A stretch of 64,000 bases of DNA from an uncultured Gemmatimonadales bacterium (GTDB lineage Bacteria > Gemmatimonadota > Gemmatimonadetes > Longimicrobiales > RSA9), in the NCBI GenBank assembly GCA_963741945.1, contig CAVUKA010000003.1, forward strand, positions 224,001 through 288,000. Direction: 5' to 3'. Under the pieces are notes generated by a model. That model was given only the letters and a program-made list of their open reading frames with translations. It ran no database searches and had not been told where the DNA came from. A program made the position numbers and the translations under genes. The stretch's first letter is position 1, and each line of letters opens with the position of its first letter. Positions 1-64,000 of this stretch are shown piece after piece.

Positions 1-642
1 TCCCTCGGGGTCGATGTCAGGATCGCCCCCGGCGTGGTCCTGGACACCCGGGAAGGCCCCGTGCGACTCGAGGATGGCGTCACCATTGCGCCCTTCACCG
101 TCATCGCCGGGCCGGCATGGGTGGGGCCGGGCACGGCCATCCTCGGTGGACGGTTCGAGCACGTCAGCATCGGCCCCGTCTGCAAGGTCCACGGGGAGCT
201 GGAAGCGTCGGTGCTCCTGGGGTACTCGAACAAGGCGCACGACGGGTTCATCGGCCACGCCCTGCTCGGGATGTGGGTCAATCTGGGCGCCCTCACGACC
301 AACAGTGACCTGAAGAACAACTACGGGACGGTGCGCGTCTGGACCCCCGCCGGAGAGGTGGACACCGGGCTGCGCAAGGTCGGCTGCTTCCTCGGCGACC
401 ACGTGAAGACCGCCATCGGGACCATGCTCAATACCGGAACAGTGGTCGGGGCTGGTTCCAATGTGTTCGGCGGGATGCCGCCGAAGCGGATGCCGCCGTT
501 CAGCTGGGGCGATCCCGCGGCGGCCTACGACGTCGATCGCTTCCTGGACACCGCGGCCACCGTGATGGCGCGCCGCGATGTAGCCCTGAGCGACGGCCAG
601 CGCGCCCTCCTGCGGGCCGCCTGGCGGGTCGCCCGCGGCTGA
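1..642 (+). CDS. GlmU-like putative sugar nucleotidyltransferase, C-terminal hexapeptide (LbH) domain; 5' truncated by the window edge
   Basis: Frame open from base 1; hexapeptide repeats and motifs NKAHDGFIGHA, NLGALTTNSDLKNNY, GDHVKTAIGT. Confidence 0.8.
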   Translation, partial: SLGVDVRIAPGVVLDTREGPVRLEDGVTIAPFTVIAGPAWVGPGTAILGGRFEHVSIGPVCKVHGELEASVLLGYSNKAHDGFIGHALLGMWVNLGALTTNSDLKNNYGTVRVWTPAGEVDTGLRKVGCFLGDHVKTAIGTMLNTGTVVGAGSNVFGGMPPKRMPPFSWGDPAAAYDVDRFLDTAATVMARRDVALSDGQRALLRAAWRVARG

Positions 643-655
643 GCGGTCGCGACGT

Positions 656-683
656 TTGACACACCGACGCGCGACGCGAAGCT
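656..683 (+). promoter_or_regulatory. sigma70-type promoter, probably giving a leaderless transcript
   Basis: TTGACA (656-661), 16 nt, GAAGCT (678-683), then 7 nt to the ATG at 691; no SD. Confidence 0.5.
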
Positions 684-690
684 TTCCTCG

Positions 691-1512
691 ATGCGGGTGA
701 CCATCCTGGGCAGCGGAAGCCGCGGAAACGCGGTGCTCGTGGAGGCGGGGTCCACACGGCTGCTGGTGGACGCCGGCTTCAGTGGCAGGGACCTGGAACG
801 GCGCCTCGCCGCCGTGGACGTGACCCCGGATGCGATCACGGCGATTCTCATCACCCACGATCACGGTGACCACACGCGGGGCATGGGCGTCTTCGCCCGC
901 CGCTTCGGCACTCCGCTCCACGTGACGCCGCGAACGCTCGCCGCTACCCGGCGTCTGCTGCGCGGTGATGAGACGATCGTGGAGTATGACGCAGCGCGCC
1001 CGTTCCTGCTCGGGTCACTGCGGGTGGAGCCATTCCTCACCGTCCACGACGCCGCCGATCCCGTGGCGGTGACAGTCACCGACGCGGAGACCGGCTCCAA
1101 GCTCGGCGTGGCCACCGACCTCGGCCGCCCCACGACCGCCGTCCGTGCCGCCCTCGCCGGCAGCCACCTGCTCGTCCTGGAGTCGAATCACGACGATGAC
1201 CGCCTCTGGGCGGGCCCCTACCCGTGGTCGGTCAAGCAACGGATCGCCTCCAGCCACGGCCACCTGTCCAACCGCGCATCGGCCGAACTGGCCGCCGAGC
1301 TCTTCCATGACGGGCTCGCGGGCGTGATCCTGGCTCACCTCAGCGATTCCTGCAATGACCCGGGCCTGGCCGAGGAAACGGTAGGCCGCGCCCTCGAGCG
1401 GCTGCGGTTTCCGGGGCTCCTCTCCGTGGCGGCGCAGGACGAGCCGGGCGAGCCGATGGACCTGGAGGACCTCCGTCGTCGCATCGCGCCGCCGCAGCTC
1501 AGCCTGCTCTGA
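691..1512 (+). CDS. MBL-fold metallo-hydrolase (YycJ/WalJ-like)
   Basis: LGSGSRGN, THDHGDH, ESNHD and HGHLSN motifs. Confidence 0.9.
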   Translation: MRVTILGSGSRGNAVLVEAGSTRLLVDAGFSGRDLERRLAAVDVTPDAITAILITHDHGDHTRGMGVFARRFGTPLHVTPRTLAATRRLLRGDETIVEYDAARPFLLGSLRVEPFLTVHDAADPVAVTVTDAETGSKLGVATDLGRPTTAVRAALAGSHLLVLESNHDDDRLWAGPYPWSVKQRIASSHGHLSNRASAELAAELFHDGLAGVILAHLSDSCNDPGLAEETVGRALERLRFPGLLSVAAQDEPGEPMDLEDLRRRIAPPQLSLL

Positions 1513-1553
1513 CCCCGGTCCCTAAGTCCGCCACGCGTCGGTCCCTCGCCCCA

Positions 1554-1579
1554 TGAAACTCCGGACCCGGTGATCCGTA
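1554..1579 (+). promoter_or_regulatory. ECF (SigW-type) promoter
   Basis: TGAAAC-N16-CGTA, an exact match to the B. subtilis SigW consensus, upstream of the ORF at 1613. Confidence 0.6.
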
Positions 1580-1612
1580 CGGAGAGGCGACTCTAATGGC
1601 ACCGGGGGTAGC

Positions 1613-1969
1613 ATGGTCGGACGGATCAAGAACAATCGGGTCGTGCTTCGCGACCTCGCCATCTTCCAGCTCAAGCTCCTGCTCGACGGCTTCGCCGACC
1701 TCATCATTGCGCACGCGGCCGTGCTCGCCGTGCTCGTGGACGTCCTGTTCCCGGCGGAGCGGAAGGGGAAGCGGTTCTACGCGGTCATGGCACGCGCCGA
1801 GCGGTTCGACCACTGGTTGAGCCTGTACGGGGCTACCGACGCGGCCGACCTGGAGGAGGACGGCCTGTTCGGCGCCAGCCGCGCGGGCTCGGACACGCTG
1901 CTCGGCAAGCTGGAAGCGTTGATGACGGGGCGGTGGGAAGTGGCCGATGAGTCGGGTCCCGCCGCCTAG
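1613..1969 (+). CDS. hypothetical protein with one hydrophobic segment
   Basis: 118-aa ORF with coding-like codon use; 4-bp stop overlap with convergent rseP. Confidence 0.75.
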   Translation: MVGRIKNNRVVLRDLAIFQLKLLLDGFADLIIAHAAVLAVLVDVLFPAERKGKRFYAVMARAERFDHWLSLYGATDAADLEEDGLFGASRAGSDTLLGKLEALMTGRWEVADESGPAA

Positions 1970-3306
1970 ACCCCGAAGAGCCGCAGGACGTCATTGGCCA
2001 GCGCCCACACCATGATGGCCACGACGATCACGAGCCCGACCTGGCTGAGCCGGATCCGCTGCTCCGTGCTGAGCGCGCGCCCGCGGATCCCTTCCACCGC
2101 GAGAAAGAGCAGCTGACCACCGTCCAGGATGGGGATCGGGAGCAGGTTCAGGACGGCCAGATTGATCGAGAAGAGCGCCATGAACTGCAGGAAAGCGTCG
2201 AACCCCACCTGCACGACCTGCTCGCTGATCTTGTAGATCAGGATCGGGCCGCCCACGTCGCGTGGAGACGCCTGCCCGGTGAACAGCCCCCCCAGGAACT
2301 GCAGGATCATCTTCGTGATCCGTCCCGTCTCCCGCAGGCCCCAGCCCGCGGCCTGGATCGGCCCGAGCGGTGTGCGAAGATCCACCGGTGAGCGCATCAC
2401 GCCGATCCGACCGATCTCGGCACCGCCGGCCACTTCCGTGGGAGCAGGCGTCACGGTCAGCGCAACGCGTCGCCCGTCCCGCTCCACCACGAGCGGAACG
2501 GGCTGCCCGGGGTGAGGCTCGAGCGCGGCGACCAGGTCCTGCCAGCCGGTCACCGGGCGCCCCCCCGCCTCGACCACGACATCCCCGCTCTGCAGCCCGG
2601 CCGCGGCGGCCGGCGAGCCCTCGGTCACCGTCCCGACCAGGGCGGGCGTCTGGATTCTCGGCTCCATCGCCTGGACCAGATCGGAGCGCGCGGTGTCGCC
2701 GTCGGGGACCGGGACGGTGAGCGCCGGCTGGCCGGCGAACTCCAGGCGAACGGTGTCGCGGGCCATGCTCAGCAGCCGCTGGACGTCCGACCAGGTCTCG
2801 ACCTCGTTGCCATTCACCGCGGTGATGCGCCACCCCGGCTGAACGGACAGGAGCGCCGAGTCCACGGGCGGCACCAGCTCCTCCGCGAGATCGCCGACCA
2901 CGGGCTCGGGCGTCGGCGACACGCCCCAGACCAGCGCGATCACGGAGAACAGGAACCAGGCGAACAGGATGTTCATGATCACGCCGGCGGAGATGACCAG
3001 CGCCCGGGCGGGAAGCGACTTCGACTCGAAGTCCCGCCCTGTCTCACGCGCGGTGCTGGCGTCGTACTCCCCGCCCTCGAGCTCCTGCATGTCATCCATG
3101 CCGGCCATTCGCACGTAGCCGCCGAGCGGCAGCCACGCCACCACGTACTCCGTCTCGCCCCGGGTGAAGCCGAACATCTTCGGACCGAGGCCGATCGAGA
3201 ACCGGGGCACTTCGATGTCCATCCACTTCGCCGTGGCGAAGTGCCCCAGCTCGTGGACGAAGATCAGCACGCCCAGAATGACAATGGTCGCCAGGATCGT
3301 GATCAC
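1966..3306 (-). CDS. rseP: RIP metalloprotease RseP
   Basis: HELGH zinc motif, two PDZ domains, NLLPIPILDGG; GTG start overlaps the dxr stop. Confidence 0.95.
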   Translation of the reverse strand: MITILATIVILGVLIFVHELGHFATAKWMDIEVPRFSIGLGPKMFGFTRGETEYVVAWLPLGGYVRMAGMDDMQELEGGEYDASTARETGRDFESKSLPARALVISAGVIMNILFAWFLFSVIALVWGVSPTPEPVVGDLAEELVPPVDSALLSVQPGWRITAVNGNEVETWSDVQRLLSMARDTVRLEFAGQPALTVPVPDGDTARSDLVQAMEPRIQTPALVGTVTEGSPAAAAGLQSGDVVVEAGGRPVTGWQDLVAALEPHPGQPVPLVVERDGRRVALTVTPAPTEVAGGAEIGRIGVMRSPVDLRTPLGPIQAAGWGLRETGRITKMILQFLGGLFTGQASPRDVGGPILIYKISEQVVQVGFDAFLQFMALFSINLAVLNLLPIPILDGGQLLFLAVEGIRGRALSTEQRIRLSQVGLVIVVAIMVWALANDVLRLFGV

Positions 3307-4433
3307 CGCATCTCCTCGATGGCCCTTCGGGCTCGCGCCCGCGCTTCCGTGTCCGCCGCGCGTACCGCGGCCAGTGAATCGAGAATCCCGCCGCCGCACG
3401 TGTCGAGCGTTCGCTCGATCACCCGCGGAACGTCCACGAACCGCAAGGTCCCGTCCAAAAACCCCGCCACCGCGATTTCGTTCGCCGCGTTGAACACGGT
3501 CGGGCTCGAGCCCCCATCACGTCCGGCCGCCACGCCGAGGGAGAACGTGGGGAAACGCTCGGTGTCCACCGGCTCGAACGTCAGCGGCCCCGCTTCCACG
3601 GGGTTGAACGGACGCACGCCATCCTCGAGCCGCTCCGGGTGGGTCAGCGCGTAGAGGATCGGGAGCTCCATGGTCGGGAAGCCGAGCTGTGCGAGCACCG
3701 AACCATCGCGAAACTCCACCATGCTGTGGATGATGGACTGCGGGTGGACCACGGCCTCCAGCTGGCGGTAGGGCAGACCGAACAGGAAATGGGCCTCGAT
3801 GATTTCGAGGGCCTTGTTGGCCAGCGTCGCCGAGTCCACTGTGATCTTGGCGCCCATGTCCCAGGTGGGGTGCCGCAGCGCATCGCCAGGCCGGACGCGT
3901 TCCAGCGCTTCCCGACTCCATTCCCGGAATGCACCGCCGGACGCGGTGAGGATCAATCGACGGACCCCGCTCGCATCGCCAGCCGGCAGGCACTGGAGCA
4001 CCGCGCTGTGCTCACTGTCCACAGGGATGAGCTCGCCCCCGCCCCGCCGCATGGCTTCGAGGACCAGCGGCCCACCCGCCACCAGGGACTCTTTGTTCGC
4101 GAGCGCAACGCGCTTTCCGGCCTCGAGCGCAGCCACCGTGGCCTCGAGCCCCGCCGCACCCACCACGGCGTTCACCACGGTGTCGACTTCCGGATGGGTC
4201 GCAGCGGCGAGCAGTCCGTCCGCGCCCGATCGCCAACGCAGCCCGGGATCGGGTTCACCGTCGGCCAACACAACCATGGCCGGCCGGTATCGTTCCGCCT
4301 GGACCCCCAGCTCACGCGCGTTCCGTCCGGTCGCCAGCGCCACCACGCGGAACCGGTCCGGGTGACGGTCCAGAACCGCGAGCGTGCTCCGACCGACGGA
4401 GCCGGTCGATCCGAGAATCGCCACCCCTACCAT
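3303..4433 (-). CDS. dxr: 1-deoxy-D-xylulose-5-phosphate reductoisomerase
   Basis: ILGSTGSVG, LANKESLV, PVDSEHSA, HPTWDMGAKIT. Confidence 0.97.
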   Translation of the reverse strand: MVGVAILGSTGSVGRSTLAVLDRHPDRFRVVALATGRNARELGVQAERYRPAMVVLADGEPDPGLRWRSGADGLLAAATHPEVDTVVNAVVGAAGLEATVAALEAGKRVALANKESLVAGGPLVLEAMRRGGGELIPVDSEHSAVLQCLPAGDASGVRRLILTASGGAFREWSREALERVRPGDALRHPTWDMGAKITVDSATLANKALEIIEAHFLFGLPYRQLEAVVHPQSIIHSMVEFRDGSVLAQLGFPTMELPILYALTHPERLEDGVRPFNPVEAGPLTFEPVDTERFPTFSLGVAAGRDGGSSPTVFNAANEIAVAGFLDGTLRFVDVPRVIERTLDTCGGGILDSLAAVRAADTEARARARRAIEEMR

Positions 4434-5329
4434 GCGGGGCCGGTGTGCAGCAGGGCGGCCAGCCACCAGTACGCCGCTGGGATCGTGAAAATCAGCGAGT
4501 CCATCCGGTCCAGGATCCCGCCATGACCGGGGAAGAACGTGCCGGAGTCCTTGATCCCCGCCTCCCGTTTCCACACCGACTCCGCCAGGTCGCCCGCCTG
4601 CGAGATGGTGCCGATCAGGACGCCACCCACCGCGCCCGCCAGTGGGCTGAGCGGGATGCCCAGCCACAGCCGGAACACCAGCACGGTGACGACGAGGCCG
4701 GCCACGAGCCCGCCCCCGAGACCGGCCACGGCGCCCACCACCGTCTTACCGGGGCTCACGCTGGGAATCAGGCGCCGCTTTCCCCACCGCTTGCCGGCGA
4801 AGAACGCGGCCGAATCCGTCAGCCATGTGACCGCCAGCGGGTACGCCACCAGGGCCACGCCGGCCCAGCGGAACCAGCCTGCGGCCGGTGTGCTGGCGTG
4901 TAGCGGCTCCACGGGCAGGTAGCGAAGGAACATCGCGTACGCCATGGCGCCTGCGGGCAGCAGGGCGCCCAGCGCCGTGGTGGCTACCGCGACGAACGGT
5001 CGTCCGTCCGGTCCGCGCTCCCAGATGGCCGCCAGCGAGAGGAGGAGGAGGAAGGCCAGCGTGCCCGTCCACAGATACGGCAATGCGGCGGCAACGGCGG
5101 GATAGGCAGCCGCCACGAGGACCACTGCGGCCGCAGCCACGGCGCCGGGGACCTTGAGCGGCTGAACCCCGCGGAGCTCCGCCATCCGGTAGGCCTCCAG
5201 CGCCGCGCCGACGGAGAAGAACGCGAGCACCGGCCCCAGCGCCCACCGGCCGACCCAGAGGACCACCACGGCCACGGGGATCCCCACCGCGGCCACGGCC
5301 ACGCGCTGCGAGAGCTCGCTTCGGGGCAT
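4427..5329 (-). CDS. cdsA: phosphatidate cytidylyltransferase
   Basis: SPGKTVVG, GDLAESVWKR, KDSG..PGHGGILDRMDS. Confidence 0.95.
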   Translation of the reverse strand: MPRSELSQRVAVAAVGIPVAVVVLWVGRWALGPVLAFFSVGAALEAYRMAELRGVQPLKVPGAVAAAAVVLVAAAYPAVAAALPYLWTGTLAFLLLLSLAAIWERGPDGRPFVAVATTALGALLPAGAMAYAMFLRYLPVEPLHASTPAAGWFRWAGVALVAYPLAVTWLTDSAAFFAGKRWGKRRLIPSVSPGKTVVGAVAGLGGGLVAGLVVTVLVFRLWLGIPLSPLAGAVGGVLIGTISQAGDLAESVWKREAGIKDSGTFFPGHGGILDRMDSLIFTIPAAYWWLAALLHTGPAW

Positions 5330-5333
5330 GCGC

Positions 5334-6077
5334 TCAGTTCGCGCGAACGCGGCCGAAGCGCCGCTCCCGCCGCTGGTACTCCACGATGGCCGTGTACAGG
5401 TCCTGCCGCGTGAAGTCCGGCCACAGCGTGAGCGTGGTGTAGATCTCCGAGTACGCCACCTGCCACAGCATGAAGTTGCTGATCCGTTGCTCTCCCGACG
5501 TCCGGATCAGCAGATCGGGGTCCGGAAGGCCCGCCGTGCACAGCCGACGTTCCAGCATCGCTTCATCGATCTCGTCCGGCCGGATCCGGCCAGCGGCCGC
5601 CTCTTCTGCCAGCAATCGGGCAGCCCGCACGAGGTCGGCCCGACCGCCATAGCTGATCATGAGGTTCAGCAGCAGCTCGGTCCCCCCTCGCGTGGCCTCC
5701 TGGATCTCCATCACGGCGCGCATCGGGCCGGTCGCGAGGCGCTCCAGGTCGCCGTGGACGCGTACCTCCACCCCCTGCGCCCGCAGCTCTTCGCGCTCCT
5801 TCTTCACGTAGCGCTGGAGCAGCGTCATCAGAGCGCTCACCTCCGCCTTCGGACGCTCCCAGTTCTCCTGCGAGAACGCGAACAGCGTGAGCACACCCAC
5901 ACCGGCTTCGATCGCGCCTTCGATCGCTTCACGCACCGCCGTCATGCCGGCCGCATGCCCGCGGTGCCGCGGCAGTCCACGCGCCCGCGCCCAGCGCCCG
6001 TTACCATCCATGATGATGGCCACGTGCTCCGGGACTCGGCCGTTGATCCTGAGCCGCTGGAGGAGGTCGGAGGACAT
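5334..6077 (-). CDS. uppS: undecaprenyl diphosphate synthase
   Basis: HVAIIMDGNGRWA, FSQENWERP, RTSGEQRISNF. Confidence 0.97.
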   Translation of the reverse strand: MSSDLLQRLRINGRVPEHVAIIMDGNGRWARARGLPRHRGHAAGMTAVREAIEGAIEAGVGVLTLFAFSQENWERPKAEVSALMTLLQRYVKKEREELRAQGVEVRVHGDLERLATGPMRAVMEIQEATRGGTELLLNLMISYGGRADLVRAARLLAEEAAAGRIRPDEIDEAMLERRLCTAGLPDPDLLIRTSGEQRISNFMLWQVAYSEIYTTLTLWPDFTRQDLYTAIVEYQRRERRFGRVRAN

Positions 6078-6111
6078 TGGTGGGCGACGTGGGGGCGGAA
6101 AGGTGTGGAGG

Positions 6112-6663
6112 TCAGACCTCCATCACCTCCGCCTCCTTCGCCGTCATGAGCTCGTCGATCCGGGTGATGTACTGGTCGGTCAGCGACTGGACCTCATCCA
6201 TCTGCCGGTGCGCCTCGTCCTCGCTGATCTCGTGATCGTGCTCCAGCTGCTTCAGCTCCTTGTTCGCCTCCTGGCGCGCATGACGGATGCTGACCCGACC
6301 TTCCTCCGCCATCTTGTGGAGCAGTCGGACCATGTCCTTGCGGCGCTCCTCGCTCAGCGGCGGAATGGGAACCCGGATCACGTCCCCGTCGTTCGACGGG
6401 TTCAGCCCCAGGTCGGCGGACTGGATCGCCCGCTCCACGTTCGTCATCACGGACTTGTCCCACGGCTGGATGACGATCAGGCGCGGCTCCGGTGTGCTCA
6501 CGGTCGCCACCTGGTTGAGAGGGACCTTCGAGCCGTACGCGTCCACGCGGACCGTGTCCAGCAGCGCGGGAGTAGCCTTCCCGGTCCGCACGGTTGCGAA
6601 CTCGCGCCGCATTGCGTCTACGGCCGCTTCCATCTGCTCTCGCGTCTTCTTGATCGTCGGCAT
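6112..6663 (-). CDS. frr: ribosome recycling factor
   Basis: RTGKATPALLD, LGLNPSNDG, PPLSEERRK. Confidence 0.97.
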   Translation of the reverse strand: MPTIKKTREQMEAAVDAMRREFATVRTGKATPALLDTVRVDAYGSKVPLNQVATVSTPEPRLIVIQPWDKSVMTNVERAIQSADLGLNPSNDGDVIRVPIPPLSEERRKDMVRLLHKMAEEGRVSIRHARQEANKELKQLEHDHEISEDEAHRQMDEVQSLTDQYITRIDELMTAKEAEVMEV

Positions 6664-6721
6664 TCACACCTCGGGGTTCGCTACCTGCGTCGGTCGCCCC
6701 GTGAACTTAGGGGGCGGCGGC

Positions 6722-7468
6722 TCACGACACTAGCGTTCCGATCTCCTGACCCCGGATCGCCCGCACCACGGAGTCCGGCTGCCCGATGTCCAGCACGATG
6801 ATCGGAACGCCATTCTCCTTGCACAGCGACACCGCCGCCGCGTCCATCACCCTCAGCTCCCTCGTCATCACGTCCATGAAGCTCAGCCGCGGATAGAACT
6901 CCGCGTCCGGCTCGCGCTCCGGGTCGGCACTGTAGACGCCCTTGACCCGCGTCGCCTTGATCAGGACCTCCGCTTCCATCTCGATCGCGCGCAGGACCGC
7001 CGCCGTGTCCGTCGAGAAGTAGGGATTCCCGGTGCCGCCCGCGAACAGGACCACGCGCCCCTTCTCCAGGTGGCGCAGCGCCCGGCGACGGATGTACGGC
7101 TCCGCCAGCTGTTCCATCCGGATCGCCGTCATCGCGCGCGTCTCGATCCCCTTCCGCTCCAGCACGTCCTGCAGCGCCAGGGCGTTGATCACCGTGGCGA
7201 GCATCCCCATGTAGTCCGCGTTCACGCGGTCCATCCCCTCGGCGCTCGCCTTCGTGCCACGCACAATGTTGCCTCCGCCGATCACGACCCCCAGCGCCAC
7301 TCCCATCCCGCGGACCGCGGCCACGTGGTCCGTCAGCGTGGCAATGGCCTGTGGGGAGATGCCGAATCCCTGCTCGCCCGCCAGCGACTCCCCGCTCAGC
7401 TTCAACAACACACGACGGTATTTCACGTCGGGATCCGGCACTCCGGGCATCGCTTCCGAGGACCCCAC
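6722..7468 (-). CDS. pyrH: UMP kinase (start could be 7450)
   Basis: LLKLSGE, GGGNIVRG, GTGNPYFSTD. Confidence 0.97.
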   Translation of the reverse strand: MGSSEAMPGVPDPDVKYRRVLLKLSGESLAGEQGFGISPQAIATLTDHVAAVRGMGVALGVVIGGGNIVRGTKASAEGMDRVNADYMGMLATVINALALQDVLERKGIETRAMTAIRMEQLAEPYIRRRALRHLEKGRVVLFAGGTGNPYFSTDTAAVLRAIEMEAEVLIKATRVKGVYSADPEREPDAEFYPRLSFMDVMTRELRVMDAAAVSLCKENGVPIIVLDIGQPDSVVRAIRGQEIGTLVS

Positions 7469-7470
7469 CG

Positions 7471-8304
7471 CTACTCGCCCAGCTCGTAGCGGACGAACCG
7501 ACGCACTTCCGCGGGCGCCACCAGCGATCCGACCGTGGTGTCCGGGTCCTTCACGAACGGCTGCTCCACGAGCGCGTTCTCCTTGTAGAACTTCTTGAGC
7601 TTCCCTTCAACGATCTTGTCCTGGATGTTTTCTGGCTTCCCCTCCTGCCGGACCTGCTCGCGGTAAACGGAGCGCTCACGCTCCACCACCTCCGGCTCGA
7701 TCTCGTCCGCCTTTACCGCCAGCGGACGCGATGCAGCCACGTGCATCGCCACGTCCCGCGCCAGATCCCCCGTTCCCGCGGCGCTGAGCTCCACGAGCAC
7801 GCCGATCTTCCCCGTCATGTGCACGTAGCTGGAGATTTCGCCAGCATCGCTCTCGAAGCGGGCGAATCGGCGAACCACGATCTTTTCACCGGTCTTGGCC
7901 GAGACTTCCGTCACCACGGCCTCCACCGTCCGGTCGCCGCCCCGGAAGGGCTGCCCAAGGAGCGCATCACCGTCACTCGATCCATTCGTGTCTGAAGCGT
8001 GCTCCACTACGTGCTCCGCCAGCGCTTGCGCCAGCGCCCGGAAATCATCCGTGCGTGCGACGAAATCGGTCTCGCAGTTCACTTCCACGAGCGCGCCCAC
8101 GTTCCCCGCCACGTGACTCGCCACCACACCTTCGGACGCCTCCTTGCCCGCCCGCTTCGCGGCCTTCGCCGTGCCCCTCGACCGCAGCAGGTCGATGGCC
8201 GCTTCCATGTCTCCGTCCGTTTCCTGCAGCGCCTTCTTGCAATCCATCATTCCGGCGCCCGTCCGTTCCCGGAGCTCCTTCACCTCTGCCGCACTGATCG
8301 CCAT
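7471..8304 (-). CDS. tsf: elongation factor Ts
   Basis: VKELRERTGAGMMDCKKAL, EVNCETDFVA. Confidence 0.97.
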   Translation of the reverse strand: MAISAAEVKELRERTGAGMMDCKKALQETDGDMEAAIDLLRSRGTAKAAKRAGKEASEGVVASHVAGNVGALVEVNCETDFVARTDDFRALAQALAEHVVEHASDTNGSSDGDALLGQPFRGGDRTVEAVVTEVSAKTGEKIVVRRFARFESDAGEISSYVHMTGKIGVLVELSAAGTGDLARDVAMHVAASRPLAVKADEIEPEVVERERSVYREQVRQEGKPENIQDKIVEGKLKKFYKENALVEQPFVKDPDTTVGSLVAPAEVRRFVRYELGE

Positions 8305-8335
8305 GGCCACTTCCCTCGTTGATCTATCCTGTCGT

Positions 8336-8371
8336 GAAAAAGCGCCGCAGGGCCGCGACAATCGCGGCGCT
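8336..8371 (-). terminator. intrinsic terminator/attenuator between rpsB and tsf
   Basis: mRNA AGCGCCGC-15 nt-GCGGCGCT followed by TTTTC. Confidence 0.55.
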
Positions 8372-8412
8372 GAAGCGCTCTTCGTACTCCGAGCCGGAGC
8401 TCACGCCGCGCG

Positions 8413-9315
8413 CTACTGCTCCTCGCCGCTTTCGCCCTCGCTCCCGCTCTCGGCACCTTCGGACTCGCCGCCCGTGCGCGCCTGCGCAATCGCTTCCGGA
8501 CGGGGACGACGCCGCTTCGGACGCCGCTTCGGCCGCTTCGGCCGATCCTTCCGCTCCTCCACTTCCTGCACACCCTGCTCACTGGAGTACGTCACGGCGC
8601 CCTCGTCCTCGCGCCCTGCGGTCTCCGGCATCTCCTTGCGCGCGGCCTCGATGGCGTCCGCGATCGCCTTCGTGATCAGCGCAACGCTCCGGATCGCATC
8701 ATCGTTGCCGGGGATCGGGTAATCGATCACGTCCGGGTCGGCATTGGTGTCTGCAATGGCGATGACCGGGATCCCGAGCTTGTTGGCTTCCTTGACCGCG
8801 ATGGTCTCCTTCTTGGCGTCCACCACGAAGATCGCCCCCGGCAGCCGCCCCATGTCCTTCACGCCCACCAGGTACTTGTTCAGCTTCTCCCTCTCCCGCT
8901 CGAGAAGGAGCTGCTCCTTCTTCGTGTAGAACTCGTAGGAGCCTTCCTCGATCCCTCGCTCCAGCTCCTTCAGGCGACGGATCTGCTGCTTGATGGTCTG
9001 GAAGTTCGTCAGCATCCCACCCAGCCATCGCTCGGTCACGTAGAACGCGCCGCTGCGCTCCGCTTCCTGCTCGACGATCCCGCGTAGCTGCCGCTTCGTG
9101 CAGACGAACACCACCCGGTTCCCGTGCATCACCACGTCCCGGACCTGCGCCTGCGCCTCCTGCAGGAGCTGGTGCGTCTTGCGCAGGTCGATGATGTGGA
9201 TCCCGCTGCGGGCCGCGAAGATGTACTTCCGCATCTTCGGGTTCCAGCGGCTGCTCTGGTGCCCGAAGTGCACCCCTGCCTCCAGCAGGTCCTTGATTTC
9301 CGGCGCTACTGCCAT
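8413..9315 (-). CDS. rpsB: 30S ribosomal protein S2
   Basis: [31 protein letters not shown]. Confidence 0.98.
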
Positions 9316-9335
9316 TCGGTGTCTCTCTTCATGAC

Positions 9336-9425
9336 TCGGGTTTTTCTCTCGTCCGCGACCTTCCCCCGCGTGCCGCCCCTCCCGGGGACCCTGGCCTCCG
9401 CGTCCAGCCGCGTGCGTATTTCGTA
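9336..9425 (-). ncRNA. S2 (rpsB/t44-type) leader cis-regulatory RNA
   Basis: 5' UTR reads TACGCACGCGGCT...GGTCGCGGACGAGAGAAAAACCC, with a CGCGGCT/GGTCGCG helix and an AAAAACCC motif resembling S2 leaders. Confidence 0.6.
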
Positions 9426-9479
9426 TTTGCCCTGCCCGTCCCGCGCCACATGCCCCTGGCGGGAACCGCCGTCAGGCGA

Positions 9480-9878
9480 CTACCGCTTCGAGAACTGGAA
9501 CCGCTTGCGGGCCTTCGGGCGGCCCGGCTTCTTCCGCTCCACCTCCCGCGGATCCCGGGTCAGCATCCCGCCGGGGCGCAGCACGGCGCGATACTCTGCG
9601 TCCACCTTCAGCAGCGCCCGGGCCACGCCGAGGCGAACCGCCCCCGCCTGACCCGTCTTGCCTCCGCCCCGCACGATCACCTTCACGTCGAACGTCCCCG
9701 CGTTCTCCGTGGCGTTGAGCGGCTCGCTCGCGTGCTGCTGGTGGAAGTTGCGTGGGAAGTAGTCCTCGATGGGCCGCCCGTTGATCGACCACTCGCCGCG
9801 ACCCGGACGCAGATACACCCGTGCCACGCTGGTCTTGCGGCGGCCGACTCCATGATACTGCTGCACCGTCGTCGCCAT
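9480..9878 (-). CDS. rpsI: 30S ribosomal protein S9
   Basis: GVGRRKTSVARV, C-terminal ARKRFQFSKR. Confidence 0.98.
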   Translation of the reverse strand: MATTVQQYHGVGRRKTSVARVYLRPGRGEWSINGRPIEDYFPRNFHQQHASEPLNATENAGTFDVKVIVRGGGKTGQAGAVRLGVARALLKVDAEYRAVLRPGGMLTRDPREVERKKPGRPKARKRFQFSKR

Positions 9879-10306
9879 CAGATCTCCAGATTCTCCGGCT
9901 GCTGCGCCTCGTGCGGGTGCTCCGCCCCGGCGTAGATCTTCAACTTCTTTCGGATGAGCCGTCCAAGGTTGTTCTTCGGCAGCATCCCTTTCACGGCCAG
10001 CTCGATCACCCGCTCGGGGTGCTCATCGCGCATGCGCGTGAACGGGATGTGCTTCTCGCCCCCCATGTAGCCGCTGTGGCGGAAGTAGGTCTTCTGCTCC
10101 TCCTTCCGGCCGGTCAGCCGAACCTTCTCGGCGTTCACGACCACCACGTAGTCACCCGTGTCCAGGTGCGGCGTGAACATGGGCTTGTGCTTCCCACGAA
10201 GCACTTCTGCCACCCGGGTGGCCAGACGCCCGAGGATCATGTCCTCCGCGTCCACGATCCACCACTTGTGCTCGATGTCGGTGGCCTTCGGTGTGTACGT
10301 CTTCAT
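9878..10306 (-). CDS. rplM: 50S ribosomal protein L13
   Basis: [24 protein letters not shown]. Confidence 0.98.
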
Positions 10307-10362
10307 GCGCTCGGTCTTCTCGTCAGTGCGGACCCCTGCGGCCCAAGGCGAAACAGCTTTGG

Positions 10363-10391
10363 AGGATAGGCAGACGATGGCGTGGTGTCAA
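10363..10391 (-). promoter_or_regulatory. sigma70 promoter of the rplM operon
   Basis: TTGACA-N17-TATCCT on the minus strand. Confidence 0.8.
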
Positions 10392-10419
10392 GACGGTGCG
10401 GCCGCTGAGGGTAGCCGCG

Positions 10420-11280
10420 TCAGGTGCTCCTGAAGGTCTCGAGAAACCGGGCGCGTGAGGCGTGCCTCAGCCGCAGCAGCGCCTTTTCCTTGATCTGGCG
10501 AACGCGCTCCCGGGTGATTCCGAGGAGGGATCCGATCTCCTCCAGCGTCATCGGCTCCTGACCATCCAGCCCGAAGTAGAGCCGGAGGATCTTGGCCTCG
10601 CGCTCCTTGAGCGTGCCGAGAGCCTCTTCCACCGTATCCAGGAGGGCGCGGTCGTACGTCTCGTCATCCGGGCCGGGCGAGAACTGGTCGGGCAGGTAGT
10701 CCAGGAGCCGGTTGTCTTCCCCGGGCGTGAGCGGGGCGTCGAGAGACAGGTGGGTCTGCGACAGCGACAGGGTGCGTCGCACCTCGTCCTCCGAGAGGTC
10801 CAGCTCATCCGCCAGCTCTTCCACGGTCGGCTCACGCCCGAGCTCCTGCAGCAACAGGGCGGACCGCTTGCCGATCCAATGCAGGGCACCGGCCCGGTTC
10901 AGGGGCACACGCACGATCCGGCTCTGCTCGGCCAGCGCCTGGAGGATCGCCTGCCGGATCCACCAGACGGCGTAGGAGATGAATTTGATCCCCTTGGTTT
11001 CGTCGAATTTGTGCGCGGCGCGGATGAGGCCGAGGTTCCCCTCGTTGATCAGGTCGGAAAGGGCAACACCCTGGTTCTGGTACTTCTTCGCCACGGAAAC
11101 GACGAAGCGGAGATTGGACCGGACCAGCCTGTCCAGCGCCTCCTCCTCCCCCTTGCGGATCCGCTGGGCGAGATCGATCTCCTCCTCCCGGGTCAGCAGC
11201 TTGTAGGCGCTGATCTCCTTCAGGTATTGATCGAGGGAGCTCTCGTCGTACTTGCCCTTGCGCGTGCTGGTGAAGCTCAT
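10420..11280 (-). CDS. RNA polymerase sigma factor, RpoD/SigA family, short form without region 1.1
   Basis: NLRFVVSVAKKY, SYAVWWIRQAI, TLEEIG..ITRERVRQI; 286 aa. Confidence 0.93.
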   Translation of the reverse strand: MSFTSTRKGKYDESSLDQYLKEISAYKLLTREEEIDLAQRIRKGEEEALDRLVRSNLRFVVSVAKKYQNQGVALSDLINEGNLGLIRAAHKFDETKGIKFISYAVWWIRQAILQALAEQSRIVRVPLNRAGALHWIGKRSALLLQELGREPTVEELADELDLSEDEVRRTLSLSQTHLSLDAPLTPGEDNRLLDYLPDQFSPGPDDETYDRALLDTVEEALGTLKEREAKILRLYFGLDGQEPMTLEEIGSLLGITRERVRQIKEKALLRLRHASRARFLETFRST

Positions 11281-11393
11281 GCAACGCTCCGCGAGCGCAG
11301 TTTGGCGTTCCCCGGATCCTGACCGGGGCAAGGATCTATGCCGAGCGTGCGGCGAGCCTCGACCTCTGGCGAGGGATCGCCGCCGCGATGTGG

Positions 11394-12164
11394 CTAGTTC
11401 ACTCCGCCCCCGATCCGGTCCCAGCGGATGTCCGTGAGCCACGGTACGTGAGACAGGGTTCGGGGATTGAACGAGTAATAGACGAAAAGCGGCTTCCCCT
11501 TGATCGCGCTGCCCTCCACGAACCCCCAGTACCGGGAGTCCTCGGAGTCATCGCGGTTGTCACCCAGCACGAAATAGCGGTCCGGCGGCACCACGATGGG
11601 GCCCCAGTTGTCCCGCGTCGGCCGATAGCGCGACCGCCGGGCAGGATCCAGCAGGTAGTCCGCCTGCCAGCTCATGCTCGGAGCGTGCGAGTCCAGCGGA
11701 TCGGCGTGCTGCGCATACGGCTCGGGCACGGCGCGTCCGTCCACGTACAGCACCTTCTCGCGCATGGACAGCGTATCCCCGGGCAGTCCCACGAGGCGCT
11801 TCACGTAGTTCTTCGTTGGGTCGTGGGGCGGCATGAAGACCACCACATCCCCGCGCTCCGGCTCCCCGAAGGCGGGCAGCCGCACGTGCGTACCGGGCAC
11901 CTGTGCCCCATAGACGGCCTTGTTCACCAGCAGGAAATCGCCGACCAGGAGCGTGTTCTCCATGCTCGCCGTCGGGATCCGGAACGCTTCGATCACGAAG
12001 GTTCGCACTACGAGGAAGAGGATGAACGCGATGACAAGCGACTTGATCCATTCCCAAGTCCACCGGCCCACCGAGGCGGCGACGCTGCGAGCACCACGCC
12101 CGTTTCCCGGGGCTGAGTCGCCTGTGTGCGTTCCGCTGGCTCGCTCGGTTCCGGACACGGCCAT
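11394..12164 (-). CDS. lepB: signal peptidase I
   Basis: IPTASMENTL, YVKRLVGLPGD, GDNRDDSEDSRYWG; start uncertain. Confidence 0.95.
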   Translation of the reverse strand: MAVSGTERASGTHTGDSAPGNGRGARSVAASVGRWTWEWIKSLVIAFILFLVVRTFVIEAFRIPTASMENTLLVGDFLLVNKAVYGAQVPGTHVRLPAFGEPERGDVVVFMPPHDPTKNYVKRLVGLPGDTLSMREKVLYVDGRAVPEPYAQHADPLDSHAPSMSWQADYLLDPARRSRYRPTRDNWGPIVVPPDRYFVLGDNRDDSEDSRYWGFVEGSAIKGKPLFVYYSFNPRTLSHVPWLTDIRWDRIGGGVN

Positions 12165-12265
12165 ATGCTTCGGGGTGGCGATTGATCGAACTCCCTGATC
12201 CACGGCCGGGGAGACGGCGGGGAAGAAATCATAGCGCCTCCTACCGTTGCGGGCCACCCCTCGGG

Positions 12266-12296
12266 AAGAAAGGGGCGGCGCCCTCGGCGCCACCCC
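12266..12296 (-). terminator. intrinsic terminator after the aldehyde dehydrogenase gene
   Basis: GGGGTGGCGCC-GAG-GGCGCCGCCCC followed by TTTCTT. Confidence 0.7.
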
Positions 12297-12336
12297 TCTT
12301 CGATCCTCGCTGACCCGGCCGGGGCAGCGGCCTCGC

Positions 12337-13830
12337 TCAGATGTCGTACGTGTCGATCTGGGCCCGCTGGAGACGACCCGAATAGTCCACGTAGACCACC
12401 TTCGTCTCGGTGTAGAAGTCGTAGACCTCCCACCCGCCTTCGCGGTGCCCGTTGCCGGTCTGCTTCACACCGCCGAACGGAAGGTGCGCTTCCGCCCCGA
12501 TGGTCGGCGCGTTGATGTACGTGATCCCGTTGTCCAGCTCCGTCATGGCCAGGAAAGCGCTCCGGACGTCCTCGGTGTAGAGCGCGCTGGACAGCCCGTA
12601 TTCAACCTCGTTGTTGATCCGGATGGCCTCGTCCAGCTCCTTGAACTTGATCACGCTCAGGACGGGCCCGAAGATCTCCTCGCACGCCAGCCGGCTGCCC
12701 GGACGGACGCCCGTGAGGATCGTGGGGTGAAAGAAGAAGCCATCGTCCAGGTCCCCCCCGGTGGCCGCCTTCCCCCCCGTGAGCACCTCGTCCCCTTCGC
12801 CCTGCGCGATCTGCACGTACTCGGCCGTCTTCTCCACGGCCGCCCTGTTGATCATGGGGCCGACATCCGTCTCGTCGAGCAGGCCATCACCCAGCTTGAG
12901 CGACTCGGTCCGGGTCACGAGCTGCCGCACGAACTCGTCATGGATGTCCTCGTGGAGGAGAAGCCGGCTCGTGGCCGTGCAGCGCTGGCCCGTAGTCCCG
13001 AACGCGCCCCAGAGCACGCCTTCCAACGCGAGCTCCATGTTCGCGTCCGGCATCACGATCTGGGCGTTCTTGCCGCCCATTTCCAGGGACAGCCGCTTGT
13101 GCATGCGCCCGCACGTCTCGCCCAGCTTCGACCCCACGCTCGTGGATCCGGTGAACGAGACCAGCGCCACGTCGGGGTGCTCGACGATCCGATTTCCCAC
13201 TTTGCTGCCGCCACCGTGGATGAGCTGCACGGATTCCGGGTGCACGCCCGCTTCCACCAGGATCTCCACCAGAAGCGTGGCGGTATGCGGCACGTCGTGG
13301 GCCGGCTTGAAGACCACGGCGTTGCCGGATACCAGCGCCGGGAAGATCTTCCACGTCGGAATGGCCATCGGGAAGTTGAACGGGGTGATGATCCCGGCCA
13401 CGCCGATCGGCCTGCGGTAGCTCATGGCCCACTTGTCCCGCAGCTCGCTCGGCACGGTGTGCCCGAACAGGCGACGTCCCTCGGAGGCGGCGTAGTACGC
13501 CGTGTCGATCCCCTCCTGCACGTCGCCCCGCGTCTCATCCAGGACCTTGCCCATCTCCCGCGTCATGGCGCGGGCGATTTCCTCCTTGCGTGCCGTCATG
13601 AGGTCGCCCACCCGCCGCAGCACGTCCCCCCGCTGCGGGGCGGGCACCTTCCGCCATGCGGCGAAGCCTCGCTTCGCCGATTCCACCGCCCGGTCCACAT
13701 CCTCCGCGGCCGAAGCCGGGAAGCGCCCGATCAGCTCGCTGGACCGCGCCGGATTGCGGTTCTCCGTGTACTCCCCCGTCGAGGGCTCGACCCACTCCCC
13801 CGCGATGTAGTTCCTGAACGTCTCTGCCAT
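12337..13830 (-). CDS. aldehyde dehydrogenase family protein
   Basis: ITPFNFP, FTGST, LEMGGKN, GQRCT, EEIFGP; SD AGGAGG. Confidence 0.95.
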   Translation of the reverse strand: MAETFRNYIAGEWVEPSTGEYTENRNPARSSELIGRFPASAAEDVDRAVESAKRGFAAWRKVPAPQRGDVLRRVGDLMTARKEEIARAMTREMGKVLDETRGDVQEGIDTAYYAASEGRRLFGHTVPSELRDKWAMSYRRPIGVAGIITPFNFPMAIPTWKIFPALVSGNAVVFKPAHDVPHTATLLVEILVEAGVHPESVQLIHGGGSKVGNRIVEHPDVALVSFTGSTSVGSKLGETCGRMHKRLSLEMGGKNAQIVMPDANMELALEGVLWGAFGTTGQRCTATSRLLLHEDIHDEFVRQLVTRTESLKLGDGLLDETDVGPMINRAAVEKTAEYVQIAQGEGDEVLTGGKAATGGDLDDGFFFHPTILTGVRPGSRLACEEIFGPVLSVIKFKELDEAIRINNEVEYGLSSALYTEDVRSAFLAMTELDNGITYINAPTIGAEAHLPFGGVKQTGNGHREGGWEVYDFYTETKVVYVDYSGRLQRAQIDTYDI

Positions 13831-13964
13831 CAATTCCTCCTGCCGCCCGCGCCGGGCGGTCGTCGTTGTGCCAGGGTCCGGGGCAACCTGCGGGGGCGCC
13901 GCGCTCGCGGCAAGGTCGCGAGGCCCGCCTCGCCGCGTTCTCCCGTCGCCGCCCGCGGCCATGG

Positions 13965-14153
13965 TCACCACCACGCGATCGCCAGCACTGCCGCCACTGT
14001 GAATGCGAGCAGTCCCGAGTAGAAGATCCAGAGCCGGCGGAACGAGAGGGAGGGGTGAATGCGACGAGCCAGGAACGCCAGCGCGGCGCCACCTCCCAGA
14101 GAGCACCCGAGCCAGACCCCGGCGAACAGGGCAATGGCCACGCGGGGACTCAT
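13965..14153 (-). CDS. small two-TM membrane protein
   Basis: 62 aa with two hydrophobic helices; ATGA overlap with the regulator stop. Confidence 0.65.
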   Translation of the reverse strand: MSPRVAIALFAGVWLGCSLGGGAALAFLARRIHPSLSFRRLWIFYSGLLAFTVAAVLAIAWW

Positions 14154-15517
14154 TCCCCCGCTTCCTCCCGGACGAGGTGGTACTTGTCGATCTTCTTGTA
14201 GAGGTTGGAGCGCGGCATCTCGATGGATCGGGCCGTCTCGCTCACGTTCCAGTCATTCTCCCGGAGCTTGCCGAGGATGAACGCGCGCTCCGCCCGGTCC
14301 TTGAACTCCGCGAATGTGCTCGCCCGCATCACATCGGCCGCGAGCCCCCCCTCCTGACCGCCACCAGTGAGACGCTCGACTTCCTGGGGTCCCACTTCCG
14401 GACCGCGCGAGAGGATCAGCAGACGCTCCACCGTATTGCGCAGCTCCCGCACGTTCCCCGGCCAACTGTTACCGGCCAGCCGCTGCACGGCTTCCGGGGT
14501 GAACGTACGCGGCGGCAGCCGCTGCTCCTCCACCGCGCGCTCCGTGAAGTGCCGGACGAGCATGGGGATGTCTTCGCGCCGCTCACGCAACGCCGGCACG
14601 CGGATCGGCACCACGTTCAGACGGAAGAACAGGTCGTCGCGGAACCGGCCCTCGGCGATCTCCTTCCCGATGTCCTTGTTCGTGGCCGCAATGACGCGGA
14701 CGTCTACCTGGATCGCCTTCTCGCCACCCACGCGCGTGATCACACCGTCCTGAAGCGCCCTCAGCACCTTCGCCTGGGCCGACAGGCTCATGTCCCCGAT
14801 CTCGTCCAGGAAGAGCGTGCCGCCGTCCGCCTGCTCGAACTTGCCCGTGCGGTCCATGTGGGCGCCGGTGAACGCGCCCTTGACGTGCCCGAACAGCTCG
14901 CTCTCGATGAGCTCGGACGGGATCGCGGCACAGTTGACTTCCACGAACGGCTCTTCCGCCCGCGATGACACCCGGTGCAGCGCCCGCGCCACCAGCTCCT
15001 TGCCGCTCCCGTTCTCACCCGTGATCAGGACCCGGGCATCGGTGGGCCCCACTTTCTCGATCCGCTCCAGAACCGAGCGGATGGCGAAGCTCCGCCCCAC
15101 GATCTCGTAGCGGCTCTCGACCTCGTCACGGAGCCTCGTGACTTCCTGGTACAGGCCTCGCTGCTGCAGCGCATTGCGGATCGTGACCAGGATCCGATCC
15201 GTGTCCAGCGGCTTTTCGAGGAAATCGTAGGCACCGCGGCGCGTGGCGTCCACGGCGGTCTCGATGGAGCCGTGCCCGCTGATCATCACCACCAGCGCTT
15301 CCGGGTCCCGCTCGCGGAGCCGACCGAGTACTTCGAGGCCGTCCATCCGCTCCATCTTCACGTCCAGGAACGTGAGGTCAGGCCCCCACTCCTCGTGCAG
15401 CGTCAGCGCTTCGCCCCCGCCCGCCGCCGTCCGGACGGCGTGCCCCTCGTACTCCAGCACCTGCTTCAGGACGTGCCGGATCCCTTCCTCGTCGTCCACC
15501 ACCAGGATTCTCGCCAT
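14150..15517 (-). CDS. sigma54-dependent response regulator (NtrC/NtrX family)
   Basis: REC domain (VVDDE, DVKM), GENGSGKE, intact GAFTGA, WPGNVREL, Fis-type HTH. Confidence 0.95.
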   Translation of the reverse strand: MARILVVDDEEGIRHVLKQVLEYEGHAVRTAAGGGEALTLHEEWGPDLTFLDVKMERMDGLEVLGRLRERDPEALVVMISGHGSIETAVDATRRGAYDFLEKPLDTDRILVTIRNALQQRGLYQEVTRLRDEVESRYEIVGRSFAIRSVLERIEKVGPTDARVLITGENGSGKELVARALHRVSSRAEEPFVEVNCAAIPSELIESELFGHVKGAFTGAHMDRTGKFEQADGGTLFLDEIGDMSLSAQAKVLRALQDGVITRVGGEKAIQVDVRVIAATNKDIGKEIAEGRFRDDLFFRLNVVPIRVPALRERREDIPMLVRHFTERAVEEQRLPPRTFTPEAVQRLAGNSWPGNVRELRNTVERLLILSRGPEVGPQEVERLTGGGQEGGLAADVMRASTFAEFKDRAERAFILGKLRENDWNVSETARSIEMPRSNLYKKIDKYHLVREEAGE

Positions 15518-15518
15518 G

Positions 15519-16166
15519 CTAGACGCCCGCCGCCCGGCTGGCCACGAAAACGACAGAGTCGCCGCTGATGTACAGGGTGCGGATCCCCGGCGGCAGAGGG
15601 ACGGCCAGGGCGTTCGGCGGGAGATCGGGCTCGCCCCCACCGCGGAAACGCCGGAGGATGGACGGGATCAGGCGATCGGGGACCGGGATTCCAGCCGCCC
15701 CCAGCTCGTGGATCTCCAGCGCCACGCGGCCGCTGTCCGCGGGCGTGAAGCTACCCACCGCCTTGAGCGTGGTCGTATCCGGGAGGATCGACAGGATCTC
15801 ACGAAGCTCCGGAATGCGGCCGAACCGGGCCGTGGCCACAGCCCCCTCCAGCGTGACCTGTCCGTCTCGCAGCTGGATCCGGGGTCGCGCCACATCCCGC
15901 GGAAGAAAGCCGCCCCACCGGTACTCGATCAAGCTCTGAAGCTCCATCTCGTGCAGCGCCACCCGCTCGCGGCCGCCCGGCGTCCCGAGCTCGGCCAGCT
16001 TCCGATCCGCCTCCGCGGCCAGCTCCGGGGACGCGGCCTCCGGCGGCTGCCGCGTCCTGCCCCACAGGTCGACGATCTCCGACCGGTACAGCCACGCCGC
16101 GAGCAGCAGCGCCCCGATCACCGCCAGCCCGAGGAGCCGGCCCAAACAGCCCCGGAGCAGGAGCAC
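15519..16166 (-). CDS. membrane-anchored hypothetical protein
   Basis: N-terminal TM helix; tightly packed between thpR and the regulator. Confidence 0.75.
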   Translation of the reverse strand: MLLLRGCLGRLLGLAVIGALLLAAWLYRSEIVDLWGRTRQPPEAASPELAAEADRKLAELGTPGGRERVALHEMELQSLIEYRWGGFLPRDVARPRIQLRDGQVTLEGAVATARFGRIPELREILSILPDTTTLKAVGSFTPADSGRVALEIHELGAAGIPVPDRLIPSILRRFRGGGEPDLPPNALAVPLPPGIRTLYISGDSVVFVASRAAGV

Positions 16167-16170
16167 GCGC

Positions 16171-16764
16171 TCAGCCCTTGATGCGCGCCATGATGTCCGC
16201 GGCCGCCGTCCCGAGCTTCGCCGCCACCCGCCGCTCGTAGCGCGCTCCCTTCGGCGACAGGTGACTCTCCATCAGGTCGATGGTCCGGACGTTGATCTCC
16301 GCGGAGTACTGCAGCGCGGACACCATGTCTTCGAAGTCCCGGAAATCACCGGCCCGGGCCGTGGGCTGCGCCCGACCCAGCGTGAGGTGCGGGTGGAACG
16401 CGCGGACTTCCCGCTCGAATCCCAGCGGCGCCAGCTCCCACTCCAGATCATGCTTGAGACAGCGGAGCTCCGGCGACGCTTCCGCCCCGAGCCAGATCAC
16501 TTTCGGGCGGCGCATCGTCGGGAACGCCCCTGCGCCACCCAACTTCACGACGAACGGCTTGGTCTTTTCCGCGACGCGGGCCACGGCTTGCTGCACTTCC
16601 CGGAGTCGCTCCGGGCGGACCTCGCCCAGGAACTTCAGCGTCATGTGCAGCTGATCCGTGTCCACCCACCGGACCGGAAGGGGCGACTCGTGCATACGCC
16701 GCGCCGCCCGGGTCATGCGCTGGCGATCCTTGGCCGTGAAGTTGATCGCTACGAAAAGTCTCAT
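16171..16764 (-). CDS. thpR: RNA 2',3'-cyclic phosphodiesterase
   Basis: MRLFVAI, HMTLKFLG and HLTLGR 2H motifs. Confidence 0.95.
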   Translation of the reverse strand: MRLFVAINFTAKDRQRMTRAARRMHESPLPVRWVDTDQLHMTLKFLGEVRPERLREVQQAVARVAEKTKPFVVKLGGAGAFPTMRRPKVIWLGAEASPELRCLKHDLEWELAPLGFEREVRAFHPHLTLGRAQPTARAGDFRDFEDMVSALQYSAEINVRTIDLMESHLSPKGARYERRVAAKLGTAAADIMARIKG

Positions 16765-16777
16765 CAGCTCCCTGGGT

Positions 16778-17002
16778 TCAATCCCGCCCCGGTGTCAAAT
16801 CCAGGGCCACGTACCGGAATCCGAGCGCCCGGATCTCCGCGGCGAGGCTGGTCACTCGCTCCAGCTCCCCGAGTCCGACCCGCACGGCAGCGATGTCCGC
16901 GGCCGCCCCGACGGCGTCCACCCTCGCCTGCATGCCGGCCCGGCGAAGCAACTCTTCCACTCGTGCCGCTCGGAGCGCCGGCGTCGCTTCGTCCCGCGTC
17001 AC
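16778..17002 (-). CDS. 74-aa protein resembling the LarE C-terminal domain
   Basis: GTGA overlap with the larE stop; ends LGFRYVALDL; fills the larE-thpR gap. Confidence 0.7.
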   Translation of the reverse strand: MTRDEATPALRAARVEELLRRAGMQARVDAVGAAADIAAVRVGLGELERVTSLAAEIRALGFRYVALDLTPGRD

Positions 17003-17823
17003 ATCTCCAGCTTCACCAGGGTCTCGTCCATTGCCCCTCGTCGGTACCCGTCCACGTCGAGCAGGATTCGTTCGAAGCCGAGCTCGAGAAGCCGCGCCGC
17101 ACTCTCCGCCACCCGCGCAGCGGCCCCTTCGAGCTCCGCCGCAGCCACTTCTACACGGGCGACACTCCCGTGGTGCCGTACGCGAAACTCCTTCAGGTCC
17201 TGCTCGCGCAGCACCGCCTCGGCCGCTTCGACCTGCGCCAGCCGCTCGGGCGTCACGGCCAGCCCGTATTCGAGACGGCTGGCCAGACACGGAGACGATG
17301 GCTGGTCCCACGTGGGCAGACCCTGCTCGCGCGAGAGCACCCGGATCTCCGCTTTCGTCAGCCCCGCTTCCTGCAATGGCGAGCGAACGCCCCGCTCGCG
17401 GCCGGCCCGCGTACCCGGACGACGTTCCGCGGCGTCATCCGCGTTCGCCCCGTCCACCACCGTCCGCAGACCATGCTCGCACGCGACCGTGCCAAGCCGG
17501 GACCAGAGCTCGCTCTTGCAGAAGTAGCAGCGATCGACGGGGTTGGCGGCGTAGCGGGGGTCCAGGAGCTCGCGGGTGTCGACCTCCTGATGAGGGATGC
17601 CGAACCGCGCCACGCACTCCATGGCCATCCGGTGCTGGACTTCCGGGTACGCGCTGGACCGGCCCGTGACTGCCAGGACCTTTCCCGATCCCAGCACGTC
17701 CAGCGCCGTCTTCGCCAGGAACACGCTGTCCACTCCACCGGAATAGCCCACGCAGACGGAGTGGCAATCCTCGAGCGCACTCACCAGCGCCCGGCGCTTG
17801 GACTCCAGCAACACTCGATCCAA
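16999..17823 (-). CDS. larE: ATP-dependent sulfur transferase LarE
   Basis: YSGGVDS PP-loop, NPVDRCYFCK, SPCLASR; TTG start with SD AAGGAG. Confidence 0.92.
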   Translation of the reverse strand: MDRVLLESKRRALVSALEDCHSVCVGYSGGVDSVFLAKTALDVLGSGKVLAVTGRSSAYPEVQHRMAMECVARFGIPHQEVDTRELLDPRYAANPVDRCYFCKSELWSRLGTVACEHGLRTVVDGANADDAAERRPGTRAGRERGVRSPLQEAGLTKAEIRVLSREQGLPTWDQPSSPCLASRLEYGLAVTPERLAQVEAAEAVLREQDLKEFRVRHHGSVARVEVAAAELEGAAARVAESAARLLELGFERILLDVDGYRRGAMDETLVKLEM

Positions 17824-17953
17824 CCGTGCTCCTTCTCTCGGTCCCCGTGCCGCGCCCGGCGCGAAGCTACCGCATCCGCCCCTGCAGGACAACACGCGAA
17901 AGGCGTGACGCTTGACGGAAACGGGCCTGAAGGATACCCATCCGCCAACTTCC

Positions 17954-18475
17954 ATGCACAAGCAGACGCGGTCCGCCACTCTGGCGGCGGTCACGGGCCC
18001 CGGAGTCGAGTGCGCGGCCCGAACGCGGCCGCCATCGCGGCGGCGCCCCGCGCCGGCCCCGCTGCGCGTGCTCGCCACCACCGCCATGGCCTGCCTCATG
18101 GTGAGCGGCTGCGGAAGGGGGGCCACCGAGCCCCGCCCCGTGTGCGGACAATCCCCCCCGATCCTCCCAGGGGCCGCGCTGGCGGGCAAGCTCGAGCCCG
18201 GAGACGCGACGCGTGGCAATGCCCTGATCGACTACTATACGCTCCGCCTCACTCATCCCACCGCGCTCCTGGTCCGTATGAGCGCACAGGGTTACACACC
18301 ACTTCTCTTCCTTTTCGATGCCGACGCCCGGCTCATCGGCCAGGCCTACGATCCCGACCGAGGCCCCCTGGCGGAGCTGCACTACCCGGCCGCCGCCGGC
18401 TGCTACATCATTGGGGCGGGCGCGTGGGACCCGGACGGCAGGGGCCCCTACACCCTGGAAGTGATGCTCCAGTAG
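17954..18475 (+). CDS. putative lipoprotein with a PPC-like beta-sandwich domain; start uncertain
   Basis: Lipobox-like LMVSGC; DYYTL..., GCYIIGA...GPYTLEV pattern. Confidence 0.6.
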   Translation: MHKQTRSATLAAVTGPGVECAARTRPPSRRRPAPAPLRVLATTAMACLMVSGCGRGATEPRPVCGQSPPILPGAALAGKLEPGDATRGNALIDYYTLRLTHPTALLVRMSAQGYTPLLFLFDADARLIGQAYDPDRGPLAELHYPAAAGCYIIGAGAWDPDGRGPYTLEVMLQ

Positions 18476-18481
18476 GAACAC

Positions 18482-20020
18482 CTACACGGCCAGTTCGGCG
18501 ACGAGGGGTCTGTCCAGCGTCCGGTATTGGATCGCTTCCGCGATGTGGCGAGCATCGAGGGCTTCGGTCCCTTCCAGGTCCGCGATCGTTCTGGCAACGC
18601 GGAGGATCCGGTCATGTGCCCGTCCCGACAGGCGCAGCTGTCGCGTGGCCGTCTCCAGCAGGGCCCAGCCCGCATCATCGGGCCGGCAGTGGAGGCGCGT
18701 CCCCCGGGCGTCCAGCTGAGCGGTGCAGAACACGCCCTCCCCGTCGTATCTGCGCTGCTGACGCGCTCGCGCGTCCACCACCCGTGTCAGGATTCGGACA
18801 CTCGCTTCCGACTCGCGTCGTTCCGCGAGTCGTGCCGCCGGGACGGGCCGGACCTCGAGGTGCATGTCGATCCGGTCCAGGAGTGGTCCGGAAATGCGTC
18901 CGCGGTAGCGTCGCACCTGCTCGACCGTGCAGCGGCACCGGTCGCTCCCGTCCCCCATGCGCCCGCACGGGCACGGGTTCATCGTGGCCACCAGCGTGAA
19001 CCGCGCCGGCAGCTCCACGGCGGCCCGGGCACGTCCGATCAGGATCGATCCGTCCTCCAACGGCTGCCTCAGCGCCTCCAGTGCGGAGCGCCGGAACTCC
19101 GGCAGCTCATCGAGGAAGAGCACGCCGTGGTGCGCCAGCGATACCTCTCCGGGCCTGGGAAGACTGCCACCCCCCACCAGGCCCGCGTCGGAGATGCCGT
19201 GATGCGGCGCCCGGAACGGCCGCGTTCGGAGCAGGCCGGACCGGGGCGGGAGCCGCCCCGCGGCCGAATGGATGCGCGTCGCTTCCATTGCCTCTTCGGG
19301 CGTCAGCATCGGGAGAATGGACGCCAGCCGCCGCGCCATCATGGATTTCCCGGATCCTGGCGGTCCGATGAGCACGATGTTGTGGCCGCCGGCCGCGGCG
19401 ATCTCCAGGGCCCGCCGGGCCGCGGCCTGGCCGCGCACGTCGGCGAAATCCGGCCCGACCGCAGCGCCGGCGTTGTCCTCCATCACCGGCACGGCATGCC
19501 TCGGCTGGAGCCCCCCATTCAGCCAGGCCACGACTTCCCCGAGCGACGACGCCGGGTGAGCGGCCACGCCCGCGACCGCCGCCGCTTCCGCCGCGTTCAC
19601 TTCCGGCACCACGAGCCTCGTGATGCCGCCGCTGCGGCAGCGGAGCGCCACGGCGAGCGTCCCGTAGACGGAACGGAGCGCCCCATCCAGTCCCAGTTCA
19701 CCAATGCAGCAGGTGCCCTGCAACGAATGCTGCGGGACGCGGCCGGTAGCGGCGAGGATCGCGAGCGCCATCGGCAGATCGAAGGCGCTTCCATTCTTCG
19801 GGACGTCGGCCGGTGCGAGATTCACCGTTATGCGCGCCGGTGGCAGCTTGAATCCGCTGTTCGCCAGTGCCGACGTGACCCGCTCCCGCGCCTCCCGCAC
19901 CGCTCCCTGGGCGAGCCCCACCACCGTCATGGAGGGAAGCCCCCGCGCCAGGTCCACTTCCACACGGACGAAGCGGGCGTCCACGCCCAGAATGGCACCG
20001 CTGAGGATCGTCGCGAGCAT
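18482..20020 (-). CDS. comM: YifB/ComM Mg-chelatase-like AAA+ ATPase
   Basis: VNLAPAD, GPPGSGKS, RPFRAPHH, PGEVSLAHHGVLFLDE. Confidence 0.93.
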   Translation of the reverse strand: MLATILSGAILGVDARFVRVEVDLARGLPSMTVVGLAQGAVREARERVTSALANSGFKLPPARITVNLAPADVPKNGSAFDLPMALAILAATGRVPQHSLQGTCCIGELGLDGALRSVYGTLAVALRCRSGGITRLVVPEVNAAEAAAVAGVAAHPASSLGEVVAWLNGGLQPRHAVPVMEDNAGAAVGPDFADVRGQAAARRALEIAAAGGHNIVLIGPPGSGKSMMARRLASILPMLTPEEAMEATRIHSAAGRLPPRSGLLRTRPFRAPHHGISDAGLVGGGSLPRPGEVSLAHHGVLFLDELPEFRRSALEALRQPLEDGSILIGRARAAVELPARFTLVATMNPCPCGRMGDGSDRCRCTVEQVRRYRGRISGPLLDRIDMHLEVRPVPAARLAERRESEASVRILTRVVDARARQQRRYDGEGVFCTAQLDARGTRLHCRPDDAGWALLETATRQLRLSGRAHDRILRVARTIADLEGTEALDARHIAEAIQYRTLDRPLVAELAV

Positions 20021-20072
20021 GGCCCCACGATGCCGCCGCATGCGGGGCGTGGGAATGGCGCGACGGGACGCG

Positions 20073-21281
20073 CTACTCGTAACGCAGCGACTCGATCGGA
20101 TCCAGCGCTGCCGCGCGCCGCGCCGGCCACAGCCCGAAGAAGATCCCCACCACGGCCGAGAAGCCGAACGCGAGGACCACCGCCTTCAGTGCTACGGCTG
20201 TCTGCCAGCCGGCCAGGCTCTGGAGCGCGTGAGCCCCGCCCCAGCCGGCGAGGATCCCCAGCACGCCCCCGGCCATGCACAGCACCAGTGATTCGATGAG
20301 GAACTGCAGCAGGATGTGGCGACGCCGGGCGCCGAGCGCCTTCCGGACGCCGATTTCGCGCGTCCGCTCCGTCACCGAGACGAGCATGATGTTCATGATG
20401 CCGATCCCGCCCACCAGCAGCGAGATGGCCGCAATGCCGGCCAGAAGGAACGTGAACGTCTGGGTCGTCTCCTGGAACGTGCTCATGAGCGACGCCATGT
20501 TCCGAACGCTGAAATCTGCCTCCTCGCCGGGGGCGATCCGATGCTCGCGGCGAAGCACGCGGTCGATCTCCGTGATGGCGGCGTCCATCTCCCGCGCGCT
20601 CACCGCCTGCACGTTGATGGAGCGGACGTACTCCGACCCGATGACCCTGAACTGGGCCGTGGACAGCGGAATGTAGAGCCGCTCGTCCGGGTTGTCCCAC
20701 CCTTCCGACCCCTTCTCCTTCAGCACGCCAATGATCTGGAAAGGAATGCCGCGCACCAGGATGTCCTGACCCACCAGCCGCGCGGACGTGGTTCCCAATC
20801 GCTCGCCCACTGCCGAACCGATCACCGCCAGACGACGGCGCCCCCGCTCCTCGCCGGGCGTGAACAGCCGCCCCAGGTCGATGGAGTAGTTCTGGATCCC
20901 GAAGTAGGCCGGCCAGACGCCCACCACGCTCAGGTTCGCATTGCTCCGACCGAATTCGATCTGCTGGCGACGCTCCAGCTCCGGCGACACGGCCTTCACC
21001 GCCGTCGCGTTCGCTACGATCGCTTCCGCATCCTTCGCCGTCATGCGGGCCGAGCCCCGGTCCACGCCGCCCCACATGTGCTGACCGGGCCGCACCGTCA
21101 GCACGTTCGTCCCCAGCCCCTCCAGCCTGGACGCGACCTGGCGCTGCGCCCCTTCCCCGAGCGCCACCATCGTGATCACGGCCGCGATCCCGATGATGAT
21201 CCCCAGCATGGTCAGGAACGACCGCAGCTTGTTCACCCGGATCGACTCGAGCGCGACCTTCAGGATCTCCGCGATCAGCAT
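20073..21281 (-). CDS. MacB/FtsX-family ABC permease
   Basis: RSFLTMLGIIIG, GGIGIMNIMLVSVTERTREIG, LDPIESLRYE. Confidence 0.95.
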   Translation of the reverse strand: MLIAEILKVALESIRVNKLRSFLTMLGIIIGIAAVITMVALGEGAQRQVASRLEGLGTNVLTVRPGQHMWGGVDRGSARMTAKDAEAIVANATAVKAVSPELERRQQIEFGRSNANLSVVGVWPAYFGIQNYSIDLGRLFTPGEERGRRRLAVIGSAVGERLGTTSARLVGQDILVRGIPFQIIGVLKEKGSEGWDNPDERLYIPLSTAQFRVIGSEYVRSINVQAVSAREMDAAITEIDRVLRREHRIAPGEEADFSVRNMASLMSTFQETTQTFTFLLAGIAAISLLVGGIGIMNIMLVSVTERTREIGVRKALGARRRHILLQFLIESLVLCMAGGVLGILAGWGGAHALQSLAGWQTAVALKAVVLAFGFSAVVGIFFGLWPARRAAALDPIESLRYE

Positions 21282-21291
21282 GATTCCCCCT

Positions 21292-22803
21292 CTACCGCCG
21301 CCCACCACCACCCGGAATCGGACTGCTCCGCTCCCGGATCCGGTTCATCATGTTCTCCTGCTGCTGCCGCAGCCGCGCCACGGAGATCAGCACCACCTCG
21401 TCGCCTTCCTTGACGCCCGAGACCACTTCGGACTTGTCCCAGTCGTTCAGCCCGAGCATCACCACGTGCGCCTGCGCCCCGTTCGGCGTCCGCACGAACA
21501 GCACGCCCGGGCGAGTGTCGCCGTTCCCGCGGCTCTGCGCGCCGGATCCGCCGGGGCCACCACGCATCCCGCCCATGGCCTGGAAGCACTGCCGCGCCTG
21601 CGCGCGCTCCGCCTCCGTGAGCGAAGAGCGGTCCGTGCGTGCTTTCGCCATGATCGCCGTGCAGTCCGGCTGCCCGCCACCCGTGGCGCCACCCTGCGCC
21701 GCGCCGCCCGGCTGCCCGGCTTCAGTCGACTGATCCGGGCCGGCCGTCCCGGCGGCCGCCACTTCCCCCTCGGCACGCCCGGGCGCGCTGCCTCCGGCGG
21801 ACGCGGATGAGGGCCGCTGCGACAGCATCTCTCGCATGTCGCCCTCGCTGATTCCCAGAACCTGCCCGGCCGCCATGGCGTCCTGCATGCTCACGACCGC
21901 AGAGTTGGGGACCAGGAGCACGCTGTCCCGCTGGGCCACCTCGATCTGCACTTCCGCGTTCATGTTCGGCTTCAGCAGACCCTCCCGGTTGTCCAGTCGG
22001 ATGAGCACCGGGAACATGGTCACGTTCTGGTCCACCACGGCCTGCGGCTCGATCTTCAGGACCGAGCCAAGGAACGCGCGGTTGGGGTACGCTTCCACCT
22101 GTACCCGGGCCACCTGCCCCGCCTTTACCTTTCCGATGTCGGTCTCGTCGACCAGCGTCCGCACGTTCATGGTGGACAGGTCCGCCATGAGCATGAGCGT
22201 GGTCCCGCCCGACACGTTGCCGCTGGCCGAAGCGATGATCTGCCCCGCCTCGACGTCCTTCTGGATGACCGTGCCTGCGATCGGCGCACGGATGGTCACG
22301 TCCCCCATCCGCTCCCGGGCCAGCTGGAGGTTCGTCTGCGCCTTGACCAGTTGGGCGCGCGCGTTGGCGGCCTCGAGCACAGTGGTCTCGAGCTCCTGCT
22401 GCGTCAGCACGTTGGCTTCCCGCAGCTCCCGCGAGCGCGCGGTCTGGGACTGCGCGATCTGTTGGCGCGCTTGCGCCACCTCGAGGTCCGCCTGCGCCTG
22501 GTCCAGGGCGTTGCGGACGTCACGCGGATCGATTTCCGCCAGGAGCGCACCCTTTTCCACGCGGTCACCGGTGTCCACGTGTAGACGGGTGATGTCGCCC
22601 GATGCCTTCGATTTCACCTCGACCACCAGGATCGGCTCCACCTGCCCGGACGCTTCCACGCGGATGTCCAGGTCCCCACGCTCCACGCGGGCGACTTCGT
22701 CCGGGTCCCCGCTCCGCGTCTCGGCCGCGTCGCCCGCGGCGCAGGCGGCCATCGCCGCTGCGAGGAGTGCCACACCCAGTCCTCTCTCGATCCAGCGTTG
22801 CAT
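21292..22803 (-). CDS. efflux periplasmic adaptor (MFP), probable lipoprotein
   Basis: VEVKSKASG, TIRAPIAG, VDETDIGKV; MAAC lipobox; SD AGGAGG. Confidence 0.92.
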   Translation of the reverse strand: MQRWIERGLGVALLAAAMAACAAGDAAETRSGDPDEVARVERGDLDIRVEASGQVEPILVVEVKSKASGDITRLHVDTGDRVEKGALLAEIDPRDVRNALDQAQADLEVAQARQQIAQSQTARSRELREANVLTQQELETTVLEAANARAQLVKAQTNLQLARERMGDVTIRAPIAGTVIQKDVEAGQIIASASGNVSGGTTLMLMADLSTMNVRTLVDETDIGKVKAGQVARVQVEAYPNRAFLGSVLKIEPQAVVDQNVTMFPVLIRLDNREGLLKPNMNAEVQIEVAQRDSVLLVPNSAVVSMQDAMAAGQVLGISEGDMREMLSQRPSSASAGGSAPGRAEGEVAAAGTAGPDQSTEAGQPGGAAQGGATGGGQPDCTAIMAKARTDRSSLTEAERAQARQCFQAMGGMRGGPGGSGAQSRGNGDTRPGVLFVRTPNGAQAHVVMLGLNDWDKSEVVSGVKEGDEVVLISVARLRQQQENMMNRIRERSSPIPGGGGRR

Positions 22804-22816
22804 CAGCGGCATCCTC

Positions 22817-24157
22817 CTAAAGCGTCCGCCCCACCAGCGACTCCAGCTCAGCCTTCGCGAGCAGGTAGTCGTAGCGGGCATTGATGAGATCGTTCTCCGC
22901 CTGCGACAGCGCGATCTGAGACGAGACCAGGTCCAGGATCGTCCCGGCCCCGAGATCGTAGCGCTCCTTCTGAACCCGATAGTCTTCCCGCGCCACGGAC
23001 ACGGACTCCTGCAGGAGCGCGAGCTGCTGCTCGGCCAGCTGAACGGACGCGAGCAGGCGCTCCACTTCCGTTACCGCGGCGCGCGACGCGTCCTCCGCCT
23101 GCGCCCTCGCGAGCGTTACCTGCGCGTTCGCCCGGTCGATCGCCACCTCTCGGGAAAGCCCGTTGAACACGGGATAGGAGAGCCGCAGGCTGGTGCTCCA
23201 GCTCGTGCGTCCCCCCAGCAGCGCAGCTTCCGAGTTCGCCCAGGTATACCCCCCGCTCAACCCAACGGTCGGGAGCCACTGCGCCTGCGCCTGCGACAAT
23301 CCCGCCTCCGCTACGTTCAGGTTCGCCCGCGCCGAAAGCACCGAGGGCGCCTCCCCGAGCACCAGCTCCCGCATCTGCACCCCGTTCAGCGCCAGCGGCT
23401 GCGGTTCCAGTGTGGGCGGCCGCTCGGCGGCCACGGCCCCGGTGACCCCCACCGTCCGCCCGAGCACGTACATGGCCGTGCGCCGCTGGGTCTCCGCCTG
23501 CAGCAGCGCCTGCTGCGCGTTGCGGACCTGCAGCTGCGCCCGCAGCACGTCCGAGCGCGTGGCACGGCCGGCCTGAAGCCGGTGCTGGGCCGCCGAGAGC
23601 TGTGTGTTCGCCTGCTCGATCTGCTTGGTGGTCAGCTCGATCAGGTCCTCGGCCCGCAGCACTGCGAAGAACGCCGTCGTAGCCGATAGCGCCACCTCGA
23701 AGCGGCTCGCCCTCAGATTCGCTTCGGCCGCCGTCTCCGATGCCCGCGAGCTCCGCACCTGCGCCAGATTTCGCCCACCCGCGAACAGATCCATGCTCGA
23801 CGACAGACCGGCGCTGTAGCTGCTGCTCTGCCCGCTCACGCGCAGGTTCGTCTGCGGGTCGTAGCGCTCCGAGCTGGACGCCAATGCCCCCGAGGACAGG
23901 GAGAGCGTCGGCAGCATCGATGCGTAGGACTGGAGCATGGCAGACTGCGCCGTGCTCAGCGACGTCGCCGCCTGCACCACTTGCGGATTCACGTCCAGCG
24001 CCCGGGCCGCCGCTTCCTCCAGCGTCACCGTGTCCACCACCGTGAGCGGCGCCAGCGCCGGCATCCCGGGAACCGTGTCCTGCGTGGCCGCAGGCGCAGC
24101 CCCGAGGGCAGTCGCCAGCGCGTATCCCAGTACCACTCCAAGACCGCTGCGTTTCAT
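22817..24157 (-). CDS. TolC family outer membrane protein
   Basis: Signal peptide, two OEP repeats, RYDLGAGTILDL. Confidence 0.93.
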   Translation of the reverse strand: MKRSGLGVVLGYALATALGAAPAATQDTVPGMPALAPLTVVDTVTLEEAAARALDVNPQVVQAATSLSTAQSAMLQSYASMLPTLSLSSGALASSSERYDPQTNLRVSGQSSSYSAGLSSSMDLFAGGRNLAQVRSSRASETAAEANLRASRFEVALSATTAFFAVLRAEDLIELTTKQIEQANTQLSAAQHRLQAGRATRSDVLRAQLQVRNAQQALLQAETQRRTAMYVLGRTVGVTGAVAAERPPTLEPQPLALNGVQMRELVLGEAPSVLSARANLNVAEAGLSQAQAQWLPTVGLSGGYTWANSEAALLGGRTSWSTSLRLSYPVFNGLSREVAIDRANAQVTLARAQAEDASRAAVTEVERLLASVQLAEQQLALLQESVSVAREDYRVQKERYDLGAGTILDLVSSQIALSQAENDLINARYDYLLAKAELESLVGRTL

Positions 24158-24212
24158 CTTCCGCCTGTCGCCGGATGCTCACCGCGGGCCGCTGCCCCGT
24201 CCTCGGCCATAG

Positions 24213-24238
24213 AGACGCACGCCAGCGACGTTTCGTTG
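24213..24238 (-). promoter_or_regulatory. possible ECF promoter of the first tolC operon
   Basis: CAAC-N17-CGTCT on the minus strand. Confidence 0.35.
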
Positions 24239-24360
24239 GGGAGGCCCCCCCGGGGCAACCCCGGAGCGCGTTGCCCGCATCCTAGGATGGTATGGCGTGC
24301 TGCCGGAGTGGCGGCGCCGGAACGCATCGGGATGGAGAAGCAAACTAATGGTTCAGCCCA

Positions 24361-24375
24361 TGGCATATGCCGTGC
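24361..24375 (+). promoter_or_regulatory. sigma54 -24/-12 promoter upstream of degP
   Basis: TGGCATATGCCGTGC (GG-N10-GC). Confidence 0.5.
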
Positions 24376-24429
24376 GGCCGCGAGCATGACGACGTTCTGA
24401 TGGCTTACGACGGAAGGCGGAGGCGGGAA

Positions 24430-25917
24430 ATGGTAGTGAGAACAAGGTTGGCCGGGCGAGCGCTCATGGCGTCGCTCGTTCTGGTCGTCGGGTGCAGTCA
24501 CGGCGATACAGCTGCGGCGCAGGTAGAGGATCAGGCCCCTGTGGAACGGACGCTGGGCAAGGTTCCCGCTACGGTTGACACGTCCACGGCTGCCTCGCTC
24601 TCGGAGACGTTCCGCGCGGCCGCGGCCCGCGCTCTCCCGGGCGTGGTGACGGTGCAGGTGACGGAGCGGCCGCAGCAGGCGGCCAACAGTCCGTTCCCGT
24701 TCCCCTTCCCCTTCGGCCAGCAGGCGCCGCAGGGCCAGGCGCCGGAGCAGCACGGGACCGGTTCGGGATTCGTCTTCAGCAAGGACGGCTACATCATCAC
24801 GAACAACCACGTGGTGGAGAATGCCACCAACGTGCAGGTCCGGTTCGTCGATGGGCGCGTGTACGATGATGTGGACGTGGTCGGGCGGGATCCGAACACG
24901 GACATCGCCGTGCTCAAGCTGAAGGACGGAGACAATTTCCAGCCGCTCGAGATCGGAAGCTCCGACAACGCCCAGGTCGGCGACTGGGTCCTGGCTCTCG
25001 GGAACCCGCTGGATCTCGGGTTCACCGTGACCGCCGGGATCGTCAGCGCCAAGGGTCGGCGTCTCGGGATCATCCGGAGCGAGATGCCGCTGGAGTCGTT
25101 CATCCAGACGGACGCAGCCATCAACCCCGGGAACTCCGGCGGACCGCTGGTGGACCTGTACGGCCGCGTGATCGGCGTGAACAGCGCCATCTATTCCCGC
25201 ACCGGTACCTACGCGGGGAACGGCTTCGCCATTCCGAGCGCGATCGCCGTGAAAGCCGCTCAGGACATCATCCAGTACGGGCATGTCCGGCGCCCGCGGC
25301 TGGGCGTGGTGATCAGCCCGGTGGGCGAGGCGCAGGCCCAGCTCTACCACCTCCCGGACATCTCGGGCGCGGTTGTGAATGAAGTCGAGCCCGGCAGCCC
25401 GGCGGACAAGGCGGGAATCAAGCCGGAGGACGTGATCGTGTCGCTCAACGGCGAGGCTGTTTCGAACGCGGACGAGCTGACCACGCGGCTGGCTCGCCTG
25501 AATCCCGGCCAGACTGTCACGCTCGGACTGATCCGCGACGGCCAGCGCAGGGAGATTCGGGTCGAGCTCGGCCAGTTCGAGATGAAGGAGCCGGAAGCGA
25601 CCCAGACCAGCCAGTCCCAGTCCGCACAGGACAAGCTCGGCATCCAGCTCAGCAACCTCACGCCCCAGATCCGTGATCAGCTCGACCTGCAGAGCGGGAT
25701 CGAGGGCGTGGTGGTCACGGCCGTGGAGCCCTTCAGCCCCGCGGCGACCGTGCTGCAGCCCGGGGACGTGATCCTCCAGTTCGATCGAAAGGACGTCAGC
25801 ACCGTTCGCGACATACAACGGCTGGCGGAGGACGTGAAGGCCGGCAGCATCGTCGTGCTGAAGATCCGCAGTCGCGCCACGGGCAATATCGGGGTCCGGA
25901 GCTTCCGCCTGAGATAG
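24430..25917 (+). CDS. degP: Do/DegP (HtrA) serine endoprotease with two PDZ domains
   Basis: GTGSGF, TNNHVV, QTDAAINPGNSGG; lipobox VVGC; start uncertain. Confidence 0.92.
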   Translation: MVVRTRLAGRALMASLVLVVGCSHGDTAAAQVEDQAPVERTLGKVPATVDTSTAASLSETFRAAAARALPGVVTVQVTERPQQAANSPFPFPFPFGQQAPQGQAPEQHGTGSGFVFSKDGYIITNNHVVENATNVQVRFVDGRVYDDVDVVGRDPNTDIAVLKLKDGDNFQPLEIGSSDNAQVGDWVLALGNPLDLGFTVTAGIVSAKGRRLGIIRSEMPLESFIQTDAAINPGNSGGPLVDLYGRVIGVNSAIYSRTGTYAGNGFAIPSAIAVKAAQDIIQYGHVRRPRLGVVISPVGEAQAQLYHLPDISGAVVNEVEPGSPADKAGIKPEDVIVSLNGEAVSNADELTTRLARLNPGQTVTLGLIRDGQRREIRVELGQFEMKEPEATQTSQSQSAQDKLGIQLSNLTPQIRDQLDLQSGIEGVVVTAVEPFSPAATVLQPGDVILQFDRKDVSTVRDIQRLAEDVKAGSIVVLKIRSRATGNIGVRSFRLR

Positions 25918-25942
25918 CGACGCGACCGCGCCCGTCCGGCGG

Positions 25943-28900
25943 CTACGCCGGCTCCACTCCGACGCCGCCCTCCGCACCGGGGGGCGGCGTCGCAGGTTTC
26001 GGAATGGTCAGCCAGACGGTCGTTCCCTCTCCAGGCTCACTGTCTGCCCCGACGGCTCCACCCCATCCTTCCACGAGCCGCCGCACGATGGCGAGCCCCA
26101 GCCCCGTTCCCGACGATCGCGTCGAGAAATGTGGCTCGAAGATCCGCGGCAGCTGCTCTTCCGGGATGCCCCGCCCGTTGTCGCTCACTTCGAGGCGGAC
26201 CCGATCGGTCTCGTCGCGAACGAGCACCTCCACGGTCCCGCCGTCGGGGACCGCCGCGCGGGCGTTCTCCAGCAGGTTGACGATCACTTCCCTCAGCTCC
26301 GGCGCCCGGGCCACGGCCATGGCGCTCCCCGCACCGGCGGAGAGACGGTAGACTACGGCCCGGTCGGGAGCCCGGTAGAGCGTCAGGATGTCACGCGCGA
26401 TCGCCACCACGTCCACGGGCTCGGTCGACCCCGTCGTCTCCTGGGGCGCGCCATAGCGCGAGAACGCCTTCGCGATCTCGCTGAGGCGCTCGATCTCCGC
26501 CAGGATGTGCTCCACGCTGGTTTCGAGGATCGACTCGAAGTCCTGGCGCCCGTCCCGGTACGCTCGCCGGACGTGCTGTACGGACAGCTTGATCGGCGTC
26601 AGCGGATTCTTGATCTCGTGCGCCACCTGCCTCGCCATCTCGCCCCATGCCAGGATGCGGGCTGTCCGGACCTCCTGCGCCCGCGCGCGGCGGAGCCGCC
26701 GGGTCATCACGTTGAACGAGGCGAACAGCTCGCCGAACTCGTCGCGCCTCTGCTCGGGCAGGCGCACGCCCAGGCGCCCGCGACCGACCGCCGACGCCGC
26801 TCTCCGGAGCTCGCCGATGGGACGGGCCAGTGCCCGCCCGACCAATACGGAAAGCGCCAGGGAGAGGACCGCACCCACCAGGACGCCGAACAGGACCAGG
26901 TGTCCAAACTCCCGCTGGCGCACGGCAACGTCCCGGGCCGCGAGCCAGACGGGCACGGCTACATCCGCCATTGCATCGGGCAGACGGCGGTAGGCCACCA
27001 GGTACGGCCGCCCCGCCAGCGTGCCCCGCTCGGTACCGCCACGCGCCTCCCCGCTGGCAATGGCGGCGAAGAGGTCGGGCGGCATCCAGGCGTCATACAG
27101 CCCGAGCTCCACGGCGGCCGGCATGGACGCCTCCGTCAGAGCTCCACGCTCGTAATAGAGAAGATCTTCGCCCGTCCGGGTCGCGGTCTCCTCCAGTCCC
27201 GTCTGCGGGAGCAGCCCCGCGGCGTGCACCACTGCGCGCTCCGCCACCTCCCGTGCCGCGCGGGTGACCTCCTCCGCCAGCGCGCGATACGCCGCCCAGC
27301 CGAACACGGCCGTGGGCAGCAGAAAGAACGCGAACAGTGACACGATCAGTCTCGCCCGAAAGCCCCCGAGCCAGCCCGTCCACCCGCCGGGCGGCGCGGG
27401 CGGGTCGCCGCCGGCCAGCCGACCGCCGAACCAGAGTCCGGTCAGCAGGACCAGGTCCAGCGTCACCAGAAGCATGGCCCGGGCGAATCGAATCCCGCGC
27501 GGCGCCATGCGCAGCTCCAGATGGGCGTGGTACGTATCCGGGCCTTCCTGCACCAGCGCTTCCTTTCGCCACGCGTCCCCGACGCGGTGCCACCCGGTGA
27601 CCTTTGGAGGTACGACCCCGGACTGCACGGGGAGCAGTTCCAGCGTGACGGGGCTGCGCGCTTCACCCTCGATGAACGTGGCGAGCGCCGATGTGGGCTG
27701 CAGGTTCGCCCGGGGCGCCACGGCCACCGACACCGCCCGCTCGTCGGACAGTGGCACGGCAAGGATCCGGCTCACACCCCCGCCATCGGCCGGCACGTTC
27801 TCCATGACGCCGTAGGCCATGGCGGCGGCCACGACCCGCTCCACTTCCCGCATGCCGGGGTCACCCGGTCCCAGACGCACTCCCAGTGGGAGCGACGCCA
27901 CCCGATTCCCCGATCCATCCCAGAGCGAGATCTCCAGGGGGTACGGCTCGCTCGCCAGTCCGCTGCCCACCCAGGATTCGTAGAGCAGGTCCAGTCCCTG
28001 GCCGCCCTGGGCCTGCGCTTGCTGGAGCTCCGCCGCGAACCGGACCAGCAGGTAGGTCAGGAACGGGTCGGCCCGGGTCCCGAACGATTCGAGCTCCGCC
28101 TCGGCCTGCCGGATGTTGGCCTCTTCCGATGCGACCCACAGGTGAGGGATCACCGCCGTGGCAGCGAGCCACCCCGCCACCAGCCAGCGCAGCAGCAGCT
28201 CCCCCCTCCCCGTGTAGCCGGCCAGTCCGCGCGCGGACAGCAGGAAAGGGATGCTCCAGGCCAGGAGCAGCGGCGTGGGCGCGGGCCTTCCCGGTCGCCA
28301 GGCCACGGCCACGGCCACGGAGAGCCCCACGGCCGCCGCGGCCCCCGCCGCCAGGTATAGCGCCACCGGCCGTCGCTCACCGGAGCGGATCGCGCGCGGG
28401 ATCAGGATGGCCGCGAGCACCGTCAGCAGCACCACGGTCGTGGTCTGGAGCACGTACCAGAGCGGCCCGACCGACGTCAGCATGGGCAATCCCGCACTGG
28501 CCGTCATGACGCCCGTTCCCACGGCGAAGCCGCCACCCGCCAGCGCCGCGCCCACGGACAGCCGCAGCCAGAGATCCCCCCTGCGCGTTCCCGGCGGCCG
28601 CACGGTGGCCATCAGCGCAGCCAGCGGCAGGAGAACGACGATGACCCCCTCGATCACGAAGTCCCCCGGCACCGGCAGCACGAAGAACCCGGGAGAGAAC
28701 AACCGATCGAGCCCGAATGTTCGTCGGAGTGGCGCCGCCATGAGGGTCGCGCTCAGACCGAGAAGCGGGACCGATGCCGCCAGGCCGCCCCGGTGCTCCA
28801 GAGATCGCAACCAGATCGCCGACAGGAGACCGAGCGCCACCAGCACGAGGACGAACACCATCTCACGACCCGTTCGCGTCACACGGGACCGCCACTCTCC

Positions 28901-29683
28901 CTGCGTCAGCGGTGGGAAGCGGGCGTGCATCACGGGCTTCCCATCCAGGACGAGCGTCCAGTCCGCTCCCGCCGCCGCCCCCGGACCGAAGCGGGGACGC
29001 TCTCCCGTCACCGCCTCGAATCGCTCACTCAGCGCGTTCGTTCTCCCGCGCAGCGGGGGTCCGGCCTGTAGCAGCATGGCTGCCACTGCTCGTCGTCCCT
29101 CTCCCGCCGGCGCCACCGCGTACAGGTACGTGAACAGGGTCCCGTCCGTGTACACGATCCCCGGCTCCGCATGGACCACCACGTCCGGCAGCCGGCCCCG
29201 GTGCTCGCCTGCCCAAACCACCGGCCACCCGTTCGGGTCCACCAGCGCCACAGCCGCCACTTCCGTGCGCTCCCGGATCCGCGCCATCGCATCGAAGGAA
29301 GCCTCCCAGCCGGGGTCGGCCGCGAGATACGCCGCGGCCGTGACCCGCCGGATCGCCCCTTCCATGCGGTCCTGCAGCCGGGACGAAAGGCGCTCCTGCC
29401 TCGCTTCGACCACCCCGGACCAGTCGCTCAGCCCGCGCTCGAGACGCAGTGTGGTTGCGCCCGCCGCGACAACGGCGAGCGAGAGCGTGGCCAGCGCCAC
29501 CGGGGCCAGCGTCCGCTCACGGGAGGTCCGGAGCCGACGCACTTCGACCGCCACGGCGGTCGCCACGACGCCCAGCGCCAGCAGCAGCGCCCATGGAGCG
29601 AGCGTGCGGCTCCAGAGCAGGAGCGCCAGCATGCCACCAAAACCGACGACGACCACCGTGCGCTTCGGCCCCTGCGGCGTCAT
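25943..29683 (-). CDS. very large multi-TM sensor histidine kinase (HAMP-HisKA-HATPase, NtrY-like core)
   Basis: MARQVAHEIKNPLTPIKL, NLLENA, DNGRG, GTGLGL; many TM helices; start could be 29632. Confidence 0.9.
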   Translation of the reverse strand: MTPQGPKRTVVVVGFGGMLALLLWSRTLAPWALLLALGVVATAVAVEVRRLRTSRERTLAPVALATLSLAVVAAGATTLRLERGLSDWSGVVEARQERLSSRLQDRMEGAIRRVTAAAYLAADPGWEASFDAMARIRERTEVAAVALVDPNGWPVVWAGEHRGRLPDVVVHAEPGIVYTDGTLFTYLYAVAPAGEGRRAVAAMLLQAGPPLRGRTNALSERFEAVTGERPRFGPGAAAGADWTLVLDGKPVMHARFPPLTQGEWRSRVTRTGREMVFVLVLVALGLLSAIWLRSLEHRGGLAASVPLLGLSATLMAAPLRRTFGLDRLFSPGFFVLPVPGDFVIEGVIVVLLPLAALMATVRPPGTRRGDLWLRLSVGAALAGGGFAVGTGVMTASAGLPMLTSVGPLWYVLQTTTVVLLTVLAAILIPRAIRSGERRPVALYLAAGAAAAVGLSVAVAVAWRPGRPAPTPLLLAWSIPFLLSARGLAGYTGRGELLLRWLVAGWLAATAVIPHLWVASEEANIRQAEAELESFGTRADPFLTYLLVRFAAELQQAQAQGGQGLDLLYESWVGSGLASEPYPLEISLWDGSGNRVASLPLGVRLGPGDPGMREVERVVAAAMAYGVMENVPADGGGVSRILAVPLSDERAVSVAVAPRANLQPTSALATFIEGEARSPVTLELLPVQSGVVPPKVTGWHRVGDAWRKEALVQEGPDTYHAHLELRMAPRGIRFARAMLLVTLDLVLLTGLWFGGRLAGGDPPAPPGGWTGWLGGFRARLIVSLFAFFLLPTAVFGWAAYRALAEEVTRAAREVAERAVVHAAGLLPQTGLEETATRTGEDLLYYERGALTEASMPAAVELGLYDAWMPPDLFAAIASGEARGGTERGTLAGRPYLVAYRRLPDAMADVAVPVWLAARDVAVRQREFGHLVLFGVLVGAVLSLALSVLVGRALARPIGELRRAASAVGRGRLGVRLPEQRRDEFGELFASFNVMTRRLRRARAQEVRTARILAWGEMARQVAHEIKNPLTPIKLSVQHVRRAYRDGRQDFESILETSVEHILAEIERLSEIAKAFSRYGAPQETTGSTEPVDVVAIARDILTLYRAPDRAVVYRLSAGAGSAMAVARAPELREVIVNLLENARAAVPDGGTVEVLVRDETDRVRLEVSDNGRGIPEEQLPRIFEPHFSTRSSGTGLGLAIVRRLVEGWGGAVGADSEPGEGTTVWLTIPKPATPPPGAEGGVGVEPA

Positions 29684-29692
29684 ACTGTCTCC

Positions 29693-30439
29693 ATGAACGA
29701 CAATGGCGCTTCTCCCTTCGCCCTGGACGAGCTCAGCTGGATCGATGCCGCGGCACACCTCGCCCGCGACCCCCGGCTCATCATTCCCGTCGGCGCCCTC
29801 GAGCAGCACGGTCCCCACCTGCCCCTGGGCAGCAACGTGGTCATCGCCAAGCGCTTCGCTCTCGACCTGTCAGAGGAGTTCGGCGTGCTGCGTGCCCCCA
29901 CCTTCGCCTACGGCGTCAATGTACGGACGGAGCGGGCGTACGCCGGAACCGCCTCGCTCGGGCGCAAGTCACTCCACCGCGCTCTCAACGAACTCCTCGA
30001 TGGATGGGAGATGCACGGCGTCTCGGAGTTTATCCTCATCACCGCGCACCGGCACGAACCACACATGGAAGCGCTGGCCACGCTCGTCACCACCGAGGCG
30101 CGCGTTCGCGTGGTCGATATCTGGGACGTGCCCATCCACGACCTCCTCGAAGGGCAGGAAGCCGCTGAGCACGCCGGCGAAGCCGAGACGTCACTCATGC
30201 TCCATCTGCATCCCGAACTCGTGCGCATGGACCGGGCAAAGGACTTCGAGCTCCCCCCGGACGAGTTCCGCCGGTACATGCGCGGCGGCATGCCCACACC
30301 TCCCGCCGGCGGCACGGGCTGCGTGGGACGACCCACCCTCGCATCCGCAGACAAGGGGGCCCGCATCTATCTCCGGATCCTCGACGCCATCCGCCGCGCC
30401 GTCTTCGTCACTCCCGACCAGGGCACCGATACGCTGTGA
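29693..30439 (+). CDS. creatininase family amidohydrolase
   Basis: PVGALEQHGPHLP, EHAGEAETS. Confidence 0.9.
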   Translation: MNDNGASPFALDELSWIDAAAHLARDPRLIIPVGALEQHGPHLPLGSNVVIAKRFALDLSEEFGVLRAPTFAYGVNVRTERAYAGTASLGRKSLHRALNELLDGWEMHGVSEFILITAHRHEPHMEALATLVTTEARVRVVDIWDVPIHDLLEGQEAAEHAGEAETSLMLHLHPELVRMDRAKDFELPPDEFRRYMRGGMPTPPAGGTGCVGRPTLASADKGARIYLRILDAIRRAVFVTPDQGTDTL

Positions 30440-30514
30440 ACAGCCAGTCCCGCGGGTTCGAACTCCGTCGGGGGCCAGGTGTACCCATAGCAGAACTGAA
30501 CCATAGGACCGCCC

Positions 30515-31201
30515 ATGATCATTCGCACGTCGGCTCTTGTCACGCTTGCGCTCGTCGCCCTCACGGGCAGCGCTCGCGCTCAGAACCAGACCATCGACCA
30601 GGGGATCTTCAGGCTCTCCGTTCGCGGACAGCCCGTGGGCACCGAGACGTTCACCATCCAGCGCAAGGGCGAGGGTCCATCCAGTGTCGTCGTGGCGCAG
30701 GCCCGCATGTCCCTCGACAATGGCGATGAAACCCGGACCCTGCTCCAGACCGAGGGCCTCGACCTCCGTCCCACTGCGTACCAGATTGAGGTAACCGGGC
30801 CCGACAAGCAAAGCATTCGAGGACAGGCCGCCGGCAACCGGTTCCGCGCCCAGATCGTCTCCAACTCGGGCGAGATGATGCGTGAGTATCTCGCCAGCGA
30901 GGGCGCCGTCATCATCGATCAGGGCGTCGCACACCAGTACTATTTCCTCGCGCCCCACCTCCAGGACGGGGCATCGGTGCCGATCATCATCCCTCGCGAG
31001 AGCCGCCAGGTCTCCGCTTCCATTTCAAGCCAGGGTCGCGAATCCATCGAGATCGGCGGACACCAGGTCTCCGCCCGCAAGTTCAGCATCCGGCCCGCTG
31101 GCATGCCCGAGCGGACCATCTGGGTGGATGACCAGGGCCGCGTGCTGCGCCTGAACATTCCCTCTCAGAACTACGTGGCCGAGCGCACCGCCCTCCCCTG
31201 A
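30515..31201 (+). CDS. secreted beta-rich hypothetical protein
   Basis: Signal peptide ending ARA; SD AGGA; C-terminal IWVDDQGRVLRL. Confidence 0.8.
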   Translation: MIIRTSALVTLALVALTGSARAQNQTIDQGIFRLSVRGQPVGTETFTIQRKGEGPSSVVVAQARMSLDNGDETRTLLQTEGLDLRPTAYQIEVTGPDKQSIRGQAAGNRFRAQIVSNSGEMMREYLASEGAVIIDQGVAHQYYFLAPHLQDGASVPIIIPRESRQVSASISSQGRESIEIGGHQVSARKFSIRPAGMPERTIWVDDQGRVLRLNIPSQNYVAERTALP

Positions 31202-31307
31202 TCCATGCATCACGGGTACCGGGCGCCGTCCGCCCACTCCGTTGACCCGGCTCGGAGCCGGTGCATTCCACGGCGATACGCCATTCCCGACCGCTGTGTG
31301 CAGCGTG

Positions 31308-31334
31308 CGAAACATTGCGCGGGGCATCTGCGTA
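31308..31334 (+). promoter_or_regulatory. ECF (SigW-like) promoter of the second tolC operon
   Basis: CGAAAC-N17-CGTA. Confidence 0.5.
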
Positions 31335-31378
31335 CAGGGGCGGGTCGCACCCGAAAACATTCTCGAATCCGGACCATC

Positions 31379-32872
31379 ATGAATCGATCTGCTGTCATCC
31401 TCCTCCTGGCACTCGTCGCGCGACCGGCGCTGGCGCAGGAGGCGCCCGCAAGGCTCAGCCTGGAGGAAGCCGTAGCGCTGGCGCGTGAGAATAACCCGGA
31501 CTTCCAGTCCCGCCTGAACGACGCGACGGTGGCGGACTGGGGGGTGCGCGCGGCGTACGGGAATCTGCTCCCGTCGGCGTCGGTGAGTGGTGGTGTGAGC
31601 TATCAGGGCGGCGGCCAGGCGCGCATCGGCGGCTACACGTCGAGCGACATCGGGCTGGGCAGCACGCCGTCGTACTACTACTCGAGCTACCAGGTGGGCC
31701 TGAATCTGGGGCTGTCGGGCGCCGATCTGTACCGGGTGAAGCAGCAGCGCCAGTCGCGTGCCGCAGTGGTGGCGGGCATCGATGCCGCGGGTCTCACCCT
31801 GGAAGCGCAGGTCACACAGCAGTACCTGGCAGCGCTGCGGGCGGGTGACGGCGTGGACCTGGCGGTGGCGCAGCTGGATCGTGCCGAGGCGAACAAGGCG
31901 CTGGCGGAGGCGAGATATTCGGCTCAGGCGGCCACGGCCATCGAGGCAAAGCAGGCCGAAGTGGAGCGAGGCCGCGCGGAGGTGGAGCTGGTCCGGGCGC
32001 GGGCTGCGCTGGAGACGGAGAAGCTCAGGCTGCTCGCGCTCGTCGGAATCGACCTTGACCGGACCGTGGAATTGACCAGCGACGTGGCCGTGTTCGAGCC
32101 CACGTGGGACGAGGAGACCCTGGTCGCGGCGGCGCTCGGTGGGCACCCCGACCTGGCTGCGGCGAAGGCATCGCTGGAATCGGCAGGCGCGGGCGTCGGG
32201 ATGGCGCGGAGCGCATACTGGCCGAGCCTCATGCTTTCCACCGGCCTGTCGGGGTATACGCGGCGGGTGGGGAGCGATTCCTACCTGCTGGATCAGGCGG
32301 AACAATCCATGGTGGATGCGCGAGAGCAGTGCACCATCACGAATGACATCCTGGGAAGGCTCAGCCCTCCCCTCCCGGCGCAGGACTGCAGTCAGCTCCG
32401 GCTGACAGATGAAATGCGAGGAAACATCATTGACCGGAACCGGCAGTTTCCCTTCCATTTCCAGACCGAGCCGGTGTCGGTCTCACTCGGCATCTCGCTC
32501 CCGATCTTCCAGGGGCTCTCGCGGCAGCAGCAGCTGGCCACGGCGCACGCGCAGGCGCAGGATGCGAGGCTGCGCGTCCGCTCCGAGGAGCTGCGGGTTC
32601 GCTCGGAAGTGCAGATCTCCTATCAGAATCTGAAGGCGGCATACAGGGCGGAGCAGCTGGAGGAGCGGAACCGGTCACTCGCGGACGATCAGCTGAAGCT
32701 GGGGCGTGAGCAGTATCGCGTGGGCTCGGCCTCGTTCGTGGACCTGATGGAGGCTGAAGCATTGAAGGCGAACGCGGATCGGGCGTACCTGTTGGCGGTG
32801 TACTCATTCCAGGAAGCGCTGACGGCCCTCGAAGCCGCCGTGGGCCAGCACCTGGCGACCCCCGAGAACTGA
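31379..32872 (+). CDS. TolC family outer membrane protein
   Basis: Signal peptide, LSLEEAVALA, two OEP repeats. Confidence 0.92.
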   Translation: MNRSAVILLLALVARPALAQEAPARLSLEEAVALARENNPDFQSRLNDATVADWGVRAAYGNLLPSASVSGGVSYQGGGQARIGGYTSSDIGLGSTPSYYYSSYQVGLNLGLSGADLYRVKQQRQSRAAVVAGIDAAGLTLEAQVTQQYLAALRAGDGVDLAVAQLDRAEANKALAEARYSAQAATAIEAKQAEVERGRAEVELVRARAALETEKLRLLALVGIDLDRTVELTSDVAVFEPTWDEETLVAAALGGHPDLAAAKASLESAGAGVGMARSAYWPSLMLSTGLSGYTRRVGSDSYLLDQAEQSMVDAREQCTITNDILGRLSPPLPAQDCSQLRLTDEMRGNIIDRNRQFPFHFQTEPVSVSLGISLPIFQGLSRQQQLATAHAQAQDARLRVRSEELRVRSEVQISYQNLKAAYRAEQLEERNRSLADDQLKLGREQYRVGSASFVDLMEAEALKANADRAYLLAVYSFQEALTALEAAVGQHLATPEN

Positions 32873-32882
32873 AGCGGATAGC

Positions 32883-34187
32883 ATGAAACGAAAGACGAAG
32901 GTCATTCTTGGCATCGGTACCCTGGTGGTGCTGACAGGCGCTGGGATCGCGGGGGTCCGACGCGGCGGCGAGAGCGGCGTGGGTGTGCGGACTGCGGCCG
33001 TGGAGCGCAAGGACCTGGAGGGGGTGGTCCGCGCGAGCGGGTGGATCCAGCCGCACGTGGCCGTGGACGTCCAGTCCGACATCATGGGCCGCGTCACGGC
33101 GCTGTACGTGAAGGAAGGGGACGTGGTCGAGAAGGGTCAGGTCCTGCTCCGGATCGATCCCACACAGTACGAGGCCGCGGTGGCGCGAGCCGAGGCGAGC
33201 GTCAGCGAGGCGCTCGCACGGGAGGCGCAGGCGCGGGCCTCGCGACTTCAGGCGCAGCAAGCGCTGAAGCGCGCGAACGAGATCCGGGCCACGGACTCGC
33301 TGCTGATCAGCCCGCAGCAGTTCGAGGACGCCGCGACGCAGGCTGAAGTGCAGTCCGCGCTCTACGAGGCAGCGCAGCACGGCGTGGACATCGCGCGCGC
33401 GGCGCTCCGCGAGACGCGGGATCAGCTGGCGAAGTCGGTGATCCGCTCCCCGATCGACGGTGTGGTGACGCGCCTGAACATCGAGGAGGGCGAGACGGCG
33501 ATCGTCGGCACCATGAACAACCCTGGCAGCCTGCTCCTGACCGTGAGCGACCTTTCGGTGATGGAGGCGGTGGTGCGCGTGGACGAAACGGATGTCCCCT
33601 CCATCACGCTGGGGGACAGTGCCACCCTCACCATCGATGCCTTCCCTCGCCGCAAGTTCACAGGCAGTGTGACGGAGGTCAGCCACAGCTCGACCCTGGA
33701 CCCGAACACCCGGGGCGTGAGCCAGCAACAGTCGCAAGCGGTGGACTTCGAAGTGGTCATCACCCTGGACACCCCGCCCCAAGGGATCCGGCCGGACCTC
33801 TCGGCAACGGCCGAGGTGATCACGGACCGACGGCCGAACACGCTGGCGATCCCGATCATCGCGCTCACAGTGCGGGAGCGTAAAGACGTGGAGAAGCTGG
33901 ATGCGGAGCTCTCGGACGAGCAGAAGGCCGCGCTACGCGAGATGACGGATGCCGACCAGCAGGACGTGGAAGGCGTCTTCGTCATGCGGGGCGGCAAAGC
34001 CCGTTTCACGCTGGTGGACGTCGGGATCACGGGGCGTGAAGACTTCGAGGTGCTCAGCGGCCTGACCGCCGGGGATACGATCGTGGCCGGCCCCTACGAG
34101 GCGATCCGGAAGCTGAACGATGGAGACGACGTGCGCGTCCTACCTACGTCGGACGAGTCGGACCCGGAGACCTCGGAATCGGAGTAG
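32883..34187 (+). CDS. efflux periplasmic adaptor (MFP)
   Basis: [26 protein letters not shown]. Confidence 0.93.
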
Positions 34188-34194
34188 GGTGATC

Positions 34195-34898
<704 letters not shown>

Positions 34899-34902
<4 letters not shown>

Positions 34903-36140
34903 GGCCTCGCGAAGCGATCCGCCTCGCCCTCGCGCAGATCCGTGCGCAGAAGCTGAAGAGCTTCTTCAGCGTGGTGGGCGTCATCATCGGCGTCATGTTC
35001 CTCATCGCGGTGATCAGCATCGTGGAGGGCATGAACCGGTACATGGAGGAGGACTTCGCCAAGACGATCTTCGGGCTCAACACTCTGACCGTCAGCCGCA
35101 CGCCGTCCGTGCAGATGAACACCAACCGCGAACAGTGGCGCTCGTGGATGCGACGGCCCCGGCTCCGGCTGGACGATGCCGAGGCCATACGGGAGGGGCT
35201 GGAGATTCCCTCGCTGGTGGCGGTGGAGAGCCAGAGCGGCGGCCGGGCCCGCTCCGAGCGCGGCGAGGAGGTGGATGGTATCTGGCTTACGGCGGCATCC
35301 GCGGACTACTTCCGGATCCGGGAAATGGAAGTGGACCGTGGGCGGCTGTTCGGCCCGCTCGAGGACCAGGCAGGCGCCCCGGTGGTCGTGGTGGGATCGG
35401 AGACCGCCGAGAAGCTGTTCGGTGCGCTCGATCCGCTGGGCCGGACGATCCGGATCAACAACGTCGCTTTCCAGGTCATCGGCGTGCTGAAGCCACAGGG
35501 CAGTCTGTTCGGCATGTCGCTGGACAACCGCGCCATCGCGCCATCGCGCTCCGCCATGGCACGACTGACCAATCCGCACGGCGTAGTCGACAACATCCTG
35601 GTGAAGACGGATGATCCCGCGGCGCTGCAGGCCGCCCGCTCCGGTGTCGAGGCGCTCATGCGGGTTCGCCACCGTCTGCGGCCGGGCGAGGAAAACGATT
35701 TCGAGATCGAGACGAAGGATGAGTCGATGCAGTTCTGGCAGAAGCTGAGCCGCATCCTCTTCATCGCCTTCCCGGCCCTCGTGGGGATCGCTCTCGTCGT
35801 GGGTGGGATGGTGATCATGAACATCATGCTCATGTCGGTGGTGGAGCGGACGCGGGAGATCGGCATGCGCAAGGCCGTGGGTGCCCGTCGACGAGACATC
35901 CTGCTCCAGATCCTGGTGGAGTCGGGAACCCTGTCCTTCACCGGCGCACTGCTCGGTATCGGGCTCGGCCTGGGCCTCGCGAAGATCGTTGAAGCGGTCT
36001 CCCCCATGCCGGCCGCGGTGGGCATTCGCTGGCTCGTGATCGCGGCAACCATGGGCGTGGTCGTAGGGGTGGTGGCGGGACTGTATCCGGCATCACGCGC
36101 GGCCAAGCTCGACCCGGTCGTAGCGCTGAGGGCGGAATAG
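34899..36140 (+). CDS. MacB/FtsX-family ABC permease
   Basis: [25 protein letters not shown]. Confidence 0.94.
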
Positions 36141-36141
36141 C

Positions 36142-37392
36142 ATGCGGGTTCTCGGCGCGGTGGAGCAGATCCGGGAGGCGGTCTATATCGCCTTCGAGCA
36201 GCTGCGGGCCAACAAGTTCCGCTCCGCGATGACGATCCTCGGGATCGTGGTGGGCGTGGCCACGGTAATGACCATGAGCGCTGCCATTGCGGGGATCCGC
36301 GGCGAGGCCATGGCCGGGATCGAGGCCGCGGGGCCGAAGAACTTCATCGTGGGACGCTACAATTTCGTCGAGATCCAGATCAACGAGCACGGGCCACCCT
36401 GGGGCGACAACCCCAAGGTGACGGCCCGCGAGGCCGAGCGGATTCGTGAGCTGTCCCATGTCCGCACGGCCGTGGCCGAGGTGGTGAACGGGAGCGGCAG
36501 CATCACCGGACCGCGCGGTGGTGATCCGGTGAACACGGCCATTGCCGGGGAGAGCGAGGGCTGGGACGAGTTCACGATCGGCACGTTCACGGCCGGGCAC
36601 AACTTCCTCCGCTCGGACGTGACCGCGTCAAGGGCCGTGGTGGTGCTGACGAAAAAGCTCAGCGAGAGCCTGTTCGGCTCTCTGGATCCCATCGGCCGGA
36701 CAGTCCGGATCGAGGGGTGGCCGTTCACGGTCATCGGGGTCTACCAGACCGAAGGGAACCTGTTCGGCGATGGCGGCAACGAGTTCGCCGCCGTCCCGTA
36801 CACGGCGGCGCTCAAGCAGCTGAAGTTCTGGGACGGCATGCTGCGGGTGCTGGTGGTGACGGCGGACGGGTCCACGCAGGCGGAAGCCATGGACCAGGTG
36901 ACCGGGACCGTGCGCGGCATGCGCGGCCTCCGGCCGGCCGAACCGAACAACTTCGCCTTGATCCGGCAGGAGCAGGTCCTGGAGACGTTCAACAAGATCA
37001 CGGGCGTCTTCTTCATCGTGATGATCGGTCTTTCTTCCGTGGCCCTGCTGGTAGGCGGCGTAGGCGTCATTGCCATCATGATGATCTCGGTCACGGAGCG
37101 GACGCGGGAGATCGGGGTGCGCAAGGCGCTGGGCGCGCGGCGTCGTGAGATCCTGTGGCAGTTCCTGTTCGAAGCATCCACGCTCACCCTCGCCGGTGCC
37201 CTGGTGGGCATGCTCCTGGGCGGGATCGCGGCATGGCTCATCAGGACTCTGACGCCCATCCCGGCGGAAGTTCAGCCTGGCGCGGTGGTGGCGGCTACCA
37301 TCATGGCTGCGATCGCCGGCGTGTTCTTCGGGCTCTTCCCTGCATGGCGCGCGTCTCGCATGGATCCAGTGGTCGCGCTGCGCTACGAGTGA
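36142..37392 (+). CDS. MacB/FtsX-family ABC permease
   Basis: VTERTREIGVRKALGA, MDPVVALRYE. Confidence 0.94.
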   Translation: MRVLGAVEQIREAVYIAFEQLRANKFRSAMTILGIVVGVATVMTMSAAIAGIRGEAMAGIEAAGPKNFIVGRYNFVEIQINEHGPPWGDNPKVTAREAERIRELSHVRTAVAEVVNGSGSITGPRGGDPVNTAIAGESEGWDEFTIGTFTAGHNFLRSDVTASRAVVVLTKKLSESLFGSLDPIGRTVRIEGWPFTVIGVYQTEGNLFGDGGNEFAAVPYTAALKQLKFWDGMLRVLVVTADGSTQAEAMDQVTGTVRGMRGLRPAEPNNFALIRQEQVLETFNKITGVFFIVMIGLSSVALLVGGVGVIAIMMISVTERTREIGVRKALGARRREILWQFLFEASTLTLAGALVGMLLGGIAAWLIRTLTPIPAEVQPGAVVAATIMAAIAGVFFGLFPAWRASRMDPVVALRYE

Positions 37393-38114
37393 TGGCGGAC
37401 CTGGACCTCCTCGCCATCACGGCGCATCCGGACGATGCCGAGCTTCTCTGCGCCGGCGCCCTGATTCGGGCCCGCGACGCCGGCCACGCGACGGGTGTGC
37501 TCGACCTCACCGGCGGTGAGACGGGGAGCATCGGCACGGCCAAGTTGCGCGCCCGCGAAGCGGCGGCGGCCAGCGAGGTTCTCGGGCTGTCGGTGCGACG
37601 AACGGCGGGCCTCCCGGACAGCGCACTGGAGAATACGCCGACCGCGCGCGAGCGAGTGGCCGCGATCCTCCGGGAGCTGCGGCCAGATACGGTCATCCTG
37701 ATGTGGCCGGAGGGTCGACATCCAGACCACCGGGCCGCCAGCGCGCTGGGCTGGGACGCCTGCTTCGTGGCCGGGCTGCGCAATGCCCCGATCCCCGGTG
37801 AGCCGTTCCGCCCGCGCAAGGCCGTATACGCCATGGCGTACCGGGAGCACACCCCGCGCCCAGCCTTCGTCCTCGACATTTCTTCGGTGATGGAGCGCAA
37901 GCTGGAAGCGATCTTCGCGTACGCCTCGCAGTTCGAGGGACGGAAAGGGATGGGTGAGGTCTATCCCGGCGGTGAACGGGACCTGAGGGAACAGATCCGT
38001 GTTCACGCGGCCTACTACGGCGGGCTGATCCGGGCGGAATACGGCGAGCCGTACTGGACGCGTGAGAGCCTCGGCGTCAGCAGTCTGGTGGGGCTCCCCG
38101 TGGCGTCCTTCTAG
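37392..38114 (+). CDS. bshB1: bacillithiol biosynthesis deacetylase BshB1 (PIG-L family)
   Basis: AHPDDAEL, DLTGGETGSIGT, RHPDH, AYASQF. Confidence 0.8.
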   Translation: MADLDLLAITAHPDDAELLCAGALIRARDAGHATGVLDLTGGETGSIGTAKLRAREAAAASEVLGLSVRRTAGLPDSALENTPTARERVAAILRELRPDTVILMWPEGRHPDHRAASALGWDACFVAGLRNAPIPGEPFRPRKAVYAMAYREHTPRPAFVLDISSVMERKLEAIFAYASQFEGRKGMGEVYPGGERDLREQIRVHAAYYGGLIRAEYGEPYWTRESLGVSSLVGLPVASF

Positions 38115-38120
38115 CCCGGG

Positions 38121-38498
38121 TCACACGCACCGGATTTCGAGCAGCACCCGCCGCCAACTGGGGACGTCCTCTCCCGATACCCGCACCGCACGCGCCTTGG
38201 CAGACCCGCCACGGAGCATCCACGGGGCCAGCCAGAACCCGATCTCCGGAGGAAGGTGGCCGATCACATCGCCGGCGGGACCGTGCACCCACACGCCCGG
38301 TGTGTCTACGACCGGCGGATCCGGCAGCAGCGTGAGCTCGTCTCCCTCGCGGACGTCGTCGACACGGGAGAACCGGTCGCCGAAGACCGTTCCATGGACG
38401 GTGGCGAAAAAATGCGATGGTCGCTCGGGCGGGAGCGCTGGCCGCGTTCTGCTCTGTTTCACTGTCTGGAATATAGGGAGCCGGCCATGCATTTCCAC
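38121..38498 (-). CDS. stand-alone HIRAN-like domain protein
   Basis: TVHGTVF..R, EGDELTLLPDP, VIGHLP pattern. Confidence 0.7.
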   Translation of the reverse strand: MEMHGRLPIFQTVKQSRTRPALPPERPSHFFATVHGTVFGDRFSRVDDVREGDELTLLPDPPVVDTPGVWVHGPAGDVIGHLPPEIGFWLAPWMLRGGSAKARAVRVSGEDVPSWRRVLLEIRCV

Positions 38499-38611
38499 AC
38501 GCTGGGCACGCGGGCCCGAACGGCCCGGACGGGCGGGAATCCGGAGCCGCTGACCCGCCGGGGCTGAGGCGCATGGAAACCTCGATGGTGCCCGAGGGTT
38601 ATTACGCCCTC

Positions 38612-39754
38612 ATGAGCGACGACATCCTTTATCTCGACCACGCAGCGACGACACCTCTCCGTCCCGGAATCAGGGCAGCGATGGACCCGTTCCTGGACGA
38701 CCGGTTCGGGAATCCCTCCAGCACCCACTCCGCTGGACGATCGGCGCGCGCGGCGCTGGAGGATGCGCGAGAACGGGTGGCCGCGGTACTGAGCGCGGCT
38801 CCGGACGAGATCGTCTTCACGGCGGGCGGCACGGAGGCCGACAACATGGCCGTCCTCGGGCGGTGGCGTGCCGGCGGCGCGGGAGTGGCCGTTTCGGCCG
38901 TGGAGCACAGCGCTGTCCGTGAATCGGCCGCACAGGCGGCGCGGGAGGGCGCGGCCACGTGTACGATCGCCGTCGACGAGGACGGCCGCCTGGACCTCGC
39001 CGCCCTGGAGGAAGCGCTCGAGGAGCCGCTGTCGGTTGCGTCCGTGATGTGGGGGAACAACGAGGTGGGCACGCTCCAGCCCGTGCAACGCGCCGCGGAG
39101 CTGTGTCGCGGGCGCGGCGTCTCGTTCCACACGGACGCGGTCCAGGCGGTGGGGCACGTCCCGGTGTCCCTGAGCGAGGTCGACGCCGACCTGTTGTCGT
39201 TGAGCGCCCACAAATTCGGCGGCCCACGAGGAGTGGGCGCCCTGTTCGTGCGCCGGGGCGTGGCGCTGAGCCCGCTGCTGTTTGGCGGTGGCCAGGAGCG
39301 AGGTCTGCGACCGGGCACTTCGAACGTCGCGAGTGCGGTCGGTCTGGCCGTGGCCCTGGAGGAAGCCGTGGCGGAGCTGGACCGGGAGTCCGAGCGGCTG
39401 CGCGGGCTCCGCGACCGGCTCGAGCACGGGATCCTCTCGCGGGCGCCGGGCGCCGTGATCAACGGCGGTGGCACAGCGCGGCTTCCCCACGTCACCAGCC
39501 TGGGCATACCGGACGTTTCTGCGGATGTCCTCCTGGCGACACTCGACCTGGCGGGCATCGCCGCTTCCGCGGGTTCCGCCTGTCACAGCGGAAGCGCAGC
39601 GCCGAGCCACGTGCTCGTGGCCATGGGCCGCGCCCCCGACGCAGTGGTCCGCCTGTCACTCGGCTGGACCACCACGGAGGCGGACGTGGAGCGGGCGATG
39701 GACACGATCGCGGAGGTGCTGGACCGGGTGCGACCGGTGGCGGAAACGGCATGA
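38612..39754 (+). CDS. iscS: cysteine desulfurase (IscS/NifS type)
   Basis: [29 protein letters not shown]. Confidence 0.93.
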
Positions 39755-40842
39755 CCGGGAGCGCGTCCGGGAAGGGAACGGTACTCGTTGCCATGTCGGG
39801 TGGGGTGGACAGCTCCGTGGCGGCGGCCTTGCTCGTGGACCAGGGATACCGCGTTATCGGCGCCACCATGAAGACGTTCTGCTACGCGGAGACGCCGTCG
39901 CACGGGAAGACGTGTTGCGGGCTCGATGGGATCATGGATGCGCGCCGCGTTGCCGACCGCCTGGGCATCCCGCACTACGTCTTCGACATGGAGGAGTCGT
40001 TCGGAGCCGCGGTCATGGACGACTTCGTCCGGGAGTACGAGGCGGGACGCACGCCGAACCCCTGCGTGCGCTGCAACTCCAATACGAAGATTCCCGATCT
40101 TCTGCAGCGGGGTCGCGCGCTTGGGGCGGACCGGATCGCCACCGGCCATTATGCCCGCCTCCGGCGCGGCGACGGCGAGCCCCCGGCGCTGCTGCGCGCG
40201 GCGGATGCGGCGAAGGACCAGTCGTACTTCCTCTGGGGGCTTCCAGCGGAAGTCCTGGACGTCATCCTGTTCCCGATCGGAGGCCTCACGAAGCCGGCCG
40301 TGCGCGAGCGGGCGAGGGAGCTGGGGCTATCGACGGCTGACAAGCCCGAGTCCCAGGAGATCTGCTTCGTCCCGACGGGTGACTACACGGACTTCCTCGC
40401 GGACCGCCTCGGGGCCGACCACCCGGGGCTCACGCCAGGGCGACTGGTCAGCGCGAGCGGTGAGGACATGGGCGAGCACGAAGGGTACGCGCGCTACACG
40501 GTGGGGCAGCGCCGGGGTCTCGGCGGCGGCTTCGAGCGCAGGCTCTATGTCCTGGGCACCCGGCCATCCGTGAACGAGGTGGTGGTCGGCACAGACAACG
40601 AGCTGCTCCGCGCCGATGTGGTGGTGGGGGATCTGAACTGGCTCGCGTCGCCGCCGGACGCCGGCGGGAGCGTTCGCGTCCGCCTGCGCCACCAGGGGCG
40701 TCTGGTCCCCGCCACCGTCGCGGGGCTGGATGGTGAAAGGCTGACGCTGCACCTCGGCACTCCCCAGCGCGCGGTCACACCGGGACAGTCGGCCGCGATC
40801 TACCGGGGGGAAGTCCTGCTCGGCGGCGGCCGCATCCGCTGA
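39751..40842 (+). CDS. mnmA: tRNA 2-thiouridine(34) synthase
   Basis: [37 protein letters not shown]. Confidence 0.97.
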
Positions 40843-40899
40843 GGGGCGTTCGTCCCGAGGATGACGAAATCTCCCGTCCCCGGGTTCCGCCGCGACCGG

Positions 40900-41133
40900 T
40901 CAGGAAACGTCGTGCGCCGCGCGCAGGAGCGCACAGAGCGCCTCTTCCGAGGCCTGTTCCACTTCCTGCTCCACGTCGGCGGTGGCGCCATCGCGAGTGA
41001 TGGAACGCGGGCGCCGGTCCCGATCGGAGAGGCAAACGAAAACGATCTCGGTGCGGTCAGGGAACCCGTTCTCGCCGGAGGACGGATAGGCTTCCCACAC
41101 CAGCAGGTCGTCATCCTGGATGGTTCGAGTCAT
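40900..41133 (-). CDS. small hypothetical protein
   Basis: 77-aa ORF 4 bp after dnaJ with coding-like composition. Confidence 0.65.
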   Translation of the reverse strand: MTRTIQDDDLLVWEAYPSSGENGFPDRTEIVFVCLSDRDRRPRSITRDGATADVEQEVEQASEEALCALLRAAHDVS

Positions 41134-41137
41134 TGGC

Positions 41138-42268
41138 TCAGTAGCGTAGGTCGGCGGCTTCCGCGAACTCGCGCATCAGCCGCTGCTCGTTCTCGTCCAG
41201 CGCTTCCGGCACGGTGATCTTCACCTGCACGTACTGATCACCCCGCTTCTCTCCGCGCTCGATCCCCTGCCCCGGAATCCGGAACTTCGTGCCCGACTGG
41301 GTTCCGGAGGGGATGCGCAGCGAGACCTTCTTCCCGTCGACTGTGCGGACGCGGATCTTGGAGCCGAGGGCCGCCTGGGCGATGTTGACGGGAACAGTGC
41401 AGTGCACGTCCAGTCCCTTCCGGCGGAAGAAATGATGCGGCTGCACCTGAAAGGTGATCAGGAGATCGCCTGCGGCCCCACCCCCCCTGCCCCGCTCTCC
41501 CTGCCCCGAGAGCCGAAGCTTGGACCCCGTGTCGACGCCAGGCGGCACCTTCAGGCGGATCTGCCGCTCCTGGCGAACCTGGCCGCTTCCGCCGCACGCG
41601 TGGCACGGCTGTGCCGGGATCTGTCCCCGTCCGTAGCAGGCGGGGCACGGCCGATTGACGGCGAACCCGCCCTGCCCGAATGAAATCATGCCCGACCCGC
41701 CGCACTCCGGGCAGACGGTGGTACGCGTGCCCGGCTCCGCGCCGGAGCCGCCGCACACCGCGCACTCCTCCGTGACCGGAACAGTGATGGAAATGGCCCC
41801 TCCACGGGCGGCCGTCTCGAACGAGATCTCCACCGTGAACTCCACATCGGCGCCGCGCTCCGGACCGCTCCGCGGCTTGCGAGTCCGACCGAAGTCAAAG
41901 ATCGAGCTGAACAGGTCCCCGAGGCCCCCGATGTCGCCGAGGTCGTCCATGGTGAAGCGCGCGCCGCCGGGCCCGGCATGAGTCCCGAACCCGCCGGGTC
42001 CGCCCGAGCCGCCCTGCCCACTTCCGAAGCCGCCGAACGGGCCCATCTTCCGCATCTGGTCGTACTGCGCACGCTTCTCCGCGTTCGACAGGACGGCGTA
42101 CGCCTCCCCGATCTCCTTGAAACGCTCCGCAGCGCGAGGATCGTTCTGGTTGGCGTCCGGGTGGTACTGCTTGGCCAGCTTCCGGTACGCCTTCTTGATC
42201 TCGCCGGCGTCCGCTTTCTCGGAGACCCCAAGGATCTGGTAATAGTCCTTCGACGTCGCGGTCGGCAT
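41138..42268 (-). CDS. dnaJ: chaperone DnaJ
   Basis: J domain with HPD, G/F region, four CxxCxGxG repeats. Confidence 0.97.
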
Positions 42269-42275
42269 GCCCCCC

Positions 42276-42884
42276 TTACTCGCTCCCCTCTCCCCGACCC
42301 TCGTACTGGTAGACACGCACCCGCGCGGGCCGGATCAGGACGTCCCTGAAGCGGTATCCCGACTGCAGGACGTCGGCCACGTGCCCCTCCTGCTCGGGAT
42401 CATCCGTGGGCACCGTCATGAGCGCCTCCATGTCTTCCGGGTCGAACGGCTGCCCCTCGGCAACCACACGCTCGAGTCCGGCGGACTCGAGGACCGAGAT
42501 GAACTTCTTCTCGACCAGGCGGACACCCTCCGCGAGGGACTCCACCGTGGTGCCGGGCCCCGTTTCTTCGACTCTCTGCAGATCATCGATCCCGTCCAGC
42601 AGACCGGCGACCAGGTCGGCCTGCAAGCGAGCCGCCAGCAGCTGCCGCTCCCGCTCGTTCCGCTTCCGGTAGTTGTCGAACTCGGCCGCGAGCCGCAGGT
42701 GCCGCTCGTTCAGAGACTCCAGCGCCTCACTAAGCTCCTCCACTTCCTCCACCACGTCATCCCTTTCCACGTCTTCCGCTTCCTCCGCTCCCACGTTCGA
42801 CGCCTCATCCGAGGCGACACCGGGCGCGGCGTCCTCGTTTTCGGCGGCCAGTTCCTGCTCTCGTGTCGTTTCGTCCGTCATCAT
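42276..42884 (-). CDS. grpE: nucleotide exchange factor GrpE
   Basis: [22 protein letters not shown]. Confidence 0.96.
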
Positions 42885-42927
42885 GTCGTAAGCTCAAATG
42901 GCAGGCGCACATCGCGCCGTGATCGGG

Positions 42928-42943
42928 TGCAATCGGGATGCCG
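42928..42943 (-). promoter_or_regulatory. sigma54 -24/-12 promoter upstream of grpE-dnaJ
   Basis: CGGCATCCCGATTGCA (GG-N10-GC with TTGCA). Confidence 0.6.
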
Positions 42944-42970
42944 CGGATCACTGCCGGAACGGCAGGCCCC

Positions 42971-43819
42971 TCATTCCAACCGATCCGTGATCCAGTCGCG
43001 GATCTCGCCGAGGACCCTGGCGCGGCCCCGCTCCTGGAGGACTTCGTGGTACATCCCAGGGAGGACTTCGACGCTCACGCGATCGGAAGGGAGGGAGCGG
43101 GCGAACGCCTGGTTTCGGGCTCCGTCCACCAGCCTGTCCTCTCCGGCGATCATGAAGTGGACCGGAACCGAGATCCGCTCGCCGCGTCGGAGTGCGAGCT
43201 CAATGGCTCTGGCGGCCTCGGTGAACAGCCGGGGCGTGATGGTCGAATGGATCTGGGCGTCGTCCCGGTAGTCTGCGGCGCGCTCATCGTCGTGCGTGAG
43301 GATGCCGGGGTCGACGCGGAACGGGAACGGAAAAGCGGGGAGCACGCGGGTAAGCACGTTCGCGAGCGCCGCCTGCCAGCGTGGTACGGGCATGGCGGTT
43401 CCCAGCCATGGCGAGGTGATGATGGCGCCGGCGAGCGGCGCATCGTACTCCTCCAGGTAGCGAATCCCGACCAGTCCACCCATGGAATGTCCGAGGAGGA
43501 AGAGGGGGAGGTCCAGGGGGAGCAGCCCCTGGACCTCGCGGCGGAAACGATCGAGATCCTGCAGGAGGACGTCGAAGTGGCGAACGTGCCCGCGTCGGCC
43601 CTCGGACGCCCCATGGCCGCGGAGGTCCATGGCGAATGTCGAGAAGCCACACCCGGCCATGTAGTCTCCCAGCTCCTCGTATCGGCGACTGTGCTCGAAC
43701 AGACCATGCACCACCATGATCCCGGCGCTGGGCCGCTCCGCTTCCCACGTGCGGTAATGGAGCCGCAATCGCCCGACGCCCTCGAAATAGCCGTGATTCA
43801 TCTGGACGGTGGTAGTCAT
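42971..43819 (-). CDS. alpha/beta hydrolase (lysophospholipase family)
   Basis: HGLFEH, DLRGHG, GHSMGG, YHEVLQE. Confidence 0.92.
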   Translation of the reverse strand: MTTTVQMNHGYFEGVGRLRLHYRTWEAERPSAGIMVVHGLFEHSRRYEELGDYMAGCGFSTFAMDLRGHGASEGRRGHVRHFDVLLQDLDRFRREVQGLLPLDLPLFLLGHSMGGLVGIRYLEEYDAPLAGAIITSPWLGTAMPVPRWQAALANVLTRVLPAFPFPFRVDPGILTHDDERAADYRDDAQIHSTITPRLFTEAARAIELALRRGERISVPVHFMIAGEDRLVDGARNQAFARSLPSDRVSVEVLPGMYHEVLQERGRARVLGEIRDWITDRLE

Positions 43820-44295
43820 TCCGCCTCCTCCAGGAGGCGCTCCAGGAGGTCGAGGGCTTCGGATGCCGCCTCGATCCTCACGCGGGCGCGGTCCCCTTCG
43901 AAGTGGTAGCAGCGTGCAATCTGACGCTTCCCGAGAGCGGCAGCGATCCAGACCGTCCCCACGGGCTTCTCCGCCGTCCCCCCGCCCGGGCCGGCAATTC
44001 CCGTCACCGCCACGGCGGCATCGGCGCGGGCAGTCCGCAGCGCCCCCGCTGCCATCTCCCTGGCCACGGCTTCCGACACGGCGCCGTGAGTCACCAGCGT
44101 GGCCGCCTTCACTCCCAGCAGTCGCTCCTTGGCCTCGTTGGCGTACGCGACGATTCCGGCGACGAGGAACTCGGAAGCACCGGGGCGCTCCGTGAGCGCG
44201 GCGGCGATCATACCGCCCGTGCAGCTCTCGGCGAGTGCCAGGCGAAGGCCGCGCTCCGTGAGCGTCCGAGCGACAGAGGCCACGCGATCGATCAC
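43816..44295 (-). CDS. CinA C-terminal domain protein (PncC-like NMN deamidase)
   Basis: AESCTGG, GAVSE, TGIAGPGGG..KPVGTV. Confidence 0.92.
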   Translation of the reverse strand: MIDRVASVARTLTERGLRLALAESCTGGMIAAALTERPGASEFLVAGIVAYANEAKERLLGVKAATLVTHGAVSEAVAREMAAGALRTARADAAVAVTGIAGPGGGTAEKPVGTVWIAAALGKRQIARCYHFEGDRARVRIEAASEALDLLERLLEEAE

Positions 44296-44942
44296 GTCTC
44301 CGTGAACCCCGACCGCGTCCAGCTCCACAGGTAAACGCCCATGGAGAAGACCGTCAACACCAGGGCAATGAGCAGCGAGAGCGCCAGCACCGGCCCGTGC
44401 AGCACCGACCGCCAGAGCTCCCAGAACCGGCCGCTCCAGCCGTGCGCGGCCGCGGCGGCCGTCAGGGCGTACCACAGCACTGCGGAGCCGCTGAAGATAT
44501 TCTGGAACACCGCTTTGTACTTCCCGGCCTTTCCAGCCGGAATCACGTGTCCGCGCTGCGCGGCCACCTGGCGCACGATCGTTATGAGCAGCTCGCGCCC
44601 GAAGATCACGATCAGCACCCACGTCGGCAGCGCACCCCAGTAGGGCAGGTCACCAGCTGGCCCGGGGCGATGCGAAAGGATGTAGAAGGGAATGAACGTG
44701 GCGACGAGGAGGAGCTTGTCCGCCAGCGGGTCCATGAGCTTCCCGAAATCCGAGATCCAGCCGTACTTCCGGGCGAGATGACCATCCCAGAGGTCTGAAA
44801 GAGCGGCCGCAAGGAAGAGCAGAAAGGCGATGAACCGCGGCCAGAACCCGTCGACCAGAACCAGAAAGAAGACGGCGGGCGCAGCAACGATTCGCGCGAC
44901 CGTGATGATGTTCGGGATGGCCCGGGCCGGTACAATGGGCAT
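44292..44942 (-). CDS. pgsA: CDP-alcohol phosphatidyltransferase
   Basis: PNIITVAR, DLWDGHLAR..FGKLMDPLADK. Confidence 0.9.
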   Translation of the reverse strand: MPIVPARAIPNIITVARIVAAPAVFFLVLVDGFWPRFIAFLLFLAAALSDLWDGHLARKYGWISDFGKLMDPLADKLLLVATFIPFYILSHRPGPAGDLPYWGALPTWVLIVIFGRELLITIVRQVAAQRGHVIPAGKAGKYKAVFQNIFSGSAVLWYALTAAAAAHGWSGRFWELWRSVLHGPVLALSLLIALVLTVFSMGVYLWSWTRSGFTET

Positions 44943-44949
44943 GGCAGCT

Positions 44950-45528
44950 TCAGCTCAGATTCCGGATGACCTGTTTGCTGACGGCCCTGAGGGTGTCGAA
45001 AACGCCGAGGCCAGTAGCGGCCACGGCCTCGAACTCCTCGAGACCGCCCGGGTTCAGCTGCGCTCGAAGCTCTTCCACCGGAACGCAGTTCGGGACGTCA
45101 CGCTTGTTGTACTGGAGCACGAGCGGGATACGATTCGGATCCTGGCCGTACTCGGTCAGGTGCTCGAACAGGTTCTGCATGGAAGCGATATTCGCGTCCA
45201 TGCGCTCGGGTCGTGAATCCGCCACGAACACAACGCCATCGACGCTCCTGAGGATGAGTCGTCGGCTCGCATTGTAGTAGATCTGTCCGGGCACGGTGTA
45301 AAGATGGAAGCGGGTCTTGAAGCCGCGGATCTCGCCGAGGGCCACGGGGAGGAAATCGAAGAAGAGCGTGCGCTCGCTCTCTGCAGCCAGAGAGATGAGC
45401 TTGCCCCGCGTCTCGGGACTCACCTTCTCGTAGATGTACTCCAGGTTCGTGGTCTTGCCGCACAGGCCAGCGCCGTAGTAGACGATCTTGCAGTTGATCT
45501 CCCGGCTGGCGTAGTTGATCATCGACAT
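44950..45528 (-). CDS. mglA: MglA small GTPase
   Basis: [39 protein letters not shown]. Confidence 0.95.
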
Positions 45529-45543
45529 GGGCCACCCCTCCCC

Positions 45544-46032
45544 TCACCCCGCGAACACGCGATCAATGGCACCCACGGCTTCGCGGGCGAAGCCTGTGTG
45601 CAGCGCCCCTCGCGCGGCCGTCCGCCCGTCCGCCTCGCGCAGTATGGCTTCCAGCCGCTCCACGAGCGCCGTGCTCCTCAAACGCAGCGTGGCGAGGCTG
45701 GTACCGGAGTCCACGAGCGCGGCGAAGATGCCCGCCGCTCCGATGCTGCACAGGAACATCGATCCGTGGGCGCCGTGGTGAAACAGCTGTTTCAGGTCCC
45801 GGTCGCCCAGGAGTCCGGCCAACTGGCGGCTGGCGTCGAAATCGGCGGTGGCGAGAACGGCGAAGCTGCTTCCGTCGAGGTCCTCCACGTCACCTGCGGC
45901 GGCGAGGCAGTGTCCGCCGCGGTCCATGAGGAGGGCGCCGCGGGCACCCACCTCCGTCACGAAGGCGAGGAGAATGCGCTGCAGGCGCTGGAGGTCGTCC
46001 GGGTTGAGTGCGTCGGTGCGGCCAGGCGTCAT
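45544..46032 (-). CDS. mglB: MglB roadblock/LC7 domain protein
   Basis: ALLMDRGG, ADFDASRQLAGLLG, LFHHG; adjacent to mglA. Confidence 0.85.
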   Translation of the reverse strand: MTPGRTDALNPDDLQRLQRILLAFVTEVGARGALLMDRGGHCLAAAGDVEDLDGSSFAVLATADFDASRQLAGLLGDRDLKQLFHHGAHGSMFLCSIGAAGIFAALVDSGTSLATLRLRSTALVERLEAILREADGRTAARGALHTGFAREAVGAIDRVFAG

Positions 46033-46349
46033 CCCACGGCCTCGCCGGACGGAGCTCCCTGGGTCCGGAGGCTCCTCTCCAGCTTGTCCAGCACCTGGAT
46101 GGCCCGGCGCCGGATGAGGGGCTGCTGCTCCCACGTGATGTAGTCGCGCAGCAGGCGGAGCGAGTCCACCGTGGGCGAGCGGCCGGCAATGAAGCCGAGC
46201 GCCGCGAGTCGTCGCAAGGGGCGGCTGCTGAAGAGGTCCCGGCGGTGCCGCGACATCTGGTCACGGAGGAAGAGCATGCCCATCACCGAGGCCGCCGCGG
46301 TGGCGATGAGGGCAATTCCCGTGATCCGGAGGACCTGCTTCATTCTCAT
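46029..46349 (-). CDS. membrane-anchored small helical hypothetical protein
   Basis: N-terminal TM helix; ATGA coupling to mglB. Confidence 0.75.
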   Translation of the reverse strand: MRMKQVLRITGIALIATAAASVMGMLFLRDQMSRHRRDLFSSRPLRRLAALGFIAGRSPTVDSLRLLRDYITWEQQPLIRRRAIQVLDKLERSLRTQGAPSGEAVG

Positions 46350-46352
46350 CCG

Positions 46353-46954
46353 TCAAAGCTCCCGTCGTCCAGCCAGCGCTTCGGCGATCGTCACCCCATC
46401 GGCGTATTCGAGGTCCCCGCCCACGGGGAGGCCACGGGCCAGGCGCGTCACCCGCACGCCACCGGGCCGCACCAGCTTCTGCAGGTAAAGCGCCGTGGCC
46501 TCGCCTTCGACGCTGGGGTTGGTGGCTATGATCAACTCCTCCACGGCCGCGCCATCCTCCCCCCCCCGTTCAGGCGACGCAGGAGCCGATCGATATTGAG
46601 CTCTTCCGGGCCAATGCCGTCGAGGGGGGAAAGTCGACCGCCCAGAACGTGGTAGAGCCCGTGGTACTCCCCCGTCCGGTCGATCGCCCCGATGTCGGCG
46701 GCTTCCTCCACCACGCAGATCACGGTCGGGTCCCGGCGGGCATCACTGCACAGCTCGCACGGGTCCGACTCCGTCAGATTACCGCATCGAGAGCATTCGC
46801 GCACGCGCTCCGCCACGGCCTCGATGGCGCGAGCGAGCCGGCGGCTCTCCTCGGGGGTGCGCTTCAGGAGAAAGTACGTGAGGCGCAGGGCCGTCTTGCG
46901 ACCGATCCCGGGAAGCCGCGATAGCTCGGTCGTGAGCTCGTCGATGACACCCAT
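46353..46954 (-). pseudogene. recR: recR frameshifted at a G9 homopolymer (probable sequencing error)
   Basis: N-terminal half (LPGIGRKTA, C4 zinc finger, YHVLGG) and C-terminal half ([22 protein letters not shown]) are in different frames, joined at the C-run 46559-46567. Confidence 0.93.
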
Positions 46955-46959
46955 TCGCC

Positions 46960-47283
46960 TCAGGGGAGGTCCGGCAGCTGGAACGGGAGCGGGAGTCCAC
47001 CCGTGAGCTTCTTGAGCTCTTCTTCGTAGAGCCCGCGGGCACGCTGCTGCGCGTCGGACACGGCGGCGAGGACCAGGTCCTCGAGCATCTCGACGTCGCT
47101 GGCGTCTACCACGGAGGGGTCGATCTTGATCTCGCGGACGCGCCCCTTGCCGTCCGCCGTGACCGTGACCATGCCCCCGCCGCTACTCCCGGAAATGGTC
47201 TGCTTGCCGAGCTCCGACTGGAGCTCGGAGAAACGGGCCTGCATCTGCTGGCCCATTTGCAGGATCTGCTGAAAATTCGTCAT
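46960..47283 (-). CDS. ybaB: YbaB/EbfC nucleoid-associated protein
   Basis: GGGMVTVTADG, EMLEDLVLAA; lies between dnaX and recR. Confidence 0.95.
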   Translation of the reverse strand: MTNFQQILQMGQQMQARFSELQSELGKQTISGSSGGGMVTVTADGKGRVREIKIDPSVVDASDVEMLEDLVLAAVSDAQQRARGLYEEELKKLTGGLPLPFQLPDLP

Positions 47284-47309
47284 GTAATTCCGCCCGAAGA
47301 TTGGGGCCG

Positions 47310-49120
47310 TCAGTCCAGCATTTCAAGATCCCATTCTTTTACCGCCCGGTCCAGTGCCGGTTCCTCGCTGGCGAGCTTTCGGACCTGCTCCTCACGCAGC
47401 CGCTCGGGCGTGAGACGGGCCGATCCGCCGGGCGTGCCGGCGGCGCGGACCACGAGTCGGATCGTGCGCCCGACCCGCTCTCCGATGGCGTCGCCCAGGC
47501 TCGACCTGGCGCGGGCATCCCCCTCGAGCATCTCGAGCCCGGGACCCTGCGGGATCTCGACGACGACCCGGTCGTCCTCGTCCTCGACCACGGCCGCAGT
47601 GCGGAGGAAGAGACCGAGTCCGGGCGGCAGGCCGGCGCTTCCGCCCGCGGCGATGGCGCGGAGGGCTTCGGCGGCCGAAGGGCTCCCGGCCGGGGCGGGC
47701 GGAGCGACCGCTCCCGCGCCGGCCGTTGGGAGCGTGGGCCTCCGTGGGACCTCCGGCTCCAGCCGCACCTCCTGATCGGCGGGCGACCGGGGCGCGGCTG
47801 CGTGTGCGGTGCCCCCGGAAGACGGGTTGTCCGGACTGTCGGCACGGTCGCTGCCCGGACTGTCCGCCAGCCCGGTCGTCGGGCGGCAGCGGGGCTCGTC
47901 CGGGCGCGCGACGAGGCCGCCGCTCCTGCGGATCGCTCGATCGGGGCGGGATCGGGAGGCTGTGGCGGGGGTGCCCCGCCGGCCGCCCGGATCAACGCCT
48001 CGATCTCGACAGTGCGCGGCAGATGCGCGAAGCGCAGGAGAAGCGCTTCGAGCAGGAGACGGGGATTGTTGCTCTTGCGGAACCTTCCGTCGGCGTCCAG
48101 CTCGGCAGTCTGGGCGAGCATCCGGAGAAGGTCGCCGGTGGAGAACGGTTGAGCGCGCTCGGCCCAGAGGGGGCGCAGGTCAGGCCGGACCTCTGCGGCG
48201 TCGGGGCCGTCGAACCGGATGACGAGGAGGGTCCGCAGGGCGTCGGCGAGCCCGCGATAGAACTCGCTGAGGTCGTAACCACCCTCCACGACGTCCTGGA
48301 CGAAGCGGAACACGTCGGCAACGCGGCCCTCGGCAATGATGCCGAACAGGTCCAGGTAGACCTCGTCGGTCACGAGCCCGAGGATGCGCTGGATGTCGGC
48401 CGCGTGGAGCTCCCCCTCCACGAACGACAGCGCCTGGTCCAGCAGCGAAAGGGCGTCGCGCATTCCGCCTTCCGCCCGCCGTGCGAGGAGGAGGAGGGCC
48501 TGCTGATCGGTCTCTACGCCCTCGGCCGCGAGCACCTGGGCCAACCGCTCCACAATGGCCGGAACAGCGAGCCGACGGAAGTCGAAGCGCTGAGTGCGCG
48601 ACAGTATCGGTGGCGCGCTCTGCTGGATCTTCTGCGGCTCGGTGGTGGCGAAGATGAAGATGACGCGTGGCGGCGGCTCCTCCAGGATCTTGAGGAGGGC
48701 GTTCCAGGCCTCGCGCGTGAGCATGTGCGCTTCGTCGATGATGTAGACCTTGTAGCGCCCCGCTTCCGTGGGGGCGTACATGGCGCGCTCGCGAAGGTCG
48801 CGGGCGTCATCGACACCGCGGTTGGAAGCTGCATCGATCTCCACCACGTCCAGGGAGGTCCGCCCTGCCCAGATCCGTTCGCAGGACTCGCACGTGCCGC
48901 ACGGCTCTCCGTCGTCCCCGCGGTTCGGGCAGTTGAGCGCCATGGCGAGGACGCGGGCGGCAGTGGTCTTCCCTACACCCCGTGGTCCGCTGAACAGGTA
49001 GGCATGGGCCACCCGTCCACGGGCGACGGCGGAGCGGAGCGTCTCGGAGACATGCTCCTGTGTGAGCATCTCGGCGAACCGCCGGGGGCGGTAGGTGCGG
49101 GCGAGAGCATTGCGCGTCAT
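47310..49120 (-). CDS. dnaX: DNA polymerase III gamma/tau, with a frameshift in the linker near 47870-47990
   Basis: LARTYRP, GPRGVGKTT, IDEAHML, LKILEEPP; the C-terminal domain ending ALDRAVKEWDLEMLD is in the -1 frame. Confidence 0.93.
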
Positions 49121-49212
49121 CGGGATTCGGCCAGTGCCGGGGCAGGTTGCGATCCGTACGAGGCGCGCGCCTTGCACGTGGCTTCACACGGCGAGCGCGA
49201 CCAAAGAAAAAT

Positions 49213-49308
49213 GCCCCAGGCTGACCGCAGCGGCGTCCGCGTCACTTACCGCTGCTACCTTCACGGTCCTGACGGGATTCGCGAGCTCGCGCCCTGCGGG
49301 CCTGGGGC
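49213..49308 (-). ncRNA. ffs: signal recognition particle RNA (4.5S)
   Basis: Terminal GCCCCAGG/CCTGGGGC helix, GTCAGGACCGTGAAGGTAGCAGC domain IV motif, T-tract downstream, usual position upstream of dnaX. Confidence 0.93.
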
Positions 49309-49314
49309 GCAAGG

Positions 49315-49343
49315 AACGTAACGGCACCGGCGGCGGGGTTCAA
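49315..49343 (-). promoter_or_regulatory. sigma70 promoter of ffs
   Basis: TTGAAC-N17-TACGTT, 6 nt before the RNA start. Confidence 0.7.
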
Positions 49344-49385
49344 CCCCGGAGGACCGCCGGCGCGGTGGCAGAGAGGAAGAGCAGA

Positions 49386-49835
49386 ATGGGCGAAGAGGGC
49401 TGGCGGACCAATCTGGTCGAGACCGAGGCGGAAGTGCGCGAGATTTTGGAGACCGTCAGGCGGGTGGCCGTGCTGGGGATGAAGCCCGAATCCAGGGCGG
49501 GACAGGCCGCACATTACGTCCCGGCGTACCTGAAGCAGGCGGGGTACGAAGTGATCCCCGTGCCGGTATATTATCCGGACGTGGAAGAGATCCTGGGCGA
49601 GCCGGTGTACCGTGAGGTCTCGGCGATTCCGGGCCCGGTGGACATGGTGGATGTCTTCCGGCGCCCGCAGGACATCCCGCAGCACGTGGAGGACCTGATC
49701 GCGAAGAAGCCGGAAGTGGTCTGGTTTCAGCTGGGGATCCGAAACGACGAGGCCGCCGAGCGGTTGGCCCGCGCGGGGATCCGGGTCGTCCAGGACCGGT
49801 GCACCATGGCCGACCATCGTCGGCTGGGCCTCTAG
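49386..49835 (+). CDS. CoA-binding protein (YccU-like)
   Basis: VAVLG, VDMVDVFR, WFQLGIRN, VVQDRC. Confidence 0.92.
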   Translation: MGEEGWRTNLVETEAEVREILETVRRVAVLGMKPESRAGQAAHYVPAYLKQAGYEVIPVPVYYPDVEEILGEPVYREVSAIPGPVDMVDVFRRPQDIPQHVEDLIAKKPEVVWFQLGIRNDEAAERLARAGIRVVQDRCTMADHRRLGL

Positions 49836-49852
49836 ACCGCACGGAGATCGAA

Positions 49853-50068
49853 ATGCCGCTGGACTTCGGCAGCGCGACGAACCTGTTCATGGGCACGGAG
49901 GAGGAACTGGCGCGAGCGCTCGGGATCGAGCGGGGTGACCTCAGGCGCTATCGGCAACAGCCCCATTCGGTGCCGGGCGATCTGCTTGACCGGCTCGGCG
50001 ACGTTCTGATCGAGCGGGGCTGGGGGATGCGCCGCGTGGGTGAGCTCCTGAAGGAAGCGGAGGAATGA
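49853..50068 (+). CDS. small hypothetical protein, possibly HTH
   Basis: SD GGAG; TEEELARALGI resembles an Xre-type HTH. Confidence 0.7.
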   Translation: MPLDFGSATNLFMGTEEELARALGIERGDLRRYRQQPHSVPGDLLDRLGDVLIERGWGMRRVGELLKEAEE

Positions 50069-50078
50069 CGTCAGCGGC

Positions 50079-50438
50079 TCAGAGCCGCCAGGCGTCCTCC
50101 ACGTGGCGCACCGACGTGCCTGCGGCTCCACGGGTCACGGAAATGGCATCGAACCGGAAGGCGCGGTAGGGAGCGCCGCGGGCCGCGACCCACGCCCTGG
50201 CTGCCGTCGCGAGGTCCCGCCGCTTCGCCGCGCCGATGGCTTCCAGCGGGTGCGCGAGCCGGGCCGCGCCCCGGGCTTTCACTTCGATGAACGCCACGAG
50301 CCCGTCGCGCTCCGCCACGAGGTCGATCTCCTTGTGGTGGAAGCGCCAGTTCCGATCGAGAATCCGCCAGCCCCCGCGTTCCAGGTAGGCCACCGCGAGC
50401 CGCTCCGCATGCTCACCGAACCGCTGACGCGCATCCAT
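50079..50438 (-). CDS. yraN: YraN family protein
   Basis: GEHAE, RNWR..KEIDLVA, FIEVK, RFDAI. Confidence 0.93.
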   Translation of the reverse strand: MDARQRFGEHAERLAVAYLERGGWRILDRNWRFHHKEIDLVAERDGLVAFIEVKARGAARLAHPLEAIGAAKRRDLATAARAWVAARGAPYRAFRFDAISVTRGAAGTSVRHVEDAWRL

Positions 50439-50514
50439 CGGCCGCACCTCCCCCGCGAAGCTGCCGACTGCGGGTGGGCGGGGGAATGGCGCGATGCGAC
50501 GGCGCCGGGGAGAG

Positions 50515-51555
50515 CTACACAGGCAAGCCGATCCCGGGGGCCACGCGGCGCCCGATCGCTTCCGCGATGATCCGGGCCTGCTCCATGAGCTCCTCGAACT
50601 GCGCCGGGAAGAGCGACTGCGCCCCGTCCGAGAGCGCGTGGTCCGGATCGGGGTGCACCTCCACCATGAGGCCATCCGCGCCGGCAGCCACAGCGGCACG
50701 CGCCATCGGTACGACCTTGGCCCGGAGCCCCGTGCCGTGGCTGGGATCGGCGATGATCGGGAGATGGGAGAGAGACTTGACCACCGGGATCGCGGTGAGA
50801 TCGAGCAGGTTGCGCGTGTGGGGGTCGAAACTGCGCACGCCGCGCTCGCACAGGATCACGTCCGGGTTCCCCTCGCTGACCACGTATTCGGCCGCGAGCA
50901 GAAGTTCCTTGATGGTAGCGGCGAGGCCGCGCTTGAGGAGCACGGGCTTCCCCACCCGACCGGCCCGTCGGAGGAGGGGGTAGTTCTGCATGTTGCGCGC
51001 GCCGATCTGGACAATGTCGGCGTGCTCGGCCACGAGGTCCACCATGTCCGGCTCGAGCGCCTCCGTGACCACGGCGAGACCCGTCTCCGACCGGGCACGC
51101 GCGAGGAGCTTCAGTGCGGGCTCCCCCAGACCCTGGAATGCGTACGGCGAGGTCCTCGGCTTGAACGCGCCTCCGCGGAGCACGGTGGCCCCGGCCGCGC
51201 GCACCTGCTCCGCGGCAGTGAGGATCTGCGCCTCGGACTCAACCGAGCACGGCCCGGCCATGACGACCACGTCACCAGCACCGATGCGGGTCCCGTTCGG
51301 CAGCGTGATCACCGTCGCCTCATCGCGCCACTCGCGGGAAACCTGTTTGTACGGCTGCGTGACCTGGATCACCTGCTGGACGCCCGGGAGCGCCTCCAGG
51401 CGATCACTGTTCACGCGGCCATCGTTGCCCACCAGTCCCACGGCCGTCCGCTGCTTGCCGGGGATCGCGCGGGCCTCGTATCCCATTTCCTGGATCGTAT
51501 CAATCACGCGGCGGACGTCGGCGTCCGGCGCGCCGTGGTTCATCACGACGAGCAT
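50515..51555 (-). CDS. aroF: DAHP synthase type I-beta with N-terminal regulatory domain
   Basis: [35 protein letters not shown]. Confidence 0.95.
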
Positions 51556-51601
51556 GGTTCCCTTTTCCTTGCGGATGGATGCGGTGGTAGCCGCGATCCG
51601 G

Positions 51602-51630
51602 AAGCTACGAAGGGGAGTCGGAGTCGTCCA
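51602..51630 (-). promoter_or_regulatory. sigma70 promoter of aroF
   Basis: TGGACG-N17-TAGCTT. Confidence 0.55.
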
Positions 51631-51666
51631 CCGGACCCGCCCGGACATCCCGAGCCGCGGCGGCGA

Positions 51667-52458
51667 TCAGCGCGAGAGGTCGAAGGCGAGCCCGTCCTCG
51701 GCGCGGACCATCGCGCCCTCCCAGCCGGCGCTCCGGACCAGCCCCACGACATCGAGGGCGTCGAGCCACGGGTACACGTGCGTAACGACGAGCCTGGCCG
51801 GGCGAGCGATCGCGGCCATGGCGGCAAGGCTGGTGGGCGTCAGGTGGATCTCGAGCGGCTGGTCGTCCGGGAGCGAGCACTCGGCGATGAGGATCTCCGC
51901 GCCGGAGAGGAAGCGGGCCACATCGTCGGACGGCCCGGTGTCGCCGGTATAGGCGACGACGGGCCGGCCCCCGCCTTCATCGCCGCCAGCTTCGCGTTCC
52001 TGTAAGCGGAACGCCAGGGACTCGGGCGTGTGAGGCGTGCTGGCCGCGGCGAGGCTGAAGTGACCGACCTCCGCGCGGTCGCCGGGGCCGATCTCGCGAA
52101 CGAGGACGGGGAACCCCGGGTCGGCCAGGTGATCGCCGAATGCGGCCTGCATCGCCCTCAGGCGCTCCTGGATGCCGTGGGGGGCCCACACCGAGAGCGG
52201 CGAGGTCCGCCGCTCTCGGACGCCCCACTTGAGGGCGAAGAAGAGGGCGGGCAGGTCGCCGATGTGGTCGTTGTGGAAATGGGAGAGGACCACATGGTCG
52301 ATCCGGTGCCAGGGGAGTCCAAACCGCGCCATGCGGCCGAGGGTGCCCGGGCCGCAATCGAGGAGGAGCGCGGTGTCGCCGCTCTGGAGGAGGTACGCCG
52401 AGCACGCCCGTTCCGGCTCGGGTGCCGCGGTCCCGGTCCCAACGAGGGTGAGGCGCAC
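51667..52458 (-). CDS. MBL-fold hydrolase, RNase Z-like
   Basis: GTGT, DCGPG, SHFHNDH, YTGDT, THVYP. Confidence 0.88.
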   Translation of the reverse strand: MRLTLVGTGTAAPEPERACSAYLLQSGDTALLLDCGPGTLGRMARFGLPWHRIDHVVLSHFHNDHIGDLPALFFALKWGVRERRTSPLSVWAPHGIQERLRAMQAAFGDHLADPGFPVLVREIGPGDRAEVGHFSLAAASTPHTPESLAFRLQEREAGGDEGGGRPVVAYTGDTGPSDDVARFLSGAEILIAECSLPDDQPLEIHLTPTSLAAMAAIARPARLVVTHVYPWLDALDVVGLVRSAGWEGAMVRAEDGLAFDLSR

Positions 52459-52464
52459 GAGGAA

Positions 52465-55400
52465 CTACGCGGCCCCTGCGGCAGCGCGCGTGACGAGCTT
52501 CCCGAGCTCGACACCGACGATGGAGCTGACGCCGGGCTCCTCCATGGTCACGCCGTAGATCCAATCGGCGGCTTCCATGGTGCGGGGGTTGTGGGTGACC
52601 ACGATGAACTGCGTCTCGCTCTTGAAGCGGTCGAGCATGGTCAGGAAGCGACCGATGTTGGCTTCATCGAGCGGTGCATCGACCTCGTCGAGCACGCAGA
52701 ACGGGCTGGGCTTGACCAGGTAGATGGCGAACAGGAGGGCCAGGGAAGTCAGGGCTCGCTCGCCTCCGGAGAGGAGGTGGATGCGCTGCGTCCGCTTGCC
52801 CCGGGGTGACGCGGAGATTTCCAGGGGCGACTCGAGCGGGTCATCGGGATCCTCGAGCCAGAGGTCGCACTGTCCACCCTCGAACAGGGTCTGGAACGTG
52901 GTGCGGAAGTTCTCCCGGATCTGCTCGAACGTGTCCTTGAAGAGCTGACGGGCCGTCCGGTTGATCTCACGGATGGCCTTCTGGAGGTCATCCCGGGCCC
53001 GGACCAGGTCCGCGCGCTGTTCGCTCAGGAAATCGAGGCGCTGCTTCTCTTCCGCGTGCTCCTCGACGGCGAGCATGTTGATGGGGCCGAGGCGCTCGAT
53101 GTCGGTGATCAGCTGCTGCAGCTCCGCCGAGAGCAGTTCCAGCTCTCCCTCCACGGGCTCGACCATCTCCGCCAGCTGATCGAACGGCCGGTCCCACTCC
53201 ACCTCGACACGGTCCCGGACCCGCTGCTCCGCGGCGCCGGCCTCGGTGAGCCGGAGCTCGAGCCGGTGGCGCTCCTCGCCACTGGTTTCCGCCACCTGCC
53301 GGAGCTTGCGCGCCCGGTGCTCCAGGGATTCGGCGGCTTCACCCGCCTCGCGCAGCCGCTCGTCGAACCCGCGCAGCCGCTCGTGGGCCTCGTCGCGGCG
53401 AGCGAACAGCGACTCCAGCTCCGACGCGCCGCTGGTGTGCAGCTCCTCCAGCTCCTCGAGCGCGGCATGGTGCTCCGCCTCCTCCGTATCGAGGGCCAGC
53501 AGGCGGGCATCCGCGTGCTCGAGCGATCCTTCCGCGCTCGTTCGGCGTCGATCCAGCTCCGCCACCGCGGCCTCCTCGCGGGCATGGGCGATGCGGAGCT
53601 CCGCGACATCGTCACGGACCTCCTCCCACGCACCCTGCCGTTCCGCCAGCTCCGCGTCCGCCATCTCCCTGCGCTGGAGCAGCCGGTTCTGCTCGGCTTC
53701 CACACTGGCGGCTTCGGCCATGGCCGCGGCCGACTCGGCCCTCGCCTGCTCCGCGGCGGCGCGCAGCCCTATCCGCTGCCGCTCCAGCTCGTCGCGGCTC
53801 CGCTCGGCGCGCGCGCGCTGTCCGGCGCGGGCGGCCTCATCGGCGTCGAGGCGACGGAGCTCCAGCTCGAGGCCGCGGGCGTTCTCCTCCAGTTCCCGCG
53901 CTTCCGCCTCGGCTTCTTCCACCTTCCTGGCGAGCGTGGCGCGGGAGGCCGCGCGCGCTTCCCGGTCGCGCGTAGCCGCTTCGGCCCGGGTGCGCAGCGC
54001 TGCCAGCCGCTCGCGGCGGCCGAGGAGCACCGGCTCGGACGCCGGCTCGCCAGCGAACTCGAAGGCGGCGACCAGGTCGCGCAGACGATCGAGATCGGCT
54101 TCTCGCAGCAGGGCGAGCACGCCGGAATCGGGGCCATGCTCATCGACCCACGCGCGCAGCCGCCGGATGGCAGCATCGTCGGTGACCACGAGCGCCTGCA
54201 GCAGCGCGCCCACGGTGTTCTCCACCGCAGCCGCCCGGTCATCCGGAAGACTGAGCAGCTCGGCGACCGGCCCCACGAGCCCCTCCAGCTCGTCGCGGCG
54301 GGCGAGCGCTGCGGCCACGGCCGGCCCGAACCCGTGGTAGTCGCGCTCCAGGGCGTCCAGGGCGGCGACCCTGGCCGAGAGCAGGTTCTCGGCATCCTCC
54401 GCCTCCGACAGCGCACGACGCGCTTCCAATTCCTCCTGCCGGAGCGCGGCCAGGCGACTGCGGCACGCCTGGAGCTCTTCCCGGACCTGCTCCTCGGCGG
54501 CCGACAGCTCCCGGGCACGGGTCGCGAACAGGTCGCCCTGCTCCTGCAGCCGGGCGAGCTCGGAAACGAGATCCTCGTGCTCGAAGCCGAGCCGCTCAGC
54601 ACGCTCGCCGGCGTCGGCAGCGCGGGCACGGCCGGCCTCTGCGGCCGCCCTCAGCTGGGCCACCCGGTCCGCGAGCTCCTGCTGACGGACGCGCGTCTCG
54701 TGCTCCGCCTCGCGTGCGATGGCGAGCTGATCCCTGAGCACCCGCTGGCGCTCCTGCGCCTCGGTGACCCGGCCGCCCAGCTCTTCCAGCGAGCGCTGCC
54801 TCGCCTCCAGCTCGCCGCCAAGCGTGACGATCTCCTCACCGAGCGCCGCCGCCCTGGACCGGGTCTCCGAACGCTCGGTGGTGATCTGCTGCAGGCGACG
54901 CTGGGAATGGGCGCGCCGCTCCTCGGCGACCGCGAGCACCCGCTCCCGCTCGGAGATGGCCCGGTTCACTTCCTCCAGGGCGGAAGCATGCGTGCCCCGC
55001 TGTCGCGACACTTCGGCACTCTCCAGCCGGCGCCGCTCCAGCTCGGCCTCCGCGGTGCCAAGCTCCGCACGGGCGCCCGGCTCGAGGCGATTGAGCTCCT
55101 GCAACCGCTGGTCGGCCTCCGACATGGACGCCTGGAGGCGCTGGAGCTGCAGGAGGGCCACGGTCACCTCGAGAGCGAGACGGCGGTCCCGCATCTCGCC
55201 GAAGCGCTCGGCGCGGCGACGCTGGCGAGAAAGACTGCGGACCTTGGCCTCCACTTCGGAGATCAGGTCCTCCAGGCGCGACAGGTCGGATTCGGACGCC
55301 TCGAGCCGGCGCAGTGCCACCTTGCGACGGTCCTTGTAGCGGCCGATCCCCGCGGCCTCTTCGAAGACCTGGCGGCGCTCGTCCGCATTGTCGCTCAGGA

Positions 55401-55845
55401 GCGAGTCCACCATTCCCTGCTCGATGATGGCGTAGGCATTGGCGCCGAGACCCGTATCGCGGCAGACATCGAGGATGTCCTTGAGGCGCGAGCTGCGTCG
55501 GTTCAGCTCGTAGTCGCTCCCACCCTCCCTGTGCACCGTCCGCCGGATCTCCACCTCGTCGTAGGGGAGCGCGAGCCGGTGGTCGGCATTGTCGACGACG
55601 AGCGCCACTTCCGCGCGGCTGACCGCCCGCCGCTCCGAGGTGCCCTGGAAGATGGCCTCGTCCATCCGTGACCCGCGGATCGCCGAAGGCCGCTGCTCTC
55701 CCAGCACCCAGCGGATGGCGTCGCTGATGTTGGACTTGCCGCAGCCGTTCGGCCCCACGATGGCGGTGACGCCCTCGTGGAATTCGATCTCCGTGGCGTC
55801 CGCGAACGACTTGAAGCCGTGCAGCCGGAGCTTTCGAACCCTCAT
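52465..55845 (-). CDS. smc: chromosome segregation protein SMC with a short hinge
   Basis: GFKSFA, GPNGCGKSN, FEEAAGI, LSGGE, LDEVDAPLD; long coiled coils. Confidence 0.96.
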   Translation of the reverse strand: MRVRKLRLHGFKSFADATEIEFHEGVTAIVGPNGCGKSNISDAIRWVLGEQRPSAIRGSRMDEAIFQGTSERRAVSRAEVALVVDNADHRLALPYDEVEIRRTVHREGGSDYELNRRSSRLKDILDVCRDTGLGANAYAIIEQGMVDSLLSDNADERRQVFEEAAGIGRYKDRRKVALRRLEASESDLSRLEDLISEVEAKVRSLSRQRRRAERFGEMRDRRLALEVTVALLQLQRLQASMSEADQRLQELNRLEPGARAELGTAEAELERRRLESAEVSRQRGTHASALEEVNRAISERERVLAVAEERRAHSQRRLQQITTERSETRSRAAALGEEIVTLGGELEARQRSLEELGGRVTEAQERQRVLRDQLAIAREAEHETRVRQQELADRVAQLRAAAEAGRARAADAGERAERLGFEHEDLVSELARLQEQGDLFATRARELSAAEEQVREELQACRSRLAALRQEELEARRALSEAEDAENLLSARVAALDALERDYHGFGPAVAAALARRDELEGLVGPVAELLSLPDDRAAAVENTVGALLQALVVTDDAAIRRLRAWVDEHGPDSGVLALLREADLDRLRDLVAAFEFAGEPASEPVLLGRRERLAALRTRAEAATRDREARAASRATLARKVEEAEAEARELEENARGLELELRRLDADEAARAGQRARAERSRDELERQRIGLRAAAEQARAESAAAMAEAASVEAEQNRLLQRREMADAELAERQGAWEEVRDDVAELRIAHAREEAAVAELDRRRTSAEGSLEHADARLLALDTEEAEHHAALEELEELHTSGASELESLFARRDEAHERLRGFDERLREAGEAAESLEHRARKLRQVAETSGEERHRLELRLTEAGAAEQRVRDRVEVEWDRPFDQLAEMVEPVEGELELLSAELQQLITDIERLGPINMLAVEEHAEEKQRLDFLSEQRADLVRARDDLQKAIREINRTARQLFKDTFEQIRENFRTTFQTLFEGGQCDLWLEDPDDPLESPLEISASPRGKRTQRIHLLSGGERALTSLALLFAIYLVKPSPFCVLDEVDAPLDEANIGRFLTMLDRFKSETQFIVVTHNPRTMEAADWIYGVTMEEPGVSSIVGVELGKLVTRAAAGAA

Positions 55846-57233
55846 GCGCCCCCCGCCGGCTCGCCCGTCCGCTCCACCAGTCGGGCATCGACGCCGGCAT
55901 TCTCCAGCATCTGCTTCATCACGTCAGCTTCCGCGCGCGTGGTGTAGGCTCCGCCATAGACGCGGTATCGGTCCGGTCCAGGCTCGTAGCGCACGGGCAC
56001 GACGTACACGGGGATCCCGAGGGCACCGAGGGAGTCCACGCGGGCCGCGGCGTCATCCCTGGTGGCGTATTCGCCGACCAGGAAGGCGAGATGCGTGGGC
56101 AGCACCGCCCAGCTGTCCGGCGCTGTCTTGTGTCCGTGGTCCACGAGCCGCTGCATGAGCGCGCGGCCCGCCTCGTCGGTGCCCACCGGCCCGGCGAGCA
56201 GACGGTAGTACAGGTCGCCTCCCACGGCGAGGGGAGCCAGGAGGAAGGTCACCCCCGGCTCCGCGCGCTCGAGCTGCGTCACACGCTCCTGCGCCGTGGC
56301 CAGGTCCTGATGGGCTTCCACGGCCACAGAAACCGGGAGTGGCGTTTCCACCGGCTCCGGCCGCGACCGCGACACCGGTTGAACCGGCTGCTGCGAGACC
56401 GGCGGCTCGGATTCCGGCGACGGGGCCGGCTCGGCCACATACTCGCGGTAGAGAAACCAGCCGGCGAGCGCCACGATGATGAGCAGCAAAACCACCAGGA
56501 ACGGCGAGACCCTGCGCCTTCGCTCTTCTTCGACCTGCAGCAGCGGTGGCTCGGACAGCTCCCGCTCCGCTGTCGCGGCCGCCGCGTCCGCGGGCGCATC
56601 CCCGGCCACCGCGGCCGGGATGGCATTCCCATCGAAGTCCTCCCGGCGTTCCGGCTCGACAATTCCCACGATCCGGCACGCAGGGTCGAGGCGGCCGATG
56701 ACGCGCTCGGCGACCCGGGCGTCCCCCACAACCAGCGCGCGCCCGATGCGCCGGGAGAGGGGCGGCAGGCCCGGCGTGCCTACGGGAACGTACAGCAACA
56801 GGGTGGCATGCTCGTGCCGGAGCTCTCCGGCGATGCCGTCCCAGCGCTCGCTGGCCAGCACCGCGGCCGGATCGGGGACGAACGCGCCCGTCGGCACGAA
56901 ATCGAAGTGGTACGTGTCCGGCCGGACGCGCACGTGGCCGAGCGAGGCACCGAAGAGGAAGACGTCCGCGAGGCCCTCCAGGTTCCCGGTTCCGAGGGTC
57001 TCGTGCAGCCCCGGATCCGCGACGCCGCCGTCGGCGAGGATGGTGACCGCACCGGCGCGTGCCCGCGCCTCCGCCAGGCCGATGCCAATGCGGGCGTAGA
57101 GGTCGCCCGTGTTCGGGACCACGATGAGCAGGATCTGCGTTTCGGGATCGATCAGCCCAGGCCCCAGTGTCGGCGGGATCGCAACCGATCCGGGGTCGAA
57201 TGGGACGGCCTCGGGTCTGGCTTCGGGGCTCAT
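55842..57233 (-). CDS. bitopic protein: degenerate MinD/BY-kinase-like domain, TM helix, Pro-rich linker, two SPOR-like domains
   Basis: ILADG..DPGLH..LG..NLEGLADV; TM FLVVLLLIIVALAGWFLY; YYRLLAGP and YRVYGGAY SPOR motifs. Confidence 0.8.
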   Translation of the reverse strand: MSPEARPEAVPFDPGSVAIPPTLGPGLIDPETQILLIVVPNTGDLYARIGIGLAEARARAGAVTILADGGVADPGLHETLGTGNLEGLADVFLFGASLGHVRVRPDTYHFDFVPTGAFVPDPAAVLASERWDGIAGELRHEHATLLLYVPVGTPGLPPLSRRIGRALVVGDARVAERVIGRLDPACRIVGIVEPERREDFDGNAIPAAVAGDAPADAAAATAERELSEPPLLQVEEERRRRVSPFLVVLLLIIVALAGWFLYREYVAEPAPSPESEPPVSQQPVQPVSRSRPEPVETPLPVSVAVEAHQDLATAQERVTQLERAEPGVTFLLAPLAVGGDLYYRLLAGPVGTDEAGRALMQRLVDHGHKTAPDSWAVLPTHLAFLVGEYATRDDAAARVDSLGALGIPVYVVPVRYEPGPDRYRVYGGAYTTRAEADVMKQMLENAGVDARLVERTGEPAGGA

Positions 57234-57416
57234 TCGGACAACGGGTTGAGAGTCCTCTGCTCTGGCCGTGTTCCCCCTCCTTCAGGGCCGGGTGCCGGTC
57301 AGGTCGAAAAGTCGCCTAATGATAATCCGAGCGCCGTCGCGGCAAAAGGCGCGCGCCAGGCTGCAGGACGAGGCTCCGGCACGCGCCCGCTGCCAGGCGC
57401 ATCCGGGACTCCGGCG

Positions 57417-57818
57417 TCAGGAGTCCACGGTGAGAAGCGGAGCATCTCCCCAGAGACGCTCGAGCTGGTAGAAATCCCGCGCGGCCGGGTGGAAGACGTG
57501 CACCACGAAATCGATGTAGTCGACGAGGACCCAGCGACCGCCGCGCAGCCCCTCCACGTGATCGGGACGCACACCCTCCTTCTTGAGCTCCTCGATGATG
57601 TGCTCGGCGATGCCCCGAACGTGGATGTCCGATGTGCCCGTGGCAATGACGAAGAAGTCGGTGGCGCCGCTGATGCCCCGCAGATCGAGGACGGACAGAT
57701 TACGGGCCTTGCGATCCCGCGCCAGGTCCACCACACGCGACAACTCGTGCGTGAGATCCGACTGCGCCAGGGTCCGCTGCGGTTCGGCCGTGGTGTCGTG
57801 CCTACGTTCGGTCGCCAT
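57417..57818 (-). CDS. rsfS: ribosome silencing factor
   Basis: DFFVIATG, WVLVDY, RDFYQLERLW. Confidence 0.96.
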   Translation of the reverse strand: MATERRHDTTAEPQRTLAQSDLTHELSRVVDLARDRKARNLSVLDLRGISGATDFFVIATGTSDIHVRGIAEHIIEELKKEGVRPDHVEGLRGGRWVLVDYIDFVVHVFHPAARDFYQLERLWGDAPLLTVDS

Positions 57819-57937
57819 TCAAATCACAGGATAACAAGACGACGCGAGGGATGGCACGTCCGCCTCCCTCGCGCCCGATCGTACGTCCGCCCCGCGCCAG
57901 GCACGGGATCGGGCGCCCCTGCCCCGGCGGGCCAGGG

Positions 57938-58399
57938 CTACTCCTCCTTGATGACCCAGACCTTCACCTCGGGCCGTACGTCCGCGTGCAGGCGAACCGG
58001 GACGTTGTGGACCCCGAGCGACTTGAGCGGCTCGTCCAGGTCCACATCCCGCTTGTCCACCTCGAAGTCCAGGCCCTGCTCGTTCAGGCGATCGGCGATA
58101 TCCGCGCTGGTGATGGAGCCGAACAGCTTCGACTCCTCGCCGGCCCGGGCATGGAACGTGAGCTGCACCTCCTCCAGCTGCGACGCCCGCCGACGCGCCT
58201 CCAGGTACGCCCGCCTCGCCTGCTGCTCCGCCCGCCCGCGCTCCTGCTCCAGTTGACGGATGCTGGCGTCCGTCGCTTCGTACGCCAGATCCTGCGGCAA
58301 CAGGTAGTTGCGAGCGTATCCGGGCTTCACCGTCACGATCTCGCCCGCTTCGCCGAGCTTCTCGACGTCCTCTCTCAGAATCACCTTCACGGTCTTCAT
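57938..58399 (-). CDS. rplI: 50S ribosomal protein L9
   Basis: VKPGYARNYLLP, KLFGSIT. Confidence 0.97.
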   Translation of the reverse strand: MKTVKVILREDVEKLGEAGEIVTVKPGYARNYLLPQDLAYEATDASIRQLEQERGRAEQQARRAYLEARRRASQLEEVQLTFHARAGEESKLFGSITSADIADRLNEQGLDFEVDKRDVDLDEPLKSLGVHNVPVRLHADVRPEVKVWVIKEE

Positions 58400-58410
58400 C
58401 TTCGGCTCCT

Positions 58411-59328
58411 TCAACTTTCGTCGTTCAGCGCCCGCCGCCCGGACCGGAGGTCGAGCCACGTGTCGGTCACTCCCAGAAGCAGCGTGCCAGCTACCACGAT
58501 GGGGTACAGCACCACTCCGACGACCCCGAGTACGACGAGCACCGGCACCTGCGGGCCCACCAGCGCCAGGATCACCGCCACCAGCACGGCCAGACCACGG
58601 AGCGCGTAGAGCGCACCCATGAAGAACACCAGGTTCGAACCCAGGCGGGGGGCCCAGCCGGCCGCGCCCGCCATGGGCAGCACCAGGAGCCCCAGCCCCG
58701 CGATCAGGACCCAGACCAGCGCGTCGGGGAACCTGAACTCGGCGAGCCGGCCGAGCGGCTCACCCTGCCGGGCCATGGCCCGATACACGGTCCAGGACAC
58801 GCCCAGCGCCGCCACGGAGGCCACGCCCAGAAGCGCGGGGAAGAGCCGCGCTGGCAGCTCGGCCGCCTGCCGCACAACCGCATCGGACTCGGCCAGCGCC
58901 GGCCATGCCTGGCGCATCGCTTCGGCGACTTCGCGGTAGTGCAATGCAATCGTCCAGTCCAGCTCCGACCACCCGCCCAGCACGGCCACGATCACCGCCG
59001 CCGATCCAGCGGCCGCCGCCGTGGCCGCCAGCGCCCGGAGCGTGAATCCGCTGCCGGGTAACAGCACGATGGCAAGAATGAACCAGCCCCCCAGGAGCAG
59101 CGACCATCCCCGTCCCGCGTACCAGAGCGCGTCCTGTCCCGCTCCCAGGAACACGAGCGCGGCGAGCACTGCGGCCACTGCGATCATGGCCGGTCGCCGC
59201 GGCGGCAGCCCCAGCAGCAGCATGGCGATCGGCACCATGATCAACTGGATCGGGTGCACCACCGAGAAGGTCAGCACCACGATCGTCAACAGGAGAGCCG
59301 TCGTCCAGCGCGGCCTCCTTGCCGTCAC
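58411..59328 (-). CDS. DUF2232/YybS-like membrane protein
   Basis: Multi-TM; FRFPDALVW, GVTDTWLDLR; position between rpsR and rplI. Confidence 0.8.
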   Translation of the reverse strand: MTARRPRWTTALLLTIVVLTFSVVHPIQLIMVPIAMLLLGLPPRRPAMIAVAAVLAALVFLGAGQDALWYAGRGWSLLLGGWFILAIVLLPGSGFTLRALAATAAAAGSAAVIVAVLGGWSELDWTIALHYREVAEAMRQAWPALAESDAVVRQAAELPARLFPALLGVASVAALGVSWTVYRAMARQGEPLGRLAEFRFPDALVWVLIAGLGLLVLPMAGAAGWAPRLGSNLVFFMGALYALRGLAVLVAVILALVGPQVPVLVVLGVVGVVLYPIVVAGTLLLGVTDTWLDLRSGRRALNDES

Positions 59329-59329
59329 T

Positions 59330-59554
59330 TCAGCTCTCGTAGACGTGCGTGTACGGGACGAGCGCGAGATACCGCGCGCGCTTGATCGCCGTCCCGACCT
59401 GCCGCTGATGCCGAGCGCACATCCCGGTCATCCGCCGGGGCATGATCTTGCCCGCGTCCGTCATCAAGCGGGTAAGGGAGTGCTCGTCCTTGTAATTGAT
59501 CTGACGCACGCCCGCCTCACAGAGGGGGCAGGGCTTGTTTCGGCCGCCCGCCAT
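59330..59554 (-). CDS. rpsR: 30S ribosomal protein S18 (zinc-motif form)
   Basis: CPLC...CARHQR, AIKRARYLALVPY. Confidence 0.97.
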   Translation of the reverse strand: MAGGRNKPCPLCEAGVRQINYKDEHSLTRLMTDAGKIMPRRMTGMCARHQRQVGTAIKRARYLALVPYTHVYES

Positions 59555-59920
59555 TTAATCCTCCTCGTCTTCGTCTTCGTCATCGTCGTCGTCACGCGGC
59601 GAGCGCGTGGCGATGCTCATGGGCGCCGTGGGCTCCCCTTCGCTCAGGACGATGAGATAGCGCACAAGCTCTTCATCGAGCTTGAGTGTTCGCTCGAGCT
59701 CCGGCAGCGCCTCGGGGTCGGCCGTGAACTGCACCACCACGTAGTTGCCGGAGGTCTTCTTCTGGATGGGATAGGCGAACTGCCGCTTGCCCCAGTGGTC
59801 CACCGCCGTGATCTCGCCACCGCCATCCGTGATCCGGGCGTGGAATTTGTCCAGCTTTTCGCTGACCTGGTCCTCGGTCAGGACCGAGTCGAGGATGTAG
59901 ACGATCTCGTATTCGCGCAC
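59555..59920 (-). CDS. rpsF: 30S ribosomal protein S6
   Basis: REYEIVYIL, WGKRQFAYPI; GTG start. Confidence 0.96.
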   Translation of the reverse strand: MREYEIVYILDSVLTEDQVSEKLDKFHARITDGGGEITAVDHWGKRQFAYPIQKKTSGNYVVVQFTADPEALPELERTLKLDEELVRYLIVLSEGEPTAPMSIATRSPRDDDDDEDEDEED

Positions 59921-59975
59921 GTCTCTCTCCCGTGGTCGTTCGGCCTCGCCTCTCTGCGGGCGAAGCGGGATCAAA
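59921..59975 (-). ncRNA. S6:S18 leader cis-regulatory RNA
   Basis: TCCCG pairs with CGGGA over the SD; CTTCGCC/GGCGAGG hairpin followed by an unpaired CCG. Confidence 0.7.
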
Positions 59976-59984
59976 GAGCCGTAT

Positions 59985-60013
59985 ATTATAGGCCTTTCTC
60001 GTCCGTCCGTCCA
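59985..60013 (-). promoter_or_regulatory. sigma70 promoter of the rpsF operon
   Basis: TGGACG-N17-TATAAT. Confidence 0.75.
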
Positions 60014-60041
60014 CCCCCCACGGCTATGGCGCCCGGGCAGT

Positions 60042-61154
60042 CTAGACGTTGAATCGGAAAAGCAGGACGTCGCCATCGGCCACGGTGTAATCCCGGCCTT
60101 CGCTGCGCATCAGCCCCTGCTCCCTCGCTGCCTTCTCCGAGCCCACCTCGACGAAATCGCTCCAACCGATGGTCTCCGCCCGGATGAAGCCGCGCTCGAA
60201 GTCGCTGTGAATCTCGCCCGCCGCCCCCGCGGCCCGCGTCCCTTCCCGGATCGTCCACGCCCGCACCTCCTTCGGTCCGGCCGTGAAGAAGCTGATCAGG
60301 CCCAGGAGCCGGTACCCCGCCCGGATCAGGCGATAGAGGCCCGGCTCGACCAGGCCGTGGGCGTCGAGGTACTCGTCGCGATCGGCGGGGTCGAGGGCGA
60401 GGACCTCGGCCTCCAGGGATGCGGCGAGGACGACCACCTCTCCCGGCTCGTGGTCGCGGGCGACGGCAGCCCGGAGCGAGCGCACGTAGGCGTTCTCCTC
60501 ACCGGCCGCCAGGTCGTGCTCGGTGACGTTCGCCACGTACAGCTCCGGCTTGGCGGTGAGGAGCTGAAGCGTGCGCAGGAGGCGCGCCTCCACGGGATCC
60601 TCCACCTGCACCAGGCGGGCGGGCTTCCCCTCCGACAGAAGTCCCTGCAGGCGACGAAGGAGGAGCTCCTCCTTCTTCGCGTGACGATCCCCGCTCCTGG
60701 CCACCTTCTCCACGCGCTCGAGCCTCCGCTCGACCGCCTGCAGGTCGGCGAGGGCCAGCTCAGTGTTGATGATCTCCCGGTCACGCACGGGATCGACGTC
60801 GCCCAGGACGTGGGTGACATCGGGGTGATCGAAGCAGCGGACCACATGGACGACGGCGTCCACTTCGCGGATGTTCGCCAGGAACTTGTTTCCCAGACCC
60901 TCGCCCTCCGAAGCGCCTTCCACGAGCCCGGCGATGTCCACGAACGTCACGGTGGCGGGCACGCGCGACTTCGGCTGGACCTTCTCCTCGAGCAGGTCGA
61001 GCCTCGGGTCCGGAACTTCGACCACGCCGACGTTCGGGTCGACAGTGCAGAACGGGTAGTTGGCCGCGTCGGCCCCCGCTTCCGTGAGCGCGTTGAACAG
61101 CGTGGACTTGCCCACGTTCGGCAGGCCCACGATTCCCAGTTTCAGATTCGGCAT
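60042..61154 (-). CDS. ychF: redox-regulated ATPase YchF
   Basis: [36 protein letters not shown]. Confidence 0.97.
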
Positions 61155-61322
61155 TCCATTCCCGTTCGGGTCCTGCGACCGCGCGTGGCGCGGAGCTTCT
61201 CCTGTCGGCCGCCGGGGGGGCGGCGCGACCAGGCCGCGCACGGGCGGAGCCATTGCCCGCCCTGCGCGGCCGCCGATAATCTACCCGGAACGTTCACCAT
61301 TGTGCGCCGGAGCCCACCGCCC

Positions 61323-61841
61323 ATGTCCGCACCCGAGTTCCCGACCCTGCTGGAAGAAGCTCTCGAAGCCTGGGAGTATACCCGCGCCGGCGTGACCGCC
61401 GAAGCGGAAGCGATCCCCGCCGAGCAGTTCGGCTACCGACCCACCGAAGAGAGCCGGACGGTGGCGGAGATCGTCGTCCACATCATCGGCTCGGGCGAGA
61501 TGATGTCCGGCGAGCTGAGTGACCCGGAGGGTGACTTCACGCGCCGGTCCTACCCCGAGCACATCCGGGAGCACGCCGGCGAGCTTTCGCCCGACCAGTC
61601 CAAGGACGCGCTGGTCGCGCTGCTCCGCGACAGGGGCGAAGCGGGACGGGAGCGGCTCCGGGGCGTCGGCGAGCTGGCCATGCTCCAGGGGATCCGTCGC
61701 TTCGACGGCACCGTGGGCACGCGGCTGGCCTGGATGAACCACGGGATCGACCACGAGAGCTACCACCGCGGCCAGCTGGCGCTGTACGCCCGCATGATGG
61801 GGATCGTGCCCGCACTGACGCGGCGGATCCGGGGCGAGTAG
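61323..61841 (+). CDS. DinB/YfiT family protein
   Basis: RTVAEIVVHI, DHESYHRGQL..YARMMGIVP. Confidence 0.9.
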   Translation: MSAPEFPTLLEEALEAWEYTRAGVTAEAEAIPAEQFGYRPTEESRTVAEIVVHIIGSGEMMSGELSDPEGDFTRRSYPEHIREHAGELSPDQSKDALVALLRDRGEAGRERLRGVGELAMLQGIRRFDGTVGTRLAWMNHGIDHESYHRGQLALYARMMGIVPALTRRIRGE

Positions 61842-61866
61842 GGCGGGGCCCGCCACAGCATGGAAG

Positions 61867-61901
61867 CGAAGACGGCCCCGCACCGTGCGGGGCCGTCTTC
61901 G
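61867..61901. terminator. perfect 17-bp inverted repeat between convergent genes; likely terminator hairpin
   Basis: CGAAGACGGCCCCGCAC-C-GTGCGGGGCCGTCTTCG; no long U-tract on either side. Confidence 0.65.
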
Positions 61902-61921
61902 TGCGTCCGTGAACCGTCGGC

Positions 61922-64000
61922 TCAGCCGAAGATGCCGACGAGCAGGTGACGGGTGCTGTCCAGGAAGGACGTGACCGTCTCAGCCGGGACCAGGCCGTGG
62001 ACACGGGCGAACCACGGCGCGAGCACCAGGGATACCACGCTCATGAGCTTGATCAGGATGTTGAGCGAGGGGCCGGACGTGTCCTTGAACGGGTCGCCGA
62101 CGGTGTCACCGACCACGGCTGCCTTGTGCGGATCGGAACCCTTGCCGCCCAGCGCGCCCTTCTCGATGTACTTCTTGGCGTTGTCCCACGCCCCGCCGGC
62201 ATTGGCCATGAAGAGGGCCATGAGCACGCCCGTCACCGTGGCGCCAGCGAGCATGCCACCGAGGGCGAGCACGCTGAAGAAGCCGACCACCACCGGAGCG
62301 ATGACGGCCACGAGGCCCGGCAGGATCATCTCGCGCAGCGCGGCGCGCGTGGAGATGTCCACGCAGCGGGCGCTGTCGGGTTCCTGTGTGCCGTCCATGA
62401 TGCCCGGCATCTCGCGGAACTGTCGTCGCACCTCTTCCACCATGCCGCCCGCCGCGCGGCCCACGGCCGTCATGGTGAGAGCGCTGATGAAGAAGGGCAG
62501 CGTGCCGCCGATGAGCAGGCCGATGGTGACCTGCGGATCCAGGATATTGAGGCCGGTCCCGGCGCGCAGCCCGACGGCAGTGGTGTAGGCGCTGAAGAGT
62601 GCCAGCGCGGTCAGGGCCGCCGAACCTATGGCGAAGCCCTTGCCCATGGCCGCCGTGGTGTTGCCAATGGAGTCGAGACCATCGGTGATGGCCCGGACCT
62701 CGGGTCCGAGCCCGCTCATCTCGGAAATCCCACCGGCGTTGTCCGCGATGGGGCCGTACGCGTCCACCGACATCGTGACGCCCGTGGTGGCGAGCATGCC
62801 GACCGCGGAAATGCCGATGCCATAGAGGCCGGCGAAGTAGTAGGCCACGCCGATGGCCAGGGCGATCAGCAGCACGGGAACGACCGTGGACTCCATGCCG
62901 ACGGCCAGCCCGTTGATGATGTTCGTGGCCGCGCCCGTCTTGCTCGCCTCGGCGATGCGGCGGACCGGCCCTGCGGCGGTGTAGTACTCGGTGACGAGCC
63001 CGATCGCCACGCCCACCACGGTGCCCGCGACGATGGCCCAGAAGGGACCGGTGGCCGGGTACGCCTTGGCGGTGACCGGATCGAACACTTCGAAACCGAG
63101 CGCCTGCACGACGAAGTACATGCTGACCAGGAAGAGCGCCGCCGCCACCAGCATCACGTTGCGCAGGGCCGCGGCCGGATTCACGCGCTCGAATGCCTTG
63201 AGCATTGCGATGCCGATCAGCGATGCGACGAGGCCGATCATGACCGTGAGCAGCGGCAGCGCCACCGCTTCGGCCCGGTTGGCCGCGTAGAGCACGCTGG
63301 ACGCGCCGATCGCCATGGTGGCAATGATGCTGCCGACGTAGCTCTCGAAAATGTCGGCGCCCATGCCCGCCACGTCACCGACGTTGTCGCCCACGTTGTC
63401 GGCGATGGTGGCCGGATTGCGGGGATCGTCCTCGGGAATGCCCGCCTCCAGCTTTCCGACCAGGTCCGCACCGACGTCCGCGGCCTTGGTGTAGATGCCG
63501 CCGCCGACACGGGCGAAGAGTGCGATGGAGCTGGCGCCCATGGCGTAGCCGCTGATGATCTCCGCGAACGCGCGGAAATCGAAGTCGGTGATGGCGCCGG
63601 ACGCCTTCCACCAGTACCAGATTCCGATGCCAACCAGCCCGAGCGCGGCCACCGAAAGGCCCATGACCGAGCCACCGAAGAACGCGATCCTGAGCGCCTT
63701 CCCCTGACCCGACTCCTTCGCCGCCGCGGACGTGCGCACGTTGGCGCGCGTCGCCGCGTTCATGCCGAAGAAGCCGGCGAGCACCGAGCTCAGCGCGCCG
63801 GTCACGTACGCGCCGGCGGTGTACGCGCCAATGGCCCACCAGAGCAGCACTGCGACCACAATCACGAAAACCGCCAGAACCGTATACTCGCGGCGAAGGA
63901 ACGCCATCGCTCCTTCATGGATCCGCTCGCTCAGCGCCTGCATGAGCTCGGTTCCTGCCGATTGACTCTTGACGTAATAGAAAAGCCCGAGCGCCACTAA
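61922..64000 (-). CDS. hppA: membrane-bound K+-dependent (probably Na+-translocating) pyrophosphatase; 5' truncated by the window edge
   Basis: [34 protein letters not shown]. Confidence 0.95.

What the first reader, a model, noticed from the sequence alone, without database searches (positions are those of the whole stretch)
54010..54345. SMC with an apparent half-hinge
Seen: the hinge aligns with canonical SMC through its first subdomain (GLVGPVAELL, AVENTVGALLQALVV, GVLALL) and then reaches the coiled-coil entry LLGRRERL after only about 25 residues; the protein is 1126 aa. Known: B. subtilis-type SMC (about 1186 aa) has a second hinge subdomain here carrying the GX6GX3GG motif needed for dimerisation. 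Inference: roughly 70 aa are deleted in frame while the ATPase heads are intact, implying a different minimal dimer interface or a hinge completed by a partner protein.
Basis: partly seen in the sequence, partly recalled or inferred. Interest (0 to 1): 0.7.

Follow-up and report, generated by a model that had tools for sequence, protein, structure and literature searches.

The report
Family-wide SMC with half a hinge
The chromosome-organising SMC protein of one family of Gemmatimonadota bacteria has lost most of the second half of its dimerising hinge, which makes it a natural test of how little hinge this motor needs.

Summary
The gene at window 52465-55845 (-) encodes a 1126-aa Smc: NCBIfam TIGR02168 scores 889.6 bits against a cut-off of 567. 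Its heads are intact, it is the only Smc found in the genome, and scpA and scpB are present.

After hinge strand beta3 (VLALL) only 27 residues precede the coiled-coil entry GRRERL. The same stretch is 72-81 residues in sister families and 99 in a canonical-length Smc.

This is not an artefact. All 19 of 19 same-family loci that cover the hinge have exactly 27 residues, and 10 of 10 loci from two sister families have the long form. In 1.84 billion representative proteins only 7 match across the junction at E <= 1e-30.

AlphaFold2 folds the segment confidently (pLDDT 92.9) as hinge subdomain I plus one helix and a short C-terminal segment (FEFA) that forms a strand only in the dimer model. A homodimer model passes its controls (0.73 against 0.00). 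In it beta3 pairs in trans with that strand, as in canonical hinges.

I found no partner that could complete the hinge. I found no description in print. The scan has noted hinge-less and zinc-hook SMCs elsewhere, but no look-alike of this one.

Verdict: a new variant of a known kind. Dimerisation is predicted, not shown.

The parts
52465..55845 (-). smc gene, 1126 aa (P0001). It is the only Smc found in this genome.
   Evidence: ORF list and translation. TIGR02168 scores 889.6 bits against a cut-off of 567.35. Pfam SMC_N covers 3-1107. The own genome gives one match at E <= 1e-5.
54103..54342 (-). Hinge subdomain I, residues 502-581. It comprises helices and three strands, beta1 to beta3, and is intact.
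   Evidence: Pfam SMC_hinge covers model positions 2-61 of 116. The AF2 model has strands at segment positions 44-47, 73-75 and 100-102. VIA-align gives Z 13.2 to 1gxl_A (rmsd 3.0, 130 aligned).
54103..54120 (-). Strand beta3 (VLALLR, residues 576-581), the outermost strand of the N-terminal sheet and the predicted trans-pairing edge. It carries Ala578, which is specific to this family.
   Evidence: translation. (contacts of segment 98-102 with 116-119 of the other copy). Ala is present in 19 of 19 family loci and 0 of 10 sister-family loci (read from the alignment).
54064..54102 (-). Remnant helix, residues 582-594 (EADLDRLRDLVAA). In the model it packs on its own copy across the dimer axis.
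   Evidence: AF2 helix at segment positions 103-115. Contacts 112-112, 108-108 and 108-112.
54049..54063 (-). Remnant strand FEFAG, residues 595-599. Phe597 and Gly599 are invariant in the family. In the model it adds in trans to beta3 of the partner.
   Evidence: Invariant columns F118 and G120. Contacts 116-119 with 98-102. MAFFT and HHalign both place G120 on the last Gly of the sister families' glycine-motif strand.
54004..54048 (-). Linker (EPASEPVLL) and coiled-coil entry GRRERL, residues 600-614. G609, R610 and R613 are invariant.
   Evidence: The C-terminal arm helix starts at segment position 131.

Best explanation
This is the genuine Smc of an Smc-ScpAB complex. An ancestor of one bacterial family lost about 50 residues of hinge subdomain II relative to sister families, and about 70 relative to canonical Smc. 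The record titles of the closest public loci place that family in Gemmatimonadota, labelled Longimicrobiales.

What remains is subdomain I (strands beta1 to beta3 with their helices), one helix, one short strand (FEFA) and a glycine, followed directly by the C-terminal arm.

I propose that two such hinges still form a constitutive two-fold dimer by reciprocal strand addition. The remnant strand of each monomer extends the exposed beta3 edge of the other, and the two remnant helices pack around the axis. This keeps the canonical contact between beta3 and the C-terminal strand but discards the sheet that normally carries that strand.

Shown here: the deletion, its fixed length, its restriction to the family, the intact heads, the single smc gene, and the presence of scpAB. 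Inferred: dimerisation, its geometry, and that the complex works like other Smc-ScpAB complexes.
For: Identity
- TIGR02168 scores 889.6 bits against a cut-off of 567.35, and SMC_N covers 3-1107.
- The genome has one Smc.
- ScpA (113 bits) and ScpB (178.9 bits) lie adjacent on another contig.

The deletion is real and old
- 19 of 19 same-family loci that cover the hinge have exactly 27 residues between residue 581 and G609. 10 of 10 loci from the two sister families have 72-81. Without the unpublished genomes the counts are 17 of 17 and 9 of 9.
- In a 301-genome sample of the phylum, the 7 family rows are the only ones among the 150 match rows listed that span the hinge profile end to end, in 537-546 nt.
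- Among 1.84 billion representative proteins, 7 reach E <= 1e-30 and all cross the junction.

The remnant is under selection
- Mean pairwise identity is 0.49 for the remnant, against 0.51 for subdomain I and 0.48-0.50 for the arms (14 sequences, 91 pairs).
- F118, G120, G130, R131 and R134 are invariant.

Fold
- AF2 gives pLDDT 92.9 and pTM 0.76.
- VIA-align gives Z 13.2 to 1gxl_A (rmsd 3.0, 130 aligned) and Z 12.6 to 5h69_B (rmsd 3.6, 162 aligned).

Dimer
- Complex prediction gives a median score of 0.73 with a best control of 0.00. The mark was reached by 20 of 30 proteins solved as pairs of one chain and by 1 of 23 solved as single chains. The runs agree in at least 93% of contacts, and the partner's pLDDT is at least 73.
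- The lowest-error contacts are between 98-102 and 116-119 of the other copy.
- In canonical hinges the interface is beta3 of one subunit with the last C-terminal strand of the other (Griese 2010, PMC2879519, passages read).
- Ala at segment position 99 is present in 19 of 19 family loci and 0 of 10 sister loci. In the model it touches the invariant F118 of the partner.

Plausibility
- B. subtilis Smc still supports growth when its hinge is replaced by the Rad50 zinc hook (Burmann 2017, PMC5344682, passages read).
Against: - Dimerisation rests on one model. The tool itself warns that a pass can reflect memory of solved SMC hinge dimers, and that its calibration holds only roughly when the user supplies the alignment.
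- The alignment has only 16 rows.
- Conserved positions are not enriched in the predicted interface. 7 of the 28 invariant or nearly invariant columns fall among the 37 interface residues of 181 (my count).
- In the AF2 monomer, residues 116-130 form a loop rather than a strand.
- Sequence cannot resolve which elements of subdomain II the remnant helix and strand derive from. Sliding-window scores are low and ambiguous.
- The public contigs laid on the region do not cover the junction.
- There are no functional data for any member of the family.
Confidence: 0.7

Rival explanations
1. The half hinge does not dimerise on its own. The two Smc chains would be held together by arm-to-arm contacts, head engagement and the ScpA kleisin, and the hinge remnant would be only a folded cap, a step towards the hinge-less state.
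For: Hinge-less SMC homologues have been reported in marine Actinobacteria (PMC12153180, passages read). Earlier notes of this scan list hinge-less Smc in other genomes (unchecked). The confident contacts are confined to residues 61-123 and include none in the arms. Conserved columns are not enriched in the interface.
Against: The homodimer model passes at 0.73 against a best control of 0.00. The remnant length is fixed at exactly 27 residues in 19 of 19 loci, while a loop in subdomain I tolerates insertions of 5 to 22 residues. F118 and G120 are invariant. Ala99, which is specific to the family, faces F118 in the model.
Confidence: 0.15
2. The hinge is completed in trans by a separate protein that supplies the missing subdomain II or another dimerising element.
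For: There is no direct evidence. The idea is suggested only by the missing sheet. smc is translationally coupled to an upstream SPOR-domain gene through a 4-nt overlap at 55842-55845.
Against: PF06470 searched over the whole genome at E <= 10 finds only smc itself (model positions 2-61 of 116) and one below-threshold hit (E 1.08, 11.3 bits). The SPOR neighbour also lies beside long-hinge smc genes in sister families (L025, L028, L030). The self-complementing dimer model needs no partner. A non-homologous partner cannot be excluded with these tools.
Confidence: 0.07
3. The short hinge is an assembly artefact, a pseudogene or a secondary paralogue.
For: The public contigs laid on the region leave the junction (54022-54102) uncovered, so read-level confirmation is lacking.
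Against: The same deletion, with the same length, appears in 19 independent assemblies from 18 genera and in 3 more genera. The frame is open over 1126 codons. The heads are 76-82% identical across the family. No second Smc was found in the genome.
Confidence: 0.02

Closest known systems
Canonical bacterial Smc of Smc-ScpAB (B. subtilis and T. maritima type; NCBIfam TIGR02168; hinge structures 1GXL and 5H69)
   Same: The heads and arms match, and hinge subdomain I matches with beta1 to beta3 (Z 13.2 to 1gxl_A, rmsd 3.0, 130 aligned). ScpA and ScpB are present. The predicted trans pairing uses beta3, as in canonical hinges.
   Different: The C-terminal sheet and most helices of subdomain II are absent: 28 residues here against 99 in P0076. 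Of the GX6GX3GG motif only the last Gly has a counterpart (the motif name is recalled). Whether a central channel or doughnut shape survives is unknown.
MukB hinge (E. coli; 2WMM, 3IBP, 4MN4)
   Same: It is a naturally small hinge that still forms a two-fold dimer with two interfaces (Griese 2010, PMC2879519). The model aligns over most of the MukB hinge length: 143 of 162 residues at Z 7.7, rmsd 4.8 (2wmm_A), and 136 of 154 at Z 7.8, rmsd 4.1 (4mn4_D).
   Different: Z values below 8 fall in the range the tool calls common for helical models. MukB_hinge is not among the 9 Pfam families listed for P0001. The protein is an Smc with ScpAB, not a MukB with MukEF. The small size is convergent at most.
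Hinge-less SMC homologues of marine Actinobacteria (PMC12153180, 2025)
   Same: Both are natural, lineage-wide reductions of the SMC hinge in bacteria that lack a second, canonical Smc.
   Different: Those proteins lack the hinge altogether (passages read). Here subdomain I and an interface strand are kept, and a hinge-mediated dimer is predicted.
Engineered B. subtilis Smc(Zh), with the hinge replaced by the P. furiosus Rad50 zinc hook (Burmann 2017, PMC5344682)
   Same: It shows that Smc function tolerates a much smaller dimerisation module.
   Different: That is a laboratory construct with an unrelated fold. P0001 has no CxxC motif.

Membership tests
Smc of Smc-ScpAB (NCBIfam TIGR02168, SMC_prok_B) | Whole-protein score above the curated cut-off | tested here: met
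   889.6 bits against a cut-off of 567.35. The archaeal-type TIGR02169 scores 514, below its cut-off of 729.4.
Smc of Smc-ScpAB (NCBIfam TIGR02168, SMC_prok_B) | Split ABC ATPase head with Walker A, signature motif and Walker B | tested here: met
   SMC_N covers 3-1107 at 225 bits. GPNGCGKS is at 31, LSGGE at 1025 and LDEVDA at 1052.
Smc of Smc-ScpAB (NCBIfam TIGR02168, SMC_prok_B) | Two-subdomain hinge with full SMC_hinge coverage and a C-terminal glycine-motif sheet | tested here: not met
   PF06470 covers model positions 2-61 of 116. About 67 residues of the 1gxl chain have no counterpart. The stretch is 28 residues against 99. Pfam also covers only 1-74 of 116 in the long hinge of the sister-family segment scanned first, L023.
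Smc of Smc-ScpAB (NCBIfam TIGR02168, SMC_prok_B) | Kleisin ScpA and ScpB encoded in the genome | tested here: met
   PF02616 scores 113 bits and PF04079 scores 178.9 bits, both over their cut-offs. The two genes are adjacent at G000:C7:16644-17814.
Smc of Smc-ScpAB (NCBIfam TIGR02168, SMC_prok_B) | Homodimerisation through the hinge | tested here: inconclusive
   Prediction only. The score is 0.73 with a best control of 0.00. The mark was reached by 20 of 30 proteins solved as pairs of one chain and 1 of 23 solved as single chains. No experiment was done.
Smc of Smc-ScpAB (NCBIfam TIGR02168, SMC_prok_B) | Long antiparallel coiled-coil arms | tested here: inconclusive
   The hinge-proximal helices are modelled (segment positions 2-22 and 131-180). 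The alignment to relatives is colinear outside the hinge. The full arms were not modelled.
MukB-type hinge (Pfam PF16330) | Match to the MukB_hinge profile, or a clear fold match | tested here: inconclusive
   MukB_hinge is not among the 9 Pfam families listed for P0001 at E <= 1. The structural match is Z 7.7, rmsd 4.8, 143 aligned (2wmm_A) and Z 7.8, rmsd 4.1, 136 aligned (4mn4_D), which is in the ambiguous range.
Rad50/SbcC-type zinc hook | CxxC motif at the apex of the coiled coil | tested here: not met
   P0001 has no CxxC anywhere, and 5 Cys in total.
Hinge-less SMC (marine Actinobacteria, PMC12153180) | No hinge domain between the two arm helices | tested here: not met
   Subdomain I is present and folds confidently.

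The most novel reading that the evidence does not exclude
A self-sufficient minimal SMC hinge. About 100 residues, made of subdomain I plus one helix and one strand, would form a stable two-fold dimer purely by reciprocal exchange between beta3 and the terminal strand. It would lack the C-terminal sheet and probably the central channel and the DNA-contacting surfaces of subdomain II. That would show, for an entire bacterial family, that chromosome organisation by Smc-ScpAB needs none of these features.
Probability: 0.55. Interest if true: 0.6.

Novelty: new variant of a known kind. Interest (0 to 1): 0.45.

Why it matters
The doughnut-shaped, two-subdomain hinge is among the most conserved features of SMC proteins, and it has been assigned roles beyond dimerisation, such as DNA binding and gate opening. 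Laboratory swaps show that B. subtilis Smc tolerates a foreign dimeriser.

A natural lineage that keeps only the two interface strands would identify which hinge parts evolution treats as indispensable for Smc-ScpAB. It would also provide a compact module of about 100 residues for structural and engineering work.

Together with other Gemmatimonadota hinges of intermediate length (63-66 residues after beta3), it gives a graded natural series for studying how hinge structure relates to function.

Tried and rejected
- Read-level check. One public run, held as contigs (X1), carries 36% of the sampled words. Its two contigs cover 53600-53753 and 54171-54474 with no differences, but not the junction at 54022-54102. 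This says nothing either way. No RNA holder was listed.
- The search for related loci with the 16-row alignment failed for lack of a conserved stretch. With the single segment it found no relative. A 4-row alignment gave 5 loci, L033-L037, which I used only for the organism titles.
- Sliding the remnant against the sister-family hinge to assign homology of its helix and strand gave low, ambiguous scores. I therefore make no claim about which subdomain II elements survive. The only exception is that MAFFT and HHalign both put G120 on the last glycine.
- I looked for enrichment of conserved columns in the predicted interface and found none: 7 of 28 conserved columns, against 37 of 181 residues in the interface.
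- The free-standing hinge hypothesis was tested with a PF06470 scan of the whole genome. It found only smc and an E 1.08 hit.
- The flanking genes are a SPOR-domain protein and an MBL-fold hydrolase. Neither is specific to the short-hinge family.
- P0067, a 201-aa fragment that seemed to span the junction with only 9 extra residues, has a garbled C-terminal half. I set it aside.
- Literature searches for a half, minimal, truncated or shortened Smc hinge, and for Smc in Gemmatimonadota, turned up no description.
- The one paper holding 'SMC', 'hinge' and 'Gemmatimonadetes' (PMC7203096) has no 'hinge' in the 300,000 characters held.
Full report
**What is there**

The finding lies inside one open reading frame, window 52465-55845 on the minus strand, which encodes 1126 aa. 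The protein is a bacterial-type Smc:
- NCBIfam TIGR02168 scores 889.6 bits against a cut-off of 567.35, while the archaeal-type model stays below its cut-off.
- Pfam SMC_N spans residues 3-1107.
- Walker A, the signature motif and Walker B are present.
- The genome (4.09 Mb, 8 contigs, 96.7% complete) gives one match to this protein at E <= 1e-5.
- It encodes adjacent ScpA and ScpB genes, both over their Pfam cut-offs.

Record titles of the five closest public loci call them Longimicrobiales or Gemmatimonadaceae MAGs, which places them in Gemmatimonadota.

**The observation**

- Pfam SMC_hinge covers only model positions 2-61 of 116.
- A profile of the hinge aligns to the T. maritima hinge 1gxl at chain positions 13-122 and then, weakly, at 190-211. 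About 67 residues have no counterpart.
- From the end of strand beta3 to the residue before the RRE motif there are 28 residues here. A canonical-length 1183-aa representative has 99, and a sister-family-like one has 82.

**Artefact or biology**

A search of 41 related genomes found Smc in 40. I extracted the Smc frames from 29 loci and aligned them.
- All 19 loci of the window's own taxonomic family (f1, as defined by the tool) that cover the hinge share the short form. They come from 18 genera. Each has exactly 27 residues between residue 581 and G609.
- All 10 loci of the two sister families in the same order have 72-81 residues.
- Six f1 genomes could not be counted. Five (G002, G004, G007, G016, G021) had only fragments that miss the hinge, and G018 gave no match.
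- Three of the counted loci (L010, L012, L029) come from genomes flagged as unpublished. Without them the counts are 17 of 17 and 9 of 9.

A sample of 301 genomes from the phylum, searched with the hinge profile, matched in 258.
- The 7 f1 rows, which include three further genera, are the only ones among the 150 match rows listed that span the profile end to end, in 537-546 nt.
- 109 lower-scoring rows were not shown.
- Other families match only about positions 2-125, or need about 36 extra residues. Three of those non-f1 genomes are unpublished.

Against 1.84 billion representatives clustered at 50% identity, 1299 proteins match at E <= 0.001, but only 7 reach E <= 1e-30. All seven cross the junction.

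The deletion is therefore real and derived, and it is fixed in one family.

Within that family the remnant evolves at the same rate as the rest of the hinge and the arms. Mean pairwise identity is 0.49 for the remnant, 0.51 for subdomain I and 0.48-0.50 for the arms (91 pairs of 14 sequences). A loop in subdomain I tolerates insertions of 5 to 22 residues.

**Anatomy**

AlphaFold2, run on a 16-row family alignment, gives a confident model (pLDDT 92.9, pTM 0.76). Its elements in order are:
- the N-terminal arm helix;
- subdomain I, with three strands and its helices;
- one further helix (segment positions 103-115);
- a 15-residue stretch without regular structure;
- the C-terminal arm helix.

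The best structural matches are the SMC hinges of T. maritima (1gxl_A: Z 13.2, rmsd 3.0, 130 aligned) and G. stearothermophilus (5h69_B: Z 12.6, rmsd 3.6, 162 aligned). MukB hinges follow at Z 7.7 (2wmm_A: rmsd 4.8, 143 aligned) and Z 7.8 (4mn4_D: rmsd 4.1, 136 aligned), a range the tool calls ambiguous.

A model of a sister-family long hinge is of moderate quality (pLDDT 79.0, with the other four models at 55-68). Beyond the shared part it shows three strands of 3 or more residues, two shorter strand stretches and one helix.

MAFFT and HHalign both split the loss into two gaps and place the invariant Gly (G120 of the segment) on the last glycine of the sister families' glycine-motif strand. 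The homology of the remnant helix and strand cannot be settled from sequence.

The glycine motif is already degenerate in the sister families. Pfam covers only 1-74 of 116 in the sister-family segment scanned first, L023, and all 9 segments scanned match the family.

**How it probably works**

In canonical hinges, the outermost strand of the N-terminal sheet (beta3) of one subunit pairs with the last C-terminal strand of the other. This happens twice, related by symmetry (Griese et al. 2010, PMC2879519, passages read).

The homodimer prediction for the short hinge passes its controls:
- The median score is 0.73 and the best of three controls is 0.00.
- The mark was reached by 20 of 30 proteins solved as pairs of one chain and by 1 of 23 solved as single chains.
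- The runs agree in at least 93% of contacts, and the partner's pLDDT is at least 73.

Its lowest-error contacts are between beta3 (segment 98-102) and the remnant strand FEFA (116-119) of the other copy, and between the remnant helices across the axis. The short hinge thus seems to keep the two strands that make the canonical interface and to discard the sheet between them.

Two family-specific features fit this picture. Ala at position 99 on beta3 is present in 19 of 19 family loci and in 0 of 10 sister loci. It touches the invariant Phe118 of the partner in the model.

There are caveats:
- The pass may reflect the model's memory of solved hinge dimers.
- Conserved columns are not enriched in the interface (7 of 28).
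- Nothing has been measured.

That B. subtilis Smc supports growth with a Rad50 zinc hook in place of its hinge (Burmann et al. 2017, PMC5344682, passages read) makes a functional minimal hinge plausible.

**Rivals**

- A partner that completes the hinge. A Pfam SMC_hinge scan of the whole genome found nothing beyond smc itself and an E 1.08 hit. The translationally coupled upstream SPOR-domain gene also accompanies long-hinge smc genes. A non-homologous partner remains possible.
- A non-dimerising cap on the way to hinge loss. This is possible, given the hinge-less SMCs reported in marine Actinobacteria (PMC12153180). It fits poorly with the strictly fixed remnant length and the invariant Phe and Gly.
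- An artefact or pseudogene. This is excluded by the comparative data, although the public contigs I could lay do not cover the junction.

**Novelty**

Seven full-text searches found no description of a half or minimal Smc hinge, or of Smc in Gemmatimonadota.

Earlier notes of this scan record hinge-less and zinc-hook SMCs in other genomes (unchecked). None resembles this sequence.

I rate it a new variant of a known kind, of moderate interest. It is a natural, family-wide minimal hinge that could be tested directly for dimerisation and function.

Noticed in passing
window 55842-57233 (-) and 55842-55845: The gene upstream of smc encodes a 463-aa SPOR-domain protein (52 bits). Its stop overlaps the smc start by 4 nt, which suggests translational coupling. 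The SPOR-smc pairing recurs in 16 further family loci (17 of 20 hits including the window's own locus L001) and in three sister-family loci (L025, L028, L030).
   Followed up: partly
window 51667-52458 (-): A 263-aa metallo-beta-lactamase-fold hydrolase lies directly downstream of smc (Lactamase_B_2, 75.9 bits). It gives a weak, below-cut-off hit to the anti-Pycsar Apyc1 family (24.9 bits against a cut-off of 50). Apart from the window's own locus L001, it is found downstream of smc in 7 of the 29 other loci searched, all of the window's family.
   Followed up: partly
L014:2245-2823, L019:457-1065, L012:2890-3447: Three family members carry Gly/Lys/Arg-rich insertions of 12, 22 and 5 residues in the subdomain I loop just before beta3. 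The remnant after beta3 never varies in length. L012 is from an unpublished genome.
   Followed up: no
P0086, P0043; G105, G222, G292 rows: Other Smc proteins with Gemmatimonadota-like sequence have an intermediate subdomain II: 63-66 residues after beta3, against 28 here, 82 in P0010 and 99 in canonical P0076. Hinge reduction in this phylum may therefore be graded.
   Followed up: partly
G027, G029, G033, G035 and other genus g27 genomes: In one sister-family genus, 1 of 19 sampled genomes matches the hinge profile at E <= 1e-5. Yet Smc is present in the three members of that genus (G027, G029, G035) that were searched with the whole protein. Their hinge must be strongly divergent.
   Followed up: no
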